A stretch of DNA of 64,000 nt from an uncultured Chloroflexia bacterium (GTDB lineage: Bacteria; Chloroflexota; Limnocylindria; Limnocylindrales; CSP1-4): the NCBI GenBank assembly GCA_963776395.1, contig CAVZML010000006.1:197312-261311 (forward strand), written 5' to 3'. Shown in pieces: positions 1 through 64,000 of this stretch. A program made the position numbers and the translations under genes. The notes under the pieces are model-generated. The model ran no database searches, had not been told where the DNA came from, and saw only the letters and a list, made by a program, of their open reading frames with translations. Each line of letters begins with the position of its first letter. Positions within the stretch are counted from its first letter, which is position 1.

Positions 1-3000
1 TCTTCGGCGACGACCTCCGCAAGGTCCAGCCTGCCGTCGACGTCGACGGCTCGGACACGGCGATCTTCGACAACGTGCTGGAGCTGCTCCACCTCTCCGG
101 GCGCTCGCTCGCCCACGTGATGGCGATGATGGTCCCGGAGCCCTGGAGCCGCGACGACGCGATGTCGCCCGCGCGCAAGGCCTTCTACCAGTACCACGCG
201 TGCCTGATGGAGCCGTGGGACGGCCCGGCGTCGCTGGCGTTCACGGACGGGATCCGGATCGGCGCCACGCTCGACCGCAACGGGTTGCGGCCCGGCCGCT
301 ACTGGGTCACCCGGGACGGGCGCGTGGTCATGGCATCCGAGTCCGGTGTGCTCGACATCCCGCAGGCGGACGTGGTGGCCAAGGGCCGGCTGCAACCCGG
401 CCGGATGTTCCTCGTGGACACGGCCGAGGGCCGGATCATCGGCGACGACGAGCTCAAGGACGAGCTTGCGACCGCCAGGCCGTACGAGGCGCTGGTCGCA
501 GGGTCCCTCGCCCGCCTCGAAGACCTGCCGGTGCCGGCCAACGTGATCGAGCCGGACCACGAATCGGTCCTGCGCCGCCAGGAGGTCTTCGGCTACACCG
601 CCGAGGACGTCCGGATGATCATCGACCCCATGGCGGAGAGCGGCGCCGATCCGGTCGGCTCGATGGGCAACGACGCGCCGCTCGCGGTCCTGTCCGAGCG
701 GCCGCAGCTGCTCTACAACTACTTCAAGCAGCTGTTCGCCCAGGTCACGAACCCTCCCGTGGACGCGATCCGCGAGGAGATCATCATGGCCACCGAGCGG
801 TCCATCGGGCCCGAGGACAACCTGCTGGAGCCCGGCGACGACGCCGCGCACCAGCTTGCCCTGCCATCGCCGGTGCTGTCGAACGCGGAGCTGGAGAAGA
901 TCCGGGCCCTGGACGGCGGGCCGTCCTCGCTCGGCTTCCGGACCATCACGCTGCCGATCCTGTTCAAGGTCGCCGAGAACGGCGCCGGCCTCCGCCGCGC
1001 GATCGAGGACCTCCGCCAGCGAGCGTCGGAGGCCATCGAGGAGGGCTACAACCAGGTCATCCTCTCGGACCGCGGACACGACGAGACCGATGCGCCCATC
1101 CCGGCGCTCCTCGCCGTCTCCGCCGTCCACCACCACCTCGTGCGCGCCGGCACCCGCGGCCGGGTCGGTCTCGTCCTGGAGTCCGGGGAGCCCCGCGAGG
1201 CGCACCACTTCTGCCTGCTCATCGGGTACGGCGCCTCCGCCATCAACCCCTACCTCGCCTTCGAGACCATCGACGACCAGGTCCGCCTCGGGATCATCCC
1301 CGGCCCGACGGCCGAGGCGGAGAAGCGCTATCGCAAGGCGGTCGTCAAGGGTGTGATCAAGGCGATCTCCCGGATGGGCATCTCCACGGTCCACAGCTAC
1401 CACGGCGCCCAGGTGTTCGAGGCGCTCGGCCTCAACCGTGACTTCGTCGACGAGTACTTCACATGGACGCCCAGCCGGATCGGCGGCATCGGCATCGAGA
1501 TCGTGTCGCGCGAGGTGCAGCTGCGCCAGGTGCGCGCGTATCCGCCGAAGCGGCCGATCGTCCACCGCCAGCTCCCGCCCGGCGGCCAGTACAAGTACCG
1601 GACGGACGGCGAGCTCCACCTGTTCAATCCGCTCACGGTGCACACCCTCCAGAAGGCGGTCCGGACCGGCGACTACGGGACGTTCAAGGACTACACGTCC
1701 CTCGTCGACGACCAGTCGTCGCGCCTCGCCACCCTCCGCGGGCTCCTGGAGCTGCGGCCGGCCCTGCGCCCGGTCCCCATCGACGAGGTGGAGCCCGTCG
1801 AGTCGATCGTGCGGCGGTTCAAGTCGGGAGCGATGAGCTACGGCTCGATCTCGGGTGAGGCGCACGAGGCCCTCGCCATCGCCATGAACCGCCTCGGCGG
1901 CAAGTCCAACACGGGCGAGGGCGGAGAGGATCCGGCCCGCTACGAGCCCATGGCGAACGGGGACTCCAGGAACAGCGCGATCAAGCAGGTCGCCTCGGGC
2001 CGCTTCGGGGTCACCAGCGAGTACCTCGTCAACGCCCGCGAGCTCCAGATCAAGATGGCCCAGGGCGCGAAGCCGGGCGAGGGTGGCCAGCTGCCAGGAT
2101 CGAAGGTCTACCCGTGGATCGCGAAGACGCGCTACTCCACGCCGGGTGTCGGGCTGATCAGCCCGCCCCCGCACCACGACATCTACTCGATCGAGGACCT
2201 CGCGGAGCTCATCCACGACCTGAAGAACGCCAACCACGAGGCACGCATCAGCGTGAAGCTCGTGGCCGAGGTCGGCGTGGGAACCGTGGCCGCGGGCGTG
2301 GCCAAGGCGCACGCCGACGTGGTGCTGATCTCGGGCCACGACGGCGGAACGGGCGCATCGCCGCTGACCTCGATCAAGCACGCGGGCATCCCATGGGAGC
2401 TGGGCCTCGCCGAGGCGCACCAGGTCCTGCTCATGAACGACCTGCGGAGCCGGATCACCGTCGAGGTCGACGGGCAGCTCAAGACGGGTCGCGACGTGGT
2501 GATCGGCGCGCTGCTGGGCGCCGAGGAGTTCGGGTTCGCCACCGCGCCGCTCGTCTCGCTCGGCTGCGTGATGATGCGCGCCTGTCACCTCAACACCTGC
2601 CCGGTGGGCGTCGCGACGCAGGACCCGGAGCTGCGCAAGAGGTTCGCGGGCGATCCGCAACACGTCGTCAACTTCATGACGTTCATCGCCCGCGAGGTGC
2701 GGGAGCACATGGCGCGCCTGGGCTTCCGGACGATCGACGATATGGTCGGGCGCTCGGACAGGCTCGAGATGCGCCCCGCGCTCGACCACTGGAAGGCCCG
2801 GAACCTGGACTTCTCGCGGATCCTCGCGCAACCCGAGGTGCCGCCGGACCGGCCCCGCCACCGGACGATCGCGCAGGAGCACAACGTGGAGGCGTCGCTC
2901 GACGCGAGGACGCTCCTCGCGCTCTGCGCGCCGGCGCTGACCGAGGGCCTGCCGGTCTCGGCCACGCTGCCGATCCGGAACATCAACCGGGTGGTCGGGA

Positions 3001-3776
3001 CCATGCTCGGCTCCGAGGTCACCCGCCGCTGGGGCCGCGACGGCCTGCCGGACGGGACGATCGACCTGCACTTCCAGGGGTCGGCGGGCCAGAGCTTCGG
3101 CTCGTTCATCCCGCGCGGCATCACGCTCCGCCTGGAGGGCGACGCGAACGACTACCTGGCCAAGGGCCTGTCGGGCGGGCGCATCGTGCTGTACCCGGCG
3201 TCGGACGCCGCATTCGTCGCCCACGAGAACGTGATCACGGGCAACGTGGCGCTGTACGGCGCGACGGGGGGCGAGGCGTTCGTGCGGGGGGTGGCCGGCG
3301 AACGGTTCGCCGTCCGGAACTCGGGCGCCACCGCGGTCGTTGAGGGGACGGGCGATCACGGCTGCGAGTACATGACGGGCGGCCGGGTGCTGGTGCTCGG
3401 GCGGACCGGCCGGAACTTCGCGGCCGGCATGTCCGGCGGCATCGCCTGGGTCTACGACGAGGACGGCGGCTTCGCCTCCCGCTGCAACACGGAGCTCGTG
3501 GCCCTGGCGCCGCTGGTGTCCGACGAGCAGGACACGGCCGAGGTGGTGGAGCTCCTGGCGCGACACCTGGAGCTCACCGGGAGCGTGCGCGCCGCCGACC
3601 TGCTGGCGCGCTGGGAGGACGTGTCCGGGCTCTTCGTCCGGGTCGTGCCCCACGACTACCGGCGGGTGCTCGAGGCGCAGGCCCGCATGGTTGCGACCGG
3701 CCTGGACGCCGAGTCGGCCGCCATGGCCGCCTTCGAGGAGAACGCCCGGGACCTCGCGCGGGCGGGGGGATCCTGA
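1..3776 (+). CDS. gltB: Glutamate synthase large subunit, 5' end cut by window edge
   Basis: The frame is open from the window edge (FGDDLRKV... precedes the first Met at 75). The translation carries the glutaminase part ([12 protein letters not shown]), the FMN/Fe-S central part ([26 protein letters not shown]) and the C-terminal GXGXG-repeat domain. The TGA at 3774-3776 overlaps the gltD ATG. Confidence 0.95.
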
Positions 3777-5260
3777 TGGGCAGGCCGACTGGGTTCATCG
3801 AGTTCGCGCGCCGCTCCGCACCCGGCCGGCCCCCGCTGGAGCGCATCCGGGACTGGAGCGAGGAGCACCCGCACCTGGACGACGGGGCGCTCCAGGACCA
3901 GGCGGCGCGCTGCATGGACTGCGGCATCCCGTACTGCCACACCGGGATCCTGATCAGCGGGATGGCGTCAGGCTGCCCGATCAACAACCTCATCCCCGAG
4001 TGGAATGACCTCGTCTACCGGGGCCAGTGGCAGGAGGCCTCGATCCGCCTCCATCGAACGAACAACTTCCCCGAGTTCACGGGGCGCGTCTGTCCGGCGC
4101 CCTGCGAAGGATCGTGCACGGTCGGGATCAGCGGCGACCCGGTCACGATCAAGACCATCGAGCAGGAGATCGCGGACCGGGCCTGGTCCGAGGGATGGAT
4201 CACGCCGAACCCGCCGCTGACGCGGACTGGGAAGACCGTGGCGGTGGTGGGCAGCGGGCCCGCCGGCCTGGCGGCGGCCGACCAGCTGAACCATGCCGGG
4301 CACCTGGTCACGGTCTACGAGCGGGCGGGTCGCATCGGCGGGCTGCTGATGTACGGCATCCCCAACATGAAGCTGGACAAGGACGTGGTGGCGCGGCGGA
4401 CCGGCCTCATGGCCGAGGAGGGCGTGCGATTCGTGACCGGCGTCACGATCGGGGCGGACGTCTCGGTCGACAGGCTCCTGTCCGAGCACGACGCGGTGGT
4501 CCTGGCGACGGGCTCCACCCTGGCGCGGGACCTGTCCGTGCCCGGACGGGAGCTCGGCGGGATCCACCTGGCCATGAGCTTCCTGCGCGGCAACACGCGG
4601 CGCCTGCTCGACGGCGGAGTGGATGCCGGTGCGCCGATCGACGCGTCCGGGCGCGACGTGATCGTCATCGGTGGCGGTGACACCGGGACCGACTGTGTCG
4701 GCACCGCGATCCGGCAGGGCGCGCGCAGCGTGCGCCAGCTCGAGATCATGCCCCGGCCGCCCGAGACCCGGGCCGCGGACAACCCGTGGCCCGAGTGGCC
4801 GAAGGTCTACAGGCTGGACTACGGGCAGGAGGAGGCGAAGGCGCTGTGGGGCGAGGACCCGCGCCGGTACTCCACGACGACGCGCCGGTTCCTCGGCGAC
4901 AACGAGCACGTGACGGGGATCGAGATCTCCGACATCTCGTGGGGCGCGGGCGCCGACGGGCGGTCCGAGCTGCGCGAGGTCCCCGGCACCTCCCAGGTGC
5001 TGCCGGCGGACCTCGTCCTGCTGGCACTCGGCTTCACTGGGCCCGAGGCCGCGCTGCCGAAGGCATTCGGGTGCGAGCTGGACCCGCGGGGCAACCTGCG
5101 GACGGGGCTCGACCGGATGACGACGGTCCCCGGCGTCTTCGCCGCGGGGGACTGCGTGAGGGGCCAGTCGCTCGTCGTCTGGGCGATCCGCGAGGGCCGG
5201 ATGGCGGCGCAGGGCGTGGACCGCTTCCTGATGCACGGCGAGACGGTGCTGCCCGGCTGA
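3776..5260 (+). CDS. gltD: Glutamate synthase small subunit (NADPH)
   Basis: 494 aa with Cys clusters CMDCGIPYC and CPAPCEGSC and a VAVVGSGPAGLAAA dinucleotide fold. It is translationally coupled to gltB. Confidence 0.95.
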   Translation: MGRPTGFIEFARRSAPGRPPLERIRDWSEEHPHLDDGALQDQAARCMDCGIPYCHTGILISGMASGCPINNLIPEWNDLVYRGQWQEASIRLHRTNNFPEFTGRVCPAPCEGSCTVGISGDPVTIKTIEQEIADRAWSEGWITPNPPLTRTGKTVAVVGSGPAGLAAADQLNHAGHLVTVYERAGRIGGLLMYGIPNMKLDKDVVARRTGLMAEEGVRFVTGVTIGADVSVDRLLSEHDAVVLATGSTLARDLSVPGRELGGIHLAMSFLRGNTRRLLDGGVDAGAPIDASGRDVIVIGGGDTGTDCVGTAIRQGARSVRQLEIMPRPPETRAADNPWPEWPKVYRLDYGQEEAKALWGEDPRRYSTTTRRFLGDNEHVTGIEISDISWGAGADGRSELREVPGTSQVLPADLVLLALGFTGPEAALPKAFGCELDPRGNLRTGLDRMTTVPGVFAAGDCVRGQSLVVWAIREGRMAAQGVDRFLMHGETVLPG

Positions 5261-5575
5261 GTGGGGAGTCGGCTCCTGGGGATCTCTCCGACGTGGAGAC
5301 CTCGCGACGTCGGCCGCCCGGCGCCAGGGGCGGCGACCTCGGCCGCCCGCAGCGCCGTCGTGACTGAGCGTCGAGGATCTCGGGTCGAACAGCCAAGGGC
5401 GAGCCCCTCGCCGCCAGGAACGCGACTGGCAGTCGTGAACGCGATTGCTGCCCCGCGTGCGGGTATCCGCCTGTCCGCGAGGGGCGTCACCCGTGGCTCC
5501 TCGTGCTCAATTCCATGACGGAGCGTCACGGCCGGCGTACGAGGCTGGTTTGCCGATCGGGGCTACCCTCTGCGG

Positions 5576-7844
5576 GTGAACGAAGAGAGCCCAGAGCCCG
5601 TCCAGGCTCCCGCAACGAACTCCGCGGACGAGCCCGACACCGCACGTGACGCCGCACCGACCTCGGCACTCGACGTCGCGCCAGCCCCCGACCCGGCGCC
5701 CGACCCCGACCCAACGCCGGCCGGCTTCGCCGCGCTCGACCTCGACGAACGGCTCCAGCGGACGCTCGTCGCCCTCGGCTACGAGGAGCCCACGCCGATC
5801 CAGGAGGCGGCGATCCCGCCCCTCCTCGCGGGACGCGACCTGCTCGCGGAGGCTCCCACGGGCACCGGCAAGACTGCGGCGTTCGCCCTGCCGATCCTCC
5901 AGCACCTCGCCCGACGCATGGACGAGGCCCGCCTGGCCGGTACGCCCGTCGACGGCCGTGGCGTCCCGCGTGACGGCCGCGGAAGCCGCCCGTCGTCGCT
6001 CGTGCTCGCGCCCACGCGGGAGCTCGCGATGCAGGTGGCCGAGGCGATCCACCGCTACGGCAGGGATCTCGGCGTCCGCGTGGTCCCCATCTACGGCGGC
6101 CAGCCCATCACCACCCAGCTCGCCCGCCTCGCCCGGGGCGTCGACGTCGTCGTCGCGACCCCGGGGAGGGCCGTGGACCACCTCGACCGCGGCACTCTCC
6201 GCTTCGACGAGGTCGAGACGGTCGTCCTCGACGAGGCCGACGAGATGCTCGACATGGGCTTCGCCGACGACCTGGACAGGATCCTCGGGGCGCTCCGGCA
6301 AGACCGCCAGACGGCCCTGTTCTCGGCGACGATCGCCGGGCCAGATCGCCCGCCTCGCCGAGCGCCATCTCGACGATCCTGTCCGCGTCCGCGTCCACGA
6401 GACGCCGCAGGCCAAGGGCGAGGACGCCCGGGTGCGCCAGGTGGCCTACGTCGTGAGGCGTGCCGACAAGCTGGCCGCGCTGGGCCGCATCCTGGACCTG
6501 GAGGACGGGGCCGCGACGCTCGTCTTCGCCCGGACCCGGGGCGAGGTCGACGACCTCGCCGAGGCGCTCTCCGGCCGCGGCCGCGATGCGGCTGCCCTGC
6601 ACGGCGGGCTCTCGCAGGAGCAGCGGGACCGGATCATGGGCCGCTTCCGCGACGGCGCGCTGGACGTGCTCGTCGCGACCGACGTCGCCGCGCGCGGCCT
6701 CGACATCGGGCACATCAGCCACGTCGTGAACTACGACGTGCCGTCCTCGACGGACGTGTACGTCCACCGCATCGGCCGGACGGGGCGCGCCGGGCGGGAG
6801 GGCGTGGCGATCACGCTCGTCGAGCCGCGGGAGCACCGGCTGCTGCGCGACATCGAGCGGGCGGTGGGGCAGCCGCTGGAGATCGCCGGGCTGCCGACCA
6901 TCTCCGACGTCCGCGAGCACCGGATGGACGCTCTCCGGGCGCAGCTGCGCGAGGCCCTCGTCGCCGGGGACTTCGACCGCTACCGCGCGGTGGTGGAGCC
7001 GCTGACGGGGGAGTTCGACGTCGTCGACATCGCGCTCGCCGCCATCAGCCAGGCCGACGCCGAGGCTCGCGGCGCGGAGGACACGGCCGAGCTCGCGCAG
7101 GCGACGCTGCCGTCGTTCGACCGGCCCGGCGCCCGCGGCCCGGTGAGGCGGCCGTTCGGCCCCGATCGCGGGTACGCCCCGGATCGCGGATACGCCCCGC
7201 CGATCGCCGGGTCACGGATACGCCCCGATCGCGGGTACGGCCAGGGCCAGCCGGGCCCGCGCGGACCGTACGCCGCGCCAACCCAGTCCCGACAACCGTT
7301 TCAGCAGCAGCCGAGCCGCGATCCGCGGTTCGTGCGCGGTCCGGCCGGCCCGGGCCTCGGCGCCCCGCCCCCGTACGGCGCGGACCAGGGCCGGGGCCAG
7401 CCCTCCCAGCCGCGGCCCGTGGACCCGGATCAGTCCCGGGAGACCCGCCCCGAGGCGGTCGGTCCGTATGAGCCCCGGACCCGCCCCGGCCGCCCCGCGG
7501 GACCGGGCGAACACGCCGGATCACGACGGGGTTTCCGCCTCTCGGGATGGCACGATGCCGATGGGCGTCCGGTGATGCGCTCACCGAACATCGGATCGGG
7601 TGGCGGCGGCATCACGAGGCTCTTCGTCGGGGCGGGTCGGGCTGCGGGCATCCGCCCGGCAGACCTCGTCGGCGCGATCACCAACGAGGCCGGCCTGCGC
7701 GGCGGCGACATCGGGGCGATCCAGATCGCCGACGGGTTCTCGCTCGTGGAGGTCCCGGAGGCGGCCGCGGACCACGTGATCCGGGCCCTGCGCGCGGCGA
7801 CGATCAAGGGTCAGAAGGTGATGGTCCGCCGAGAGCGCTACTAG
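5576..7844 (+). pseudogene. DEAD-box ATP-dependent RNA helicase (DeaD/CsdA-like, C-terminal DbpA-type domain), one frameshift near 6333
   Basis: Helicase motifs are present: AEAPTGTGKT, PTRELA, DEADEML, SAT, HRIGRTGRAG. The N-terminal half is ORF 5576.. and the C-terminal half is ORF ..7844 in the +1 frame. The junction lies directly after the SAT motif (gcgacgatcgccgggccag), consistent with one extra nucleotide. Confidence 0.85.
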
Positions 7845-7907
7845 CGAGCTCCCGGCGCGGATCGGGCCGTGTCGATGCCCCGTCACGTCGCGCCGCCGAG
7901 GGGCGGC

Positions 7908-8753
7908 CTACCCCTCGCCGCCGCTCCGGTCGCGCAGGAAGCGCTCGATCTCGGTGATCAGGTCGTCGCCCTCGGGCAGGCGTGATTCGTCCACCATCGC
8001 TTCGAGACGCCCCACGTAGGCGTGCGTGGACTCGTCGGCCGCCGCGGCGGCGTCCAGGCGCACGCGGAGCGCCCGGGCCTCCTCGGACAGGTCCCCGCGC
8101 GGCAGCTCAACGTCCAGGTGGCGTTCCAGGGCGCGGAGGAGGGCGACCGAGGCCGTCGAGTAGTCCCCCGTGACGTAGTGGGGGATCTGCGCGAAGTAGC
8201 CGACCGCCGGGATGCCCGCGGCCGACGCCGCCATCTCGAGCATCGACAGCGCCGCCGACGGCACCCTCATCAGGCCCGTGGGGCCGGCCTGGACGCCGCC
8301 GCGCAGGAGGCCGGGGCTCGACTCCGTGCCGAGGATCGGCACGGGACGCGTGTGCGGGACCGCGGCCGGGATCGCGCCGAGGCTGATCCAGGTCCGGACG
8401 TCGAGTCGCTGCAGGAGCTCCACGACGGCGTCGGCGAGGGCGTGCCAGCGGTCGTCCGGCTCGGAGCCGGACAGGATCAGGATGTCCCGGTCCGACAGCC
8501 GGGCGTGGCGCAGCGCCAGCTCCGGCCAGGCCAGCGTCGACAGCCGCCCGTCCCGGATCTCGAGCGTGGGCCGGCGGGAGCGGTAGTCGAACAGTGCGTC
8601 GGAGTCGAAGCTGGCGATCCGGGTCCCGCCCTCGGCGAGCACGGCGACGGCGCCGGTCGCGGCGGACCCCGCGTCCACCCAGCCGTCCATGGCGGCGATG
8701 ACGACTGGCGCGACCAGCGACGGCAGCGGGTCTTCGATGCTGTACAGCGGCAT
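7908..8753 (-). CDS. PAC2 (proteasome-assembly-chaperone-like) family protein
   Basis: The sequence MPLYSIEDP...VVIAAMDGWVDAGSAATGA... matches the PAC2 family pattern. I chose ATG 8753 as the start. The extra 123 upstream codons of ORF 7908..9122 are Arg/Ala-rich and non-protein-like. Confidence 0.8.
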   Translation of the reverse strand: MPLYSIEDPLPSLVAPVVIAAMDGWVDAGSAATGAVAVLAEGGTRIASFDSDALFDYRSRRPTLEIRDGRLSTLAWPELALRHARLSDRDILILSGSEPDDRWHALADAVVELLQRLDVRTWISLGAIPAAVPHTRPVPILGTESSPGLLRGGVQAGPTGLMRVPSAALSMLEMAASAAGIPAVGYFAQIPHYVTGDYSTASVALLRALERHLDVELPRGDLSEEARALRVRLDAAAAADESTHAYVGRLEAMVDESRLPEGDDLITEIERFLRDRSGGEG

Positions 8754-8952
8754 GGCCGAAGGATACGGCGCCGGAGCGGGGCGGCGTACGCCGGGCGACC
8801 GGGTTTGCCTCCGGGCGGTGGCGACGACGCCTCCGCCGACGAGGCGCGCTCGCGGCATGTCCCGTCCGGCGGGCCGGTTCGCGCCACTACTCGCCGAGGC
8901 TCGGCCCGGGGCGTTACCCTCTGCCGACCGCGAGGGAGGCTTGACGAACCGG

Positions 8953-10157
8953 ATGATCCGCGCCACGGCGTTCCACGAGCGGACCGCGGCCCTGAACGAG
9001 ACCGGCCTCTGGAGCCACTGGGCCGGCCACCTGGCCGCCGAGCGATACGCCCCGTCCGAGAAGACGGAATACTTCGCGGTCCGGAATGCTGCCGGGATCT
9101 TCGACACCTCGCCGCTGGTCAAGACGCGCTTCTCGGGGCGGGGCGCGGAGCGGTTCCTGGCCGGCGTCCTGGCGAGGGATCCCAGGATTCTGGCGCCCGG
9201 TCGCGCCCAGTACGCGATCTGGTGCGACGACCGGGGCTTCCTCGTCGAGGACGGCGTCCTGCTCCGCCACGGCCGCGGACGAGTTCATCCTGACGTCGGC
9301 GGAACCATGTCTCGGCCTGGTTCTCGGACCTGGCGGGCCGGCGTGACGCGGTGGCGATCGAGGACGTCTCGGACGACCACGCGGTCCTGTCGGTCCAGGG
9401 GCCGCGCTCGCGGACGGTCCTCGAGCGCGTGGAGCCGGTGGTCGCGACGCTGCGTCCGTTCCAGCTCGCGCCGGGTGCGATCGCTGGGCGGCCGGTGACG
9501 ATCTCCCGCACCGGGTACACGGGCGACCTCGGCTACGAGGTCTGGACCCGGGAGGAGCACGCACTGGCGGTCTGGGACGCGGTCTGGGCGGCGTCACGCG
9601 GGCACGGCGCGCTCCCGTTCGGGCTGCAGGCGCTCTACATGGCGAGGATCGAGGCCGGGCTCCTCCTCCTCGACGTGGACTACCGCTCCAGCCGGTTCGC
9701 GTGGACGGACGCGGACCGCGCGACGCCCCACGAGCTGGGTCTCGGCTGGATGCTGAGGGACGTCGAGAGCACGGATCGCGCCTTCGTCGGCCGCACCGCG
9801 ATCCGTCGCGAGCTCGCGGAGGGGGCATCGCGCTTCCGGCTCACGGGCCTGGTGCTCGACTGGCGGGACTGGAACAGGGTCCACGAGGAGGCGGGCCTCG
9901 TCCCACCCATGGACCACGTACCCGTCCAGGAGGAGATGTTCGTGTACGACGACGCCGGCGTGCAGCTGGGCTACGCGACGAGCTTCATGTACTCGCCGGT
10001 CCTCCAGCGCCACATCGCGCTCGCGCGTGTGCCTGTGGCCCTGGCCGCCCCCGGGAACCGGGTCAGCTTCGAGATCGCCGTCAGCCACCGCTACGTCGGG
10101 GTCGTGGCGCACACGACCTCGCTGCCCTTCTTCAACCCCCCGCGACGGAGGGCGTGA
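8953..10157 (+). pseudogene. GcvT-family aminomethyltransferase / folate-binding protein, two +1 frameshifts (~9270, ~9313)
   Basis: The N-terminus (AFHERTAALNETGLW...AVRNAAGIFDTSPL) is in frame 1. A short stretch (AADEFILTSAEP) is in frame 2. The remainder (AIEDVSDDHAVLSVQGP...ISRTGYTGDLGYEVW...) is in frame 0. Confidence 0.8.
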
Positions 10158-10159
10158 CG

Positions 10160-11794
10160 ATGTCGACCTCGACCCCCACCGTGGCGGACCGGACCTGGGA
10201 TGCCATCGTCGTCGGCGGGGGCCACAACGGCCTCGTCAACGGCGCCTACCTCGCGAAGGCCGGCCTCCGGACCCTGATCCTCGAGCGCCGCCATCTCGTC
10301 GGTGGGGCGGCGATCACCGAGGAGCTCCACCCGGGCTTCTCGTTCACCACGTTCTCGTACGCCCTCAGCCTGCTCAGGCCGGACATCGTCCAGGACCTGG
10401 ACCTCGTGGCGCACGGGTTCATGCCGCTGCTGATGTCGTCCACGTTCGCGCCCATGGAGAACGGCGACTACCTGTTCCTGGACCAGGACCACGGGCTCAA
10501 CCGGCGCGAGATCGCGCGTCACTCGAAGCACGACGCGGACGCCTACGACCAATTCGACCACGACGTGAACAAGGTGCTCCAGGCCTTCAAGCCGCTGATG
10601 GACGAGCCCCCGCCGAACCTGTTCAGCGACGACCCCGACGAGCTCCTGGCGCTGGCCGGTCTCGGCGGGCGCCTCAGGGCGCTGCCGAAGGACGTCCTCC
10701 ACAACGCCGTACGGCTGTTGACCGGCAGCGCCGCGGACTTCCTGGACGACTACTTCGAGTCGGACGTCCTGAAGGGGTACTTCGCCAGCTCCTCGATCAT
10801 CGGCACCAAGGTGGGGCCGCGCTCCCAGGGCTCGGGACTCGTTCTCCTGTACCACCTGCTCGGCGAGCACGACGGCGTCATGGGCGCCTGGTCGTTCCAC
10901 AAGGGCGGCAACGGCGGCTTCACCCGCGTGCTCTCCAGGGCGGCGACTGCCCTCGGCGCGGAGATCCGCCTGGAGGCGCCGGTCGCGAGCGTGCTCCTGC
11001 GCGACGGCCGTGCGGCGGGCGTCGTCCTCGAGGACGGCTCGGAGCTTCTCGCCCCGGTGGTCGTCTCAGCGCTGGACCCGCGGCGAACGTTCACCGAGCT
11101 CGTCGACCCGCGTGAGCTGCCGGGCGACCTCGTGGACGCGATCCGCCGCTACCGGTTCCAGGGCACCTCCGCCAAGGTCAACTTCGCGCTCGACGGGCTC
11201 CCGGTCTATCCGGCGCTCGCCGGCCGCGAGGACCAGTACCGGGGCTTCACAAACATCGGCCCATCGCTCGACTACCTGGAACGCGCCTACGACGAGGCGA
11301 AGTACGGCTGGTACAGCTCCCGCCCGTACCTGGACTGTGCCATCCAGAGCACGATCGACCCGGACATGGCCCCGCCCGGCAAGCACGTCATGTCGTGCTT
11401 CGTCCAGTGGGTCCCGTACCGGCTCCGGGAGAGCGACTGGGAGACCGAGCGCGCCGGCCTGGGGGACACCGTCCAGCGGACGCTCGAGTCGTTCTTCCCC
11501 GGGTTCTCGAACCTGGTGCTGCACCGGGAGGTGGTCACGCCGCTCGACATCGAGCGCGTGGCGGGGCTGACCGAGGGCAACATCTTCCACGGCGAGCTGC
11601 TCGCCCCGCAGATGTACTTCTTCCGGCCGGCGCCCGGGTGGAGCGACTACCGCACGCCCATCGGCGGCTACTACCAGTGCGGCTCCGGGACACATCCCGG
11701 CGGCTGCGTGAGCGGGGCACCCGGCAAGCTGGCGGCGAGGGCGATCCTGAAGGACCGGGAGCGAGGGCAGACGGCGGGCGCCGCGTCGTCCTGA
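10160..11794 (+). CDS. Phytoene-desaturase-family NAD(P)/FAD-dependent oxidoreductase
   Basis: WDAIVVGGGHNGLVNGAYLAKAG is a Rossmann motif, and the C-terminal GGYYQCGSGTHPGGCVSGAPG is typical of the CrtI-like family. The ATG lies 2 nt after the preceding stop. Confidence 0.8.
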   Translation: MSTSTPTVADRTWDAIVVGGGHNGLVNGAYLAKAGLRTLILERRHLVGGAAITEELHPGFSFTTFSYALSLLRPDIVQDLDLVAHGFMPLLMSSTFAPMENGDYLFLDQDHGLNRREIARHSKHDADAYDQFDHDVNKVLQAFKPLMDEPPPNLFSDDPDELLALAGLGGRLRALPKDVLHNAVRLLTGSAADFLDDYFESDVLKGYFASSSIIGTKVGPRSQGSGLVLLYHLLGEHDGVMGAWSFHKGGNGGFTRVLSRAATALGAEIRLEAPVASVLLRDGRAAGVVLEDGSELLAPVVVSALDPRRTFTELVDPRELPGDLVDAIRRYRFQGTSAKVNFALDGLPVYPALAGREDQYRGFTNIGPSLDYLERAYDEAKYGWYSSRPYLDCAIQSTIDPDMAPPGKHVMSCFVQWVPYRLRESDWETERAGLGDTVQRTLESFFPGFSNLVLHREVVTPLDIERVAGLTEGNIFHGELLAPQMYFFRPAPGWSDYRTPIGGYYQCGSGTHPGGCVSGAPGKLAARAILKDRERGQTAGAASS

Positions 11795-12014
11795 GCCCGC
11801 GCTCGTACGGAGCCCCCACCGCACTCAGCCCCGCCCGCGCTGAGCCCCGCCGGAGCCTGTCGGAGCCATCGACGCCTGTCGGAGCCACCGGCGCCGTAGG
11901 TCCGGCCGAACCGTGTCGCTGGCCCCGCCCGACCATGTCGATTCGCGGCAGGTGCGTTCGTCGCACAGGTGAAGGCGGCGAAGCACCGACCGCCGGCAGC
12001 GGGAGACAGCACCG

Positions 12015-12350
12015 ATGGGTAACCACGTGTCGCACGTCGAGGTCGTGGGCAAAGACGCACCGGCCCTCCAGAAGTTCTACGCCGACGTGCTCGGCTGGAG
12101 CTTCAACACCGACAACCCGGGCGGCTACGGCATGACGCAGGTGGGCGACCTCTCGGCCGGCGTCGGCGCCAGCAGCGACGGAGGCGCCGGCCACGTGACC
12201 TTCTACGTCCATGGGGACAACCCGCAGGGCATCCTCGACAGGGCGACCGCGGGGGGTGGGAGCGTCATCATGCCGCTGACCGAGGTCGCACCCGGCACGA
12301 CGGTCGCGCTCTTCGCGGACCCGGAGGGCCACGTCGTCGGGATCATGTAG
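12015..12350 (+). CDS. VOC (glyoxalase/bleomycin-resistance fold) family protein
   Basis: 111 aa. HVEVVGKD...FYADVLGW at the start and LFADPEGHVVGI at the end are typical VOC beta-alpha-beta modules. Confidence 0.7.
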   Translation: MGNHVSHVEVVGKDAPALQKFYADVLGWSFNTDNPGGYGMTQVGDLSAGVGASSDGGAGHVTFYVHGDNPQGILDRATAGGGSVIMPLTEVAPGTTVALFADPEGHVVGIM

Positions 12351-12416
12351 GCGCTGGCGGGCCCGCCGCGTCGGGTCGCGCCGGGTCGCGCGGATGGCGC
12401 GCGGGGCGCGCGACGA

Positions 12417-13211
12417 TCAGGTGTGGCGGGCCGCCCGTTCTGCGCGGGTCGAGAGGTAGTGGTGCCAGAGGATCCGCGCGGCGACCGCGCGCCACGGTCG
12501 CCAGCTCTCGGCGAGGCCATGCATCTCGACCGCGGCCGGCCGCCGGTCCAGGCCGCGCACCTCGGCGATCGCCTGCGCCAGTGCGATGTCATGGACCGGC
12601 CAGGCGTCTGGCCGGCAGAGCACCATCAGCCGGTAGATCGTCGCGGTCCACGGCCCGATGCCCGGGAGGGCGGTCAGCGTGCCGTCCACCTCCGCGTCGT
12701 CGAGGCCGGACAGCCGGTCGATGTCAAGGGTGCCGTCCAGCACCGCGGTGGCGAGCGCACGCGCGTAGCGCGTCTTCTGGCGGCTGAACCCGATCCGGAG
12801 GAGCTCGTCGTCGTCGAGCCGGACGAAGGTCGCCGGGGTCAACGGATCCGCGGCGAGCCGGAGCCTGTCGAACGCGGCCCGCGCCGATGCCAGCGACACC
12901 TGCTGTTCGAGGATGAGGTGGACCAGCGTCGCGAAGCCGGGCTCGCGGTCCCACAGAGGGGGCCGCCCGTACCGTGCCACGATGGCACCGAGGCCCGGAT
13001 CGCGCGCGGCGAGCACATCGACCGCGGTGACGAGCGACGCCGGGGTCAGCGGGACGGCCGGGCGGGAAAGGGCAGCGGCGTCGGACGTGGGGTCGGACAT
13101 GGCGTCCGGCAATGCGCCGGACATGGCGTCCGGCAATGCGCGATCGGGGCTGCGGTCGGGCACGGCGTCGATGGTGACGCATGACGGCGAGGCGCGCATG
13201 ATTCCCGGCAA
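12417..13211 (-). CDS. DNA-3-methyladenine glycosylase II family (HhH-GPD, AlkA-like)
   Basis: ILEQQVSLASARAAF...LTALPGIGPWTATIYRLM is the HhH-GPD signature. The N-terminal start is uncertain, since several Met codons are available. Confidence 0.8.
   Translation of the reverse strand: MPGIMRASPSCVTIDAVPDRSPDRALPDAMSGALPDAMSDPTSDAAALSRPAVPLTPASLVTAVDVLAARDPGLGAIVARYGRPPLWDREPGFATLVHLILEQQVSLASARAAFDRLRLAADPLTPATFVRLDDDELLRIGFSRQKTRYARALATAVLDGTLDIDRLSGLDDAEVDGTLTALPGIGPWTATIYRLMVLCRPDAWPVHDIALAQAIAEVRGLDRRPAAVEMHGLAESWRPWRAVAARILWHHYLSTRAERAARHT
13094..13141. repeat. 24-nt perfect tandem duplication inside the glycosylase N-terminus
   Basis: The unit cggacatggcgtccggcaatgcgc occurs twice. 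The duplication is in frame and gives the duplicated peptide ALPDAMSG. Confidence 0.8.
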
Positions 13212-13259
13212 GCAGCCAACCGGCCAGGGAACCCTCCGATTCCCTGATGCCGGGTCGGG

Positions 13260-14483
13260 CTAGGACGCGGCCGTTGCCGTCTCCGTCTCGGGTGGATTGC
13301 GGGCGACGAACCGATCGACGAGCGGCACCGCCGAGATCCCGTGGAGCACCACGCTCCCGAGGATCGTGAGCGCCACCACCTGGAGCAGGAACTCGGCATG
13401 GGGGAGGGTAGCCGACTCGACGGCGATCAACGCGAACACGATCGAGGCCAGCCCGCGCGGGCCGAACCAGCCCACCAGGAGGACGGCATCGGGCCTGAGC
13501 CGGCTGCCGAGCAGCGCCAGGGCGACCGGGATCATCCGCACCACGGTCAGGCTCGCGGCCGCGTATGCCACCTGGATCCACTGCAGGTCGTGCAGCAGCG
13601 GGCCGAGCACGACGCCGCCGAAGAGCAGGAACGTGATCGCGGCCAACAGCGACCCCGACTCCTCGACCAGCTCGACGTTCTCGTGGGCGGTCCTCCCGTA
13701 GCTGAAGCGGTAGGCTAGGCCGGCGACGAACGCCGCGATGAAGCCGCTTCCGTGAAGCTCCAGGGCGAGCGCATACGCCAGCCCGGCGCTGGCGAAGCAC
13801 ACGAGCGGCCGCCACGCCGGGTTGATCCCGAATCGCCTGGCGACCACCCGCAGGATGAGGGTGGCCGCCAGCCCGCCGACCACGCCCGCGACCACGCCCC
13901 AGGCGATCTGCTGGGCCAGCGCGGCGAAAACGCTGCTGCTGTTCGCGCCGTCCTCCAGGTCGACCAGCGCCAGCGCGACCGCCAGCAGCGGTACGCAGAT
14001 GCCGTCGTTCAGGCCGCTCTCGGTGTTCAGTCCCTGGCGGATGCGACTCGGCAGGCGCTCGTCCGTCACGACGGCCTGGCCCAGCGCTGCATCGGTGGGC
14101 GCGAGGATCACCGCGAGCAGGAGCGCCTCGGCCAATGCGAGCTGCGGCAGCAGCACGAGCGAGGCGACGAAGCCTGCGATGATCGTGAGCGGGAGCCCGA
14201 TCGCGAGCAGGCGCACGGGGATCGCCGCTTCGTGCTCGAGCAGGCGGACGCGGAGCTGGGCGGCGTCCGAGTACAGCACCAGGACGAGGGTCGCCGTCGT
14301 GATGGCCTCCAGCCCGTCCGCCGACACCGCCCCGTTGAGCCAGCCGAGGCCCGACGAGCCGGCCAGGATCCCGACGGCCACGAAGACCATCGCCGGCGAA
14401 ACCGGGGCGTGCCGCAGGACCCCGGACACGGCCGCGTACGCAAGAACGGCCAACGAGACCGCGAGCAGTGCGCTGTCGCTCAT
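13260..14483 (-). CDS. Cation:proton antiporter (Na+/H+ exchanger family)
   Basis: 407 aa and polytopic. Segments such as LLAVILAPTDAALG, ESGLNDG and GPRGLASIVFAL are typical of CPA1-type exchangers. Confidence 0.85.
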   Translation of the reverse strand: MSDSALLAVSLAVLAYAAVSGVLRHAPVSPAMVFVAVGILAGSSGLGWLNGAVSADGLEAITTATLVLVLYSDAAQLRVRLLEHEAAIPVRLLAIGLPLTIIAGFVASLVLLPQLALAEALLLAVILAPTDAALGQAVVTDERLPSRIRQGLNTESGLNDGICVPLLAVALALVDLEDGANSSSVFAALAQQIAWGVVAGVVGGLAATLILRVVARRFGINPAWRPLVCFASAGLAYALALELHGSGFIAAFVAGLAYRFSYGRTAHENVELVEESGSLLAAITFLLFGGVVLGPLLHDLQWIQVAYAAASLTVVRMIPVALALLGSRLRPDAVLLVGWFGPRGLASIVFALIAVESATLPHAEFLLQVVALTILGSVVLHGISAVPLVDRFVARNPPETETATAAS

Positions 14484-14674
14484 CGGGTCCTCGTGGGTGC
14501 GACCGGATGACGGGGGCCGGGCGCAGCCGCCGACCCCTTCGAGTATGCGCCGGGCCCGAGGCCGCCCGCAGGCTGCTCAGCGCCCGGTCCACACGCGCTG
14601 GGCCCGCGGCTGGATTCTGAGACCGGCCGGCGCGCTGCGCCGGCCGGTCTCACCCCGAGCAGGAAGCGAACGCG

Positions 14675-15271
14675 TTACTTGACGAGCGTGCCGTCGGCGC
14701 CGACGACGTACCACTTGCCGCCAAGACCCTGGCCGGTCACGTCTCCCGCGGCCTTGTCGCCGGCGAAGCGGTAGAGCGGCAGCCCGTGGAAGGTCACCTG
14801 GGCGGAGCCGTCGTCACGGGTGATCGTGTCGAAGGCGGCGGCGTCGAGGCCGGTTCCGAGCACCGGTGCCGCCGCACCCGCGAGGGGCGGCCACTTGGCG
14901 GCGCAGTCGCCGGTGCAGGCTGACGTCCCGCCGGAATCCGCGGTGAAGACGTAGAGGGTCAGGCCCGCACCATCGACCAGCACCGTGCCCAGCGAGGTGT
15001 CGCCGAGATTGACCTCGGCCGCTGTCGTGGCGGGTGCCGGCGTGGCCTCTGCCGCACCGTAGCCTCCCTTGCCGCCGCCTGCAGCCGGCGCCGGGGTCGC
15101 AGCCGGCGCCGAGGAGGTCGCAGCCGTCGCCGGGGTCGCAGCCGGCGCCGAGGAGGTCGCAGCCGTGGCCTGGGTGCCGGTCGACCCGGCGCCGCTGCCG
15201 CTCGAGCAGGCACCGAGGGCGGCGCCCAGCAACAGGAACAGCAGGAGAGTGACGGATCGGGAAGGTCGCAT
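14675..15271 (-). CDS. Secreted lipoprotein with COG4315-type repeats
   Basis: There is a signal peptide with lipobox LGAC. The C-terminal repeats (LYVFTADSGGTSACTGDCAAKWPP, GLPLYRFAGDKAAGDVTGQG) match this family. I preferred the start at the second Met (MRPSRS); the ORF track begins at 15304. Confidence 0.7.
   Translation of the reverse strand: MRPSRSVTLLLFLLLGAALGACSSGSGAGSTGTQATAATSSAPAATPATAATSSAPAATPAPAAGGGKGGYGAAEATPAPATTAAEVNLGDTSLGTVLVDGAGLTLYVFTADSGGTSACTGDCAAKWPPLAGAAAPVLGTGLDAAAFDTITRDDGSAQVTFHGLPLYRFAGDKAAGDVTGQGLGGKWYVVGADGTLVK
15090..15167. repeat. 39-nt perfect tandem duplication in the lipoprotein linker
   Basis: The unit gccggggtcgcagccggcgccgaggaggtcgcagccgt occurs twice. 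It is in frame and gives a duplicated 13-aa Ala/Thr/Pro/Ser stretch. Confidence 0.8.
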
Positions 15272-15412
15272 CGCTGGATCTCCTGGTCGGTGGCTCATTG
15301 GCAAGGACGGTTACGCCCCGGCGCCTCGCGTGGTTTCAGGTCCGCGTTCGCGCCGACCGGCCGCCGGCCCTCCGTCACGAACCCGAAAGGCTCCGCACGG
15401 CAGGATCGGGGC

Positions 15413-15733
15413 ATGAACAACACCGACAACGGACGCACGCTGGCCCGGTCCCGCGCCAACAGGCGTCTGCGCAACCTCACGATCGGGACCGCAGCGTTCG
15501 GCATCGCCGCAACGGGCAGCCTCGGCTGGCTGGCGGCGATGAGCTACGACGGGTCCACCTCCGTCGCCACGACCGCCGTCGCCGGCACGACCGCGGACTC
15601 GTCGACGACCACGGCGACGGCTGCGACCCCGACGCCTGCGACCACGACGACGTCGGCCGGCGCGGCAGCCACGGCGGCACCGGTCGTGACGACGACGAGC
15701 GGAACCGGCCACGCGACCACGGGCGGCTCATGA
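15413..15733 (+). CDS. Membrane-anchored mini-protein 1 (106 aa), C-terminal GHATTGGS
   Basis: ATG at 15413. The protein has a basic N-terminus, one hydrophobic helix, a Thr/Ala-rich spacer and the tail GHATTGGS. Its stop lies 1 nt before the apbE GTG. A paralogue is at 20997-21353. Confidence 0.55.
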   Translation: MNNTDNGRTLARSRANRRLRNLTIGTAAFGIAATGSLGWLAAMSYDGSTSVATTAVAGTTADSSTTTATAATPTPATTTTSAGAAATAAPVVTTTSGTGHATTGGS

Positions 15734-15734
15734 C

Positions 15735-16701
15735 GTGAGCGGCGCTGCCCGTGAAGGGATACAGCAGGCGGACTGGCGGGCACTCGGGACGGGTGCCCGT
15801 CTCGTCGTCCTCGACGGCGACCTCCAGGCCGCGCGGGTCGCGGTGGAGCGGGTCCTGGCCGAGGTCGACCTGGCGTACTCCAGGTTCCGCCCGGACTCGG
15901 AGCTGATGACGCTCCACGCATCGCGCGGCCGACAGCGTGCCCGTGAGCCCGCTCCTCGCCAGGGCCGTGGCCGGCTCGCTCGCCGCGGCCCGACGGTCCG
16001 GCGGCGCCGTCGACCCGACGGTCGGACGCGCCCTCCGCGTCATCGGCTACGACGCCGACTTCGGCATCCTCGCCGGCACGACGCGCGAGCTGGAGCTCCG
16101 TGTCGCGGCAGTGCCCGGCTGGTCGACCATCACGCTCGACCCGAAGTCCCGCATGCTCCTGATCCCGCGCGACGTGGAGCTGGACCTCGGATCCACCGGC
16201 AAGGGCCTCGCGGCCGACCTGGCTGCGGCAGCCGCCCTGGACGCGGCCGGGGACGATGCGGGCGTGCTCGTCAGCCTCGGCGGCGACATCGCCACGGGCG
16301 GCAGGGCGCCCGAGGGCGGCTGGCGGATCCTCCTCGCCGAGGACAGCGGCCGACCGTCGAACGGTGACGGCGACATGATCGCGATCCAGACCGGCGGGAT
16401 CGCGACCTCCAGCACCACGGTGCGGCGCTGGGGGACCACCGACGGCGTGACCGTCCACCACATCATCGACCCCCGAACCGGCATCCATGCCGATACGCCA
16501 TGGCGGGCCGCCACCGTGGTCGCCGCGACCTGCGAGGAGGCGAACGCCGCCTCCACCGCCGCCATCGTCCTCGGCGCCGAGGCGCCAGCGTGGATCGCGG
16601 CCACCGGCCTGCCCGCCCGCCTCGTCGCGAACGACGGCAGCGTGACGTACCTCTGCGGCTGGCCGGCGCCCTCCGCGACCACGGCGATGACCGGCGCGTA
16701 A
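15735..16701 (+). pseudogene. apbE: FAD:protein FMN transferase (ApbE), one +1 frameshift near 15936
   Basis: ApbE-type motifs are present: FRPDSELM, DPTVG, DLGSTGKGLAAD, IATSSTT, HHIIDPRTG. The first roughly 67 codons are in ORF 15735.. and the rest in ORF 15937..16701. Removing one nucleotide in cgacagcgtgcc restores ...GRQVPVSPLL.... Confidence 0.85.
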
Positions 16702-16714
16702 CCGGACCGAAAGG
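16696..16714 (+). promoter_or_regulatory. Cluster-specific motif GCGTAACCGGACCGAAAGG
   Basis: This site matches 20956-20974 (gcgtaaccggatcgaaagg) at 18 of 19 positions. A partial copy is at 15373-15390, and an inverted GCGTAACCG is at 15309-15317. All lie in leaders of genes of the same cluster. Confidence 0.35.
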
Positions 16715-16801
16715 TGCCGGCCGGGACACTGGGCGGGTAACCGAAACGCGTGGAACCGGCCGGTCGCCGGTCCTGCGCCGCCCAGCGAGGAGGAACCCGA
16801 A

Positions 16802-17395
16802 ATGTTCGACCAGGTCCTGTGGTTCGCCACACGTGGCGCCGGAGCCGTGTCGCTGCTCATGTTCACGGCGTCGGCCGCCCTCGGGCTCGTGACGGTGGTC
16901 CGCTTCCAGGCCGCCGGCTGGCCCCGGTTCTTCAACTACGAGATGCACCGTCGCGTGTCCCTGCTCTCGATCGCATTCCTCGGCGTCCACGTGCTGACCG
17001 CCGTCCTCGACCCGTTCACGAGCCTGGGCATCGGTGCGGCCCTGGTGCCGCTCGCCTCCACCTACCGGCCGCTTCCCGTGGCCCTCGGCGTGATCGCGCT
17101 CTACCTGTTCGTCGCGCTGATCGCGTCGAGCCTGCTCCGCAGGCGCATCGGTCAGCGCGCCTGGCGGGCGATCCACTGGACGAGCTATGCCATGTGGCCC
17201 CTCGCCCTCCTGCACGGGATCACCGCCGGTACCGACGCATTCACGCCCTGGATGATCGCGGTCGACCTGGTCGCCATGGCCGTCGTCACGGCAGCCCTCG
17301 GCTGGCGGATCGCCGCGGGCAACCCGAACCGCACGCGACTGCCCGAGGTTGTCGCCTCCTCCTCCTGGCAGGCCGCCCGGAGCGACGGACGATGA
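16802..17395 (+). CDS. Ferric-reductase-like (FRD/MsrQ-type) transmembrane haem-b protein
   Basis: 197 aa with 5-6 predicted helices. Two His pairs are spaced 13-14 residues apart (EMH..GVH and AIH..LLH), as in bis-haem FRD domains. Confidence 0.75.
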   Translation: MFDQVLWFATRGAGAVSLLMFTASAALGLVTVVRFQAAGWPRFFNYEMHRRVSLLSIAFLGVHVLTAVLDPFTSLGIGAALVPLASTYRPLPVALGVIALYLFVALIASSLLRRRIGQRAWRAIHWTSYAMWPLALLHGITAGTDAFTPWMIAVDLVAMAVVTAALGWRIAAGNPNRTRLPEVVASSSWQAARSDGR

Positions 17396-18633
17396 CGGCG
17401 CGCCTGCTCGCGGGTCCCGCCCTCACCGCCGGCCCGGAGACGCTCGCAAGCCACCTGGCACGGCTCGGCCCCGTTCCTGGTGCGCGCGAGGCTCGCGCGA
17501 TCCCCCAGGTCCTCGAGGCGGCGGGCCTGCTCGGTCGCGGCGGCGCGGGGTTCCCGGTCGGACGCAAGTGGGCCTCCGTTGCCGACCGCTCCGAGGGTCG
17601 CGCCGTGGTCCTCGCCAACGGTGCCGAGGGCGAGCCGCTGAGCGCGAAGGACCGCGCGCTGATGGGCACCCGCCCGCACCTGGTGCTCGATGGCGCGGAG
17701 CTGGCGGCCGCGGCCGTGGGTGCCGAGCGGATCGTCCTCTACGTCGGGTCCGAGCATCATGCCGCGCGGGCGGCGCTCGGGCGGGCGATGGGTGAGCGCA
17801 CGGCCGACACCCGCCGATCGGCCACCCGCGTCCCGATCGAGCTCGTCGCGGCCCCACCGACCTACGTCGCGGGCGAGGAGTCGGCGGCGGTCCACTTCAT
17901 CAACGACGGGGACGCACGGCCGACCGCCACGCCGCCCCGGCCGTTCGAGCGCGGCATCGACGGCCGCCCGACCCTGGTCCAGAACGTCGAGAGCCTCGCC
18001 CACGCGGCGCTGATCGCCCGGTACGGGGACCGGTGGTATCGCGACGCGGGCCGGGCCGGCACCCGGGGCACCGCGCTGATCACGGTCGGCGGGGTGCCGA
18101 TGCCGGGCGTCGCCGAGATCGAGATCGGAACCACCCTCGCGGAGGTGGCGCAGACCACCGGGGCGCCGGTCGGCGGGGGTCCGGTGCTGCTGGGCGGCTA
18201 CTTCGGTGGCTGGGTCTCCGGCGCGTCCGCGTGGCGGACACCCCTCGACCCGCATGAGCTGCGTGCGGCGGGCTCCGCGTTCGGCTGTGGCGTGGTCCGG
18301 TTCCTGGGCCCCGACGAATGTGGCGTCCGCGCGACCGCGCTGATCCTCGACTTCATGGCCGGGCAGAGCGCCGCCCAGTGCGGCCCCTGCGTCTTCGGCC
18401 TGCGGGCAATCGCGGATGCGACGGCGCGCCTCGCCCAGGGAGCGGCGCGTGGTGACGACCTCCGCCGTGTCGATGGGTGGTCGCAGACGCTCGCGGGCCG
18501 GGGCGCCTGCCGCCACCCGGACGGTGCGGTCGGTCTCCTGCGCAGCGCCCTTGCCACGTTCGACGGCGACTTCGTCTCGCACCAGCGCGGTCGCGGCTGC
18601 ACGGCGGGACGCGGCGCCTGGGCAGCCGCATGA
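17392..18633 (+). CDS. NuoF-like NAD(P)H-binding Fe-S protein (SLBB / NADH_4Fe-4S type)
   Basis: GRGGAGFPVGRKW, NGAEGEPLSAKDR and the C-terminal Cys motif QCGPC...GACRHPDG resemble the complex I 51-kDa subunit. ATGA start/stop overlaps are present at both ends of the gene. Confidence 0.75.
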   Translation: MTARLLAGPALTAGPETLASHLARLGPVPGAREARAIPQVLEAAGLLGRGGAGFPVGRKWASVADRSEGRAVVLANGAEGEPLSAKDRALMGTRPHLVLDGAELAAAAVGAERIVLYVGSEHHAARAALGRAMGERTADTRRSATRVPIELVAAPPTYVAGEESAAVHFINDGDARPTATPPRPFERGIDGRPTLVQNVESLAHAALIARYGDRWYRDAGRAGTRGTALITVGGVPMPGVAEIEIGTTLAEVAQTTGAPVGGGPVLLGGYFGGWVSGASAWRTPLDPHELRAAGSAFGCGVVRFLGPDECGVRATALILDFMAGQSAAQCGPCVFGLRAIADATARLAQGAARGDDLRRVDGWSQTLAGRGACRHPDGAVGLLRSALATFDGDFVSHQRGRGCTAGRGAWAAA

Positions 18634-18959
18634 GCGCCCCCGCTTCCTTGGCCGCCGGCATGTCCGACCGGACGATCGTGATCGACCGCATCGCCTGCGA
18701 CGGCTACGGCACGTGCGCGGAGCTGCTGCCGGAGATGATCGCGCTCGACGACTGGGGTTATCCCATCATCCGTCCGGGACCCGTCCCGGACGCCCTGCTC
18801 GGGCACGCCCGCATGGCGGTCGACACGTGCCCGGTGCTGGCGCTGCGCCTCGTGGCCGTCGCCCGTGCGACCATGGCGCCGGCGACCAATGCCGGGTCGG
18901 CAGCCGTCCGCGCGGGTGGCCCCGCCCGCGAGCAACGGTCGATCGGGCGCGGAGGCTGA
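18630..18959 (+). CDS. Small single-cluster ferredoxin
   Basis: IDRIACDGYGTCAELLPE...DTCPVLAL shows the Cx5C...CP pattern of mono-cluster ferredoxins. Its start overlaps the preceding stop (ATGA). Confidence 0.65.
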   Translation: MSAPASLAAGMSDRTIVIDRIACDGYGTCAELLPEMIALDDWGYPIIRPGPVPDALLGHARMAVDTCPVLALRLVAVARATMAPATNAGSAAVRAGGPAREQRSIGRGG

Positions 18960-18963
18960 CGGG

Positions 18964-19632
18964 ATGCGCGTGCTGGTGGCGGAAGACGACGAGGGCCTCC
19001 GGGAGGTCCTGGTCCTCGGCCTGTCCGACGCGGGCTACCACGTCGACGCGGTCGATCGCGGGGACGACGCCATCGACTACCTGAAGTGGTACGAGTACGA
19101 CGTCGCCGTGATCGACTGGCGCATGCCGGGGGCCGAGGGCGTCGACGTCGTCTCCTGGGCCCGCAAGCACGACCGACCGACGGCCCTCCTCATGCTCACG
19201 GCACGGGACACCCCCGCCGACCGGATCCGGGGCCTCGATTCCGGCGCCGACGACTACCTGGTCAAGCCGTTCGACTTCGGCGAGCTGCTCGCACGCGTGC
19301 GTGCCCTCCAGCGCCGGCCCCGTGGCGTGGACGCCCCCGTGCTCGGCGTCGGGCGCCTGACGCTGGACCCGGTCGCTCGCCTCGTCGCCGTCGGCGGACG
19401 GGAGCTCTCCCTGACGAGCACCGAGTACCGGATCCTGGAGCTGCTGATGCGCCGCGCGTCGGCCGTCGTGGACCGCAAGGCCATCGCCGAGCACGCCTGG
19501 GCCGACGAGACGGAGCCGCTCGGCTCGAACGCGATCGACGTCCAGATGAGCCGCCTGCGCGGGAAGCTGTCCGGCGCCGGAGTCCAGATCGTCACCGTGC
19601 GCGGCGCAGGCTATCGCCTCGAGGCCGTGTAG
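18964..19632 (+). CDS. OmpR/PhoB-family response regulator
   Basis: The receiver domain carries MRVLVAEDD...DVAVIDWRMPG. The winged-helix output domain carries LTSTEYRILELL...VRGAGYRL. Confidence 0.9.
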   Translation: MRVLVAEDDEGLREVLVLGLSDAGYHVDAVDRGDDAIDYLKWYEYDVAVIDWRMPGAEGVDVVSWARKHDRPTALLMLTARDTPADRIRGLDSGADDYLVKPFDFGELLARVRALQRRPRGVDAPVLGVGRLTLDPVARLVAVGGRELSLTSTEYRILELLMRRASAVVDRKAIAEHAWADETEPLGSNAIDVQMSRLRGKLSGAGVQIVTVRGAGYRLEAV

Positions 19633-19634
19633 GC

Positions 19635-20867
19635 GTGTCTCACGTCCCCGGCGTCCGCCGCCAGTCGATCCGTGTCGCGCTCGCCGCGACCGGCGTCGTG
19701 GCCGTCGTGTATCTCGCCGTGGGCGTCAGCGTCGTCGCGTACGTGACCCGCGACCTCACGGCCCAGATCGACAACCGGCTGACCGCGTCCTTCGGCCGCC
19801 TGCCGCCCGATGGGCGGCACCCGGACTCCCCGTTCGACCCCGGTCGTGACCCGGGGCGGCCGTTCGGCGCTCCGCTCCTGGTGTGGACGATCGAGCCCGG
19901 CGGCCTGGTCCTCGCCTCGGCGTCGACGCCGGACCTGCCGGCGAAGCTCGCGAACGTCACCGATCCGGTGACGGCCACGATCGACGGCACGGAGGTCCGG
20001 GTCGCGGGCGTGCGGGTGGGCGACGACCGCGTCGTGGTCGCCCAGGCGACCGACGCGGTGACCGACGCCCAGCGGACGCTCCTCGTCGGCTGGCTGCTCG
20101 TCGCACCGATCCTGCTGGCGTCGGTGTTCTTCGGTGCCGTGGCCATCGGTCGGCGCGTCGCGGCCCCGATCGAGGCCGCGCGGCGTCGCCAGCTGGAGTT
20201 CACGGCGGACGCCTCGCACGAGCTGCGCACGCCGCTGTCCGTGATCGAGGCGCACACCTCTCTCGCCCTGGCCCAGCCGCGCGACGAGGCCTGGTACCGG
20301 TCGGCGTTCGGGCGAGTGGACCGCGAGTCGAAGCGGATGCGGCGGCTGCTCGACGACATGCTGTGGCTCGCCCGGTTCGACGCGTCGCAGGCATCGCCCT
20401 CCAGCGAGCCCGTCGATCTCGGCGTCCTCGTGAACCAGGCCGCCGACCGGTTCGGCGTCGTCGCGGAGGCGCGGCAGCTGTCGCTCGGTGTCCATGTCCC
20501 GGCGACACCGACGGTCATCGCCGCGTCGCCGGAGCTGGTCGACCGCCTCGTCGGCGTCCTGCTCGACAACGCCTGCAAGTACGCCCCGGAGGGCGGAGCG
20601 GTGGACGTCACCGTCACGGGGGAGGGCCACCGGGCGACGTTGACCGTCGACGACTCGGGGCCCGGCATCGCCGCCGAGGACCGGGACCGGATCTTCGACC
20701 GCTTCCACCGCTCGGTCGCGACCTCGAGCGAGGCCGGCGGTGCGGGCCTCGGCCTCGCGATCGGCGATGCCATCGTTCGTGCGACCGGCGGTCGGTGGGC
20801 GGTCGGCTCGTCGCCGTCAGGGGGCGCCCGGTTCGCGGTGGCCTGGAGCCGCACCACCCTCGACTGA
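19635..20867 (+). CDS. Sensor histidine kinase
   Basis: GTG start 3 nt after the response-regulator stop. There are two TM helices flanking a roughly 110-aa external loop. H-box ASHELRTPLS, N-box LLDNACKY and G-boxes DDSGPGI and GGAGLGLAI are present. Confidence 0.9.
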   Translation: MSHVPGVRRQSIRVALAATGVVAVVYLAVGVSVVAYVTRDLTAQIDNRLTASFGRLPPDGRHPDSPFDPGRDPGRPFGAPLLVWTIEPGGLVLASASTPDLPAKLANVTDPVTATIDGTEVRVAGVRVGDDRVVVAQATDAVTDAQRTLLVGWLLVAPILLASVFFGAVAIGRRVAAPIEAARRRQLEFTADASHELRTPLSVIEAHTSLALAQPRDEAWYRSAFGRVDRESKRMRRLLDDMLWLARFDASQASPSSEPVDLGVLVNQAADRFGVVAEARQLSLGVHVPATPTVIAASPELVDRLVGVLLDNACKYAPEGGAVDVTVTGEGHRATLTVDDSGPGIAAEDRDRIFDRFHRSVATSSEAGGAGLGLAIGDAIVRATGGRWAVGSSPSGGARFAVAWSRTTLD

Positions 20868-20887
20868 CCGTCACGGGCGTCGCGCCG

Positions 20888-20970
20888 CGTCACTGCCCTG
20901 CGTCACTCGGGGCCCGTCACTCGGGCGGCGTCACTCGCGACCCGTGACTCGGGCGGCGTAACCGGATCGA
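20888..20970. repeat. 14-bp tandem array (about 6 units, CGTCACTCGGGnnn)
   Basis: CGT(C/G/A)AC units start at 20888, 20901, 20915, 20929, 20943 and 20957. The array lies between the kinase stop and mini-protein 2, and its last unit runs into the GCGTAACCGGATCGAAAGG motif. Confidence 0.8.
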
Positions 20971-20996
20971 AAGGATCCGGACCCGAGACTCGGCGA

Positions 20997-21353
20997 ATGG
21001 ACATCCACGATCAATCTTCCGCCGCCGCGCGCGGCGACGCGCTGATCCGCCTCCGGACCGTGACGGCCGGCGTGGCGGTCGTCGCAGTCGCGGCGACCGC
21101 CGGTCTCGGCTTCGCCGCCGCAAGCGGTTATCGCGGGACGACTCCCGCGACTGATCCGTCGCTTCCATCGGCCACGCAGGCCCCGGCCGACCAGCCGGCC
21201 TCCGGGACCGGCGGATCCTCATCGGGCGGCCAGCCGCAGCAGCTCGCCCCCCAGGACGGCGGGTTCTCGGCGCCGGCTCCGGGCACGCTCCTGCAGCCCC
21301 CCAGCCGCACCAACGGCGGCCGCGGCGGCCACGCGACCACGGGCGGATCCTGA
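20997..21353 (+). CDS. Membrane-anchored mini-protein 2 (118 aa), C-terminal GHATTGGS
   Basis: It has the same architecture as 15413-15733. The final 20 nt of coding sequence before gg(a/c)tc(c/a)tga are identical to paralogue 1. Its stop overlaps the ATG of the GtrA-like gene. Confidence 0.55.
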   Translation: MDIHDQSSAAARGDALIRLRTVTAGVAVVAVAATAGLGFAAASGYRGTTPATDPSLPSATQAPADQPASGTGGSSSGGQPQQLAPQDGGFSAPAPGTLLQPPSRTNGGRGGHATTGGS

Positions 21354-21853
21354 TGACAACCCGGGCACGATCCCGGGTCCGCCTGGGGCGCCAGGCGCTG
21401 GTCTTCGGGTCGATCGGCGTGGTGAGCACGGCCGCCTACGCGGTGCTGTTCCTGGCATTTCGGACGGTGGCCGGGGCTGTCGTCGCGAACGCCATCGCGC
21501 TCGTCGTCACCGCAATCGGCAACACTGCCGCGAACCGCCGGTTCACGTTCGGCGTCCGGGACGGCAGGTCGATGGTCAGGGACCAGGTCGGCGGTCTGAT
21601 CGCCCTCGCCGTCGCGCTCGCGATCACCACCACGTTCGCCAACCTGTTGGCTGTGCTCGCCCCCGGTGCCGGACGCTACGTCGAGCTGGCCGTCCTCGTC
21701 GTCGCCAACGCGATCGCCACCGTGGCCCGCTTCCTCCTCCTCCGCGCCTGGATCACACAGGACCGGCGATCCATGCCGCTTCCGCCGGCGTCCGCCCGCT
21801 TCGCGAGCACGGATACGCAAACCCGCCGCATCGGCGTGCGACGCGGCGGGTGA
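21353..21853 (+). CDS. GtrA-like family membrane protein
   Basis: 166 aa with four helices. [16 protein letters not shown] and [10 protein letters not shown] are typical GtrA-family segments. Confidence 0.7.
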
Positions 21854-21898
21854 GGGTGACGCCTGGGTAGGTCGGGACGCGCCCGGCGCGGGAGCAGC

Positions 21899-23437
21899 CT
21901 ACGCGGCGAACTCGCGCAGCTTGCGGCTCCGCGACGGGTGGCGCAGCTTGCGCAGCGCCTGGACCTCGATCTGGCGGATGCGCTCCCTCGTGAGGCCGAA
22001 CTCGCGGCCGACCTCCTCGAGCGTCCTGGCATGCCCGTCGTCGAGCCCGAAGCGGAGGCGCAGGACGCGCTGCTCGCGACCGTCCAGGCTGGCGAGCACA
22101 TGCTCGATCTGCTCGCGGCGCATGCGGTCCGCCACCACGTCGAGCGGGGACACGGCATCCTCGTCCGGGATCAGCTCGCCGAGCTCGGCGTCGCCCTCGT
22201 CGCCGACCGGCGACTGCAGGGAGACGGGCTCCCGGCCGAGCTTGCGGATCTCCTCGACGCGCTGCGGCGTCATCGCCGGCGTCTCGTCGGGGAGGGCCGC
22301 CGCGATCTCGGCGTTGGTGGGCTCGCGGCCGAGCTGTGTCGACAGCTCGCGCACCACGCGCGCGACGCGACCCATCGTCTCGACCATGTGGACCGGGATC
22401 CGGATCGTCCGGCTCTGGTCCGCGAGGCCGCGCTGGATCGCCTGGCGGATCCACCAGGTGGCGTAGGTGCTGAACTTGAACCCTCGCTCGTACTCGAACT
22501 TGTCGACGGCGCGGATCAGGCCGGCGTTGCCCTCCTGGACGAGGTCCAGCAGGCCCATGCCAGCCTGGTTGATGTACTTGCGGGCGATCGAGACGACCAG
22601 CCGCAGGTTGGCCGAGGTCAGGTGGTCCCGCGACTGCTTGGCCAGGTCCTTGAGAGCCGGGCGCATCTCGTCGATGGCGTCGGCCTCGTTGCCTGCCTCG
22701 AGATACCGGCGGATGGCCGGGTAGGCGATCTCGCCCCGCGCCCAATCGCGCAGCGCGCGCAGCGCGACGTTGCCCCGGATCTCGGCGTTCGGCTTCCCGA
22801 GCTCGCCCTCGATCCAGTCCAGCAGCTCCGTGAAGGTCTCGGCGTCGAGGCGCTCGTTGTACACGGACCGCACGTCCTGGGCACGGACGAGACGCTCCTT
22901 GAGCGCATCGGTCTCGGCCTTCTTGAGCGCGTCGGCAAGCCCCAGTGCGGGCGCGGTGACCAGCAGGTCCATGGCGTCGTCGGACTGGAGCGCAGCGGCG
23001 ACGATGCGGTGCGCCTCCGTCTCGAACGGCACCGTGTACTTGCGGTTCTTCGCCCGGGCGGTGGCCTCCGTATGGTGAAGCGTCCACTCGTGGATGCTCA
23101 GGAGGGCCTTCCAAGGCTCCCCGGCCGCCTGGCCACCGAGCTCCATGCCCTTGGCGAGGATGACCTCCTCCTCCGCGGTCAGGAGCGGCACCCGGCCGAT
23201 CTCCCGCAGGTACAGGCGCACGGAGTCATCCGTGTCCAGGACTTCGGCCGCGACGGGCTCCGGGTCCGGCTCCTCGGGGGCGACGGGGCGGGGGGCAGGC
23301 TCAGGCTCGGGCACCGGAGCCTCGGCGACGAGCGCGGCGGCCTCGAGCTCGGCCGCCACGGGGTCAAGCTCGATGGAGACGGCCGCGAGATCGGTCTCGG
23401 TATCGTTAGCAGAAGGGACAGGGTCGAAGGAAATCAC
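21899..23437 (-). CDS. rpoD: Principal-type RNA polymerase sigma-70 factor
   Basis: Region 1.2 is [11 protein letters not shown]. Region 2 is [10 protein letters not shown]...[29 protein letters not shown]. Region 3 is present, and region 4.2 is [19 protein letters not shown] chose GTG 23437 as the start because a GGAG lies 6 nt upstream; the ORF track begins at 23521. Confidence 0.9.
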
Positions 23438-23551
23438 GATGCTCCAGTTGACGGTGCCGCGCCCAGCCGCGCAGCTCCGTGGAATTCGGACGATCGCCCG
23501 GAGGGACGTCCGGACACGCACACCGGGTCCACGCCACCCGACACACGTAGT

Positions 23552-23571
23552 GGCGTGTCAAATGACACGCC
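23552..23571. promoter_or_regulatory. Perfect 9-2-9 palindrome GGCGTGTCA-AA-TGACACGCC
   Basis: The palindrome lies just downstream of the candidate -10 element. It could be an operator or a leader hairpin of the sigma-factor transcript. Confidence 0.5.
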
Positions 23572-23582
23572 ATTGGCCCAGT

Positions 23583-23611
23583 AGTCTAGGCCATCGGAAA
23601 GCGCTTGACAA
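23583..23611 (-). promoter_or_regulatory. Candidate sigma-70 promoter of the sigma-factor gene
   Basis: On the minus strand the sequence reads TTGTCA, a 17-nt spacer, then TAGACT. The -35 element is at 23606-23611 and the -10 element at 23583-23588, roughly 145 nt upstream of the start codon. Confidence 0.45.
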
Positions 23612-23748
23612 CCCCCTAAGTCAATACTGGCCGGGGGTATTGTCGTGGCCGCACGCGGCCGACCGCTGGGTGTCGCCGTCGCGCTCTGGGACATCCGGGA
23701 TCCGCTGGGCGCCGACTCACCGGCCTGCGACTGAAAGGAGGCTCACCC

Positions 23749-24408
23749 ATGGCCGAGTTCGAGCAGCTGTTCCCGAAGGAGTTCCATGCGTCGCCCGGCG
23801 TCGAGGACTGGCGTGTGCTGTTCTGGGGCGCGCACGTCTTCTACCGGACGTCGTCGTTCGACCAGGCCGCCGAGTTCGTGTCCGCCATCGCCGAAGCGGC
23901 TCGGACAGTGGGCCATGGCCCCGACGTCGACGTACGGCCGGAGGGCGTCACGGTCCGAACCTGCTCACGGCCTGACGGAGCCCTGAGCAGAGCGGACGCC
24001 GACCTCGCAGCGCAGGTCAGCGCGGCCGCGCACCGGATGCGCCTCGAATCCGATCCGACCGCGTTGGTGGTGGTCGGCATCGCCGTCGCCCAGGATGCCG
24101 GCGTGGACACACGCCCGTTCTGGGAGGCCGCGTTCGGATACCAACCAAACGGCGACTCGGACCTGACCGACCCCATCCGGCGCGGCCCGCACCTGATGTT
24201 CCACGAACTCCATGACCCGCGCGCGGGGCGTGGTCGTACGCACATCGATGTGTCGGTCCCTGCAGAGGAGGCCGAGAAGCGTGTGCAGGCAGCCGTCGCG
24301 GCCGGTGGGCGCATCGTCAGGGCATACGAGGATCAGAGAACGTGGATCCTCGCCTCGCCCGACAACCACGGCGTTGACATCGCCGGCTGGGCCGACCTGG
24401 AGGCCTGA
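23749..24408 (+). CDS. Pterin-4a-carbinolamine-dehydratase-like domain fused to a VOC-like domain
   Basis: The N-terminal roughly 95 aa have a PCD-like pattern (W......F.F..F..A..FV..IA..A...GH.PD..V....V.V). The C-terminal part (FWEAAFGY...MFHELHDP...HIDVSV) has a glyoxalase-like fold. Confidence 0.6.
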   Translation: MAEFEQLFPKEFHASPGVEDWRVLFWGAHVFYRTSSFDQAAEFVSAIAEAARTVGHGPDVDVRPEGVTVRTCSRPDGALSRADADLAAQVSAAAHRMRLESDPTALVVVGIAVAQDAGVDTRPFWEAAFGYQPNGDSDLTDPIRRGPHLMFHELHDPRAGRGRTHIDVSVPAEEAEKRVQAAVAAGGRIVRAYEDQRTWILASPDNHGVDIAGWADLEA

Positions 24409-24816
24409 CGATCCGATAGCATCCTGAACCGATCGAGTCGACGCATCGGCGATGGGCGGTCAGGCTCCGGCGCGCGTGCCCGCTGGCTGAGCGACGACGC
24501 GTCGCGAGATCCGTCCGGCGCCGGACGCCCATCGGGATCGACGTCACGGCGGCATGGGGACCACCCGGGTTCATCGCGCCCGAAGCTTCCACGAACGGGC
24601 TCCTCAGCCTTCGCCCGGACCTTCCCGGCAGTGTGATCACCGGGCGCTGGCGAGACAAGGGGCCTGCACATCGTCGCGGCGGGCGGGATTGGCGCCCGTG
24701 AACGTGCATCCACGTCTCGCAGCCCTGTGCCACAATCCGGCCGCCGGCACGGTTCGCCGCGGCCATCCCCGCGGTGCTCCGGTGATCGAGGGGGTCCCGA
24801 TGACGTGGCAGAGGCC

Positions 24817-25644
24817 GTGAACCCGCCCATCCTGGCCGACGCGAGCCTCGACGGCGTTCGGCTTCTTGGCCTCATCAGCGACACCCACGGCTTCCACGCC
24901 CGCGAGGCGGTCGAGTACTTCGTCGATGCGGCTGGGGTCGACGCCCTCCTGGTCGCGGGCGACATGGAGGACTACCGCGGCTACGGCCTGCCGACCGTCT
25001 TCATCCGTGGCAACAACGAGAGCCTGCCGGTCCTGGAAGAGCTCCGCCTCGGCGTCCGGAGACCACCCGGCCTGCGCTACCTCCCCGACGGGGAGCGGCT
25101 CGCGATCGCGGGCCACGAGGTGGCCGCGGTCGGCGGCAAGTGGGGCCCGGCCGGGAGCACGTCAGGGCGCCACATCGACCCGGCCCAGGTCGAGGCGCTC
25201 GTCGCCGGGCCGCGCCCGGACATCGTCGTCAGTCACGAGTCACCGCTCGAGTTCCCGGCCCACGTCGACAACGACCCGCGGCTCGCCGACGCGTGCCGGG
25301 CGATCCGGCCAAGGCTCTGGATCAGCGGTCACCGGCACCGCTACCTGTCCGGCGAGATCGGCGGCACGGCCGTCGTGGGGCTGGGCAACCACCCGCATGG
25401 CTGGGCGACCATCGAGGTCGAGCCTGGCCGGCTCGGCGCTGTGCGGCGGTTCGTGCCAGCCGACCCCGGGTACGCCCGGCGCCTCGACGAGTGGATGGCG
25501 GCCGCGGTCCGCGAGGCGGCCCTGCTCAAGGAGCTCCAGCGCCGCCCAGGCCGAAGGCGCCTCGTGTACGGGGTGATCGAGCCCGACAACGAGCATGCGC
25601 GGCGCTGGTTCGGCGAGGACGGCTCGACGGGGCGGACGTGGTGA
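24817..25644 (+). CDS. Metallophosphoesterase family protein
   Basis: The motifs LISDTHG, VAGDMED, IRGNNE and ISGHRH are present. The start is uncertain: GTG 24817 is chosen here, and the ORF track begins at 24727. Confidence 0.7.
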   Translation: MNPPILADASLDGVRLLGLISDTHGFHAREAVEYFVDAAGVDALLVAGDMEDYRGYGLPTVFIRGNNESLPVLEELRLGVRRPPGLRYLPDGERLAIAGHEVAAVGGKWGPAGSTSGRHIDPAQVEALVAGPRPDIVVSHESPLEFPAHVDNDPRLADACRAIRPRLWISGHRHRYLSGEIGGTAVVGLGNHPHGWATIEVEPGRLGAVRRFVPADPGYARRLDEWMAAAVREAALLKELQRRPGRRRLVYGVIEPDNEHARRWFGEDGSTGRTW

Positions 25645-25675
25645 TGCAGTGCAAACACCCCGTAGGATGGCGGGG

Positions 25676-27743
<2,068 letters not shown>

Positions 27744-27787
27744 GGGCAGGGCGACGCCCGGGGAGATGGGCGACCGGGTGCGGGTCG

Positions 27788-28525
27788 ATGCGATACTCCC
27801 CGGAGTACGCATCTCGCGACGACGAGGAGACCGAGATCGCGCCCGACGACAGGACGGCCCCGCCCGAGACGCCCTTGACCGACGCCGAGATCGGCGAGTC
27901 CCGCTGGCCGATGGCGTTGGCCGTCATCGCCCTGATGGCTGTCGCCCTCATCGCTCCGACCCGCCTCTCCTTGATGCCGGGCTGGCTCCTGGCCGCGGTC
28001 GAAGGTCTCCTCCTCCTGGCGCTCATCCTGGGTGACCCCGGTCGCATCGACCGCACCGGGCCGTGGCAGCGGCGGGTGTCCTTCGCGCTCGTCGCGGTCA
28101 TCCTCGTGAGCACCCTGGCGTCGACCGCGCTGCTCGTCTACGACCTGGTGACGGGATCGCCGCTCACCAACCAGGCCGACCAGGTGCTGCTCGCGGGCGC
28201 GAAGGTCTGGCTCGGCAACAACGTCGCGTTCGCGCTCATGTACTGGACGTTCGACGGCGGCGGGCCTGCCGTGCGAGCACGTGGCCTGCCCTCGCATCCC
28301 GACCTCGCGTTTCCCCAGCAGCTCAACCCGGAGCTGGCGCCCCCGGGCTGGCGTCCCTCGTTCCTCGACTACCTGTACGTCGGGTTCACGACCGCCAACG
28401 CGTTCAGCCCGACGGACACGATGCCGATGGCGCACTGGGCCAAGGTGGCCATGGGCTCGCAGGCCCTCATCTCATTCGTCGTGGTCGGGCTGATCCTTGC
28501 CCGGGCCGTCAACGCCTTCACCTGA
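27788..28525 (+). CDS. DUF1345-type membrane protein
   Basis: 245 aa with several helices. NNVAFALMYWTF and DYLYVGFTTANAFSPTD match my recollection of the DUF1345 family. Confidence 0.65.
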   Translation: MRYSPEYASRDDEETEIAPDDRTAPPETPLTDAEIGESRWPMALAVIALMAVALIAPTRLSLMPGWLLAAVEGLLLLALILGDPGRIDRTGPWQRRVSFALVAVILVSTLASTALLVYDLVTGSPLTNQADQVLLAGAKVWLGNNVAFALMYWTFDGGGPAVRARGLPSHPDLAFPQQLNPELAPPGWRPSFLDYLYVGFTTANAFSPTDTMPMAHWAKVAMGSQALISFVVVGLILARAVNAFT

Positions 28526-28605
28526 CACGCTCTCACGCGACGTCCTTCCCCGGTGGCGGCACGCGGGATGTGGCTGCCGGCCGGGACCTGGTCCCCTCGG
28601 CACGC

Positions 28606-28642
28606 AGAGACGCCCGACCCGGGGGGTAGGTCGGGCGTCTCT
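28606..28642. terminator. Strong hairpin between convergent genes (bidirectional terminator candidate)
   Basis: A perfect 14-bp stem, AGAGACGCCCGACC / GGTCGGGCGTCTCT, encloses a 9-nt loop. A second small hairpin, GTCTCTGTGAGAC, follows it. Confidence 0.6.
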
Positions 28643-28792
28643 GGTCTCTGTGAGACGCAGAAATGGTAGGCGCGTCGGGTCTACCAGAATTGCGCAGGAT
28701 CGGTGCACGCCCGGGGGACTCGGTGCACCCCCGGGACGAGGTCAGCCCCGGGGCCGAGGTCAGCGCCCGAGCCCGGCCAAGCCGTCGAACGG

Positions 28793-30325
28793 TCAGCCCC
28801 TGGGCCGGAGCGAGATCCAGGTCGTCTTCGTCTCGGTGTACTGGTCGTGGGCGTGGACCGACTTGTCGTGGCCGCCGAAGCCCGACAGCTTGTAGCCGCC
28901 GAAGGGCGTCGTCATGTCGCCCTCGGAGTAGGCGTTGACGCCCACGACGCCGGCCTTCAGGTCGCGGGCCACGCGGTGCGCGACGTTGAGGTCGTCGGTG
29001 TACAGCGAGGCCGCCAGCCCGTACGGCGTGTCGTTGGCGAGGGCGACGCGCCTCCGCCTCGGTGTCGAACTCGATCACCGAGAGCACCGGCCCGAAGATC
29101 TCCTCGCGCGCGATCCGTCATGTCGTTGCGGACGTTGTCGAAGATCGTGGGCGGGACGAAGCAGCCGCCGGTCTCCTCCAGGATCCGCTCGCCACCGGTG
29201 ACGACCCGCGCGCCCTCGCGCCTGCCCGACGTCGACGTAGCCGAGGACGGTCTCCATGTGGCCCGCGCGTTGATGAGGGCGCCGATCCGCGTCGCGGGAT
29301 CGAGCGGGTCGCCGACCGGCCAGTTCGCGAGCTCCGCCTGGACCGCCTCGAGCAGCCGGTCCTTGCACGAGCGGTGGACGATCAGCCGCGAGCCGGCCGA
29401 GCAGTTCTCGCCCATGTTCCAGAAGATCGCGATGGCCACGTTGGCGGCCACGCGCCTCGAAGTCGGTCACGTCCGCGAACACGAGCTGCGGGCTCTTGCC
29501 GCCGAGCTCCAGCAGGACGCGCTTGAGGTTCGTCTCGGCGGCGTAGTGCGAGGAACCGCCGGCCGACCTCGGTCGAGCCCGTGAACGCGAGGCAGTCGAT
29601 GTCCGGGTGGCGGCCCGAGCGCCTCGCCGACGACGTCGCCGGGGCCGGTGACGACGTTGAGGACGCCGTCCGGGATGCCGGCCTCGGCTGCCCAGCTCCG
29701 CGATCCGGAGCAGGCTGAGCGAGGTCGTCGAGGCGGGCTTGATGACGACGCGTGTTGCCCGTGGCCAGCGCCGGGCCCAGCTTCCAGGCCGCCATCTGGG
29801 CCGGGTAGTTCCACGGGATGACCGCGCCGACGACGCCCATCGGCTCGCGGGTGATCGTCGCGACCGTGCCCTCGGGCGACGGCGCGACCTGGCCGTAGAG
29901 CTTGTCGGTCGGCCTCCGCGTGCCAGCGGATGCAGGCCGCCGTCTCGGGCATGTCGAGACCGACCGTGTCGGTGATCGGCTTGCCGGCGTCGATCGTCTC
30001 GATGAGCCCGATCTCCCGGCCGTTGGCCTCGATCAGGTCCGCCCAGCGGACGAGGATCCGCTTGCGGTCGCCCGGGCTCATCCGGCGACCAGCGGCCGTC
30101 GTCCGCGGCGCGCCGCGCGGCCGCGACGGCGGCGTCCACGTCCGCCGGCGCCGCCCTGCGCGATCTCGGCGAGGGCCGGCCGGTGGCCGGGTTCTCGGTC
30201 GCGTACCGCGCCGCCACCGACCGCGTCGCGGAACGCGCCGTCGATGAACAGCTGGGTCCGGGGCCGGAGGCCGGTCGATGGCCGCCTTCGACTCGGCGAT
30301 GTCGGGGATCAGTGGTCTCGGTCAT
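28793..30325 (-). pseudogene. Aldehyde dehydrogenase, about 16 frame disruptions
   Basis: ALDH segments are recoverable only by hopping between all three minus frames. They include [91 protein letters not shown] and PYGLAASLYT. ATG 30325 has a GGAGG 7 nt upstream. Confidence 0.85.
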
Positions 30326-30501
30326 CGAGGGCCTCCGGCTGGCGCTGGGGGCGATGGGCGCAAGGGCGCAAGGGTAGGGGAGCGGGCGTCCGGCCGACGA
30401 TCGCGTTCGGAGGCGCGGGACGACGGCGGTGCTCGACGACGACGCGGCGAAGCGTGCGACGACGAGCCGCAGCAGGGGCCGTCGGCGGATCGGGCGGCGG
30501 A

Positions 30502-31183
30502 TCAGGCGGGTGCGACGACCCCCGCCGCGAGCCACTGCTCGCGCCAGACCTCGGCGATCCAGGCGACCTCCTCCTCGGGTAGCTCCGGCACGGTGCCGAA
30601 CGCCCGGGCTCGGAGGTACACCTCGGCCGCGCCCTCGGTGACCGCCGCCGCCTTGTAGGCGTGGTGGAGCGTCGGCCCCGATCGCGAGCAGCCCGTGGTG
30701 GCGCAGGAAGCACGCGCCGCGGTCGGCCAGCGCCTCCACCGTTGCGTCGGCGACCGCCTCGGTGCCGGGCCGCGCATACGGTGCGGTCCGGATCGCACCG
30801 CCGGCCGCGGCCACGAACCCCGTGAGGATGGGCGGCAGCGTCCAGCCGAGGACCGCCATCGTCATCGCGGCCCCGCTGTGGGTGTGGACGATGGCCCCCA
30901 CCTCCGGCCGGCGCCGGTAGATGAGGGTGTGGAGCGGGAACTCGGTCGTCGGCTTCGTGCGGCCCGCGACCAGCTCGCCGTCGATCGTGGCCAGGCACAC
31001 GTCGGCCGGCTCGAGCGTGTCGTAGGGCGCGCCGGAGGGCGTCACGGCGTACAGGCCGGGCTCCCCATCCACGCGCACGCTGATGTTGCCCGCCGTGAAG
31101 TCGACGAGCCTCTCGGCCAGCATGCGGCGGCAGTAGACGACGACCTCCGAGCGAGCGCGCTCCCGACCCGTACCCAGCCTCAT
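30502..31183 (-). pseudogene. Class II aldolase/adducin-family protein, one frameshift near 30680
   Basis: FTAGNISVRV, AVTPSG and HTHSGAAM (the metal-binding His cluster) lie in the long ORF frame. The C-terminus (TLHHAYKAAAVTEGAAEVY...) lies in ORF 30502..30798. Confidence 0.8.
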
Positions 31184-31220
31184 CGTGCGTCGCCTCGGGC
31201 GGGGCGCGCCCACCCCACGC

Positions 31221-32315
31221 CTAGGCTCCGGACGTCTGGGCGACGCGGGACTTCTCGGCGACCCGTGCGAGGAGCGAGGTCCACGACCCGACGAACGAGG
31301 CGGCGCCCTTCTGCTGGAGCTCGAGACCGAGCGCATCGACATCGATTCCGGCGGCGGCAAAGCGAGCCAGCACGGCATCGGCCTCGTCAGCCGCGGCGGG
31401 GATCGGGTCGACGGATGCGAGGCTCTCGGCGCCGGCCGCGAGGAGCGTCTCCTCCGGCATCGTGTTGACCGTGTCCGGCGCGGCCAGGCCGGTGACGTAG
31501 AGCGTCGGCGAGGCCGTCGCGACCTTGGTGCCCGTGCTCGCGAAGAGCAGGCGCTGCGGACGCGCGCCGGCCTCCTTCAGCGTGGCCCACCGGTCCGTGG
31601 CGAAGAACGCCACGGCATCCGCATATGCGCGGCGCCCGATCGCCAGGCCCAATTGGAGCTCCAGCTCCGCCGGGACCTTGCCCTGCGACGGCCCCGTCCC
31701 ATCGGCTCACGAACAGCGACGCCACGGAGGGCACGTAGGACGGCAGCCCGGCGGCGACGCGCCGCTCGATGCCCCGTGTGTACGCCTCGGCGCAGGCAAG
31801 GTACTGGGCGGGCGAGAACAGGAGCGTCACGTTGATCGGGAGGCCCGCGAAGATGGCGTCCTCGATCGCGCCCAGGCCCTCGGGTGTCCCCGGGATCTTG
31901 ATCAGGAGGTTGGGGCGACCGCCCTTTGCCGCAGAGGCGTTTCGCCTCCGCGAGCGTGGTGGCGGCGTCGTAGGCGAGCTCTGGGGAGACCTCCAGGCTG
32001 ACGAAGCCGTCGACGCCGTTCGTGGCGTCGTGGACCGGGCGGAACAGGTCGGCGGCTCGGGTGAGGTCGGCCAGGGCGAGGCCGAAGAAGATCTCCTCGG
32101 CGGGCTCGCCGGCCGCCGCCCCTGACGCGATCTCGGCGTCGTAGTCCCCGCTGCCGCCGATCGCGCGGTCGTAGATCGTCGGGATTGGACGTGAGGCCGG
32201 TCACCCCAAGCTCGTCCTTGTAGCGGGCGAGCGTGCCGCTGTCCAGCAGGGCACGGGTGATGTTGTCGAGCCAGATGCTCTGGCCGAGCTGGCGAAGCGC
32301 GCTGGTCGTGCTCAT
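31221..32315 (-). pseudogene. tal: Transaldolase (actinobacterial long type), three frameshifts (~32180, ~31928, ~31680)
   Basis: [43 protein letters not shown] and SLFVSRWD are spread over three minus frames. Each junction is explained by one extra nucleotide, for example ccc-g-acgatc. Confidence 0.85.
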
Positions 32316-32472
32316 CGGGTCCTCCAAGGGTCGGTCCCGAGTTTACGCGGTCGAGGCCGCTCGGGGCATGGCTCGACCCTGTCACCTGATCCGGGACGGG
32401 TCGAGGTGATCCTGGACGGGTCGAGGGACGGATGAAGCGCCGGTTTGCAGCGGACCCGCTACCGTTCCAGCC

Positions 32473-33083
32473 ATGACGACCGATCCGGATCGCGACGCGC
32501 TGGTGGCTTCCCTCGCCGGCCGGGGCGAGTACGAGCTCTTTCCCTGCGACCCCGCCCTGGCGGACACGGCGGCGTTCTGCGCCGCCTACGGCTTCGATCC
32601 GGCGGACTCCGCCAACACGATCGTCGTCGTCGGCAAGGGCACGCCTCCGCTCTACGCCGCGTGCGTCGTGCTGGCCACGCATCGCCTCGACGTCAATCGT
32701 GCCGTGAAGGGCCGGTTCGGGCGGAAGTCGTCCTTCGCCGCTCCGGACGAGACCCGGGCCATCACGGGGCACGAGATCGGCGGGGTCACGGTGTTCGGGC
32801 TCCCGGCGGGCTCCCGGTCTGGGTGGATGCCGCGGTCATGTCACGCGAGCGCATCGTGCTCGGCGGCGGCAGCCGAAGCTGGAAGGTGATCTGCCCACCG
32901 TCGATCCTCCTCACGCTGCCGGGGGTCGAAGTGGTCGTGGGCCTGGCGAACCCGGCGCTGGCCGCCGTTGCCCCCGATGCGCTCGGTGCGCCTTCCGCCG
33001 GTGCCCCCGGTGCGCCGTTCCGCCGGGGCCCCCGGTGCGCCTGTCGCCAGCCCGGACCCGACTCGCGACGCGGAGCCTCCCGC
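32473..33083 (+). pseudogene. YbaK/aminoacyl-tRNA-deacylase-like protein, frameshift near 32808, 3' end unresolved
   Basis: TIVVVGKG, ITGHEIGGVTVFGLP (frame 1) is followed by LPVWVDAAVMSRERIVLGGGS (frame 0). No stop follows in frame 0 until 34175, so the true end (expected near 32950) cannot be fixed. Confidence 0.65.
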
Positions 33084-34002
33084 GTGACCGGCAGCCAGCG
33101 GGCGATCATCACCGCCGTCTTCGTGGTCGCCGTCATCGGCGGCGCGTTCCTCGCCTTCAACGTGCTCGGCGGCGGGAGTTCGGAACCGTCGTCGGTAGCT
33201 TCCGCATCCGCCACGCCGAAGCTCAGCGACGGCTCCGCCGACGGCGATCGTGTCGCCCGGGGCGCCCGCGACAACCGCCGCGCCCTCGCAGGCGCCTTCG
33301 CCTGTGCCGACGCCCGAGCCCACGCCCAGTGCCGCACCGTCGGCCACCCCGAGGCCGACCACGGCCCCGGGACCAGCCGCGTCGATCACCCTGGCGCAGC
33401 TCAAGCTCGACGCTGCGGACGATCCGGACGGCAAGGACCGGCTCGTGTCGTTCACCACCGGGGGCGCCGGGACGATCACGGTCGCGCTGACCTCGATCAC
33501 GTTCCAGGGCACCACGCGGATGTGCCTGTCGGCCGACGGGAAGGCTCTCGGCTGCAAGACGGCCGCCGAAGGGAAGCTGACTGCGAGGACGACGAAGAAG
33601 GCCGCCTCGTTCGAGCTCACGCTTCGTGGCAAGGGCATCGAGACGCCGGTGGTGGACGTCGCGATCACCTTCCCGGCGACGAAGCCGTCCGTCACGGTCG
33701 CCAACGCGCGGTTCGACGGGACGTCGTTCCCCGAGACCAACGGGATCCAGGCGATCGTGCAGCCGAGGTCGAACGGCGACGTCCACATGGCCGCCGACTG
33801 GGGCGGCCACCCGTTCCTGTACGAGGTCGACCTGATCGAGCAGGGAGGCAGCGGAAGCCAGACGCTCGCGAACCAGGGGCCGGCGACGCGCATGGACGAG
33901 CGGCTCCCGGTCACGGCATCGAACCCGTGGAAGGTCGTGCTCCAGAACATCGAGACCGGGATGGGCACCACGCCGATGACGGCGACGATCGGCTGGCCGT
34001 AG
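33084..34002 (+). pseudogene. Membrane-anchored hypothetical protein, probable frameshift near 33245
   Basis: GTG 33084 opens a TM anchor (AIITAVFVVAVIGGAFLAF) in frame 0. A Pro/Thr linker and a roughly 200-aa beta-rich domain follow in ORF 33250..34002. I recognise no family. Confidence 0.45.
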
Positions 34003-34269
34003 ATCGAACGTCCGCAGCCACCGGTCGCCGGCCGGGCCGCCAGCCTGCCGAGTCTCGCCGAACCAGGGTGTCTCAGAGCCCGCCGAACCTGCCGAGCCAG
34101 ACGCGGCGACCGCCGGGCCAGCCGAGGCCGACGAGGGGTCCGAGCCGACTCCGACCGCCGACCCCAGACCGCTGAGCCCGAGCCCGCGCCCGATGCCGGT
34201 CGCCGAGCGCGCCGCATCCCTGACCGGCCGGCGCGATCATTCACTTACACCATGGGTGTTATCTGGGGC

Positions 34270-34513
34270 GACCTGATCAGCCACCCGTGACACGGGTGCT
34301 GACGCCCGCTGCAGGCCCCAGATGGCAGCAGGTACTCGTGCGACGGGTACTCGCGCAGGTCCAGGCCTGCCGACTCGAGCGACCACCCATCTCGCGGGTG
34401 CACGCGTGGGTCGGGGGTCGGGCCGGACCCCGCCCACGCTCGGGCGCGGCCCCGATGCCCGCGGCGTCTGGCGGGATGTCCTGCCCCCACCCGTGCCATG
34501 AGTGGATGTGGGA
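34270..34513 (+). repeat. Hairpin-bounded intergenic repeat, copy C (inverted relative to copies A and B)
   Basis: It starts with GACCTGATCAGCCACCCGTGACACGGGTG and ends with CCCACCCGTGCCATGAGTGGATGTGGGA. The same termini occur on the minus strand at 55434-55623 and 62600-62789. Confidence 0.6.
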
Positions 34514-34958
34514 CGTGAGCCCCCCGGTCGCGAAGGCGGCCAGGCCGGGCGGGCCGCATCCCGCCGCGACGATAGCCTGGTGGCGCACGCCGCAACCCGC
34601 CGCGCCCGCGGCCTCGTGGCGCGGGCCGCAACCCGCCGCAACGGCGCCCAGCTGGAGCACGCTGCCTCCCGGGCCGGCTGACCGCGCGCCGCATCCCGGC
34701 CTCGGGCCACTGCACTCGTATGCCGCACTCCGACGACCGACTCGCATCAATGATCCAGCGGGCGCACGAGCAGCCGATGCGCCGCATCTGGAGGACATAC
34801 CCGCAGGTGCCGACACCTGCCCCTCCATGGCGATGGATCCGCAGACGACGCGAGCAGCCGAACCCGCAACCCCCTCGCCGGCCAACACGCGATACCCACC
34901 CCCCACGCCCCGCGGCCGGCGCGACGCGGCGGATCGGTGAGCCCGGTACGGTAGCGGC

Positions 34959-35630
34959 ATGGACTCACCCGGTGGTCGGAACCCGTCCGCATCGCTCGCG
35001 CTGCAGCGCCTCGCCCCGGGTCTTGGGCTGTTGATGGGAGTTGGGCTCCTCGCGCTCCTCGCCGCATGCTCTGGCGCCGCACCGGGGTCCGCCCCTGCGG
35101 CACGGGGGTCCGCCCCCGCCGCGACACGAACGCCGGCCGCCGCGACGCCGGCCCTGGCCGCCCCCGTGACTGGGACTCCCGCGACGACCCTCGCTCCCGT
35201 CGGCGAAACCGAGACCGCACGCGTCGTGCGGATCGTCGACGGGGACACCATCGTGATCAACCGCGGTCGCGGTTCAGAGCGCGTCCGCTACATCGGCATG
35301 GACACCCCCGAGTCCGTCAAGCCCAACACCCCCGTCGAGTTCATGGCCAAGGAGGCGTCGGCGGCCAACGAGGCGCTGGTCGCGGGGCGCGAGGTCGTCC
35401 TCGAGCGTGACGTCTCGGAGACCGACCAGTACGGCCGGCTGCTGCGGTATGTCTGGCTGCGCGAGGCCGGAAGCTGGGTCTTCGTGAACCTGGAGCTCGT
35501 CCGGACGGGGTATGCGCAGGTGGCAACCTACCCGCCGGACGTGCGCTGGACCGACACGCTCCTGGCCGCGGAGCGACACGCTCGCGAAGCAGGCCTCGGC
35601 CTGTGGGGGCCCGCGACGCCCGCACCCTGA
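34959..35630 (+). CDS. Thermonuclease (SNase-like) family lipoprotein
   Basis: It has a lipobox LLAAC. VVRIVDGDTIV, VRYIGMDTPE, RYVWL and LVRTGYA are SNase-fold motifs. Confidence 0.85.
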   Translation: MDSPGGRNPSASLALQRLAPGLGLLMGVGLLALLAACSGAAPGSAPAARGSAPAATRTPAAATPALAAPVTGTPATTLAPVGETETARVVRIVDGDTIVINRGRGSERVRYIGMDTPESVKPNTPVEFMAKEASAANEALVAGREVVLERDVSETDQYGRLLRYVWLREAGSWVFVNLELVRTGYAQVATYPPDVRWTDTLLAAERHAREAGLGLWGPATPAP

Positions 35631-35864
35631 GCGTCGGGCGTTCCGATCGCTACCCGCCATCTCCGCCGTGGACTCCCGCGTGGAGCGCCGGGACCCCGGC
35701 CTGCCCGCCGGCGGAGCCGGCAGGCGTCCAGCCTCCTGCAGCGCACGACGGAGCAGGAACTCCACCTGGCCGTTCGTCGATCGCAGGTCGTCCGCGGCCC
35801 AACGCTGGAGGGCCGCGAGCGTCTCCGGATCCAGGCGCAGGAGGAACGGCTTGCGCTCGGCCAT
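35274..35864 (-). CDS. Arc/ribbon-helix-helix-type small DNA-binding protein (3' extent doubtful)
   Basis: ATG 35864 has a GGAGGAG 6 nt upstream. MAERKPFLLRLDPETLAALQRWAADDLRSTNGQVEFLLRRAL is RHH-like. The remaining roughly 130 codons are antisense to the nuclease gene and are probably not real. Confidence 0.5.
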   Translation of the reverse strand: MAERKPFLLRLDPETLAALQRWAADDLRSTNGQVEFLLRRALQEAGRLPAPPAGRPGSRRSTRESTAEMAGSDRNARRSGCGRRGPPQAEACFASVSLRGQERVGPAHVRRVGCHLRIPRPDELQVHEDPASGLAQPDIPQQPAVLVGLRDVTLEDDLAPRDQRLVGRRRLLGHELDGGVGLDGLGGVHADVADAL

Positions 35865-35914
35865 CGTTGCTCCTCCCGCTTCGCCTGGGACGCCCGACCT
35901 GGTGCGGTCGGCTG

Positions 35915-36814
35915 TCAGGAGTAGAGCGTCCCGGTGTTCACGACCGGCTGCGTCTCGTGCTCCGAGCACAGCACGACCAGCAGGTTGCTCACCATCTGCG
36001 CCTTCCGCTCCTCGTCAAGCTCCACGACGTTCTTCGCGGACAGCTGCGCCAGGGCCATCTCCACCATGCCGACGGCGCCCTCGACGATCAGCGTGCGGGC
36101 CGCGATGACCGCCTTTGCCTGCTGGCGGCGCAGCATCGCGTTGGCGATCTCGGCGGCATAGGCGAGGTGGCTGATCCGGGCCTCGATGACCTGGACCCCG
36201 GCCGCCTGGAGGCGGTCCTGGATGTGCGTGCGCAGCTGGTCGGCGATCTCCGCCTGGTTGGCACGCAGCGCGATCTCGTCGTCGCGGTGTGTGTCGTACG
36301 GGTGTGACGTGGCCAGGTTGCGGAGCGCGGACTCGGCCTGGACGCTGACGAAGTTCTCGTAGTCGTCGACCTCGAACAGGGCCTCCGCCGTGTCGGTGAC
36401 CTTCCAGACCACGACCGCGGCGATCTCGATCGGGTTGCCATCGTGATCGTTGACCTTGAGCTTGGACGTCTCGAAGTTGCGGACGCGGATCGAGATCCGG
36501 CGCCGGATCGTGAACGGGTTCACCCACCACAGGCCCTGCTTTCGGATCGTTCCGTGGTAGTTGCCGAACAGCACGACGACGCGTGCCTGGTTGGGGTTGA
36601 CCGGGGTGAGACCCGCGAACCCGAGGCCGATGATGACGCCGGCAAGGATCCACAGGCCGAGCTGGAGGACGATCCAGAGGTCGAGGTCACCAGTCGGGAT
36701 CAGCACCTCGGCCACGTACCAGATGAACGCCGCGACGTAGGCGAGCGTCGCGGCGATGAGGACGACGAGGACCGGGATGCCTGGCAGGGTCCTGACGACG
36801 CGTTCGCTGTTCAT
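35915..36814 (-). CDS. SPFH/band-7 domain membrane protein
   Basis: N-terminal helices are followed by [26 protein letters not shown]... and an [13 protein letters not shown] coiled-coil part. This is typical of SPFH proteins. Confidence 0.85.
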
Positions 36815-37129
36815 CGTGTGCTCGATTCTCCTGGTCGCGCAACATCCGGCGCGCGATCAGAATGATATCACAACGATAGAAGAGCGCCCGAGAGCCCGGG
36901 ACTGCACCCGCCAGGCGGCGTGCGGGCGGCGATCCCGCGCATGGGGCACGGCGTTCGCGGTCGCCTGACCCTTGGGTCCAGGTCGGCGGGACCATCGACG
37001 AGGGGCGCCCGGGACCGCCGGACCATGGCCGGAACCGGCGCCACGGGCGAGGCTGGAGGCATCCCTCGCGGTCCACGGGTCCCGGCGCGTCGCCGGCGAC
37101 TGGCCAGCCGCCCAACGACACAGCCCGGT

Positions 37130-38588
37130 ATGCACCTGACCTCACGACCCGCCCGAGCCATCGTCGCCGTCTGCCTCGTGGTGGTGACGCTCCTGTCCGT
37201 CGCGCCGGCCCCGGCGGCCGCCCTCCAGCCACCTCGACCGCTGCCCAACTACCGGCCCGAATTCGTGACCGAGACGGACGAGCATCCGTGGATCGATTGC
37301 CTGTGGGCGTCGGGCGCGATGCTGCTCGACAAGTGGACCAACGGCGACGTGACGAAGACGCACCAGCAGCTGCGGAAGCTGGCGCGGGACCACAAGGGCG
37401 GCTCCACGCTCGAGGACCTCCACGCCGCCTTCGCCCGGCTGGGCTTCAGGCTCCAGTTCTCGCCCGACGGCGGCGAGCGGATGACGTGGCCGAAGCTGCT
37501 GCGGCGCCTCGGCAAGGGAGCCGGTGCCGTCATCCTCGGTGACGACTCCAAGCTGCCGCGCTGGTACGGCCGCTGGGACTACGGGTTCTGGCGGCTGACG
37601 AAGAAGGAGAAGAAGACCAAGGACAACCACGCGGTCTACATCGAGCGGTACGACGCCCGGCACGGCCGCGTGTGGCTCATGGACCCGCTGGCACGCCCCG
37701 GCTGGAATGGCGAGTGGATCAGCCGTCGCGGCGCTGCGCCGCTTCGCCTGGTCGGCCGGCGGCTACCTGTCCGTGGCCGTGACGCCGACGGCGAGGCGTG
37801 CCCCGTTCGCGCGGGTCAAGGTCGCCGGCGCGAGCATCTCGATGACCTCCCGGAGCCTGACGGCGACCTTTGGCCTGAAGGCGCCCCGCAGGTGGTCCTT
37901 CCCGGGCGCGAATGTCAGGGCGGTCTTCAAGCCGGCCGACGACCCTCTGCTCTCGGCCGCAATGACAGTCCCGGTCGCGACATCGACCGCCACCGCCGCC
38001 GGCCCCAGGAAGCCGGTGGCCCGTGTCCGCGGCAAGTCGCTCCAGGCGTCGGCGGCCCTCCCGGCGAAACCCGGCGCCTACCGGGCCACGCTGACCCTGA
38101 CGGACCGGCGGTTCGGCAGGGTCGTCGCGCGGGCCGGCGAGGTCGCGGTGTTCGTGCCCGGCCCACGCAGCGCCACGCTCAGCCTCCACATGAACAAGGA
38201 CACCATCGAGTCCGGCAGGGCGGTCCCAGTGTCGCTATCGGTCGCGAACACCGGCACCCAGACCTGGGCCGAGCCAAACCGGGTCCCGGGCGCCCAGGCC
38301 TCGCGGCTCCCCGCCCGGGCGACGCGTGTAGTCGCCCGGTGGATCCCGCTGGATGGCCAGGCCGGCGCGGGTGCCCCGGCCACTGTCGAGCTGGGCGCCG
38401 TCCCCCTGGCGCCCGGCAAGCTGACGGTGATCAAGATGAAGATCCTGGCGCCCGACTCGCCGGGCACCTGGGCGCTGGTGGTGGACGTCGTCGACGACGT
38501 GGACGGGTCGTTCGCGGCGCTCGGGAGCGCACCCGCGGTCAGGGTCTTCGAGCTGATCGTCCCGCCGGCCATCGAGGAGCTCGAGTAG
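37130..38588 (+). pseudogene. Secreted papain-like (C39-like) cysteine-peptidase-fold protein with C-terminal beta-sandwich domains, frameshift near 37715
   Basis: It has a signal peptide. The candidate Cys is in HPWIDCLWASGAML and the candidate His in DNHAVYIERYD. The C-terminal part continues in ORF 37707..38588. Confidence 0.5.
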
Positions 38589-38744
38589 CGCCGCGCGTGG
38601 GGCGGCGCCGCGCGACGTGGCGCCACGGGCGAGGCGGCGCCAGGGGCAGGCGTGCGCCACGGGCAGGCGTGCGCCGAACACGCCGTTCACACGTCCGGTC
38701 CACGATGACCCTGCACAGTCGCACGCAGGGAGGCGGACGCCGCC

Positions 38745-39197
38745 ATGGACCAGGCAGCCCGGCGCCGGACGATCGGCCTCGTCGCCCACGACAACATGAA
38801 GACCGACCTCATCGAATGGGTCGTGTACAACCGGCGCTCGATCGTCGACCACGATCTCGTGGCCACCGGCACCACGGGCACGCTCCTCGAGGAGGAGCTG
38901 GGGGTCGGTATCCGGAAGCTCCAGAGCGGCCCGCTTGGCGGGGATCAGCAGCTCGGTGCGCTCATCGCCGAAGGGGAGATCGACCTCCTGGTCTTCTTCT
39001 GGGATCCACTCGAGCCCCAGCCCCACGACCCGGACGTGAAGGCGCTGATCCGCCTGGCCGTGGTCTGGAACATCCCGGTCGCCTGCAACCGCGCGACTGC
39101 CGACTTCCTCATCTCGTCACCGCTGATGACCAGCGGCTACGAACGGCGGCAGCCGAACTATGGGAGCTATATCGACCGGTTCGTCGAGCCCGGCTGA
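38745..39197 (+). CDS. mgsA: Methylglyoxal synthase
   Basis: IGLVAHDNMK, VATGTTG, SGPLGGDQQ and FFWDPL are canonical MgsA motifs. Confidence 0.9.
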   Translation: MDQAARRRTIGLVAHDNMKTDLIEWVVYNRRSIVDHDLVATGTTGTLLEEELGVGIRKLQSGPLGGDQQLGALIAEGEIDLLVFFWDPLEPQPHDPDVKALIRLAVVWNIPVACNRATADFLISSPLMTSGYERRQPNYGSYIDRFVEPG

Positions 39198-39307
39198 TCG
39201 AGGCAGACCCATCCGCCACCTCGGGTCATTTCGGGCTGGCGGTCGCGCCGTCCGGGACGTACCGTTTCATGCGTGCCGCCGCCGGCGGCTCAAGGGAGGG
39301 TCGTTGG

Positions 39308-39955
39308 ATGTCGTCACGAGTGATGCGGCTGGCGGGGCCGCCGGCCACAATCCTGGCCGGGCTTCTGATCGTTGCCGCCTGCGGCTCGTCCACGGCATCG
39401 CCCACTCCGAGTCCCACGGCGGCGCCGACGCCGGCACCGACGCCGGCCGCCACCCCTGCGCCGACGCCCGCGCCGACTCCCACCCCGGCGCCGACTCCGG
39501 CCCCGACCCCCACGGCAACCGCGAAAGTCGACGCCGCCGAGGGCCTGACGATCGAGGACCCGTACACGCTCGTCCCGCTCGGCGCGGTCCAGTCGGCCGC
39601 GTTCGAGGCCGGGATCCAGCAGGGCCTCGGCGCGATGGCCGGAGTGATGCAGATCGGGGTGCGCCAGGTCGAGAAGGACGGCACGCCGACCGGGCTCCTG
39701 CTGGCGATGAACTTCCCGGGCCTCGGCCTCACGGATCAATCGGGGTTCCTTGCGAGCATCGCCAGCGGCATGGCCGGCCAGTCCAGCGCCAAGGTCACGA
39801 CCAAGACCATCGCCGGGCAGCCCGTCGCGTTCGTCGCCGCAGCCGACGCCACATGGGCCGTCTACAAGCACGGCGAAGGGGTGATCGCGGTCTATGCGCA
39901 GACGGCCAAGGACGCGACCGCGATGGTGACCGCGGTCATCAAGGCAAACGAGTAG
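39308..39955 (+). CDS. Lipoprotein with Pro/Thr/Ala linker, function unknown
   Basis: It has a lipobox IVAAC, a roughly 40-aa (T/A)P-repeat linker and a roughly 140-aa globular part. It is embedded in the composite 1011-aa ORF 36920..39955. Confidence 0.6.
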   Translation: MSSRVMRLAGPPATILAGLLIVAACGSSTASPTPSPTAAPTPAPTPAATPAPTPAPTPTPAPTPAPTPTATAKVDAAEGLTIEDPYTLVPLGAVQSAAFEAGIQQGLGAMAGVMQIGVRQVEKDGTPTGLLLAMNFPGLGLTDQSGFLASIASGMAGQSSAKVTTKTIAGQPVAFVAAADATWAVYKHGEGVIAVYAQTAKDATAMVTAVIKANE

Positions 39956-40210
39956 CAGGAGGCCGGCCGCGGCCGGCGTTCAGGCCCGCGAAGCCGGCGT
40001 TCAGACCGGCGAAGGTCGACGCTCAGGTCAACGCGAACATCGACGCGCTCGACAGGTCGGATGGCTGGCGCTCGCCGGGCCTTGGGCTCCGGCCGGGCAT
40101 AGGCTCGGCCTGGGGTGGCATTGCGGCGCCTTGACCGCCGGGGGGACAATCGTCACCACCGGGTCCGGATCCTCGGCCGGGACGCGGTGGCCGCCCATGG
40201 AGCCTCACAG

Positions 40211-40486
40211 ATGCAAGCGTCCCCGATCCCCGTCACCATCCTGCGCGAGCCCTCGCCCGACGCGGTCTGCACCTGTGAGCACTGGGTCCACTGCGACTGC
40301 GCATGCCATACGCCCCTCTGTGACCCTGCCGACGCAACGTGTGACGTGGCGTATCTCGCTGACGACGGCGGGCTGACCCGCTGGGGCTGTCCGGACTGCA
40401 CGCCCGGCGAGCGGGCACCCCACGTGCTCGGCTGTGAGCTGATCGGCTGGCACGTGCCGATGCCGAGGCCGATCGCCCCGGCCTGA
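40211..40486 (+). CDS. Cys-rich small hypothetical protein (91 aa)
   Basis: It contains ten Cys, including CTCEHWVHCDCACHTPLC and CPDC. I recognise no family, and coding status rests on ORF length only. Confidence 0.3.
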   Translation: MQASPIPVTILREPSPDAVCTCEHWVHCDCACHTPLCDPADATCDVAYLADDGGLTRWGCPDCTPGERAPHVLGCELIGWHVPMPRPIAPA

Positions 40487-40731
40487 CGGCTCGCCCGGCC
40501 TGACGGCTCGCCCCGGCCTTGACGGCACACCGCCCGAGGCGGCGGTCAGGGTGCGAGGCGGCGGGTCAGGGTGCGAGGTGGTCGACCGGTGCACGAAGGT
40601 CGCAGGCCTGCCTGACCGTCGTACGCCGACATCGGCGCCGACTCGGGTGATACTTGCCCCGACGCCGGGCAGTTCAGCCAGCCCGCCGGTGTCGCAGGCA
40701 ACGAGGGATTGATGTTCGGACCCGTGCTGCG

Positions 40732-41781
40732 GTGAGCTACGACCTGGTGGTCTGGCCGGTGGACCGCGCCCTGTCGCTCGAGGAGGCGGTCGCCGAGGTC
40801 GGGCGGCTCGGTACCTCGCTGTGGTTCGGGCTGGGACATGACAGCCGGCTGGACCCGTTCATCGCCGCGATGGAGGAGCGCTACCCGGGAATCCGGAGCC
40901 GCGGCGCCGAGCCTCCGCCGTTCGAGTTCGACGTCCATCGCCACCAGGTCTTCCTGACCATCCCCGCGAGCATGGCCGAGGCGGTCGTGGGCGCCGTGAC
41001 GGAGGCGGCATGGAGGTCGGGCCTCGCCGTCTATGATCCTCAACGGCGGGCGGTCGGGCTCCCGAATCCGTACGCCGAGGCCCCCATGGCGTCCGATGGC
41101 CTCGAGCCCTACGTCCCGGCGTCGGAGGAGGCCCTGACCACGATCCCGCAGGGGGCGGCGATCGCACCCGGGGACGACCCGGACGGCCTCCGCGGCACGA
41201 CCTCCGGACAGCTCCCGGCAGCCGCCTTCCACCAGGTGAGCCCGCTCGGATACGAGATCACGCCGGAGGTCGAGGCGGAGTACAGGGCCGACCCCCTGCG
41301 CATGGCGTCCATCCTCCAGACGCCCGAGCGGAAGGCACAGCTGATCGCCGACATGCGGTCGCCGTCCCCGGGCGCCCGCCATGCGGCGCTCGGACAGCTC
41401 GCCGGCTGGGACCCGGACCCGGAGGTCGCCACCGCCCTGCGGCCGGTGCTCGCGTCGGACGACGTCTTCGAGGCCGGCCAGGCCGCCGGGGGCCTGGCGC
41501 GCCAGGGCGACATCACGGACCTGCCGGCCGTCCTGGACCTCGTCCACCGCATGTCGCCCGCGGACGGCGGGAGCGCCGAGGCGATGCTGATGCCCCTCCG
41601 CGCCGCCCTCGAGCTCGCCGGCCCCGCCGGCCCCATGGTCGTGGATGGCGTCAAGACCCGGGCGCGGGCGTGGCGCGGCGATCGCCGGGTCCGCCGGCAG
41701 CCGTGGGAGGGCGACATCGACCGGAAGCTGGACGAGCTGCTTGGAGACGCCCAGACCCCCGGTTCATCCGGGACCCCGTGA
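40732..41781 (+). CDS. Hypothetical protein with HEAT-like C-terminal repeats
   Basis: 349 aa counted from GTG 40732. The C-terminal segments (ARHAALGQLAGWDPDPEVATALRPVLASDD, GGLARQGDITDLPAVLDLV) look HEAT/PBS-lyase-like. The start is uncertain. Confidence 0.45.
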   Translation: MSYDLVVWPVDRALSLEEAVAEVGRLGTSLWFGLGHDSRLDPFIAAMEERYPGIRSRGAEPPPFEFDVHRHQVFLTIPASMAEAVVGAVTEAAWRSGLAVYDPQRRAVGLPNPYAEAPMASDGLEPYVPASEEALTTIPQGAAIAPGDDPDGLRGTTSGQLPAAAFHQVSPLGYEITPEVEAEYRADPLRMASILQTPERKAQLIADMRSPSPGARHAALGQLAGWDPDPEVATALRPVLASDDVFEAGQAAGGLARQGDITDLPAVLDLVHRMSPADGGSAEAMLMPLRAALELAGPAGPMVVDGVKTRARAWRGDRRVRRQPWEGDIDRKLDELLGDAQTPGSSGTP

Positions 41782-41806
41782 CCGAGCAGACCGCGTCCGG
41801 GGTGAG

Positions 41807-42562
41807 CTAGGGGCCGATCGGCTGCACCGACACCCACGTGCCCTCCCAGGCCATCCGGATGCGCGCGTAATGCCAGGGGGTGAAGAAGCCCTTCAGCTGC
41901 GTCGGCGTCAGCTTCCTGTCCGGGGCCATGTCGTACCCGTAGGTCCTGCTCTGGAGGCCCCAGAGCGGCCCGATGACGCGAACGCTCGTCACCGTGAAGC
42001 TCCGCGTCCTGGCCGGGTCGGCCGTCGCGGCGAAACCCGTGATGATCCACGCGTGGTTGCCGTGGGCGACCGTGATCGCGACTGGAAGGTTCGTCCTGCG
42101 CAGGCTGGTCACGGCTGACCGGAGCGCCGCCGAGAAGGTGTCGCTGGCGACGCGTCGGTACCGGTCGTCGACGTAGTGGCGGAGCCCGGCCGTCCAGCCG
42201 CCAGGGTCGACGCCGTCGGCCGCCGGGATCGGGTACCGGTTGTGCGCGCGCATGTAGGTGTAGTAGCGATACTGGCCGGCCCGCGAGTGGTCCTGCTGGT
42301 GGTGGACGACGTTGCGCATGATCTGGACGTCGGCCGCCGTGCACCACTGCCAGGTCTTCTGGGTGGTGAACACCCCTGCGCGATAGAGATCGATGCTGCC
42401 GTCCCACGCCGGCAGGGCGGCCGCAGCGCCCGCAGCACCCGCTGCCGCCGGGGCCGCGGCGGCAGCGGCGCCCGCCGGGACCACGCTCCCACACAGCACG
42501 GCGACCAGGGTCGCGACCAGGGCGACCCGGACGCCATGGGCGTCGGCCAGGTGGCGCATCAT
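41807..42562 (-). CDS. Secreted papain-like (C39-like) fold protein
   Basis: The signal peptide begins at MMRHL. The candidate Cys is in TWQWCTAADVQIM and the candidate His in GNHAWIITGF. The layout is the same as in 37130-38588. Confidence 0.5.
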   Translation of the reverse strand: MMRHLADAHGVRVALVATLVAVLCGSVVPAGAAAAAAPAAAGAAGAAAALPAWDGSIDLYRAGVFTTQKTWQWCTAADVQIMRNVVHHQQDHSRAGQYRYYTYMRAHNRYPIPAADGVDPGGWTAGLRHYVDDRYRRVASDTFSAALRSAVTSLRRTNLPVAITVAHGNHAWIITGFAATADPARTRSFTVTSVRVIGPLWGLQSRTYGYDMAPDRKLTPTQLKGFFTPWHYARIRMAWEGTWVSVQPIGP

Positions 42563-42637
42563 GCGACCGATGGTAGTCCCGCGGCGCAATCCGAAGGCCG
42601 AGCCCGACCCTGGCGCCGTCCTGCAGTGAGGGCGACG

Positions 42638-42697
42638 GCACCGAGGGCAACCGCACCGAGGGCAACCGCACCGAGGGCCACCGCACCGAGGGCTACG
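42638..42697. repeat. 15-bp tandem repeat x4 in a divergent promoter region
   Basis: The unit gcaccgagggcaacc occurs four times; the last two units carry 1-3 substitutions. The array lies between the divergent starts at 42562 (-) and 42724 (+). Confidence 0.8.
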
Positions 42698-42723
42698 ACG
42701 CGTGTCGCTTCGGGGGATCCCTG

Positions 42724-44022
42724 ATGGCACCGATCGAGCGATATCCGACGACGGCGGACGTCGATCGCATCGCGGCCGTGTCCGACCCCGTGATCCGCAA
42801 CCTCCAGATCACGCAGGCGTACCACGAGCTGGCGGCCGCGGTGGCGGCACGCGTGGGCGGGGCGAACTGGTGCACGTTCGCGACGTGGGCGTCGAAGCAG
42901 GCGGGACAGACGATCCGCAAGGAGGACCTCGCGCACCTGCTGGAGGGCGCCGGTCGCCCTGACCCTGCCGCACCGCGTCGCTGACCGCCGGCCTCTGATC
43001 CTGCCGCGGCCTCGCTGGACGGCGCCGGTCGCCCGGACCTTGTCGGCGCCGCGCACCTCGACCCTGCCGGCGCCGGTCGCCCGGACGCTGTCGTCGCCCC
43101 GGCATCGCAGGAGCTGGTGGCTTCCGCCCAGGCGCTCGGTTCGCGACGCAGCGCCGCGGAGGTCCGGGAGACCGTGTGGGACGTGATCAACCCGCTGGGC
43201 GCCGTCGATCGCGCATCCGATGCGGTCGGACGCGGCAACCTGAAGGTATTCGCGGAGATCGGCCGCGAGTTCGCGCGCTTCCTCGCGGTGTGCCTCGACG
43301 ACCCGGACTGTGACGCGGCGACGATCGCGCAGTTCTGCGCCGGGCTGCGTCCCGGCGATCCGCCCGAGGGGCAGCAATACCTGCGCCAGGCCTTTGGGCA
43401 CTACCACGGGGCGATCCTCGAGGCCGACGCCGCGCTGCGCGCGCAGCTGCTGCTGCTGGCCAACCTCGAGATCGGCTATCACGAGCAGACGCGCCTGCAA
43501 CCGGAGATCGCCGAGGCCATGAACGCGGCGCTGATCGATCGGCAGGAGTTCCGCCGGCGCCTGATCAAGGCGCTCTTCCCGCGGAACACGTGGCTGACAC
43601 GGCTGCGCCTGTTCCTGCCGAGGCTGTTCGGGCGGCCCGATCCCATCGACGCTGCCCTCGACGACCTGCTGGCCGAGGCCCGCCGCCTGGCGCACCTGGT
43701 CGTCACCGAGCGCATGATGACGCTCGGGCTGCCGCACGGCGTGGTCCTCCGCCTGGGCGACGACGTGCCCGGCACGTTTCCGCCCTCGCTCGTGCAGATC
43801 ACCCTGCCGGACCTGCAGGCATTGATCGCCCGGTTCGACCCGACGCCGGACAGCACACGCGGATCGGGCGCGGCGGACTGGTCGGCCCTGTCCGATCGAT
43901 TGCGCTACATCGTCGACCTGTTCCGCTGCTACCACGAGGCCGCCGACCTGCTCGACCCGCCATTCATGGCGGGCCAGGTCACCGCGCTGGAGGCAGGACT
44001 CCTGCCGGAGGGCCGCCTCTAG
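42724..44022 (+). pseudogene. Conserved-looking hypothetical protein interrupted by a single in-frame TGA (42982-42984)
   Basis: ORFs 42724..42984 and 43117..44022 are in the same frame, with only one stop between them. The stop sits in a GAGRPD-repeat linker. Both halves look globular ([12 protein letters not shown]...[15 protein letters not shown], then ...LEIGYHEQTRLQPEI...). Confidence 0.5.
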
Positions 44023-44115
44023 GTGTCAACGGCGAGTCCGCAACCGTGACCTCGAGGCGCCGTCAGGGAGCGCCGCTGGAGCCTGGCCCCGGATCGGCCT
44101 GTGTAGGCTAGCGGG

Positions 44116-47100
44116 GTGTCGATCACCTGTCGGACGTGCGGCCAGGCGAATCCCGACGGGTTCCGCATCTGTGGCATGTGCGGGACCTCGCTCTCGAGCG
44201 GCACGATCGGGCGCCAGGAGCGCAAGGTCGTGACCGTCCTGTTCTGCGATCTCGTCGGGTTCACGGCGCGCGCCGAGCGACTCGATCCCGAGGACGTCCA
44301 GGCGATCCTGGCCCCGTACCACGAGCGCGTGCGACGTGAGCTCGAACGCCACGGCGGGACGGTCGAGAAGTTCATCGGCGACGCTGCGATGGCCCTGTTC
44401 GGCGCCCCCGTCGCCCGCGAGGACGACCCCGAGCGCGCCATCCGCGCGGCTCTTGCGATCCGTGACTACGCGCTCGAGACAGGTGTCGAGCTGCGCATCG
44501 GCGTCACCACCGGTGAGGCCCTCATCTCGATCGACGCCAACCCGGCTCTCGGTGAAGGGATGGCGTCGGGCGATGTCGTCAACACCGCGGCTCGACTGCA
44601 GGCATCGGCACCCGTGAACGGGATCCTGGCCGACGCGACGACGTATCGGATGACGCGGACCGTCGTCGACTTTCGCGTGACCGACGCCGTCTCGGCAAAG
44701 GGCAAGTCAGATCCCGTGCCGGTCTGGGAGGTGGTCGATGCGCGCTCGCGATTCGGCTCGGACGTGACGCACCACGCCCGGACCGGACTGGTCGGTCGCG
44801 AACGCGAGCTCGGCCTGCTGCGCGACGCGCTCGATCGAGCCCGCTACGAGCGGATCCCGCAGCTGGTCACCATCGTCGGGGTGCCGGGCATCGGCAAGAG
44901 TCGCCTGATCTACGAGCTGTCCCGCATCGCCGATGCCGATTCGGACCTCATCACCTGGCGCCAGGGTCGTTGCCTCGCGTACGGCGACGGCGCCGCATTC
45001 TGGGCACTGGCCGAGATCGTCAAGGCTCAGACCGGGATCCTCGAGCAGGACAGCGAGGCAGTGGCGAGCGACAAGCTGCGGACGATGGTCGACGGGTGCG
45101 ATCGACGATCCGGGCCAGGCGCGGTGGGTCGAGGCGCATCTTCGGCCGCTCGTCGGCCTCGGCGCCGACGAGGGCTTCGGCGGTGACCGGCGCGGGGAGG
45201 CATTCGCTGCCTGGCGACGCGCCCTCGAGGCGCTCGCGGAGCAGCGGCCCCTCGTCCTCGTCATCGAGGACCTGCACTGGGCGGACGACGGCCTGCTCGA
45301 CTTCGTCGACGAGCTCATCAGCTGGTTGACGCGATGTCCCGTTGCTCGTGATCGGGACCGCCCGGCCCGAGCTCCTGGAGCGCCGGCCGGGATGGGGCGG
45401 CGGCAAGCTCAACGCCTCCACGCTTGCCCCGAGACCGCTGTCAACGGACCAGACAGCGGTCCTTCTCGCCGACGCATGGGCAGGCTGGACCTTCCCGACG
45501 ATGTCGAGCGGACGCTGATCGAGCGGGCGGACGGGAATCCGCTCTATGCGGAGCAGTTCGCCCAGCTGTTCCTGGAGCAGGGATCCGCGGCGACGGTGGC
45601 CATGCCGGATTCGCTGACCGGGATCGTGAGCGCTCGCCTCGACACGTTGACGGTCGACGAGAAGGCGGTCCTGCAGGACGGCGCCGTCATGGGCAAGGTC
45701 TTCTGGACGGGTGCGGGTTGATTCCTCGGAGGAGTCGGCACCGCTCCTGCGGCCCTTGCGCGCAAGGGGTTCGTCACCCGCCAGCGGCGGTCGTCCGTCG
45801 AGCATGAGACCGAGTGGTCGTTCGCACACATGCTGATCCGCGACGTGTCCTACGGCCAGATCCCGCGAGCGGACCGGAGCAACAAGCATCGTCGGGCGGC
45901 GGAGTGGATCGCCCGACAAGGGAGGGCCGAGGACCACGCCGAGCTGCTCGCTCACCACTGGCGCTCAGCGTTGCGCCTCGCCGGGGCGGCCGGCCTCGAC
46001 ACGACCGAGCTGATCGATCCGACGCGGCTTGCGCTGCGAGCCGCCGGTGATCACTCGTACGCGCTCAGCGCGTTCCGGTCGGCGGCAACGTTCTACGCGG
46101 AGGCGCTTGACCTCACGCCGCACGACGACCCGACCGTCCCGAGCTCCTGTTCCGCTATGCCCGCGCGGCGGACGTCGTCGGGATGGCCGGTGCCGTCGCC
46201 GCCGTCGAAACCGCCCGCGACGCCCTGCTGGCGGTCGGCGCTCTCGAACGGGCCGCCGAGGCGGAGACGCAGCTCGCCGATATCGACTGGCTGCACGGCC
46301 AGCGCGACGCTGCCTATCTCCACCTCGAGCGGGCGCAGGCGCTCATCGCCGATGGCGAGGCCTCGCCCGCGAGGGCTCGCGTGCTCAGCGCGGCATCCCG
46401 ATACCTCGCGCTCGCCGGTCGCAGCGACGAGGCGATCAGGGTCGGCGGGCAGGCGCTGGCGATGGCCGACGCCCTCGGGCTCGACGAGGTCCGGGCGCAC
46501 GCACTCGACCAACCTGTCGATCGCCAAGCGACTCGTGGGCGATCCGACCGGCGACGACGAACTCGCACGCAGCATCGAGATCGGGCGGGCCGCCAACTCG
46601 GTCGAGCTCGGGCGGGCCTTGAACAACCTCGCGATGCGGGCCGTCGAGACGGGCGAGTTCGCGAGGGCCGTGTCGCTCCTCGAGGAGGCGATCGCGTTCG
46701 ACCTCAGCATCGGATCGGCCACCTACGCCAGGTTCGCCCGAGGCGGTCTGATCCCGCGCCTGGTCGACCTCGGTCGATGGGATGACGCGATGACCGCGGC
46801 CGACCGGTTCATCGCCGAAAGCGAGATCGAGCCGCATTACCAGGAGGTCACGGCTCGGGTGGCCCGCTCGAGCGTCCTGCTGGCACGCGGTGACCTCGTC
46901 GGGGCCGATGCCGACACGATGGCCGCGATGGCCATGGCCCGGCGCGCGAAGGACCCGCAGGCCCTGGTGCCGGCGATCGTGAGCCGGGTCGTCGTGGAGA
47001 CGATCCTCGAGTCACGCGGACACGGCGGCCCAGCTGCGGGCCGAGGTCAGGTCGATCTCGGCGACGTCCGGCGGACACGCTCGCACTACGTCGGGGCCTG

Positions 47101-47419
47101 GTGGATGGCTCATGCAGCGGGCCTGTCAACCGAGTATCTCGATCAGCTGGAACGCAACACCACACCGTTCGGCCTCGCCGCGAGCGCGCTCGAGGAGGGA
47201 GATCTCGATCGGGCCGCCGACCTGTTCGAGACGATGGGGGCACGTTCCAATGAGGCCTACGTCCGGTTGCTGGCGGCCGAGCGTGACTTCGCAGCCGGCG
47301 ACCGCCCGGCTGGCGAGCGGCAGCTCGAGCGGGCACTGGCCTTCTACCGCGAGGTCCGTGCGACGCGCTTCATCGAACGAGCCGAGTCGTTGTCGGCCCG
47401 GGTCACGCCGGAAGGCTGA
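44116..47419 (+). pseudogene. Class III adenylate/guanylate cyclase - AAA ATPase - TPR protein, five frameshifts plus one in-frame TGA
   Basis: The parts are a Zn-ribbon (CRTCGQANPDGFRICGMCG), a cyclase domain (VTVLFCDLVGFT, EKFIGDAAMALFGAP, GDVVNTAARLQ), a P-loop (GVPGIGKS), VIEDLHWAD and C-terminal TPR-like repeats. Disruptions lie near 45095, 45330, 45475, 46140 and 46505, and the TGA is at 45719-45721. Confidence 0.8.
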
Positions 47420-47518
47420 ACCAGGAGCGGGTCAGGCCGTCGCAGGCTCCCGCACTGATGTGGGGGTCGCCGCCGGCGACGGCACCGTGGAGGGACGGGC
47501 GCGGACGCCGTCCGAGAG

Positions 47519-47908
47519 TCAGAAGTCGCGGCGGCCGGTGAAGGTCGCCACGACGCCCGGCCGCGTCAGCTCGTAGATGGCCAGCCGCTGGCCCCCGGGA
47601 GCGGCGAACGAGCAGACCGGGCCCTGGGGAATGTCGATCATCCGGCCGCGAACCCAGCCACGTGCTTCGAGGTCGATCATCGCCCTGCCGATGTCGGCCA
47701 CCCGAAAGAGGAGGATCGGTCGATCCCCGTCGAGGTGGCCGGCGAGCAGGATCGCCGGGGGCCCCGGAGTCAGCTCCACCATCGCCACGCGCGTGGCCAT
47801 CTCCTCGATCGCGAAGACGAGCCGGCCGCCGAGGACGGTCGTGAACCAGGTGACGTCGGCGCCGACGTCGACGCTCGGCATGTAGATGTAGTCGAGCTGT
47901 TCGAACAC
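47519..47908 (-). CDS. VOC family protein
   Basis: 129 aa. FEQLDYIYMPSVDV...FAAPGGQRLAIYE shows a glyoxalase-like fold pattern. Confidence 0.65.
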   Translation of the reverse strand: MFEQLDYIYMPSVDVGADVTWFTTVLGGRLVFAIEEMATRVAMVELTPGPPAILLAGHLDGDRPILLFRVADIGRAMIDLEARGWVRGRMIDIPQGPVCSFAAPGGQRLAIYELTRPGVVATFTGRRDF

Positions 47909-48010
47909 TGCGCAGATCGTAACGGGCGATGCCAGCCGCGTCCCGGACGGTTTCTCAACTCCCGGCGGTCGGGTTCGGCCTGCAGCATCGGGTAGGCGGC
48001 GCGACGCCGG

Positions 48011-48706
48011 TCAGCTGTCCAGGTCGTCCAGCGTGCGTGCGCCCGTCGCGAGGTCCGCAAGCAGGTCGACGTGCACCTCGAGGGCGTCGATCACCGGGTA
48101 ACCCGGGTCGCGGCCGGCGAACGCCAGGTTGAGGTCCGTGCCTGCGAGCACGACCGCCTCCGCGCCCTGGTCCTCGACCATCTGACGCCCGGCCTCGAAG
48201 AAGATCGCGCGCTGCTCGTCCGTGCAGGTGCCGCTCACCGCGACATCCTGGTAGACCCTGCCGAGAACCACGAGGTCGCCGGCGGGGGCGACGGCCTCGG
48301 TCCGGGTCATCTGGCCGTAGAGGCGCGTGCGCATGACGACCTCGGTGCCCAGCAGGCCGACCCGGCGCAGACCCACCGCCGCGAAGTGGGCATCGAGCGG
48401 CGCGACCGCGCTCACCAGGGGCAGCGGCGAGATCCGCGCCGTCTCGGCGAAGCAGAAGTGCCCGCCGAGCGACGTGATCGCCGCGCACTCGGAGCCGGCC
48501 GCCCGGAGGCGCCCGATCAGGCCGGCGAAGATGGCCGCCTGCTCCTCGCGCCGGTCAGCGAGGACGTTCGCGATCAGGTCCCCGACGTCGGCCTGGACGA
48601 TCGTCAGCTCGAGACGGCGGTCGGTCCCGCGCAGCTTCGTGGTCAGCCGCTGGTAGTAGACGACGGTGGCCGCCGGGCCGATGCCGCCGATGAGCCCGAT
48701 GTGCAT
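48011..48706 (-). CDS. Aspartate/glutamate racemase family protein
   Basis: MHIGLIGGIGPAAT at the N-terminus and the second half-site AVVLAGTDL are typical of Asp/Glu/hydantoin racemases. Confidence 0.85.
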   Translation of the reverse strand: MHIGLIGGIGPAATVVYYQRLTTKLRGTDRRLELTIVQADVGDLIANVLADRREEQAAIFAGLIGRLRAAGSECAAITSLGGHFCFAETARISPLPLVSAVAPLDAHFAAVGLRRVGLLGTEVVMRTRLYGQMTRTEAVAPAGDLVVLGRVYQDVAVSGTCTDEQRAIFFEAGRQMVEDQGAEAVVLAGTDLNLAFAGRDPGYPVIDALEVHVDLLADLATGARTLDDLDS

Positions 48707-48823
48707 CGCCCGATTCTGCCACGGGACCGGGCCCCTTCAACGATGTCGTCCCGAGGAGCCAGGCCGACCGGACGCGAGAAGAGCCCGCACCACAAGGCGC
48801 GGGCCCTCATTGGCAGGCTGGCG

Positions 48824-48976
48824 CTACTCGGCCCCGCCGGCGGCCCGCTCCAGCATCGCCTCGTCGCCGCTCGTGCGGGCGGCGTCCCGCCGTGCCAGCC
48901 AGGCGTCGAGCGCCGTCGGCGCCAGGGTGATCATCACGGCGACGGCCGTGATCAGGGTGGTCTCAATGGTGGTCAT
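48824..48976 (-). CDS. Small hypothetical membrane protein (50 aa), absent from the ORF track
   Basis: ATG 48976 has a GGAGG 7 nt upstream. MTTIETTLITAVAVMITLAPTALDAWL contains one helix. The gene lies between the 79-aa gene and the racemase gene on the same strand. Confidence 0.4.
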   Translation of the reverse strand: MTTIETTLITAVAVMITLAPTALDAWLARRDAARTSGDEAMLERAAGGAE

Positions 48977-49045
48977 CGGGCATTCCTCCCGTGCGGTTGT
49001 TCGGTCAGTTCGACTCGGGCCGCAGCGCCTTTCCGGCGGCCCGGG

Positions 49046-49285
49046 TCAGGCCGCGGCGAGGACGTCGCTCAGGTCGATGCGACGGCGGTCGTGGAAGCCG
49101 GCCGAGATCGCGAGGCGCAGCCCGCTCTTGGAGTGGAGACTCTCGCACTCGATCCACAGCTCCGGGCCACGGACGTCGACCCTCATCGACCCTCCGCACC
49201 CGGCGCAGAACGTCAGGTCCTGCATCGCCCCCTCGATCCGCTCGCGCGCGAGATCGTCGGCAGTGGTGATCGTCTGTTCGTTCAT
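49046..49285 (-). CDS. Small hypothetical protein (79 aa) with CxxC
   Basis: It is the first gene of the minus-strand unit downstream of the twin palindromes. It contains FCAGCGG...CES. I recognise no family. Confidence 0.45.
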   Translation of the reverse strand: MNEQTITTADDLARERIEGAMQDLTFCAGCGGSMRVDVRGPELWIECESLHSKSGLRLAISAGFHDRRRIDLSDVLAAA

Positions 49286-49326
49286 CGATTCGCTCCTGTC
49301 CCCGGCCGGTCCTTGTGCGTATCATG

Positions 49327-49383
49327 GTTCTTGACCGGTCAAGAACACGGTGAGCATAGCCGATCTGTCTTGACCGGTCAAGA
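49327..49383. promoter_or_regulatory. Twin perfect palindromes (candidate LacI-family operators)
   Basis: GTTCTTGACCGGTCAAGAAC (49327-49346, 20 bp) and TCTTGACCGGTCAAGA (49368-49383, 16 bp) have centres 39 bp apart. They lie in the divergent region between 49285 (-) and the LacI-family gene. Confidence 0.6.
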
Positions 49384-49469
49384 TGAGAGTTGGACCGTGT
49401 CGTCGGACCGTGTCGGACCGGCTGCACGCTGGCCAGGGCGATCGACCCGTCGCCGAAAGGAGGACCGCA

Positions 49470-50591
49470 TTGGACGAGCCGATCCCGCCCCGCCAGCGCC
49501 TCACGTTGCGCGATCTCGCCAACTCGCTCGGCGTCTCCAAGACCACGGTATCGAACGCCTTCAGCCGTCCCGACCAGCTGTCGCCCGAGCTCCGCGAACG
49601 GGTGCTCGAGGCCGCCCGCGCGGCCGGCTACGCCGGGCCCGACGCGGTCGCCCGGATGCTCAGGACGGGGCGGGCCGGCGCCGTCGGGCTGATCCTGCCG
49701 GAGTCGCTGCCGTTCGCCCTGGACGACCCGATGGCGAGCGAGCTCATCCGCGGCATCGCCGACGCCTGCGAGGAGCGCCGGCTCGGGCTGCTCGTCGTGC
49801 CAGGTGGGCTCCATGCGGCCGACCCCCGGATCATCGCCGACATCGCGGTCGACGGCTTCGTCGCCTACTCGCTCCCGCACGGCTCCGCACGGCTCGAGGC
49901 GGCGCTCCGGCGCGGCGTCCCGGTCGTCGTGGTCGACCAGCCGCGAATGCCCGGTGTGGCCACCGTCGTCCTCGACGACGAGGGCGGGGCGCGCGAGGCC
50001 GCCCGCCACCTGCTCGCCCTGGGGCACCGGCGGTTCGGCATCGTGAGCCTGCCGTGCCTCCCGGACGGCTACACGGGTCCGGGCAACGCGGCCCGGATCG
50101 CATCGAGCGCATTCGACATCACGGCGGCGCGGTTCGCCGGATACGCGGAAGCGCTCGCTGCGGCCGGCGTCGCGATCGGGGTGGTCCCGTTCTTCGAGTG
50201 CGCTCACGGCGACGAAGCGCTCGGGGCGGCGGCCGCCCGCCACCTGTTCGCACTGCCGGAACGCCCGACCGCCGTCCTCGCGATGAACGACCGCCTCGCG
50301 ATCGGCGTCATGGCCGCTGCGCGGGCGTCCGGGCTCACGGTTCCCGGCGACGTGTCGGTGACGGGGTTCGACGACATCGCAGCGGCCGCGCGCGCCCGGC
50401 CCGCGCTGACCACGGTGCACCAGGAGCTGCGCCTCAAGGGCTACGCAGCGGCACGCCTCCTCCTCGACGCCCCTGCTGCGGCGCCTGCGGTGGAAGGGGC
50501 GTCCTCGCCGGACGAGGACCTCGGGCTCCCGTTCGAGCTGGTCGTACGCCGCTCGACCGGGGCGCCACATGGCCATCATAGTCAGATATGA
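49470..50591 (+). CDS. LacI-family transcriptional regulator
   Basis: TTG 49470 follows AAAGGAGGA. The HTH is LTLRDLANSLGVSKTTVSNAF, and the periplasmic-binding-fold body includes VTGFDD. Confidence 0.9.
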   Translation: MDEPIPPRQRLTLRDLANSLGVSKTTVSNAFSRPDQLSPELRERVLEAARAAGYAGPDAVARMLRTGRAGAVGLILPESLPFALDDPMASELIRGIADACEERRLGLLVVPGGLHAADPRIIADIAVDGFVAYSLPHGSARLEAALRRGVPVVVVDQPRMPGVATVVLDDEGGAREAARHLLALGHRRFGIVSLPCLPDGYTGPGNAARIASSAFDITAARFAGYAEALAAAGVAIGVVPFFECAHGDEALGAAAARHLFALPERPTAVLAMNDRLAIGVMAAARASGLTVPGDVSVTGFDDIAAAARARPALTTVHQELRLKGYAAARLLLDAPAAAPAVEGASSPDEDLGLPFELVVRRSTGAPHGHHSQI

Positions 50592-50600
50592 TAGTGAGCC

Positions 50601-50888
50601 ATGAGAACGATCAGCCCGCTCGACCTTCGGCGATCCCTCGGTTCCATCCTGGATGCGGCGTCGGCGGGGGAGCGCTTCCTCATCGAGCGCGACCACAGGC
50701 CCGTGGCGGTCCTGGTCTCCGTCGAGGACGGTCGCCGGCTGGATGTCGACCCCGGCGAACGCCGCCGGCGCTCGCTCGCCGCCCTGGACCGCCTCGAAGC
50801 CATCGGGCGGGAGCAGCGGACCCGTCACCCCGGTGGTCCCTCCTCGGTGGATGCCGTGCGGATGGACAGGGGCCGGGACGATGGCTGA
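50601..50888 (+). CDS. Phd/YefM-type antitoxin
   Basis: 95 aa. SPLDLRRSLGSILDAASAGERFLIERDHRPVAVLVS is the typical antitoxin N-terminus. It overlaps the toxin ATG by 8 nt. Confidence 0.75.
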   Translation: MRTISPLDLRRSLGSILDAASAGERFLIERDHRPVAVLVSVEDGRRLDVDPGERRRRSLAALDRLEAIGREQRTRHPGGPSSVDAVRMDRGRDDG

Positions 50889-51396
50889 CGCGCTCGTCCT
50901 CGACTCGTCGGCCGCCCTGGCACTGCTGTTGGGCGAGCCCGAGGCGCCGTCCGTGCGAGACCTCCTCGTCCGTGCCGCGGGTCGGCCGCTCCTCGTGCTC
51001 GACCTGTTCTGGCTCGAGGTCGTGAACGTTCTCCTGCGCCGCCACGGGTGGGACGCCAACGCGGTGGTCGAGACCCTCCGCGAGCTCGACGAGCTGGGGA
51101 TCGAGACGGTCGCACCGGACCGTCCCATGGTCCTCGCCGCCCTGGACCTCGCCGCGACCCGCGGGATCAGCGCGTACGACGCGGCGCACCTGGCGCTCGC
51201 CGAGGCGGCCGACGCCCAGCTCCTCACGCTGGACGAGCGCCTCGCCAGGGCGGCCGGGCCGCGCGCTGCCATCCGCCCGGGGCCCGGCACGAACGAGGAG
51301 CGCGCGCCGTACGGGCCGGCTGCGGCCGGCCCAGCGCCCGACTGGGCTCGCCACGGCCGCTACCTCGCGGAGCTTCGTCGCGCAGCGGGCGCGTGA
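50881..51396 (+). CDS. vapC: PIN-domain toxin (VapC-like)
   Basis: ALVLDSSAALALLLGE (first acidic residue), LDLFWLEV, YDAAHLALAE and LLTLDERL match PIN-domain acidic motifs. Confidence 0.8.
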   Translation: MADALVLDSSAALALLLGEPEAPSVRDLLVRAAGRPLLVLDLFWLEVVNVLLRRHGWDANAVVETLRELDELGIETVAPDRPMVLAALDLAATRGISAYDAAHLALAEAADAQLLTLDERLARAAGPRAAIRPGPGTNEERAPYGPAAAGPAPDWARHGRYLAELRRAAGA

Positions 51397-51635
51397 CGGC
51401 GGATCTGGATCAGCTCCAGTTCGACTCGATCATCCGCCCAACAACGCCGGTTGATTGCCGCGCATTCCAACAGGGTGACGCCGGACATCGTTCGAGGCGG
51501 ACAGCGGCTGCGTCTCCCGTTCCACGCATGCCGTGATAGAAGTCGGTATGGCGCCAGAGGACGGGCCAGTACCGACGGGATCACGAAACCCCAGGCGGAT
51601 TGCCCGGGGGTTCGGGTTTGAGGCGTGATTTAGGG

Positions 51636-54774
<3,139 letters not shown>

Positions 54775-55096
54775 TCTCCTCCGCTCCCGCCGTGGCGGGA
54801 CCACGCGTGGCTGCCGGCGGCCCGGATGGGGGCTCCTCGCGGGCATCACGGCGTCCCGGATGCCAGGCGGGACGCGATCTGCGGGCTCGAGGCTCCGTCC
54901 AGTTGGCGATCCCACGGTCACGATGGATGGGGTGACGCGTAGCTGCGGGATCGTCCGTCGGGGTCGTTCCAGACGCCGTTCCCGGCGGGCCCGGTTCCGT
55001 GGCCCTGTGGCCGCGCTGCGGGTGGTCTCCGGGGTCGACCGACGCTGGGGCGACCTTCGAACTGTACGCCGGTGTGGGGCGTTGGTCAAGGCCGAA

Positions 55097-55146
55097 ACCA
55101 CAACATGTAGTGGTGCGACGGTCGTTCGCATCGCAACATATGGGTT
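55097..55146 (-). promoter_or_regulatory. Two NrdR-box-like palindromes upstream of nrdJ
   Basis: On the minus strand the boxes read CCACTACATGTTGTGG (55099-55114) and the weaker AACCCATATGTTGCGA (55131-55146). Their centres are about 33 bp apart and they resemble the acaCwAtATaTwGtgt consensus. Confidence 0.5.
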
Positions 55147-55171
55147 TCAGGTGATTCGCGCCGGCGGCTGG

Positions 55172-55311
55172 CGTCCACGCGCGGGGCGGTGTTCGTCCAC
55201 GCGTGGGGCGGGTTCGTCCACTGTCGCGCCGGCAGTCATCCACAGCCGGCCGGGGAGCTTTCCACCAGGGCGACGAGGGTTGTCCACAGAACGCCCGTTC
55301 CATTGTGGACA
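55172..55311. promoter_or_regulatory. GTCCAC-containing direct repeats and hairpin upstream of the NrdR boxes
   Basis: Three 21-22-nt direct repeats (ttcGTCCACgcgtggggcgg) start at 55173, 55195 and 55216. A hairpin TGTCCACA-N15-TGTGGACA lies at 55281-55311. Confidence 0.35.
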
Positions 55312-55379
55312 GCCGAGGGCGGGCGCCCGAGGCCGCGTTCGTCGCCCCCGCGCCACCCGCGCCTTCCTCGCGCATTCCC

Positions 55380-55729
55380 TCGCGCATTCCTCGCGCCCGC
55401 GCCACCCTCGCCCACCCTCGCGCATGCCGCGTTTCCCACATCCACCCCTGGCCTGGGTGGGAACGGGGGCCCGGCGGGCCCGGATGCGCAGACACCCACG
55501 AGGGGAGTGCAATCCGCCGCGATGACCGGCCGAGCCGATCAGCCACCCGTGGCCCGGGTGCACGCGCAGGTCGGGCCCCGCGGAGGTGCGCCAGCACCCG
55601 CCTGGCGGGTGGCAGATCAGGTGCCCGCCGCTCCTCCCGCTCGCGGGGCGGCGGCGCCGCGGCGTCCGGACCCGGTGGACCTGCGCAAGTCGGCGGTTGC
55701 CACCCGCTCCATGGGTATCTGCGAGGAAC
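55380..55729. repeat. Interspersed repeat copy A (about 350 nt; core 55434-55623)
   Basis: It is roughly 90% identical, by eye, to 62571-62893 in the same orientation. It contains the hairpins CCACCCCTGGCCTGGGTGG and CACCCGTGGCCCGGGTG. It overlaps the 3' end of the HTH gene. Confidence 0.75.
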
Positions 55730-56377
55730 GAGAGGGCCCGGATCGTCCCGCGCGGGTCCTGCAGCCAGCTCGTCATCGACCTTCCGTCGGCCGGGAGCGC
55801 GTTCCGGAGCATCGTTCGGTGAGCCTGGACACGGCGCCGATTCGTGCCGCCGTCCGCGACGAGGAGCCAGCACGCGACGCGTCGCGGGTTGCCAGCCTCG
55901 ATCCGCCGCGATCTTCACGGCCAGCCTGACCTTTCGGTCGAGCGTCCCGAGCGTCTCCTGGACGTCGACGACCTCTGTCTTGAGCTCGATGACGAGCAGA
56001 GTTCGGGTGGCGGCATGCCAGCACAGGATGTCGATGACGCCACGCTCGCCGAAGATGGAGAACGTGACTTCCGGCGTGAGCGCCCATCCGGGCATTGCCT
56101 GGAACAGCCGGGCAACCGCCTCGTGCATCGCGGAATGGCGGGCCGCGAGCAGCCGGTCCAGCTCGGCGCCCTCCCATCGAGCCTCGACGGTCATGCGGAT
56201 CCCAAGCGCCTCCGCCACGCGCCGCAGAGTTCCATGCGGCACGCCGCCGATCCGCCCGCGCTCGATCCGGGAGATAGTCTGCTGCGAGACGCCCGCCACG
56301 CGTGCCAGGTCCGCCTGGCGCCAGCACCTGCGGATCCGCACGGCACGGAAGGCGCCGCCGAGTCTTGAATCGTCCAT
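55617..56377 (-). pseudogene. XRE-family HTH protein fused to a PD-(D/E)xK-like domain, two frameshifts (~55870, ~55665)
   Basis: The HTH is WRQADLARVAGVSQQTISRIERG. The nuclease-like core is GERGVIDILCWH...LLVIELKTEVVDVQ. The tail continues in another frame (WLLVADGGTNRRRVQAHRTMLRNA...IRALSFLADTH). The stop at 55617-55619 is inferred by comparison with repeat copy B. Confidence 0.7.
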
Positions 56378-56406
56378 CGGCCGATCATGGACGGTGCCGC
56401 TCACGC

Positions 56407-56478
56407 GGGGCTTCGCCGCCACTTACCCGGGCCTTCGTCGCCGCTCAGGCGGGGCTTTGCCGCCACTTACCCGGGCCT
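56407..56478. promoter_or_regulatory. 28-nt direct repeat x2 in the divergent HTH / BadF-type promoter region
   Basis: GGGGCTT(C/T)GCCGCCACTTACCCGGGCCT occurs at 56407-56434 and 56451-56478, with 27 of 28 positions identical. Confidence 0.6.
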
Positions 56479-56566
56479 GCCGCTGCCGGTCACGCGCTTG
56501 GGCGCCGAAGCCGCGACGATCCACCGACGCGGCATGGCGCGAGCGGACCTCGGCGATGATGAAGCG

Positions 56567-57551
56567 ATGACACCGTCGGCACGCAACGGCCCGGCCCACC
56601 AGGTCATCGTGGGAGTGGACGCGGGCGCCACCAAGGCCGTCGCTATCGCCGTGACGCCCGACGGTGAGCGCATCGCCCGGGCCGAAGGCCCTGGCGCGAA
56701 CCCGAAACGGCACGGTCTGGGCACGGCGGCCGACCGAATTGTCGGGCTGGCCGGCGACGTGGCGCCGGAGCAAACACCCATCCTCCTCCTATTCGTCGCA
56801 GGAGCCGGGATCGACCGACCCGAGCACGCGCGTGCCCTGGAAGCCGCGCTCGCGAGCCGCCTCCCCGCTACGCGGCTCCCCGCCACGCGGATGCAGGCCC
56901 CATGGATGGAGGCCCGCGGATGGAGGCCGCGGGCGCAGGCGACGGATCATCGTCGTGAACGACACTCTCGCGGCCCTCCGCGCGGGCACGCCCGACGCCG
57001 TCGGTCTCGCGGTCCCCGTCTCGACCGGTGGCAACGTCATCGGGCGCGGTCCGGATGGCCGGGTCACCGACCGTGGCCATGGGATCTTCGGCGGCGCGTA
57101 CGTCCTCGGCGCCCTCGCGGCACGCGCCGCCCGGAGGGGCCGGCTGAGCGGGGAGCTCGTCGCAACGGTCGCGGCGGCCGACCTGCAGTGGGCCGGTCGC
57201 CGGCCATCTCCCGAGGCGGCGCTGCTTGGCCCGGCCGTCGTTCGGGCCGCCGAGCACGGCGAAACCGCGCCGGCCCGCTTGATTGACCGCTGGTGCGCGC
57301 GCGTGACCGGGGCCGTCGCCGAGGAGGTCGACCGCCTGGGTCTCGGCCCGGAGCCCGCGGTCGTGGTCTACGGTGGCCTGCTGGGCGCATCGCCGTGGCT
57401 CGGCGAGCGGATGCGCGGGGCGATCCTCGCCGCCGCCCGGGGGGCTCGCATCGTGTGGCTGCGCACGGACCCTGCGGAAGGCGCGGTCCTGCTGGCGCTC
57501 GACGCCTGGCGAGGCTCCCCGATCTCATGGGATTTCGCGCCTCGGCGCTGA
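56567..57551 (+). pseudogene. BadF/BadG/BcrA/BcrD-type ATPase (N-acetylglucosamine-kinase-like), frameshift near 56900-56940
   Basis: VIVGVDAGATKAVAIAV is the phosphate-1 motif. After the shift come IIVVNDTLAALRAG and VVVYGGLLG. The shift sits in a short 15-nt duplication (LPATRLPATR). Confidence 0.7.
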
Positions 57552-57655
57552 CCGCGCCCCCGGCGCTGACCGCGCCCCCGGCGCTGACCGCGCCCCCGGC
57601 GCCGACCGCGCGCCTCGGCGCTGACCGCGCGCCTCGGCGCTGACCTCGGCGCTGA
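57544..57655. repeat. 18-19-bp tandem repeat, about 6 units, each unit containing TGA
   Basis: The unit ggcgctgaccgcgccccc occurs three times, followed by ggcgc(c/t)gaccgcgcgcctc twice and then degenerate units. The first unit supplies the stop codon of the upstream gene. Confidence 0.8.
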
Positions 57656-57666
57656 AAGCGCCTGAG

Positions 57667-58287
57667 CTATTCGGCCGGTGCCCCGGTCGCAGCGCGGCGC
57701 TCGAGCTCCTTCTCCCACGTCGGCCGTGCCCCGATCGCCGCCCGGAGGGCCGCATCGGCCTCCGCCAGCTCGGCCCGCTTCGCGTCCATGCCCGGGGCCG
57801 TCGGATCCTCCAGCAGCGTCGCCCGGAGCAGCCCGATGTACGCCAGCGTGGACGGACCCTCGAGGGCGGAGAGAGCCTCGAACCGCTCCTGAACCTCGGG
57901 GTTCCGCTTCGCAAGCGATGGCCCGCCGCGCTCCCTGACCAGCAATTGGAGCTCCCGGCCCTCGCGCAGGGCACGCCATTCCAGGCGGGGACCGCCAGTC
58001 GCCTTCACCACCTGCTCCGGCCGGTAGATGGCGAGGAGCGAGGCGATCAGGACGACCAGCCCAATGTCCATCGGGATGACGTTCCCGATGGCGACCAGCA
58101 GCGCGATCACGGCCAGGGCCAGGACGACGGCCGCCAGGTTGCCGCCGCCGTACCGCCGCGACCGATGCTGGAGCTCCCTCCAGAACACCACTGCCAGGAC
58201 GACCAGGCCGATCGACAGGGCGACCTTGAGCACGGCCAGGCCCGGATCCGGATCGATGAAGTCGAGCATCCGTCTAGCATCGGCCAC
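57667..58287 (-). CDS. Hypothetical membrane protein
   Basis: 206 aa with three N-terminal helices and a charged helical C-terminal half. I recognise no family. Confidence 0.5.
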   Translation of the reverse strand: MADARRMLDFIDPDPGLAVLKVALSIGLVVLAVVFWRELQHRSRRYGGGNLAAVVLALAVIALLVAIGNVIPMDIGLVVLIASLLAIYRPEQVVKATGGPRLEWRALREGRELQLLVRERGGPSLAKRNPEVQERFEALSALEGPSTLAYIGLLRATLLEDPTAPGMDAKRAELAEADAALRAAIGARPTWEKELERRAATGAPAE

Positions 58288-58314
58288 GTTCGGGGATCGC
58301 GCTCGCGCCGCCCG

Positions 58315-59289
58315 TCAGCCGGTCCCGGGCGTTTGCCGACCCGCGGCTACAGCCCGCGAGTACGCGTGCAGGCCTGAGAACCACAGGCTGCCGGAGTAGG
58401 TCACCAGCACCATCAGGAACCCGACCACCAGCAACAGCGCGGCCGGCCGTCCGGCCCACCGGCGTTGGTTCCGCGCGTGCAGGTACACGGCGTAGGTCAG
58501 CCAGGTCACCAGGGCGGCGGTCTCCTTCGGGTCCCAACCCCAGTACCGGGACCACGCGATCGACGCCCACCAGGAACCGAGGATGATCATCGTCGCGAAG
58601 ATCGGGAACGCGATGATGACGGAGCGGTAGGCGACCTCGTCCAGGGTGGTGTGCGACGGCAGCCAGGCGAAGCGGTCACCGGTTCCCTGGGCGAGGTACC
58701 CGATCCCCGCCGCGAACGCCGTCGCGAAGATCCCGTAGGAGATGACCGCCATTCCCACGTGGATCGTCAGCATCGCTGGGAACTGGAGCGCCGGCACGAG
58801 CGCCTCGATCTCGGACGGGAGCGACGACGCGTAGAGCAGCATCCCGAGCGCGACCCCGACCGGGATGAAGCCGATCTGGCGGATCGGGTAGCGGCGGGCG
58901 AGCAGCAGGTACCCGCCCAGGATGGACGCCGCGAACGCCACGCTGAACTCGTACAGGTTCCCGTACGGCCCGCGTCCGACGACGATCCCCCGGGCCACCA
59001 TCGATCCGAGCAGCAGCAGGAAGGCGGCCGCGGTCACCGAGGTCGCGAGGCGGGACAACGGGCTCGGCGCCGTCGAGAGGGCCGAGCCGGAGTCGGCGGC
59101 GGCGGAGGCGCGGGCGGTCACGAACGATCCGGTCACGCCCGCGGCTGCGAACGCGGGGCGGCCCACCGGCACGGTCAGGGCGACGCGACGGCCGTTCGCC
59201 AGCAGCACGGCGTGGCCGACGTGCGCGGCGAAGCCGATTGCGGTGGCGATCACCCCCAGGACGAAGAGCAGCGAAGAGGCCTGTGCCAT
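58315..59289 (-). CDS. ccsA: Cytochrome c biogenesis protein CcsA/ResC
   Basis: The Trp-rich haem-handling motif WGWDPKETAALVTWL and the conserved His residues of a polytopic protein are present. Confidence 0.85.
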   Translation of the reverse strand: MAQASSLLFVLGVIATAIGFAAHVGHAVLLANGRRVALTVPVGRPAFAAAGVTGSFVTARASAAADSGSALSTAPSPLSRLATSVTAAAFLLLLGSMVARGIVVGRGPYGNLYEFSVAFAASILGGYLLLARRYPIRQIGFIPVGVALGMLLYASSLPSEIEALVPALQFPAMLTIHVGMAVISYGIFATAFAAGIGYLAQGTGDRFAWLPSHTTLDEVAYRSVIIAFPIFATMIILGSWWASIAWSRYWGWDPKETAALVTWLTYAVYLHARNQRRWAGRPAALLLVVGFLMVLVTYSGSLWFSGLHAYSRAVAAGRQTPGTG

Positions 59290-59343
59290 GTCGGTTCCCG
59301 AGACGCTGGGGACCCCGCCGGTGGTTCCGGCCGGGCCTCTGGA

Positions 59344-59817
59344 TCAGGCGGCGGTGGCTCCACCGGGCGGTGGGGCGGCCGGGCGCAGAGAGCGCGTGGT
59401 GGGCTTGAGGGTGAACGAGAGCCCGCAGTTGCCGCAGGTGTTGAGGACGGCGCTGCGGACCAGTCCACACTTCGGGCAGCCGACGACGAGCTCCTCACCG
59501 GAGGCTGCGCGGATGGTGCCGGGCTCGTAGATGACGCCCTCGGACGGGCTGTACGGCTCGCCGGACGGGAAGACGGGGCTGCCGTCCGCATCGAGGGGGG
59601 CCGGGCGGCGGGTCGGCGCGAACACGCGCTTCGTGCGCGGCCGGTGGAACAGGTAGTGGGCCCAGGCCAGGACCAGGATCGTCAGGATCGGTCCCACGAC
59701 GAAGATCAGCAGCAGGATCGGCAACAGCCCGATCAGGGCGCCCCAGTCAGGGGTGACCAGCGCGGAGCTGAACTCGAGGATCCCCGTCCAGACCTGGTCC
59801 AAGGCTTGGATGATCAC
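59344..59817 (-). CDS. Membrane protein with C-terminal zinc-ribbon, function unknown
   Basis: It has two helices followed by CPKCG...CGNCG. It lies directly upstream of ccsA on the same strand. Confidence 0.5.
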   Translation of the reverse strand: MIIQALDQVWTGILEFSSALVTPDWGALIGLLPILLLIFVVGPILTILVLAWAHYLFHRPRTKRVFAPTRRPAPLDADGSPVFPSGEPYSPSEGVIYEPGTIRAASGEELVVGCPKCGLVRSAVLNTCGNCGLSFTLKPTTRSLRPAAPPPGGATAA

Positions 59818-59923
59818 CGGCGCATCCTAGCAGCGAGCGCGACCCAGCGTCGCGGTCGTGTCCGGGCGTCGTGGTCGTGTCCGGGCGTGGTGGTCGACAA
59901 CCGGCGTGGTGGTCGACCGCCGG

Positions 59924-60529
59924 TCATGCCCCGTGCTTCGGGTGGCGCTTGTGGCGCGCGACCTTGTGGGCCGTTCCCGTCTTGGCGGTCGCTCCACGTC
60001 CCGGCTTCCAGCCCTTGCGCTCAACCTCGTCCGGTCCAGACGGGCCGGGGGTTGCGACGGTGTGCCCGGTGCCGATCGTGGGGCGACGGTTCCCGGCGGC
60101 CGGCGAGGCCAGGCGGGGCAGGTCGAGGCGGTTCAGGAGCCACTGCGTCGGCCGGGTGCGGACACCGCGGGCCTCGAGGCGCTCGCGCAGGTCCCGGTCG
60201 TTGGTCACGACGAGCATCCGCTCGTATGCCTCGGGCGTGCCGCCCGCCGCCTCGCCGACGGCCGCGGTGAGGTCGAGGATGGCCTCGTCGGCGGTGTGGC
60301 GGCCGGAATAGCGGACGTACATGTGCTGGGCGACCCGGCCCTTGACGCCGTGTCCGACACCATCGAACAGGAGGTCGATCGCGACCTCCGGCGGGATGGC
60401 GGCCCGGAGGCGGCCGATGATCGCCGCGGGCGGCGCGACGGTCGCGGAGCCGAGGCGGTAGAGCATGTTCGTCCCGTCGACCAGGAGGCGGTCGATGCCC
60501 GCGAACGGGGAGGCCGGGGCCGGAGACAT
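59924..60529 (-). CDS. NYN/YacP-like domain protein
   Basis: LLVDGTNMLY, LLFDGVGHG and VVTNDRDLRE resemble YacP-type NYN ribonuclease-fold proteins. It has a basic C-terminal tail. Confidence 0.6.
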   Translation of the reverse strand: MSPAPASPFAGIDRLLVDGTNMLYRLGSATVAPPAAIIGRLRAAIPPEVAIDLLFDGVGHGVKGRVAQHMYVRYSGRHTADEAILDLTAAVGEAAGGTPEAYERMLVVTNDRDLRERLEARGVRTRPTQWLLNRLDLPRLASPAAGNRRPTIGTGHTVATPGPSGPDEVERKGWKPGRGATAKTGTAHKVARHKRHPKHGA

Positions 60530-60551
60530 GGACAGACGGTAGCATCGAGCG

Positions 60552-61394
60552 ATGCTCCTCCTCGTCGATCTCGACGGCGTCGTCTACCGCGCCAGCGAAG
60601 GCGTGCCCGGTGTCGGGCCTGCCCTGGCCGCCCGCGCCGCCCTCGGCGACGACGTGGTCTACGTGACGAACAACGCCATGCACTACCACGGGGACTACCT
60701 GCCACGCCTTGCGGGGCATGGCGCACCCGTCGGCCCGGACCGGGTGGTGACGAGCGCGCGAGCGAGCGCCTTCTGGATCCGGGAGCACCTTCCCGCGGTC
60801 CGGCGCGTCCTGTCTGTGGGCGCGGGCGGCCTGGAGCGTGAGCTGCGCGAAGCGGGCTTCGAGCTCGTGACCGCCGCCCACGCCGCCACGAGGATGAGCC
60901 AGGAGGGCCTCGACGGCTGGGACGCAGCGGGCCACCCGGACGCCGTGGTCGTGGGCCTCGACCCGCAGCTCACCTACCTGCGGATCGCGGCGGCGGCGGA
61001 CTGCGTGCGCGCAGGGTCGGTGTTCGTGGCCACGAACCGGGACCCCGTCTATCCGACGGAACGAGGCTTCCGCCCGGGCGCCGGCGCCGTTGTCGCGGCG
61101 ATCGAGACCGCCGGCCGCCACGCCCCCACGGTCACGATCGGCAAGCCCGGGCCCTACCTGCTCGAGGCGGCCGCGGCGATGATCGGCGCGGACGTCGGGC
61201 GCGCGGTGATGATCGGCGACTCCCTCACGGACGTGGCCGCGGGCCGGGAGGTCGGTGCCCGGACGATCCTGATGCTGACCGGGGTCACCAGCCGCGAGAC
61301 GGCGGAGTCTCTCCCTCCCGACGAGCGTCCTACCCGGATCGCGGCCGACGCCGCGGAGCTCGCGCGGGTGCTGGAGGACCTGGCCGACCGCTGA
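60552..61394 (+). CDS. HAD-IIA family hydrolase (NagD-like)
   Basis: The motifs LLLVDLDGVVY (motif I), VTNNA, GKPGP and MIGDSLTDVAAG (motif IV) are present. Confidence 0.85.
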   Translation: MLLLVDLDGVVYRASEGVPGVGPALAARAALGDDVVYVTNNAMHYHGDYLPRLAGHGAPVGPDRVVTSARASAFWIREHLPAVRRVLSVGAGGLERELREAGFELVTAAHAATRMSQEGLDGWDAAGHPDAVVVGLDPQLTYLRIAAAADCVRAGSVFVATNRDPVYPTERGFRPGAGAVVAAIETAGRHAPTVTIGKPGPYLLEAAAAMIGADVGRAVMIGDSLTDVAAGREVGARTILMLTGVTSRETAESLPPDERPTRIAADAAELARVLEDLADR

Positions 61395-62535
61395 CCCCGC
61401 CTCCTGAGGCCGATCCGGGCTCCAGCTCCGGGGCCGTCCAGACCTGCTCCAGCTCCGGGATCCCGGCGCCCCACGCCCTGAAGGCCGTGCGCAGCCGCGC
61501 ACGCGTGGGCTCGTCGCAGAAGGCCGCGTCGAGCGCCGCAAGGTCGAGCGCCCACAGCTCCGGCACCGTCACCCCGATCCGCTCGACGGCCCGCCCGTAC
61601 TCCTCGGACAGCGTGACGTCGGACACGGTGAGGTCGTCCGTGCTGAGCGTCACGCGGACGCCGGCCAGCATCAGGCGGCGGAGGGGATGCGCCTCGAGCG
61701 ATGGGACGATGCCGGCCTGGACGTTCGACGTCGGACACAGGTCGAGCCACACGCCGCGCGCGACGAGATCCCGGACGAGAACCGGGTCGTCGATGGCGAG
61801 CGGGCCGTGTGCGATCCGCTCCGGGTCGAGGGCGAGAGCCCGGCGCACCTGCGCCGCGCCGCCCCATTCGCCCGCGTGGAGCGTCACGTGGAGGCCGATC
61901 TCCCGCGCCAGCTCGACGGCCGGCCGATGGCGCCCCGGGTCTGGAAATCGCGCCTCCTGGCCGGCCAGGTCGACGGCGACCAGCCCGTCGGGGATCCCGT
62001 TCGCATCGAGGTCCTGCACGAAGGCCAGGTTGGCCGCCGGTTCGTGAGAGCGCATCAGGGTGGCGATCAGCCGGACCTCGATCCCATGCCTGCGGCCGGC
62101 CTCGATCGCCCCCCGCGAGACCGCCTCCACCACCTGGCGCCCGCCCAGGCCCCGGGCAGTGTGGAGCAACGGGGCCCAGCGGAGCTCCACGTAGCGCACC
62201 CGGTCGAGCGCCTTGTCCTCGACCAGCTCGATGGCGGTCCGCTCGATCGCCTCGGTGTCCTGCATCAGGGCGATCGGAAGGTCGAAGGCGAGCAGGAGCT
62301 GGGCCTGGTCCTCGGACCGCTCCGGGCCGACCAGGACGCCCCGCATGCCGGCGTACGTCCGAGGCGCCTCGACATGGCGGGTCCGCGCGATGTCGAGCGC
62401 GGTCTCCACCCGGAGCGAGCCGTCGAGGTGGAGGTGGAGCTCGGCCTTCGGCATCGCCCGGACGAGGGCGTGCAGGCCGCGGGAGTCGAGTTCGGTCGTC
62501 TCCGGTTGGTCGGTGCTCCCCGACTGGTCGGTCAT
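61330..62535 (-). CDS. add: Adenosine deaminase
   Basis: PKAELHLHLDGS, HAGE, the ERIAHG-type segment and LSTDD are the metal and catalytic motifs. The start is ATG 62535. The roughly 45-aa C-terminal tail overlaps the convergent HAD gene and may not be real. Confidence 0.9.
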   Translation of the reverse strand: MTDQSGSTDQPETTELDSRGLHALVRAMPKAELHLHLDGSLRVETALDIARTRHVEAPRTYAGMRGVLVGPERSEDQAQLLLAFDLPIALMQDTEAIERTAIELVEDKALDRVRYVELRWAPLLHTARGLGGRQVVEAVSRGAIEAGRRHGIEVRLIATLMRSHEPAANLAFVQDLDANGIPDGLVAVDLAGQEARFPDPGRHRPAVELAREIGLHVTLHAGEWGGAAQVRRALALDPERIAHGPLAIDDPVLVRDLVARGVWLDLCPTSNVQAGIVPSLEAHPLRRLMLAGVRVTLSTDDLTVSDVTLSEEYGRAVERIGVTVPELWALDLAALDAAFCDEPTRARLRTAFRAWGAGIPELEQVWTAPELEPGSASGGGVSGRPGPPAPARAPRRRPRSG

Positions 62536-62570
62536 TGCAGGATGGTAGGCCCATGCGCTCCTTTGCCACT

Positions 62571-62893
62571 CCGCGCATTCCTCGCGCCCTCGCGCACGTC
62601 GCACATCCACTCCTGGCCTGGGTGGAAACGGGGGCCCGGCGGGCCCGGATGCGCAGACAGCCACGAGGGGAGTGCAATCCGCCGCGATGACCGGCCGAGC
62701 CGATCAGCCACCCGTGGCCCGGGTGCACGCGCAGGTCGAGCCCCGCGGAGGTGCGCCAGTACCCGCCTGGCGGGTAGCTGGTCAGGTCCCCGCCGGTCCT
62801 CCCGCTCGCGGGGCGGCGGCGCGCGGCGCCCGGACCCGGTGGACCTGCGCAAGTCGGCGGTTGCCACCCGCTTCATGGGTATCTGCGAGGAAC
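62571..62893. repeat. Interspersed repeat copy B (about 323 nt) including a 3' fragment of an HTH-gene paralogue
   Basis: It is collinear with 55380-55729. On the minus strand it encodes FLADTHEAGGNRRLAQVHRVRAPRAAAPRAGGPAGT-stop, which is the intact version of the copy A tail. Homology ends abruptly at 62893. Confidence 0.75.
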
Positions 62894-62975
62894 CGCGCCA
62901 ACGTCGATGGCGGCGTTGAGCGCGGCGTTGACCAGCGCAATTATCCTGCTACCATCAACTAGCCACTTTTCTGAC

Positions 62976-63113
62976 GTCCGTCGGGTATGCCCGCGGAGAC
63001 AGGTCCGTCGGGTACGCCCGCCGGGGACGAGTCCGTCGGGTACGCCCGCCGGGGACGAGTCCGTCGGGCACGCCTGCCGGGGACGAGTCCGTCGGGCACG
63101 CCCGCCGGGACGA
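62976..63113. repeat. 28-bp tandem repeat x5
   Basis: Units starting gtccgtcggg begin at 62976, 63003, 63031, 63059 and 63087. The consensus unit is gtccgtcgggtacgcccgccggggacga. The array ends 45 nt upstream of the SDR start codon. Confidence 0.85.
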
Positions 63114-63158
63114 GTCGACGAACGCAGCCGAGCCTGAGCCACAACCCGGAGCAACGCC

Positions 63159-64000
63159 ATGTCAACCGTTCTCGTGACCGGCGCCAACGGTTTCGTCGGC
63201 AGCCACCTCGTGCCGGCTCTCGTCGATGCCGGCCATCACGTGCTCGCCCTCGTCCGTAACGACGGTGGGGCGGCCGAGGTGCTGCGGCGCCTCGAGCCGG
63301 TGCAGCGGGGTTTCGTCGAAGCGCGGCGTGGCGATGTCACGCGGCCCGACTCGCTCCCCGAGGCCCTCGTCGGCGCGGACGCGGTCCTCCACCTGGCGGC
63401 AGTCCCGCGCGACTGGGACGGCGGCGCGACGCTCCGTCTGGTCAACACCGAAGGGACGCGCAACCTCGTCGCCGCCACGAAGGCTGCGGGCATCCGCCGT
63501 TTCGTCCACCTGGGTGCCCTCGGCGTGGTCGACGACCCGGCCCTGCACTACGCGAGCTCCAAGGCGAAGGCGATGGCTCTCGTCCGCGAGAGCGGCATCG
63601 ACTGGACGATCCTGAGCCCATCGCTCCTGTTCGGACCGCGGGACGGCTTCTTCAACATCCTGGCAGGGCTCGTGCGCATGTCGCCGGGCGTCGTGCCGCT
63701 CACGGGCAAGGGCGACGCCCGCTTCCAGCCACTCGCCATCGGGGATCTTGCGAAGGTGGCGGCGCAGACCCTCGACGACGGAGCCACCGTGGGCCGCGAA
63801 TACCTGCTCGGCGGTCCGCGCTACTGGACCTACCGTGAGATCGTCGAGGAGGTCCTGCGCGGGATGGGCACCCGACGCCGGCTGGTGCCGATGCCCGTCG
63901 CTCTCATCCGACTCGTGGCCGGCGCGAGCGAGGCGGTCCATCTCCCGTTCCCGGTTGCCACGGACCAGCTCCGCCAGCTGAGGCTCGACAACACTGGACC
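63159..64000 (+). CDS. NAD(P)-binding SDR/NmrA-like (complex-I NDUFA9-like) oxidoreductase, 3' end beyond window
   Basis: It is absent from the ORF track because no stop occurs before the window edge. MSTVLVTGANGFVGSHLV (Rossmann motif) and YASSKAKAM (YxxxK) are present, and the frame stays open to 64000. Confidence 0.8.
   Translation, partial: MSTVLVTGANGFVGSHLVPALVDAGHHVLALVRNDGGAAEVLRRLEPVQRGFVEARRGDVTRPDSLPEALVGADAVLHLAAVPRDWDGGATLRLVNTEGTRNLVAATKAAGIRRFVHLGALGVVDDPALHYASSKAKAMALVRESGIDWTILSPSLLFGPRDGFFNILAGLVRMSPGVVPLTGKGDARFQPLAIGDLAKVAAQTLDDGATVGREYLLGGPRYWTYREIVEEVLRGMGTRRRLVPMPVALIRLVAGASEAVHLPFPVATDQLRQLRLDNTG

Follow-up and report, generated by a model that had tools for sequence, protein, structure and literature searches.

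Positions 15413–21853 of the window (the whole 64,000-nucleotide stretch of DNA that was analysed) carry nine co-oriented genes that, in a reading we place just on the probable side, encode a Limnocylindria variant of ApbE-linked ‘MsrQ-like’ electron transfer, in which the acceptor would be FMN on the tag of a mini-protein and not on an FMN_bind domain. The same gene order is kept in ∼60 related loci, almost all from MAGs of Candidatus Limnocylindria (Chloroflexota), an abundant, uncultured lineage of soil and freshwater; the module is thus placed in Chloroflexota and not in Actinobacteria. Since the arrangement recurs in ∼60 independent loci, it is more than a chance association.

Gene content and organization of the module

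The nine gene calls of the first-pass annotation were borne out: all seven genes other than those of the two mini-proteins have Pfam support, and profile searches specifically backed the ApbE, ferric-reductase and NuoF-like assignments. The genes are as follows:

15413–15733, plus strand: mini-protein 1 (mini-1), 106 aa; has a homologue family, without a Pfam or NCBIfam match
15735–16701, plus strand: apbE (FAD:protein FMN transferase family); Pfam match on 15937–16701, E = 5.5e-40
16802–17395, plus strand: ferric-reductase/MsrQ-like membrane cytochrome; Pfam Ferric_reduct, four invariant His
17392–18633, plus strand: NuoF-like NAD(P)H/FMN/Fe-S protein; Pfam Complex1_51K and NADH_4Fe-4S
18630–18959, plus strand: small single-cluster ferredoxin; Pfam Fer4_15
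18964–19632, plus strand: OmpR-family response regulator; Pfam Response_reg and Trans_reg_C
19635–20867, plus strand: sensor histidine kinase; Pfam HisKA and HATPase_c
20997–21353, plus strand: mini-protein 2 (mini-2), 118 aa, paralogue of mini-1; same architecture and same GHATTGGS C-terminus
21353–21853, plus strand: GtrA-like membrane protein; Pfam GtrA_DPMS_TM

The ATGA overlaps described earlier at 17392–17395 and 18630–18633 proved real when the sequence was checked, as did the 1-nt gap at 15733/15735, where the junction reads TCA TGA C GTG; the GtrA-like gene and the mini-2 stop codon overlap by 1 nt. The description of the genes as having almost no spacing holds at most junctions but fails at two: 100 nt separate apbE from the ferric-reductase gene, and 129 nt separate the kinase gene from mini-2. 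Each of these gaps contains a conserved promoter-like element. The ferric-reductase gene has a GAGGAGG ribosome-binding site before its ATG. The response regulator starts at 18964, which corrects its earlier description, and the kinase most likely starts at the GTG at 19635; its sequence reads as two membrane segments with an outside loop of ∼114 aa between them. In relatives the GtrA gene is followed by a GT-C glycosyltransferase gene (PMT_2 and YkcB_C), which is absent from the window.

Three copies of the promoter-like element are present in the 64-kb window (0.11 expected), all of them within the module, and the third is preceded directly by a tandem repeat:

15374–15406, plus strand: cis-element copy 1, GTCAC-N6-CGAAAGG, 10 nt, −10-like CAGGAT
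16698–16730, plus strand: cis-element copy 2, GTAACCGGACCGAAAGG ... GACACT
20900–20959, plus strand: tandem repeat of period 14, ∼4 copies of CGTCACTCGGG..., directly upstream of copy 3
20958–20990, plus strand: cis-element copy 3, GTAACCGGATCGAAAGG ... GAGACT, ending 6 nt before the mini-2 ATG

The first copy is found at the same position in ∼50 related loci, and its CAGGAT ends 6 nt before the mini-1 ATG, which suggests a leaderless mini-1 transcript. Copy 2 overlaps the apbE stop codon and lies ∼70–100 nt upstream of the ferric-reductase ATG; the position of this element, at about −100 to −117 relative to that gene, is conserved in most loci. The threefold occurrence of the element, including in both larger gaps, speaks against a single nine-gene operon, and the module is probably composed of three transcription units with a common cis-element.

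Conservation of the arrangement in related loci

The relatives were examined as 59 non-redundant Chloroflexota loci. A mini-protein gene stands directly upstream of apbE or of the ferric-reductase gene in 55 of the 59 loci, apbE is adjacent in 49, and the NuoF-like and ferredoxin genes are present in 46 of the 57 loci on which that count was made. Eight MAGs have the module split into two loci, one with the order mini-apbE-FRD-TCS and the other with mini-FRD-NuoF-Fdx and no apbE, so that a single ApbE seems to act for both mini/FRD pairs. In some loci a mini-protein stands with a ferric-reductase gene although the two-component system is missing.

No FMN_bind gene was found within ∼10 kb in 64 loci (in the window, by Pfam PF04205), nor any protein with the canonical D-x-x-[ST]-G-A-[ST] motif within ∼10 kb of the 64 loci. 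The initial observation that no FMN_bind or NqrC/RnfG-like substrate is encoded here thus extends, for FMN_bind, to the relatives: far from a canonical FMN_bind gene always standing next to the cluster, none lies near any locus.

The membrane cytochrome and its cytoplasmic electron input

The membrane protein matches Ferric_reduct (PF01794) at 32.3 bits against a cut-off of 28. The four-His pattern pointed out in the first-pass annotation is confirmed, with H49/H63 spaced 14 and H125/H138 spaced 13 residues apart, and all four are invariant in 30 homologues. The top structural matches were SpNOX, STEAP1 and the NOX5 membrane domain, at weak E values of 0.01–0.1.

The product of 17392–18633 retains conserved glycine-rich FMN/NADH loops and has four invariant cysteines (C310, C330, C333 and C373). 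It lacks the canonical N3 CxxCxxC...C pattern, in that Gly stands in place of the third cysteine of the triad and the invariant residue is C310 instead, and its sequence marks it as NuoF-like and not as NuoF. Assignment as the true complex I 51-kDa subunit was rejected on a TIGR01959 score of 196.8 bits against a cut-off of 558.65. Since three cysteines are invariant in the ferredoxin (Fer4_15), its cluster is probably of the [3Fe-4S] type.

The mini-proteins and their C-terminal motif

Both mini-proteins have an Arg-rich N-terminus, one membrane helix, a disordered Thr/Ser-rich linker and a conserved C-terminal motif; the mini-1 linker is rich in Thr, Ala and Ser and ends in GHATTGGS. Neither matches a Pfam family. 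Searches of NCBIfam gave no match for mini-1, and for mini-2 only PepSY_MTB, far below threshold (16.4 bits against a cut-off of 60). A profile search nevertheless gathered a family of 414 sequence clusters at E ≤ 1e-3. The upstream mini-proteins of the related loci end in [AG]-H-[VA]-[ST]-[ST]-G-G-S. The corresponding codons in the window are:

15710–15730, plus strand: putative flavinylation tag H-A-T-T-G-G-S of mini-1; the candidate acceptor Ser is the last residue
21330–21350, plus strand: tag codons of mini-2, same GHATTGGS end

This terminus is in register with the motif modified by ApbE, D-x-x-[ST]-G-A-[ST] (reviewed in PMC12052999), whose Asp has been called ‘strictly conserved’. Three canonical positions are kept, namely [ST] at −3, Gly at −2 and Ser at 0, the last in every complete member of the family. 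The Asp at −6 is not kept (His in 58 and Gln in 9 of 71 mini-proteins), and neither is the Ala at −1 (Gly in 62 and Ser in 9 of the 71). It has been reported that the seven-residue motif is sufficient and works best at protein termini, and that changing its Asp to Ala has only a minor effect (PMC12052999).

Of 37 homologues obtained by an unbiased search, 36 had an [ST]G[GS]S end. When these homologues were pooled with representatives from the profile search (180 family proteins), the motif lay inside the last 7 residues in 155, and 115 ended exactly on the Ser. The tag is nonetheless less rigid in sequence than at first sight, since ∼40 of the 180 have 1–2 residues after the Ser and two versions from Actinomycetota end in ...SDSSGS. 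The linker from helix to tag is hypervariable, and the ApbE-like heptapeptide is the only conserved feature of the family on the predicted extracytoplasmic side. The earlier suggestion that only the two mini-proteins could be the acceptors gains weight from this family and its conserved heptapeptide.

An AF2 model of mini-1 places one helix at residues 7–43, with the remainder of the protein disordered, and the folded FMN_bind domain (PF04205, ∼120 residues round the motif) is absent from the mini-proteins as judged by Pfam, NCBIfam and AF2. The N-terminal flank contains ∼6 Arg/Lys residues, as compared with ∼1.5 in the tail of ∼64 residues, and by the positive-inside rule this concentration favours a topology with the N-terminus inside and the tail outside. 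As a Tat signal the N-terminal region is not convincing, since conservation of the RR pair does not extend to its first Arg.

ApbE and the compartment of flavinylation

The apbE product is by sequence a member of the FAD:protein FMN transferase family (PF02424). It aligned to the solved structures 1vrm, 4xdt and 3pnd with E values of 1e-24 to 1e-19, and these alignments included the HH-I-[IV]-DP-x-TG region. There is no room for a signal peptide: in-frame stop codons lie 7–28 codons before a conserved Trp in the window and in the four other loci checked (L001, L025, L032 and L045), and among 116 relatives a median of 6 N-terminal residues precedes that Trp, with no hydrophobic segment. In most of 43 loci the apbE start lies within a few nucleotides of the mini-protein stop codon or overlaps it, and we take apbE to be translationally coupled to the mini-1 gene.

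The lack of a signal peptide complicates a simple picture in which ApbE serves an outside flavin acceptor. As the tag is predicted to lie outside, the membrane would separate enzyme and tag unless the FMN is attached before export, an order of events for which we know of no precedent.

One way to place them together would be a tag that is flavinylated yet cytoplasmic, which we regard as very unlikely. The FMN would then take the role that FAD has in NOX and STEAP, relaying electrons to the inner haem from the NuoF-like protein plus ferredoxin or from another reductase, and the outer haem would reduce an external acceptor directly. NOX and STEAP proteins take electrons from cytoplasmic flavin, as is normal in the ferric-reductase superfamily, and the structural matches to them, the cytoplasmic type of the ApbE and the absence of an encoded outside acceptor protein would all suit such an arrangement. 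It conflicts with the positive-inside rule, which puts the Arg-rich N-terminus in and the tail out; with the Thr/Ser/Pro-rich low-complexity character of the tails, typical of extracytoplasmic linkers; with the linkage of the module to GtrA and GT-C glycosyltransferase, which work at the outer face; and with canonical MsrQ-like clusters, where the flavinylated partner is extracytoplasmic (PMC8238504).

It is also conceivable, if unlikely, that the mini-proteins are small accessory membrane proteins that carry no flavin and that ApbE acts elsewhere. They might associate with the cytochrome as partners or assembly factors, or modulate the kinase as MgrB or SafA do, with the motif serving as a docking or metal-binding peptide, while ApbE would have a cytoplasmic target whose gene lies elsewhere, or would function in flavin trafficking or as an FAD pyrophosphatase. 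The missing signal peptide fits this, as do known cytoplasmic ApbEs that serve cytoplasmic reductases (PMC12052999), the departures of the tag from the canonical motif at −6 and −1, and the position of the mini-2 gene directly after the kinase gene. Against it stands the occurrence of mini-proteins beside ferric-reductase genes where the two-component system is missing. A metal ligand also sits poorly with a His whose place is taken by Gln, Arg or Tyr in ∼20% of members while Gly(−2) and Ser(0) are invariant, a pattern that fits an acceptor motif. The translational coupling of mini-1 and apbE in the 43-locus set, and the lack of any other candidate motif protein nearby, likewise point to the mini-proteins as the substrates, which is the reading we retain.

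In the window itself the apbE reading frame is not intact. Its N-terminal 66 codons (15735–15932) are in a different frame from the remainder, owing to a 1-nt insertion near 15928–15940 that is apparent in comparison with eight homologues. Were this extra base genuine, splitting the gene into two frames, the module would be non-functional in this strain, which we consider quite unlikely; the frameshift is probably an assembly error, because other long-read MAG loci of this kind also carry broken genes (the apbE 3′ end in L004 and L017, the mini-protein gene in L065, the ferric-reductase gene in L066, and an artefactual mini-ApbE fusion, P0191). The rest of the module's genes are intact, and the codons flanking the site are well conserved on both sides. 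An independent short contig (L071) matches 16363–17652 without indels, a match that stops short of the frameshift site.

Proposed mechanism

In the mechanism that we propose, electrons would pass from cytoplasmic NAD(P)H to the NuoF-like flavo-iron-sulfur protein, from there to the small ferredoxin, and then across the membrane by way of the two b-haems that the ferric-reductase-type protein holds. On the outer side, the acceptor would be FMN joined by ApbE to the terminal Ser of H-[VA]-[ST]-[ST]-G-G-S, carried by a bitopic mini-protein with its N-terminus inside and its disordered Thr/Ser-rich tail of ∼60 residues outside. Given an ApbE without a signal peptide whose gene is coupled to that of the mini-protein, FMN would most likely be attached in the cytoplasm, ahead of export of the tail. 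The OmpR-type two-component system probably controls the three promoters with the common cis-element. We infer the order of electron flow, the covalent flavinylation, the topology of the mini-proteins and the target of the regulator from the features described above. Among the points against the proposal are the lack of an encoded terminal acceptor and the two canonical motif positions that the tag does not keep, besides the absence of a signal peptide on ApbE, the apbE frameshift in the window and the weak E values of the structural matches to the membrane protein.

More tentatively, the mini-proteins may be flavin tags of natural origin that receive their FMN in the cytoplasm, from an ApbE that lacks a signal peptide and is made from the same transcript, and are then exported as unfolded tails. 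If so, a tethered flavin would be placed outside the membrane without external ApbE or FAD export, on a leash of ∼60 Thr/Ser-rich residues possibly O-glycosylated by the products of the linked GtrA/GT-C genes, and its reduction by the two-haem conduit would create a wall-spanning tethered electron shuttle. As ApbE looks cytoplasmic, the question would arise of how a flavin cofactor crosses the membrane. The module would then be a candidate extracytoplasmic redox system for Limnocylindria, with a regulon of three promoter elements and a dedicated two-component system.

Comparison with known systems

To our knowledge, natural ApbE substrates are all folded domains or membrane subunits (FMN_bind, NqrB/RnfD, DUF2271 and DUF3570, and further flavodoxin-like and FMN-reductase-like proteins). 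The pairing of a NuoF-like input with an FRD conduit beside apbE, thought unusual at first, is already known from 31 clusters (Meheust et al. 2021, PMC8238504). These belong to the ‘MsrQ-like’ ApbE clusters described bioinformatically in 2021; the 31 have a PF10589 NuoF-like protein, with a proposed flow from the cytosol to an extracytosolic flavin, and an FMN_bind gene is typical of MsrQ-like clusters, which are mostly actinobacterial, without being obligatory (PMC8238504). The module resembles this NuoF subtype in combining apbE with a clustered PF01794 two-haem protein and a cytoplasmic NAD(P)H input (PF01512 and PF10589). It differs from MsrQ-like systems in having no FMN_bind gene and no signal peptide on its ApbE, in its occurrence in Chloroflexota, and in its tag-only mini-proteins, its own two-component system and its GtrA/GT-C genes. 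The published pipeline demanded a signal peptide or lipobox on ApbE or on its substrate, FMN_bind, DUF2271 or DUF3570 (PMC8238504), which the module does not show, so that it, if read correctly, would represent a class of ApbE cluster which that filter would have excluded. The absence of FMN_bind, the tag-ended mini-proteins upstream and the coupling of a signal-peptide-less ApbE to a mini-protein look new.

The membrane protein shares with NOX, STEAP and MsrQ a two-b-haem domain with His pairs 13–14 residues apart, but lacks both a fused FAD/NADPH domain and an MsrP partner, being supplied instead by a separate NuoF-like protein and ferredoxin. Like the cytoplasmic ApbE of Klebsiella pneumoniae (PMC12052999), the ApbE lacks a signal peptide; the K. 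pneumoniae substrate is a folded soluble fumarate reductase, whereas the only candidate here is a bitopic mini-protein with its tag predicted outside. Flavinylated FMN reductases (Huang et al. 2024, PMC11334425) likewise use a Ser acceptor (here a candidate) on a C-terminal extension, which in their case folds back on a flavin-binding domain that the mini-proteins do not have. The DUF4266 secreted proteins of ApbE/DsbD clusters (PMC8238504) are similarly small and exported (here by prediction), with only a C-terminal redox-related motif conserved, but that motif is a CXC serving cysteine chemistry with a DsbD conduit, and in the mini-proteins it resembles a flavinylation site.

The closest parallel to the tag itself is the engineered Flavin-tag (Tong et al. 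2021; PMC12052999), which also consists of a terminal seven-residue motif without a folded FMN-binding domain. The Flavin-tag is synthetic, with the sequence D-x-x-S-G-A-T, and that of the mini-proteins is natural, a putative H-x-x-[ST]-G-G-S on a membrane-anchored disordered tail. If our reading is correct, the accepted ApbE motif would be widened to His or Gln at −6 and Gly at −1, and an ApbE substrate would have been reduced to a bare terminal heptapeptide, so that nature would use the same minimal principle as the Flavin-tag.

Gene content and conserved residues of the module

The nine open reading frames claimed in the first-pass annotation are all present as described, and its ApbE, ferric-reductase/MsrQ-like (FRD), NuoF-like and other family calls are each backed by Pfam.

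Genes of the ApbE module, in window positions
15413-15733, + strand: mini-1, small membrane-anchored protein with a C-terminal tag
15937-16701, + strand: ApbE (Pfam E=5.5e-40)
16802-17395, + strand: FRD membrane protein (Pfam Ferric_reduct, 32.3 bits, cut-off 28)
17392-18633, + strand: NuoF-like protein (Pfam Complex1_51K and NADH_4Fe-4S)
18630-18959, + strand: ferredoxin (Pfam Fer4_15)
18964-19632, + strand: response regulator (Pfam Response_reg and Trans_reg_C)
19635-20867, + strand: histidine kinase (Pfam HisKA and HATPase_c)
20997-21353, + strand: mini-2, small membrane-anchored protein with a C-terminal tag
21353-21853, + strand: GtrA-like protein (Pfam GtrA_DPMS_TM)

The sequence likewise bears out the ATGA overlaps at 17392-17395 and 18630-18633, and the 1-nt gap between mini-1 and apbE (a TGA-C-GTG junction at 15731-15737). 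The description of the genes as having almost no spacing is contradicted by gaps of 100 nt before the FRD gene and 129 nt before mini-2. The observation as a whole therefore stands (reading frames, Pfam calls, junctions and histidines), with the spacing corrected.

The four-histidine pattern of the FRD protein (H49/H63 and H125/H138) proved invariant, first in six and then in thirty homologues. The closest PDB neighbours of its AF2 model (pLDDT 70) are SpNOX, STEAP1, the NOX5 membrane domain and DUOX, with weak E-values of 0.01-0.5. NCBIfam agrees with the Pfam calls and scores the NuoF-like protein at 196.8 bits, far short of the 558.65 needed for true NuoF. Its glycine-rich FMN/NADH loops are kept and four cysteines are invariant (C310, C330, C333 and C373). 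A rearranged set of Fe-S cluster ligands is suggested, because the third cysteine of the canonical N3 CxxCxxC triad is an invariant glycine (G336) and the additional invariant cysteine, C310, lies 20 residues upstream. The ferredoxin has three invariant cysteines, which suggests a [3Fe-4S] cluster. Direct reading of the kinase sequence gives ~114 residues between two membrane segments, in line with the outside loop of ~110 residues first described; neither the kinase nor the regulator reaches an NCBIfam equivalog cut-off.

The first 66 codons of the window's apbE (15735-15932) lie in one frame and the other 254 (15937-16701) in another. Alignment with eight apbE orthologues locates exactly one extra base in the window's GGCCGACAGCGTGCC, near 15928-15940. 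Among other loci from long-read metagenome-assembled genomes (MAGs), module genes are broken at the 3' end of apbE (L004 and L017), in the mini-protein gene (L065), in the FRD gene (L066) and in the NuoF-like gene (L010), and the homologue P0191 is an artefactual fusion. Since the breaks in these comparable loci fall at other places, an assembly indel is the likelier source of the extra base in the window. Only one independent contig, L071, covers part of the region; it aligns to 16363-17652 without gaps at 99.69% identity and ends ~430 nt short of the frameshift site. No exact match was found for mini-1, the ApbE fragment or the NuoF-like protein of the window.

The module recurs as a set in related genomes

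An FRD alignment scan of the genome collection returned 63 loci, 61 of them from Chloroflexota MAGs labelled Candidatus Limnocylindrales (a group within Chloroflexota) or uncultured Chloroflexia; the remaining two are from Actinomycetota, at ~38% identity. Mapping of the window proteins onto all loci, counted over 59 non-redundant Chloroflexota loci, indicated that the module order recurs among relatives, with apbE adjacent in most.

Module components across related loci
Mini-protein upstream: 55/59 loci
apbE adjacent: 49/59 loci
NuoF-like protein and ferredoxin: 46/57 loci
Regulator and kinase: 32/52 loci
Second mini-protein: 15/52 loci
GtrA: 19/48 loci
GT-C glycosyltransferase: 21/48 loci

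Three architectures were distinguished. Type A (35 loci, the window included) runs mini-apbE-FRD-NuoF-ferredoxin, usually followed by the two-component system; type B (10 loci) runs mini-apbE-FRD-two-component system-GtrA and lacks NuoF and ferredoxin; type C (nine loci) runs mini-FRD-NuoF-ferredoxin and lacks apbE and the two-component system. Types B and C occur together in eight MAGs (locus pairs L022/L034, L023/L042, L024/L037, L026/L035, L027/L044, L028/L043, L029/L041 and L030/L036; L023 and L042, for example, share chromosome OY969796.1), each of the two loci having its own mini-protein and FRD paralogue. From this co-occurrence the parts appear to act as one functional set that can split.

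The flanks of the module in the window are unrelated to it (Lipoprotein_15, Na/H exchanger, HhH-GPD glycosylase, sigma-70 factor and glyoxalase/PCD protein). The Lipoprotein_15 (PF03640) lipoprotein, whose low-complexity linker repeats ATSSAPAATPA, is encoded divergently upstream (14675-15304, - strand), and its gene is not kept beside the module in the relatives examined. In several relatives the module has as a neighbour a full-length sigma-70 (RpoD-like) gene, on varying sides and strands, whose product carries a long acidic extension at its N-terminus (window 21899-23521, - strand; L001 8416-9936; L003 19019-20306).

In relatives (about 26 loci, for example L003 15989-18076 and L004 16587-18653), the genes for the two-component system, mini-2 and GtrA are followed by one for a GT-C glycosyltransferase with PMT_2 and YkcB_C domains, the mini-2-type paralogue lying 3' of the kinase gene and 5' of the GtrA and GT-C genes. 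The entire 64-kb window encodes no GT-C glycosyltransferase, and GtrA there directly precedes the convergent sigma-70 gene. GT-C enzymes work at the outer face of the membrane, and one might speculate that the Thr/Ser-rich tails of the mini-proteins are a substrate.

The Actinomycetota loci L067 (~8700-9100) and L068 (~8700-9110), at ~38% identity, are ordered two-component system-ApbE-FRD-NuoF-ferredoxin. Directly 5' of their apbE, which lacks a signal peptide, is a small membrane-anchored Ser/Pro-rich reading frame ending in ...PPSDSSGS and not in ...TGGS.

The mini-proteins end in a conserved tag in register with the ApbE motif

Both mini-1 and mini-2 terminate in GHATTGGS followed by the stop codon. 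At the final two codons they differ only by synonymous changes (GGC TCA versus GGA TCC), which argues for selection on the protein and not for a DNA repeat. Searching for homologues of mini-1 gave 37 proteins, 90-138 residues long apart from one of 176, that have neither a name nor a Pfam domain. Their alignment comprises a conserved Arg-rich N-terminus, a single hydrophobic helix, a hypervariable Thr/Ser/Ala/Gly-rich linker and a C-terminal [ST]-G-[GS]-S present in 36 of the 37, the lone exception being out of frame. An exhaustive profile search extended the family to 414 clusters (50% identity) at E<=1e-3, or 125 at E<=1e-10. Among 180 family sequences (the profile-search representatives plus the mini-1 homologues), 115 have the exact [ST]G[GS]S end and ~40 more continue for one or two residues past the serine. 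The AF2 model (pLDDT 54) shows residues 7-43 as its only helix and lacks a folded domain. Arg and Lys average 6.0 in the N-terminal flank versus 1.5 in the ~64-residue tail, a skew that, by the positive-inside rule, predicts an N-in, C-out topology.

ApbE attaches FMN to the last residue of the motif D-x-x-[S/T]-G-A-[S/T], with serine accepted in that position; seven residues suffice, and N- or C-terminal tags work best (PMC12052999). In the mini-proteins the conserved stretch also spans exactly seven residues, in register with this motif. Counting from the acceptor serine as 0 towards the N-terminus, the consensus of 71 locus-derived copies, [AG]-H-[VA]-[ST]-[ST]-G-G-S, retains Ser at 0 (always), Gly at -2 and [ST] at -3, and departs from the motif at two positions: -6, where His (58) or Gln (9) replaces Asp, and -1, where Gly (62) or Ser (9) replaces Ala. 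In motif mutants, Asp-to-Ala had a minor effect, and Gly-to-Ala and Ala-to-Val each roughly halved flavinylation (PMC12052999).

Under the main rival reading, the mini-proteins would be accessory proteins that carry no modification, and ApbE would act on a different target. The first-pass annotation had reported no canonical substrate, and this absence extends to the relatives: within ~10 kb of any locus there is no FMN_bind-type protein or canonical motif. A six-frame search of 64 loci for D-x-x-[ST]-G-A-[ST], aimed at a hidden substrate, returned chance matches only, for example in glutamate synthase. We consider this rival unlikely. On balance we lean towards a joint reading in which ApbE modifies the mini-proteins and the module conducts electrons from NAD(P)H to the outside; the transmembrane electron-transfer role first proposed is supported, with corrections.

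A predicted cytoplasmic ApbE and a proposed order of loading and export

The module ApbE appears to be a bare, cytoplasmic catalytic domain, judging from its short N-terminus without a hydrophobic segment. An in-frame stop lies 7-28 codons 5' of the conserved Trp at which the ApbE fold begins (window, L001, L025, L032 and L045), and alignment to solved ApbE structures begins at query residue 9. Among the matches listed in the homologue search (120, all close clade members, with no signal-peptide-bearing outgroup), 116 clade members have a median of six residues before this Trp and none has a hydrophobic segment.

Fusion of a mini-protein to ApbE by programmed frameshift or read-through, which would give the enzyme an anchor and place it outside, was ruled out. 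In most of 43 loci the apbE start overlaps the mini-protein stop codon or lies within a few nucleotides of it; all three frame relations occur (23/17/3), with an ordinary start codon directly after the stop, a pattern that favours termination-reinitiation coupling over recoding. The sole apparent fusion, P0191, is a frameshift artefact.

The simplest reconciliation of a cytoplasmic ApbE with an outside tag would be loading followed by export. The short mini-protein would be completed and then receive its flavin in the cytoplasm, which supplies FAD, before its unfolded tail is translocated. We know of no precedent for cytoplasmic flavinylation before tail translocation; the Sec channel can accommodate bulky adducts. 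Tat export of a mini-protein already carrying its flavin finds no support: many members have Lys, Gln, His, Ala or Ile in place of the first Arg of the 'RR', and the sequence after it mismatches the Tat consensus. Alternatively, the tag might remain in the cytoplasm and play a NOX/STEAP-like inner-flavin role, which is at odds with both the charge distribution of the mini-proteins and the extracytoplasmic character of their linker.

A shared element precedes both mini-protein genes and the FRD gene

The window contains three copies of the motif GT[CA]A[CT]-N4-7-[CGT]GAAAG[GA], each within the module, versus 0.11 in shuffled sequence.

Copies of the cis-element, in window positions
15374-15406, + strand: copy 1
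16698-16730, + strand: copy 2
20958-20990, + strand: copy 3

Its conserved form is GT[CA]AC-N5-6-CGAAAGG followed by a -10-like hexamer, N-A-N-N-N-T, ten bases 3' of each copy, and most related loci keep it at the three equivalent positions. For both mini-protein genes the hexamer ends six bases 5' of the ATG, a spacing that would fit leaderless transcripts. Copy 2 overlaps the apbE stop codon and is followed by a ~60-nt leader with a GAGGAGG ribosome-binding site for the FRD gene. Scans for sigma-70 consensus promoters and terminators found none, and Rfam had no match in 15200-22000. The element resembles a promoter common to the three positions, with a site for an activator, and would leave the mini-protein transcripts leaderless. 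On the most economical reading, we infer that the activator site spans -40 to -23 and that the module's own OmpR-type regulator is a candidate to bind it.

Between the kinase stop codon and copy 3 lies a tandem repeat (20900-20959, period 14, ~4 copies of CGTCACTCGGG...) that has a GTCAC core in common with copy 3 and is not obviously kept in relatives.

Relation to known ApbE-associated systems

MsrQ-like, ApbE-associated transmembrane electron-transfer clusters have been catalogued in 1,468 genomes, mostly Actinobacteria, 31 clusters having a NuoF-like protein (PMC8238504). That survey, by Meheust et al., retained only clusters with a signal peptide or lipobox on ApbE or a known substrate (PMC8238504), and because of this requirement its filter probably missed the present family. 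A follow-up extended the substrates to flavodoxin-like and FMN-reductase-like proteins, the second type with the acceptor serine on a C-terminal extension (PMC11334425). Chloroflexota, disordered substrates and tag-only proteins go unmentioned in both papers, and the literature searched, which covers few subscription journals, describes neither tag-only ApbE substrates nor an ApbE from Limnocylindria.

The module has its architecture and probable logic in common with the MsrQ-like system (PMC8238504), yet it differs in two defining features, having neither a signal peptide on a target gene nor an FMN_bind substrate. ApbE-associated MsrQ-like electron-transfer clusters, NuoF-like ones included, are thus already known as a kind; what is new here is the putative substrate class, the coupled ApbE without a signal peptide, the proposed regulon and the lineage. 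The module probably works like a member of the MsrQ-like family, yet would not have been filed there.

Follow-up and report, generated by a model that had tools for sequence, protein, structure and literature searches.

What is the role of two small proteins that end in the same octapeptide, the gene of one being coupled to an apbE gene and that of the other to a gtrA-like gene? Both are encoded in the window, the whole 64,000-nt stretch of DNA that was analyzed here. A sequence-only reading had taken them for minimal, domain-less substrates of ApbE, and it had suggested searching for homologues, recording their neighbors, and checking their topology.

Two paralogous small proteins in the window

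Small protein A (15413..15733, + strand; 106 aa) and small protein B (20997..21353, + strand; 118 aa) proved to be paralogous, as had been proposed: one family HMM matches both of them, with E-values of 1.5e-26 and 7.1e-21, and both end in GHATTGGS followed by TGA. The heptad H-A-T-T-G-G-S is located at 15710..15730 in A, where the stop codon follows directly, and at 21330-21350 in B, at the end of the open reading frame (both on the + strand). In the six-frame translation of the window, the pattern H[AG]T[TS]GG[ST] was found in these two tails only. The hydrophobic helix that had been quoted for each protein was found at residues 22-43 of A (15476-15541, + strand) and residues 22-42 of B (21060-21122, + strand). 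A basic N-terminus had been described for both; the net charge of the 20 residues before the helix is +5 in A, which is strongly basic, and +1 in B, which is weakly basic. The spacer between the helix and the tail is composed of Thr/Ala/Ser in A and is rich in Pro/Gln/Gly/Ser in B. An AlphaFold2 model of A shows a helix at residues 7-43, with the remainder disordered and no other fold. At E ≤ 0.01, neither Pfam nor NCBIfam gave a family for A, B has no Pfam family and only a sub-threshold match to PepSY_MTB (16 bits versus a cut-off of 60), and the known ApbE substrate domains (FMN_bind PF04205, DUF2271, DUF3570, NqrB/RnfD, Flavodoxin_4, and FMN_red) gave no significant match in either protein. 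The translational coupling was confirmed at both junctions, namely, TGAcGTG from A to apbE and TGATG, with a 1-nt overlap, from B to gtrA.

Many long spurious open reading frames run in all frames of the window, the GC content of which is 72%, and A and B could in principle be two more of them, with the DNA string common to their tails being a non-coding repeat. We give this reading practically no chance. In frame, A has a GC3 of 0.90 and B one of 0.85, which fits real coding sequence; hundreds of homologues conserve the N-terminus and the tail with synonymous codon differences; the position in the operon is fixed; and the ATG is preceded, at a distance of exactly 39 nt, by a conserved element. 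The comparative data already refute the spurious-frame reading.

The string shared by the two tails had been given as 20 nt. Its identity holds, and its actual length is 21 nt (15706-15726 = 21326-21346); it is absent elsewhere in the window on either strand. The further argument that conservation at the nucleotide level is a sign of selection fails because the identity is specific to the genome of the window: in five other genomes with both copies, A and B have just 0-13 nt of their tail-coding DNA in common, and other codons spell out the same peptide. By the codon usage of the window, the chance of identical codons for G-H-A-T-T-G is about 0.011, and the 21-nt identity, peculiar to this genome, could be due to chance or to a small gene conversion. 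Since the tail peptide is kept across genomes despite synonymous variation, selection acts on the peptide.

The small-protein family

A and B are paralogues in one unannotated family that had not been described before, made up of single-pass membrane proteins ~90-130 residues long. Two word-index searches returned 37 and 3 homologues. A library of 1.84 billion proteins contains 428 cluster representatives of the family at E ≤ 1e-3, or 138 at the stricter cut-off of 1e-10, with the tail conserved across genomes. The source names of the members are Candidatus Limnocylindrales, Chloroflexota, and Chloroflexia. The Limnocylindria are an abundant lineage known mainly from metagenome-assembled genomes. 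A narrow family alignment used as the locus query gave 4 genome loci, and metagenomic members were found with a degenerate DNA pattern for the tail. Orthologues in the position of B are present in L001, L004, L009, L012, L017, and L021.

The architecture of the family consists of a conserved basic N-terminus, one N-in/C-out helix, a disordered spacer, and the C-terminal tail. The spacer is 39-97 aa in length, and 72% of it is T/A/S/G/P, with 23% Thr and 14% Ser. The N-in/C-out signal-anchor assignment was made from the charge bias: every member has one hydrophobic segment, and the charge on its N-side exceeds that on its C-side in 181 of 181 members. The disordered C-terminal part and this helix orientation, from the charge bias and the AlphaFold2 model, agree with the earlier proposal of a flexible, non-domain tether on a membrane anchor. 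R12 and R18-L19 are the invariant N-terminal residues. The N-terminus has the look of a Tat signal (RRLRNL...), which was rejected family-wide because the twin-arginine is not conserved; only some members have R or K at position 17, many having A-R-L-R, Q-R-L-R, or G-R-L-R, and B having I-R-L-R. A divergent subgroup (L120) has RRRGMRRL at the N-terminus. Three apparent natural fusions of the anchor with ApbE (P0043, P0068, and P0107) were rejected as frameshift artefacts with Arg/Pro-rich out-of-frame stretches. In the literature searched, we found no description of a tail family of this kind and no mention of ApbE together with Limnocylindria.

Comparison of the tail with the ApbE flavinylation motif

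Across more than 150 divergent members, the tail is the best-conserved part of the protein. A logo built from 158 proteins reads [H/Q]-[A/V]-[S/T]-[S/T]-G-G-S, followed by 0-2 residues; 117 of the 158 members end at the last residue of the heptad (position 0), and the others carry 1-2 more. Position 0 is S in 157 proteins and T in one, position -1 is G in 148, S in 7, and A in 3, and position -2 is G in all 158. Position -3 is T or S in 156/158 (T 113, S 43), position -4 is T or S, and position -5 is A in 79 and V in 72. At position -6, we counted H 120, Q 23, and R 6 with no Asp, and the 38 members with a residue other than His have Q, R, V, A, N, or P there.

The minimal ApbE motif comprises seven residues, D-x-x-[S/T]-G-A-[S/T], with FMN attached to the last one (PMC12052999). 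The seven-residue tail aligns with this motif in register, with [S/T] at -3, G at -2, and S at 0 kept. In both A and B, the acceptor Ser at 0, the Gly at -2, and the Ser/Thr at -3 agree with the motif, and Gly for Ala at -1 and His for Asp at -6 depart from it; Ser106 of A is the proposed FMN acceptor. The sequence-only reading, which held that the tail resembles the ApbE site without matching it, was correct in that Asp and Ala differ, and it understated a match that extends in register over seven residues. Three members (P0066, P0104, and P0141) have a canonical SGAS/TGAS. The Asp of the motif has been termed 'strictly conserved', yet its replacement by Ala has a minor effect only; G to A and A to V in the motif leave ~50% flavinylation, and Ser works as the flavin acceptor (PMC12052999; PMC9400968). 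The literature searched gave no A-to-G variant of the motif. In the E. coli cytosol, a leaderless ApbE brings short terminal tags to full flavinylation (PMC12052999; PMC9400968). In the six frames of the window, D-x-x-[ST]-G-A-[ST] was found only in a glutamate-synthase-like open reading frame.

Gene order and the putative electron chain

The conserved gene order is A, apbE, di-haem MsrQ-like cytochrome, NuoF-like protein, ferredoxin, response regulator, histidine kinase, B, and gtrA, and all of these genes lie on the + strand of the window. The MsrQ-like, or ferric-reductase-like, membrane cytochrome (16802..17395; 197 aa; PF01794 1.1e-07) has four His residues that are invariant in an alignment of 8 orthologues (H49, H63, H125, and H138), a set that fits two b haems. 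The start of the gene for the NuoF-like NADH-binding FMN/[4Fe-4S] protein (17392..18633; 413 aa; PF01512 1.6e-33, PF10589 9.8e-15) overlaps the msrQ-like stop (ATGA); the match of this protein to TIGR01959 (4e-58) is below the cut-off. A small single-cluster 4Fe-4S ferredoxin follows (18630..18959; PF13459 2.5e-12), and its start overlaps the nuoF-like stop. By their predicted functions, the NuoF-like protein, the ferredoxin, and the MsrQ-like protein form a complete donor-to-membrane electron chain. Next come an OmpR-family response regulator (18964..19632), for which Response_reg and Trans_reg_C are found in orthologous loci, and a sensor histidine kinase (19635..20867), which is nearest to the heavy-metal CztS/SilS/CopS type and to RppB, both below cut-off. 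The cluster ends with B and a GtrA-family membrane protein (21353..21853; PF04138 5.1e-08), which overlaps the B stop by 1 nt. Stop/start junctions of -4 to +1 nt were seen repeatedly across loci.

The A copy is followed at once by apbE in 10 of 12 distinct long loci; the PF01794 membrane protein is clustered with apbE in the window and in 10 of the 12 long loci, and the NuoF-like module is present in 10 of the 12 as well. Among 64 metagenomic members with enough downstream DNA, the gene after the tail is apbE in 47, msrQ-like in 9, gtrA in 4, and a response regulator in 2, with nothing recognized in the remaining 2. The tail is still kept where apbE is not adjacent, as in 2 of the 12 long loci and 9 of the 64 metagenomic members (~14%). 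Clusters lacking apbE include those in CAVYZQ01, in GCA_021815005.1, and on the contigs of L090 and L120. Within 8 kb, the annotated loci (L005, L006, L009, L012, L013, L019, and L021) contain no called gene for FMN_bind, DUF2271, or DUF3570, and no FMN-binding-domain gene was present among the window open reading frames scanned. The neighbor record thus places apbE next to the tail in most members and contains no canonical flavinylation substrate in the cluster.

These counts also bear on a second reading, which we regard as doubtful, in which the small protein is an unmodified accessory subunit of the MsrQ-like cytochrome: its tail would bind a metal, the outer haem edge, or a partner, and ApbE would serve a substrate elsewhere in the genome. 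The most constant neighbor of the family is indeed msrQ-like rather than apbE; msrQ-like directly follows the small gene in 9 of the 64 metagenomic members and in L003 and L006-L008, and a divergent subgroup consists of the small gene and msrQ-like alone. A role of the tail in metal binding would also be in line with His as the commonest residue at -6 and with a two-component system like heavy-metal sensors, and the accessory-subunit reading as a whole with the atypical ApbE clade, which has Asn at the Mg-binding Asp. However, His at -6 is swapped in 38/158 members, and the invariant G-G-S with the preceding S/T is an ApbE-like core and not a metal site. In addition, the tail is followed by apbE, translationally coupled, in 73% of cases, and no other candidate ApbE substrate was called in the annotated loci.

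The ApbE-family enzyme of the cluster

The apbE-like gene next to A (15735..16701, + strand) encodes a member of the FAD:protein FMN transferase family (PF02424 5.5e-40 on the 15937-16701 frame). Its reading frame breaks near 15925-15935, with the N-terminus in the 15735 frame, and this break may be a genuine defect or come from an error in the assembly; the orthologues in other loci are intact and leaderless. An orthologue matched the solved ApbE structures 1vrm (6.5e-27), 4xdt (9.8e-19), and 6nxi (1.9e-18). All ApbE orthologues of the cluster start ~10 residues before W-R-A-[LI]-G-T, the start of the fold. No signal peptide was found in them, and upstream of the start the frame offers no open extension, being closed or non-hydrophobic. 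For most characterized ApbEs, the site of action is extracytoplasmic. Cytosolic ApbEs also exist, as in K. pneumoniae (PMC12052999).

The conserved catalytic-centre residues used for comparison were Ser241, His257, and Asp285 (V. cholerae numbering). The Ser (in A-T-S-S) and the His (in H-H-[IL]-[IV]-D-P) are present in the cluster ApbE. The Mg-binding Asp (Vc D285, Tp D284, Lm D301) is replaced by Asn in 14/14 long-locus ApbE sequences covering the site, and the 28 metagenomic ApbEs have Asn in 27, Ser in 1, and Asp in none. Substitution of Ala for this Asp in FmnB greatly reduced or abolished activity (PMC8906456). A programmed frameshift or readthrough joining A to ApbE was considered and rejected, as the ApbE frame, followed upstream in the window, closes within 15 codons. 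The junctions between A and apbE differ between loci (TGAcGTG, GTGA, and TGATG), which argues for ordinary coupling of the two genes.

A proposed tethered flavin

We lean slightly toward the reading that the A/B family is a domain-less ApbE substrate, the tethered flavin of which would be the outer acceptor of an NADH-to-MsrQ-like chain. The basic N-terminus and the helix would anchor the small protein N-in/C-out, probably against the MsrQ-like cytochrome, and a disordered Thr/Ala/Ser/Gly/Pro tether would end in the heptad [H/Q]-[A/V]-[S/T]-[S/T]-G-G-S. The neighboring ApbE-family enzyme would move FMN from FAD to the last Ser of the heptad, where the flavin would presumably be held covalently, and the modified small protein would be a natural, fold-free 'flavin-tag'. 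Electrons may then pass from NAD(P)H through the NuoF-like protein (FMN, 4Fe-4S), the ferredoxin, and the di-haem MsrQ-like cytochrome to the tethered extracytosolic flavin, which would hand them to a putative terminal acceptor outside. Given a very short substrate and an ApbE clade that lacks a signal peptide, we infer that flavinylation would occur in the cytoplasm, where FAD is available, followed by post-translational insertion and export of the tail.

The most detailed form of the proposal is tentative and falls clearly short of probable: a leaderless Asn-type ApbE would flavinylate the free heptad in the cytoplasm, a 40-100-residue tether, possibly O-glycosylated, would display the fold-free flavin outside, and this shuttle would be reduced by the di-haem MsrQ-like cytochrome. 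Several features may be held against flavinylation of the tail. The ApbE is without a signal peptide while the tail is predicted to lie outside, the heptad is non-canonical, Asn stands at the Mg-binding Asp, the apbE frame is broken in the window, and some loci appear without an adjacent apbE. A flavin without a binding fold would be solvent-exposed and prone to autoxidation, which also counts against it.

Relation to known flavinylation systems

The MsrQ-like flavinylation-associated clusters of Meheust et al. (2021, eLife; PMC8238504), 31 of which have a NuoF-like gene, resemble the A/B cluster in containing apbE, a PF01794 di-haem membrane protein, and a cytosolic NuoF-like NAD(P)H module. 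In those clusters, the cytosolic NAD(P)H-binding module is either a fused PF00175 or NuoF-like (PF10589). The logic is also alike, with a cytosolic donor, a transmembrane cytochrome, and a flavinylated acceptor outside. An FMN-binding-domain protein is typical of those clusters, in which it has the acceptor role proposed above for the tethered flavin, whereas a fold-free protein of 90-130 aa heads the operon here, and those clusters are mainly from Actinobacteria, whereas the A/B cluster is from Chloroflexota (Limnocylindria); the ApbE of the A/B cluster differs from theirs in being leaderless and in having Asn at the Mg-binding Asp. The authors found new ApbE substrates by the same gene-neighbor logic and stated that some were still to be identified (PMC8238504).

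The Flavin-tag (Tong, Fraaije et al.; PMC12052999, PMC9400968) is likewise a short unstructured terminal peptide with a seven-residue ApbE motif, to which a leaderless cytosolic ApbE attaches FMN covalently and in full, and its flavin is spectrally like free FMN. That tag is man-made and reads D-G-L-S-G-A-T, whereas the heptad of the A/B family, H-[AV]-[ST]-[ST]-G-G-S, is natural and membrane-tethered and, unlike the tag, has its acceptor Ser ≤2 residues from the C-terminus. The FMN_red proteins associated with ApbE (Huang et al. 2024, mSystems, PMC11334425) are similar in having the site on a disordered C-terminal extension, outside an FMN-bind fold, but their tail folds back onto the flavin pocket of a globular domain, and A and B have no globular domain. 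NqrC/RnfG and the PplA-type FMN-bind proteins share with A and B an N-terminal membrane anchor and, if the proposal is correct, an extracytosolic flavinylated part and an outer-face electron relay. By contrast, their FMN_bind domain (PF04205) is folded, and a secreted or lipoprotein ApbE flavinylates them outside the cytoplasm; the A/B cluster shows neither of these features.

In all accepted natural ApbE substrates that we know of, the flavinylated Ser/Thr lies within, or is docked onto, a folded protein, and to our knowledge the sufficiency of a bare peptide for ApbE is known from protein engineering only. If the proposal of a flavinylated tail is true, a disordered tether ending in a seven-residue tail would serve as a flavin carrier and represent a new ApbE substrate class, and the recognition motif would relax to [S/T]-G-[G/A/S]-[S/T], with the Asp dispensable. 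It would also mean that extracytosolic flavoproteins can be made by modification before export, that tethered-shuttle electron transfer is a new extracytosolic design in monoderm soil/freshwater Chloroflexota (Limnocylindria), and that some of the 'orphan apbE' genomes to which Meheust et al. drew attention are explained. A shorter or orthogonal tag/enzyme pair for flavin-tagging might be obtained from such a system.

An upstream element shared by the cluster

An element of the form GTCAC-N6-GAAAG-N12-A-N3-T-N6 (15374..15412, + strand) ends directly at the ATG of A. A second copy (16698..16736, + strand) overlaps the apbE stop codon, and its +39 position is the GTG at 16737, 65 nt before the msrQ-like ATG. 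The third copy (20958..20996, + strand) begins GTAAC-N6-GAAAG and ends directly at the ATG of B. These are the only three matches in the window, all within the cluster. An alignment of 15 upstream regions showed invariant columns in the element, and its position is constant, 39 nt before the start, in 16 of 21 loci. Where B is absent (L003 and L005), gtrA carries the same element. The A-N3-T at -11/-7 relative to the A of the ATG suggests a leaderless transcript of A, and the common element at a fixed distance from the start argues for co-regulation of A, msrQ-like, and B/gtrA. A comparison of the window with Rfam at the gathering threshold gave no hit. An RNA element was rejected after manual inspection of the alignment, as a GAAA-loop hairpin fits the B-type element and not the A-type, and the element is treated as a DNA site.

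A further reading, O-glycosylation of the spacer, had been raised in the sequence-only reading in view of the gtrA neighbor, and we judge it to be quite unlikely as an exclusive account: A and B would be O-glycosylated, mucin-like envelope proteins, the GtrA/GT-C (PMT_2/YkcB_C) system would glycosylate the spacer, and the tail would be a recognition or retention signal. A spacer with 23% Thr and 14% Ser would suit O-glycosylation, the B and gtrA genes share 1 or 4 nt in the window, in L009, and in L012, a PMT_2/YkcB_C GT-C glycosyltransferase follows gtrA in L009 and L012, and gtrA has the shared element where B is missing. Glycosylation nevertheless leaves unexplained both the coupling of A to apbE in most genomes and the match of the tail to the register of the ApbE heptad, and in L019/L020 the small gene is present although no gtrA appears in the stretch of sequence available there. 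Glycans on the spacer are compatible with a flavinylated tip. As gtrA and the GT-C glycosyltransferase appear to be co-regulated with the cluster, spacer glycosylation is better taken as a possible addition to flavinylation of the tail.

The response regulator and the histidine kinase lie between A and B in most loci, and the one element precedes A, msrQ-like, and B/gtrA. Both observations could be accommodated if the exposed tail were a tethered peptide signal, that is, a ligand or redox reporter for the periplasmic domain of the cluster histidine kinase, a reading that we consider very improbable. In L006, L013, and L019, the small gene is accompanied by apbE and/or msrQ-like-nuoF-like-fdx, with neither a response regulator nor a histidine kinase nearby, and the tail is unlike any known kinase ligand. 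The spacer between the histidine kinase gene and B holds about 4 copies of a 14-nt tandem repeat, CGTCACTCGGGnCC (20901..20953, + strand), which is absent from other genomes and includes the GTCAC core of the upstream element.

A family of small tethered proteins with a conserved tail

The window (G+C 72%) encodes two small proteins, A (15413–15733, + strand, 106 aa) and B (20997–21353, + strand, 118 aa), whose identical C-terminal GHATTGGS, noticed in the sequence-only reading, was confirmed, with TGA following directly in each. In-frame GC3 is 0.90 for A and 0.85 for B; spurious ORFs are excluded. In a six-frame search, the tail peptide pattern occurred nowhere else in the window. Neither protein matched Pfam, and in NCBIfam A had no match and B only PepSY_MTB below threshold. 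A word-index search found 37 relatives for A and 3 for B, and a profile built from these relatives, run against 1.84 billion proteins, detected 428 cluster representatives at E ≤ 1e-3 (138 at E ≤ 1e-10); homologues with a conserved tail, which the earlier reading had proposed to look for, do exist. The few named sources are Candidatus Limnocylindrales, Chloroflexota, and "uncultured Chloroflexia."

The family layout is constant: an N-terminal motif (R-x-R-A-x-x-R-L-R-x-[LM]-T-I-G-T), one hydrophobic segment, a low-complexity spacer (39–97 residues, 72% T/A/S/G/P), and the tail. In 181 of 181 members, charge is more positive over the 20 residues preceding the helix than over the 20 following it (medians +4 versus −1), and no further hydrophobic segment occurs in any of them. 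The AlphaFold2 model obtained for A with the family alignment contains a single helix (residues 7–43; mean pLDDT 52.6) and no other structure. From the charge bias, single hydrophobic segment, spacer composition, and modeled disorder, the members are predicted to be N-in/C-out anchored, disordered tethers, which bears out the membrane-anchored architecture proposed from the sequence. Because A and B showed no match to FMN_bind, DUF2271, DUF3570, NqrB/RnfD, Flavodoxin_4, or FMN_red, and the model shows no folded domain, the family lies outside every known ApbE substrate family. Four catalogue entries in which the small-protein N-terminus runs into ApbE or Arg/Pro-rich sequence (P0043, P0068, P0107, and P0022) were rejected as natural fusions, being frameshift artefacts of long-read MAG assemblies.

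Comparison of the tail with the ApbE flavinylation motif

The tails of 158 of the 182 family proteins could be aligned in register; most of the remaining 24 come from gene calls that are truncated or frameshifted. With the last Ser/Thr of the heptad HATTGGS, the proposed FMN acceptor, numbered 0, the logo has Gly at −9, Ala or Gly at −7, His (120), Gln (23), or Arg (6) at −6, Ala (79) or Val (72) at −5, Thr or Ser at −4, Thr (113) or Ser (43) at −3, Gly in all 158 at −2, Gly (148), Ser (7), or Ala (3) at −1, and Ser (157) or Thr (1) at 0. The protein ends at position 0 in 117 of these members and runs on for one or two residues in the others. The minimal ApbE recognition sequence, D-x-x-[S/T]-G-A-[S/T], also has seven residues, carries FMN on the last one, and performs best at a protein terminus (PMC12052999). 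The tail had been described as resembling this site without matching it: the resemblance extends to the register, in which the two variable positions of the heptad are the two x of the motif, and to positions −3, −2, and 0, and the mismatch lies at −6 (His for Asp) and −1 (Gly for Ala). Three family members carry the canonical SGAS or TGAS. Among variants of the ApbE motif, replacing D by A matters little, flavinylation still reaches ~50% with G to A or A to V, and Ser can serve as the acceptor (PMC12052999). Terminal tags are fully modified in the E. coli cytosol by a leaderless ApbE (PMC9400968), and the tail here would work like the engineered Flavin-tag. Across the six frames of the window, D-x-x-[ST]-G-A-[ST] occurred only as DGGTGAS at ~2340 (+), in an ORF of 1257 codons. 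We take this motif to be typical of glutamate synthase, which the ORF resembles, and to have no relation to ApbE.

Selection on the tail had also been argued from an identical 20-nt string in the two genes. The identity is real and spans 21 nt (15706–15726 and 21326–21346), but the argument did not survive comparison: in the five other genomes with both A and B the tails use different codons, with a longest shared string of 0–13 nt. The probability of identical codons for G-H-A-T-T-G is ~0.011 under window codon usage. The identity in this genome is best read as chance or local gene conversion, and selection targets the peptide rather than the DNA.

Gene neighborhood

As the earlier reading had it, both genes are coupled to their neighbors: one base separates the A stop from the GTG of the apbE-like gene (15735–16701), and the ATG of gtrA (21353–21853) overlaps the B stop. 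Between them, likewise on the + strand, lie genes for an MsrQ-like di-haem cytochrome (16802–17395), a NuoF-like protein (17392–18633), a ferredoxin (18630–18959), a response regulator (18964–19632), and a histidine kinase (19635–20867), which precedes B. This order is repeated in related genomes, and the window has both A and B, as do the related loci L001, L004, L009, L012, and L021. The 12 distinct long loci all contain msrQ-like; 10 contain nuoF-like plus ferredoxin, and in 10 the A copy has apbE after it. A metagenome scan with a degenerate DNA tail pattern gave 109 matches, of which 67 were confirmed as family by HMM; for the 64 metagenomic members with sufficient sequence beyond the tail, the gene that follows is apbE (47), msrQ-like (9), gtrA (4), a response regulator (2), or none recognized (2). 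Adjacent apbE is missing in ~14% of members. In the MsrQ-like protein, four histidines are invariant, and their spacing matches that of di-haem ferric-reductase-type proteins.

The cluster is of the same type as the MsrQ-like/NuoF-like flavinylation clusters of Meheust et al. (PMC8238504), but those have an FMN-binding-domain protein, whereas no FMN_bind, DUF2271, or DUF3570 gene was found within 8 kb in any locus here with called genes. By the same reasoning, new substrates were recovered there from orphan apbE clusters, and others remain unidentified (PMC8238504). Our literature search found no paper linking ApbE to Limnocylindria or describing such a tail family.

In a divergent subgroup, the small gene stands with msrQ-like alone, which follows directly (L090, L120, L046, L062, L067, L093, L110, L121, and L123; L090 7652–8680 and L120 12193–13323, tail on the + strand). 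In the long contigs L090 and L120, tblastn found no apbE, nuoF-like, or ferredoxin gene. The small-protein N-terminus of L120 (RRRGMRRLSALTAAVAIASAAASG...) bears a closer resemblance to a Tat or Sec signal of the cleavable kind. Upstream of A lies a divergently oriented Lipoprotein_15 (PF03640) gene (14675–15304, − strand), in which 39-nt tandem repeats (15081–15175) encode a Thr/Ala/Pro-rich linker; such a gene is also upstream in the closest metagenomic relatives (L029, L049, L052, L066, L094, and L096) and was not found there in more distant ones.

Proposed function and the ApbE clade

We lean, with modest confidence, toward flavinylation: the neighboring ApbE would move FMN from FAD onto the last Ser of the heptad, and the tethered flavin would be the outside acceptor of a chain running from NAD(P)H through the NuoF-like protein, ferredoxin, and the MsrQ-like haems. 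B would be a second ApbE substrate. The small-protein N-terminus and helix, both conserved, may dock onto the MsrQ-like cytochrome, which is the only one of the neighbors to occur in all the long loci.

Our confidence is limited by a leaderless ApbE paired with a tail predicted to lie outside, an Asn at its Mg-binding Asp, the frame break in the window apbE, and members lacking adjacent apbE. The same objections leave room for an unmodified accessory subunit, which we consider unlikely. In every locus, about ten residues separate the start codon from the beginning of the ApbE fold, and the frame upstream offers no signal peptide. A protein of ~100 residues leaves the ribosome before co-translational targeting can finish. 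Because of this early release, and since cytosolic ApbEs exist (PMC12052999), flavinylation in the cytoplasm followed by membrane insertion is conceivable.

Characterized ApbE/Ftp/FmnB enzymes bind Mg through an Asp (Vc D285) that belongs to a conserved trio in the catalytic centre. At this position the clade has Asn in 14 of 14 long-locus sequences (..CEEANAASTA.. in the window, ~16560–16580, +) and Asn in 27 and Ser in 1 of 28 metagenomic sequences; a change of the Asp to Ala cripples FmnB (PMC8906456). This leaderless, Asn-bearing clade may have become a specialized subfamily through co-evolution with the atypical H-x-[ST]-[ST]-G-G-S site. The window apbE shifts frame by one base near 15925–15935: the N-terminal 65 residues belong to the 15735 frame and all later ones to the 15937 frame. 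A single frame encodes the orthologues in L001, L002, L004, L005, L009, L013, L019, and L021. An assembly error is likely because many related MAG contigs have similar breaks; the alternative is a real pseudogene.

Coupling of B to gtrA is frequent and in relatives extends to a GT-C glycosyltransferase, so O-glycosylation of the spacer, raised earlier as an alternative, would be reasonable as an additional modification. A PMT_2/YkcB_C GT-C gene follows gtrA in L009 (14381–16291), L012 (14587–16390), and L005 (14993–15853); in the window none does, and the next gene is a sigma-70 gene on the opposite strand. That the proteins are glycoproteins only, for which the objections to flavinylation also leave room, seems to us improbable beside the frequent pairing with apbE. 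Those objections likewise admit a ligand of the cluster kinase, an idea we rate as very improbable. The two-component system (18964–20867) is nearest, below cut-offs, to heavy-metal (CztRS/SilRS/CopRS) and RppAB families, which hints that the cluster may respond to metal or envelope redox stress.

A shared upstream element

A cluster-specific element, GT[CA]AC-N6-GAAAG-N12-A-N3-T-N6, lies upstream of A, msrQ-like, and B; in loci that lack B, gtrA has it instead. Counted from the first base of the element, the distance to the start codon is exactly 39 nt for A, for B, and for gtrA without B. The + strand copies precede the ATG of A (15374–15412), msrQ-like (16698–16736; 39 nt before GTG 16737, 65 nt upstream of the msrQ-like ATG), and the ATG of B (20958–20996); no fourth match with up to one mismatch was found in the 64 kb window. 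It occupies the same positions in L001, L004, L005, L009, L013, L021, and others, and was found in 14 of 55 metagenomic family genes, always 39 nt before a start codon. Because one element precedes all these genes, its placement supports co-regulation of A and B with the cytochrome module. Counting from the A of ATG, the invariant A and T sit at −11 and −7, so that A-N3-T resembles a −10 element and points to leaderless transcripts; the cluster response regulator or a dedicated sigma factor may recognize the upstream half. The spacer that separates the histidine kinase gene from B holds a tandem repeat of 14 nt, CGTCACTCGGGnCC (20901–20953, +, about four copies), which is absent from this spacer in the other genomes; the repeat contains the GTCAC core of the element, and more CGTCAC copies lie just upstream.
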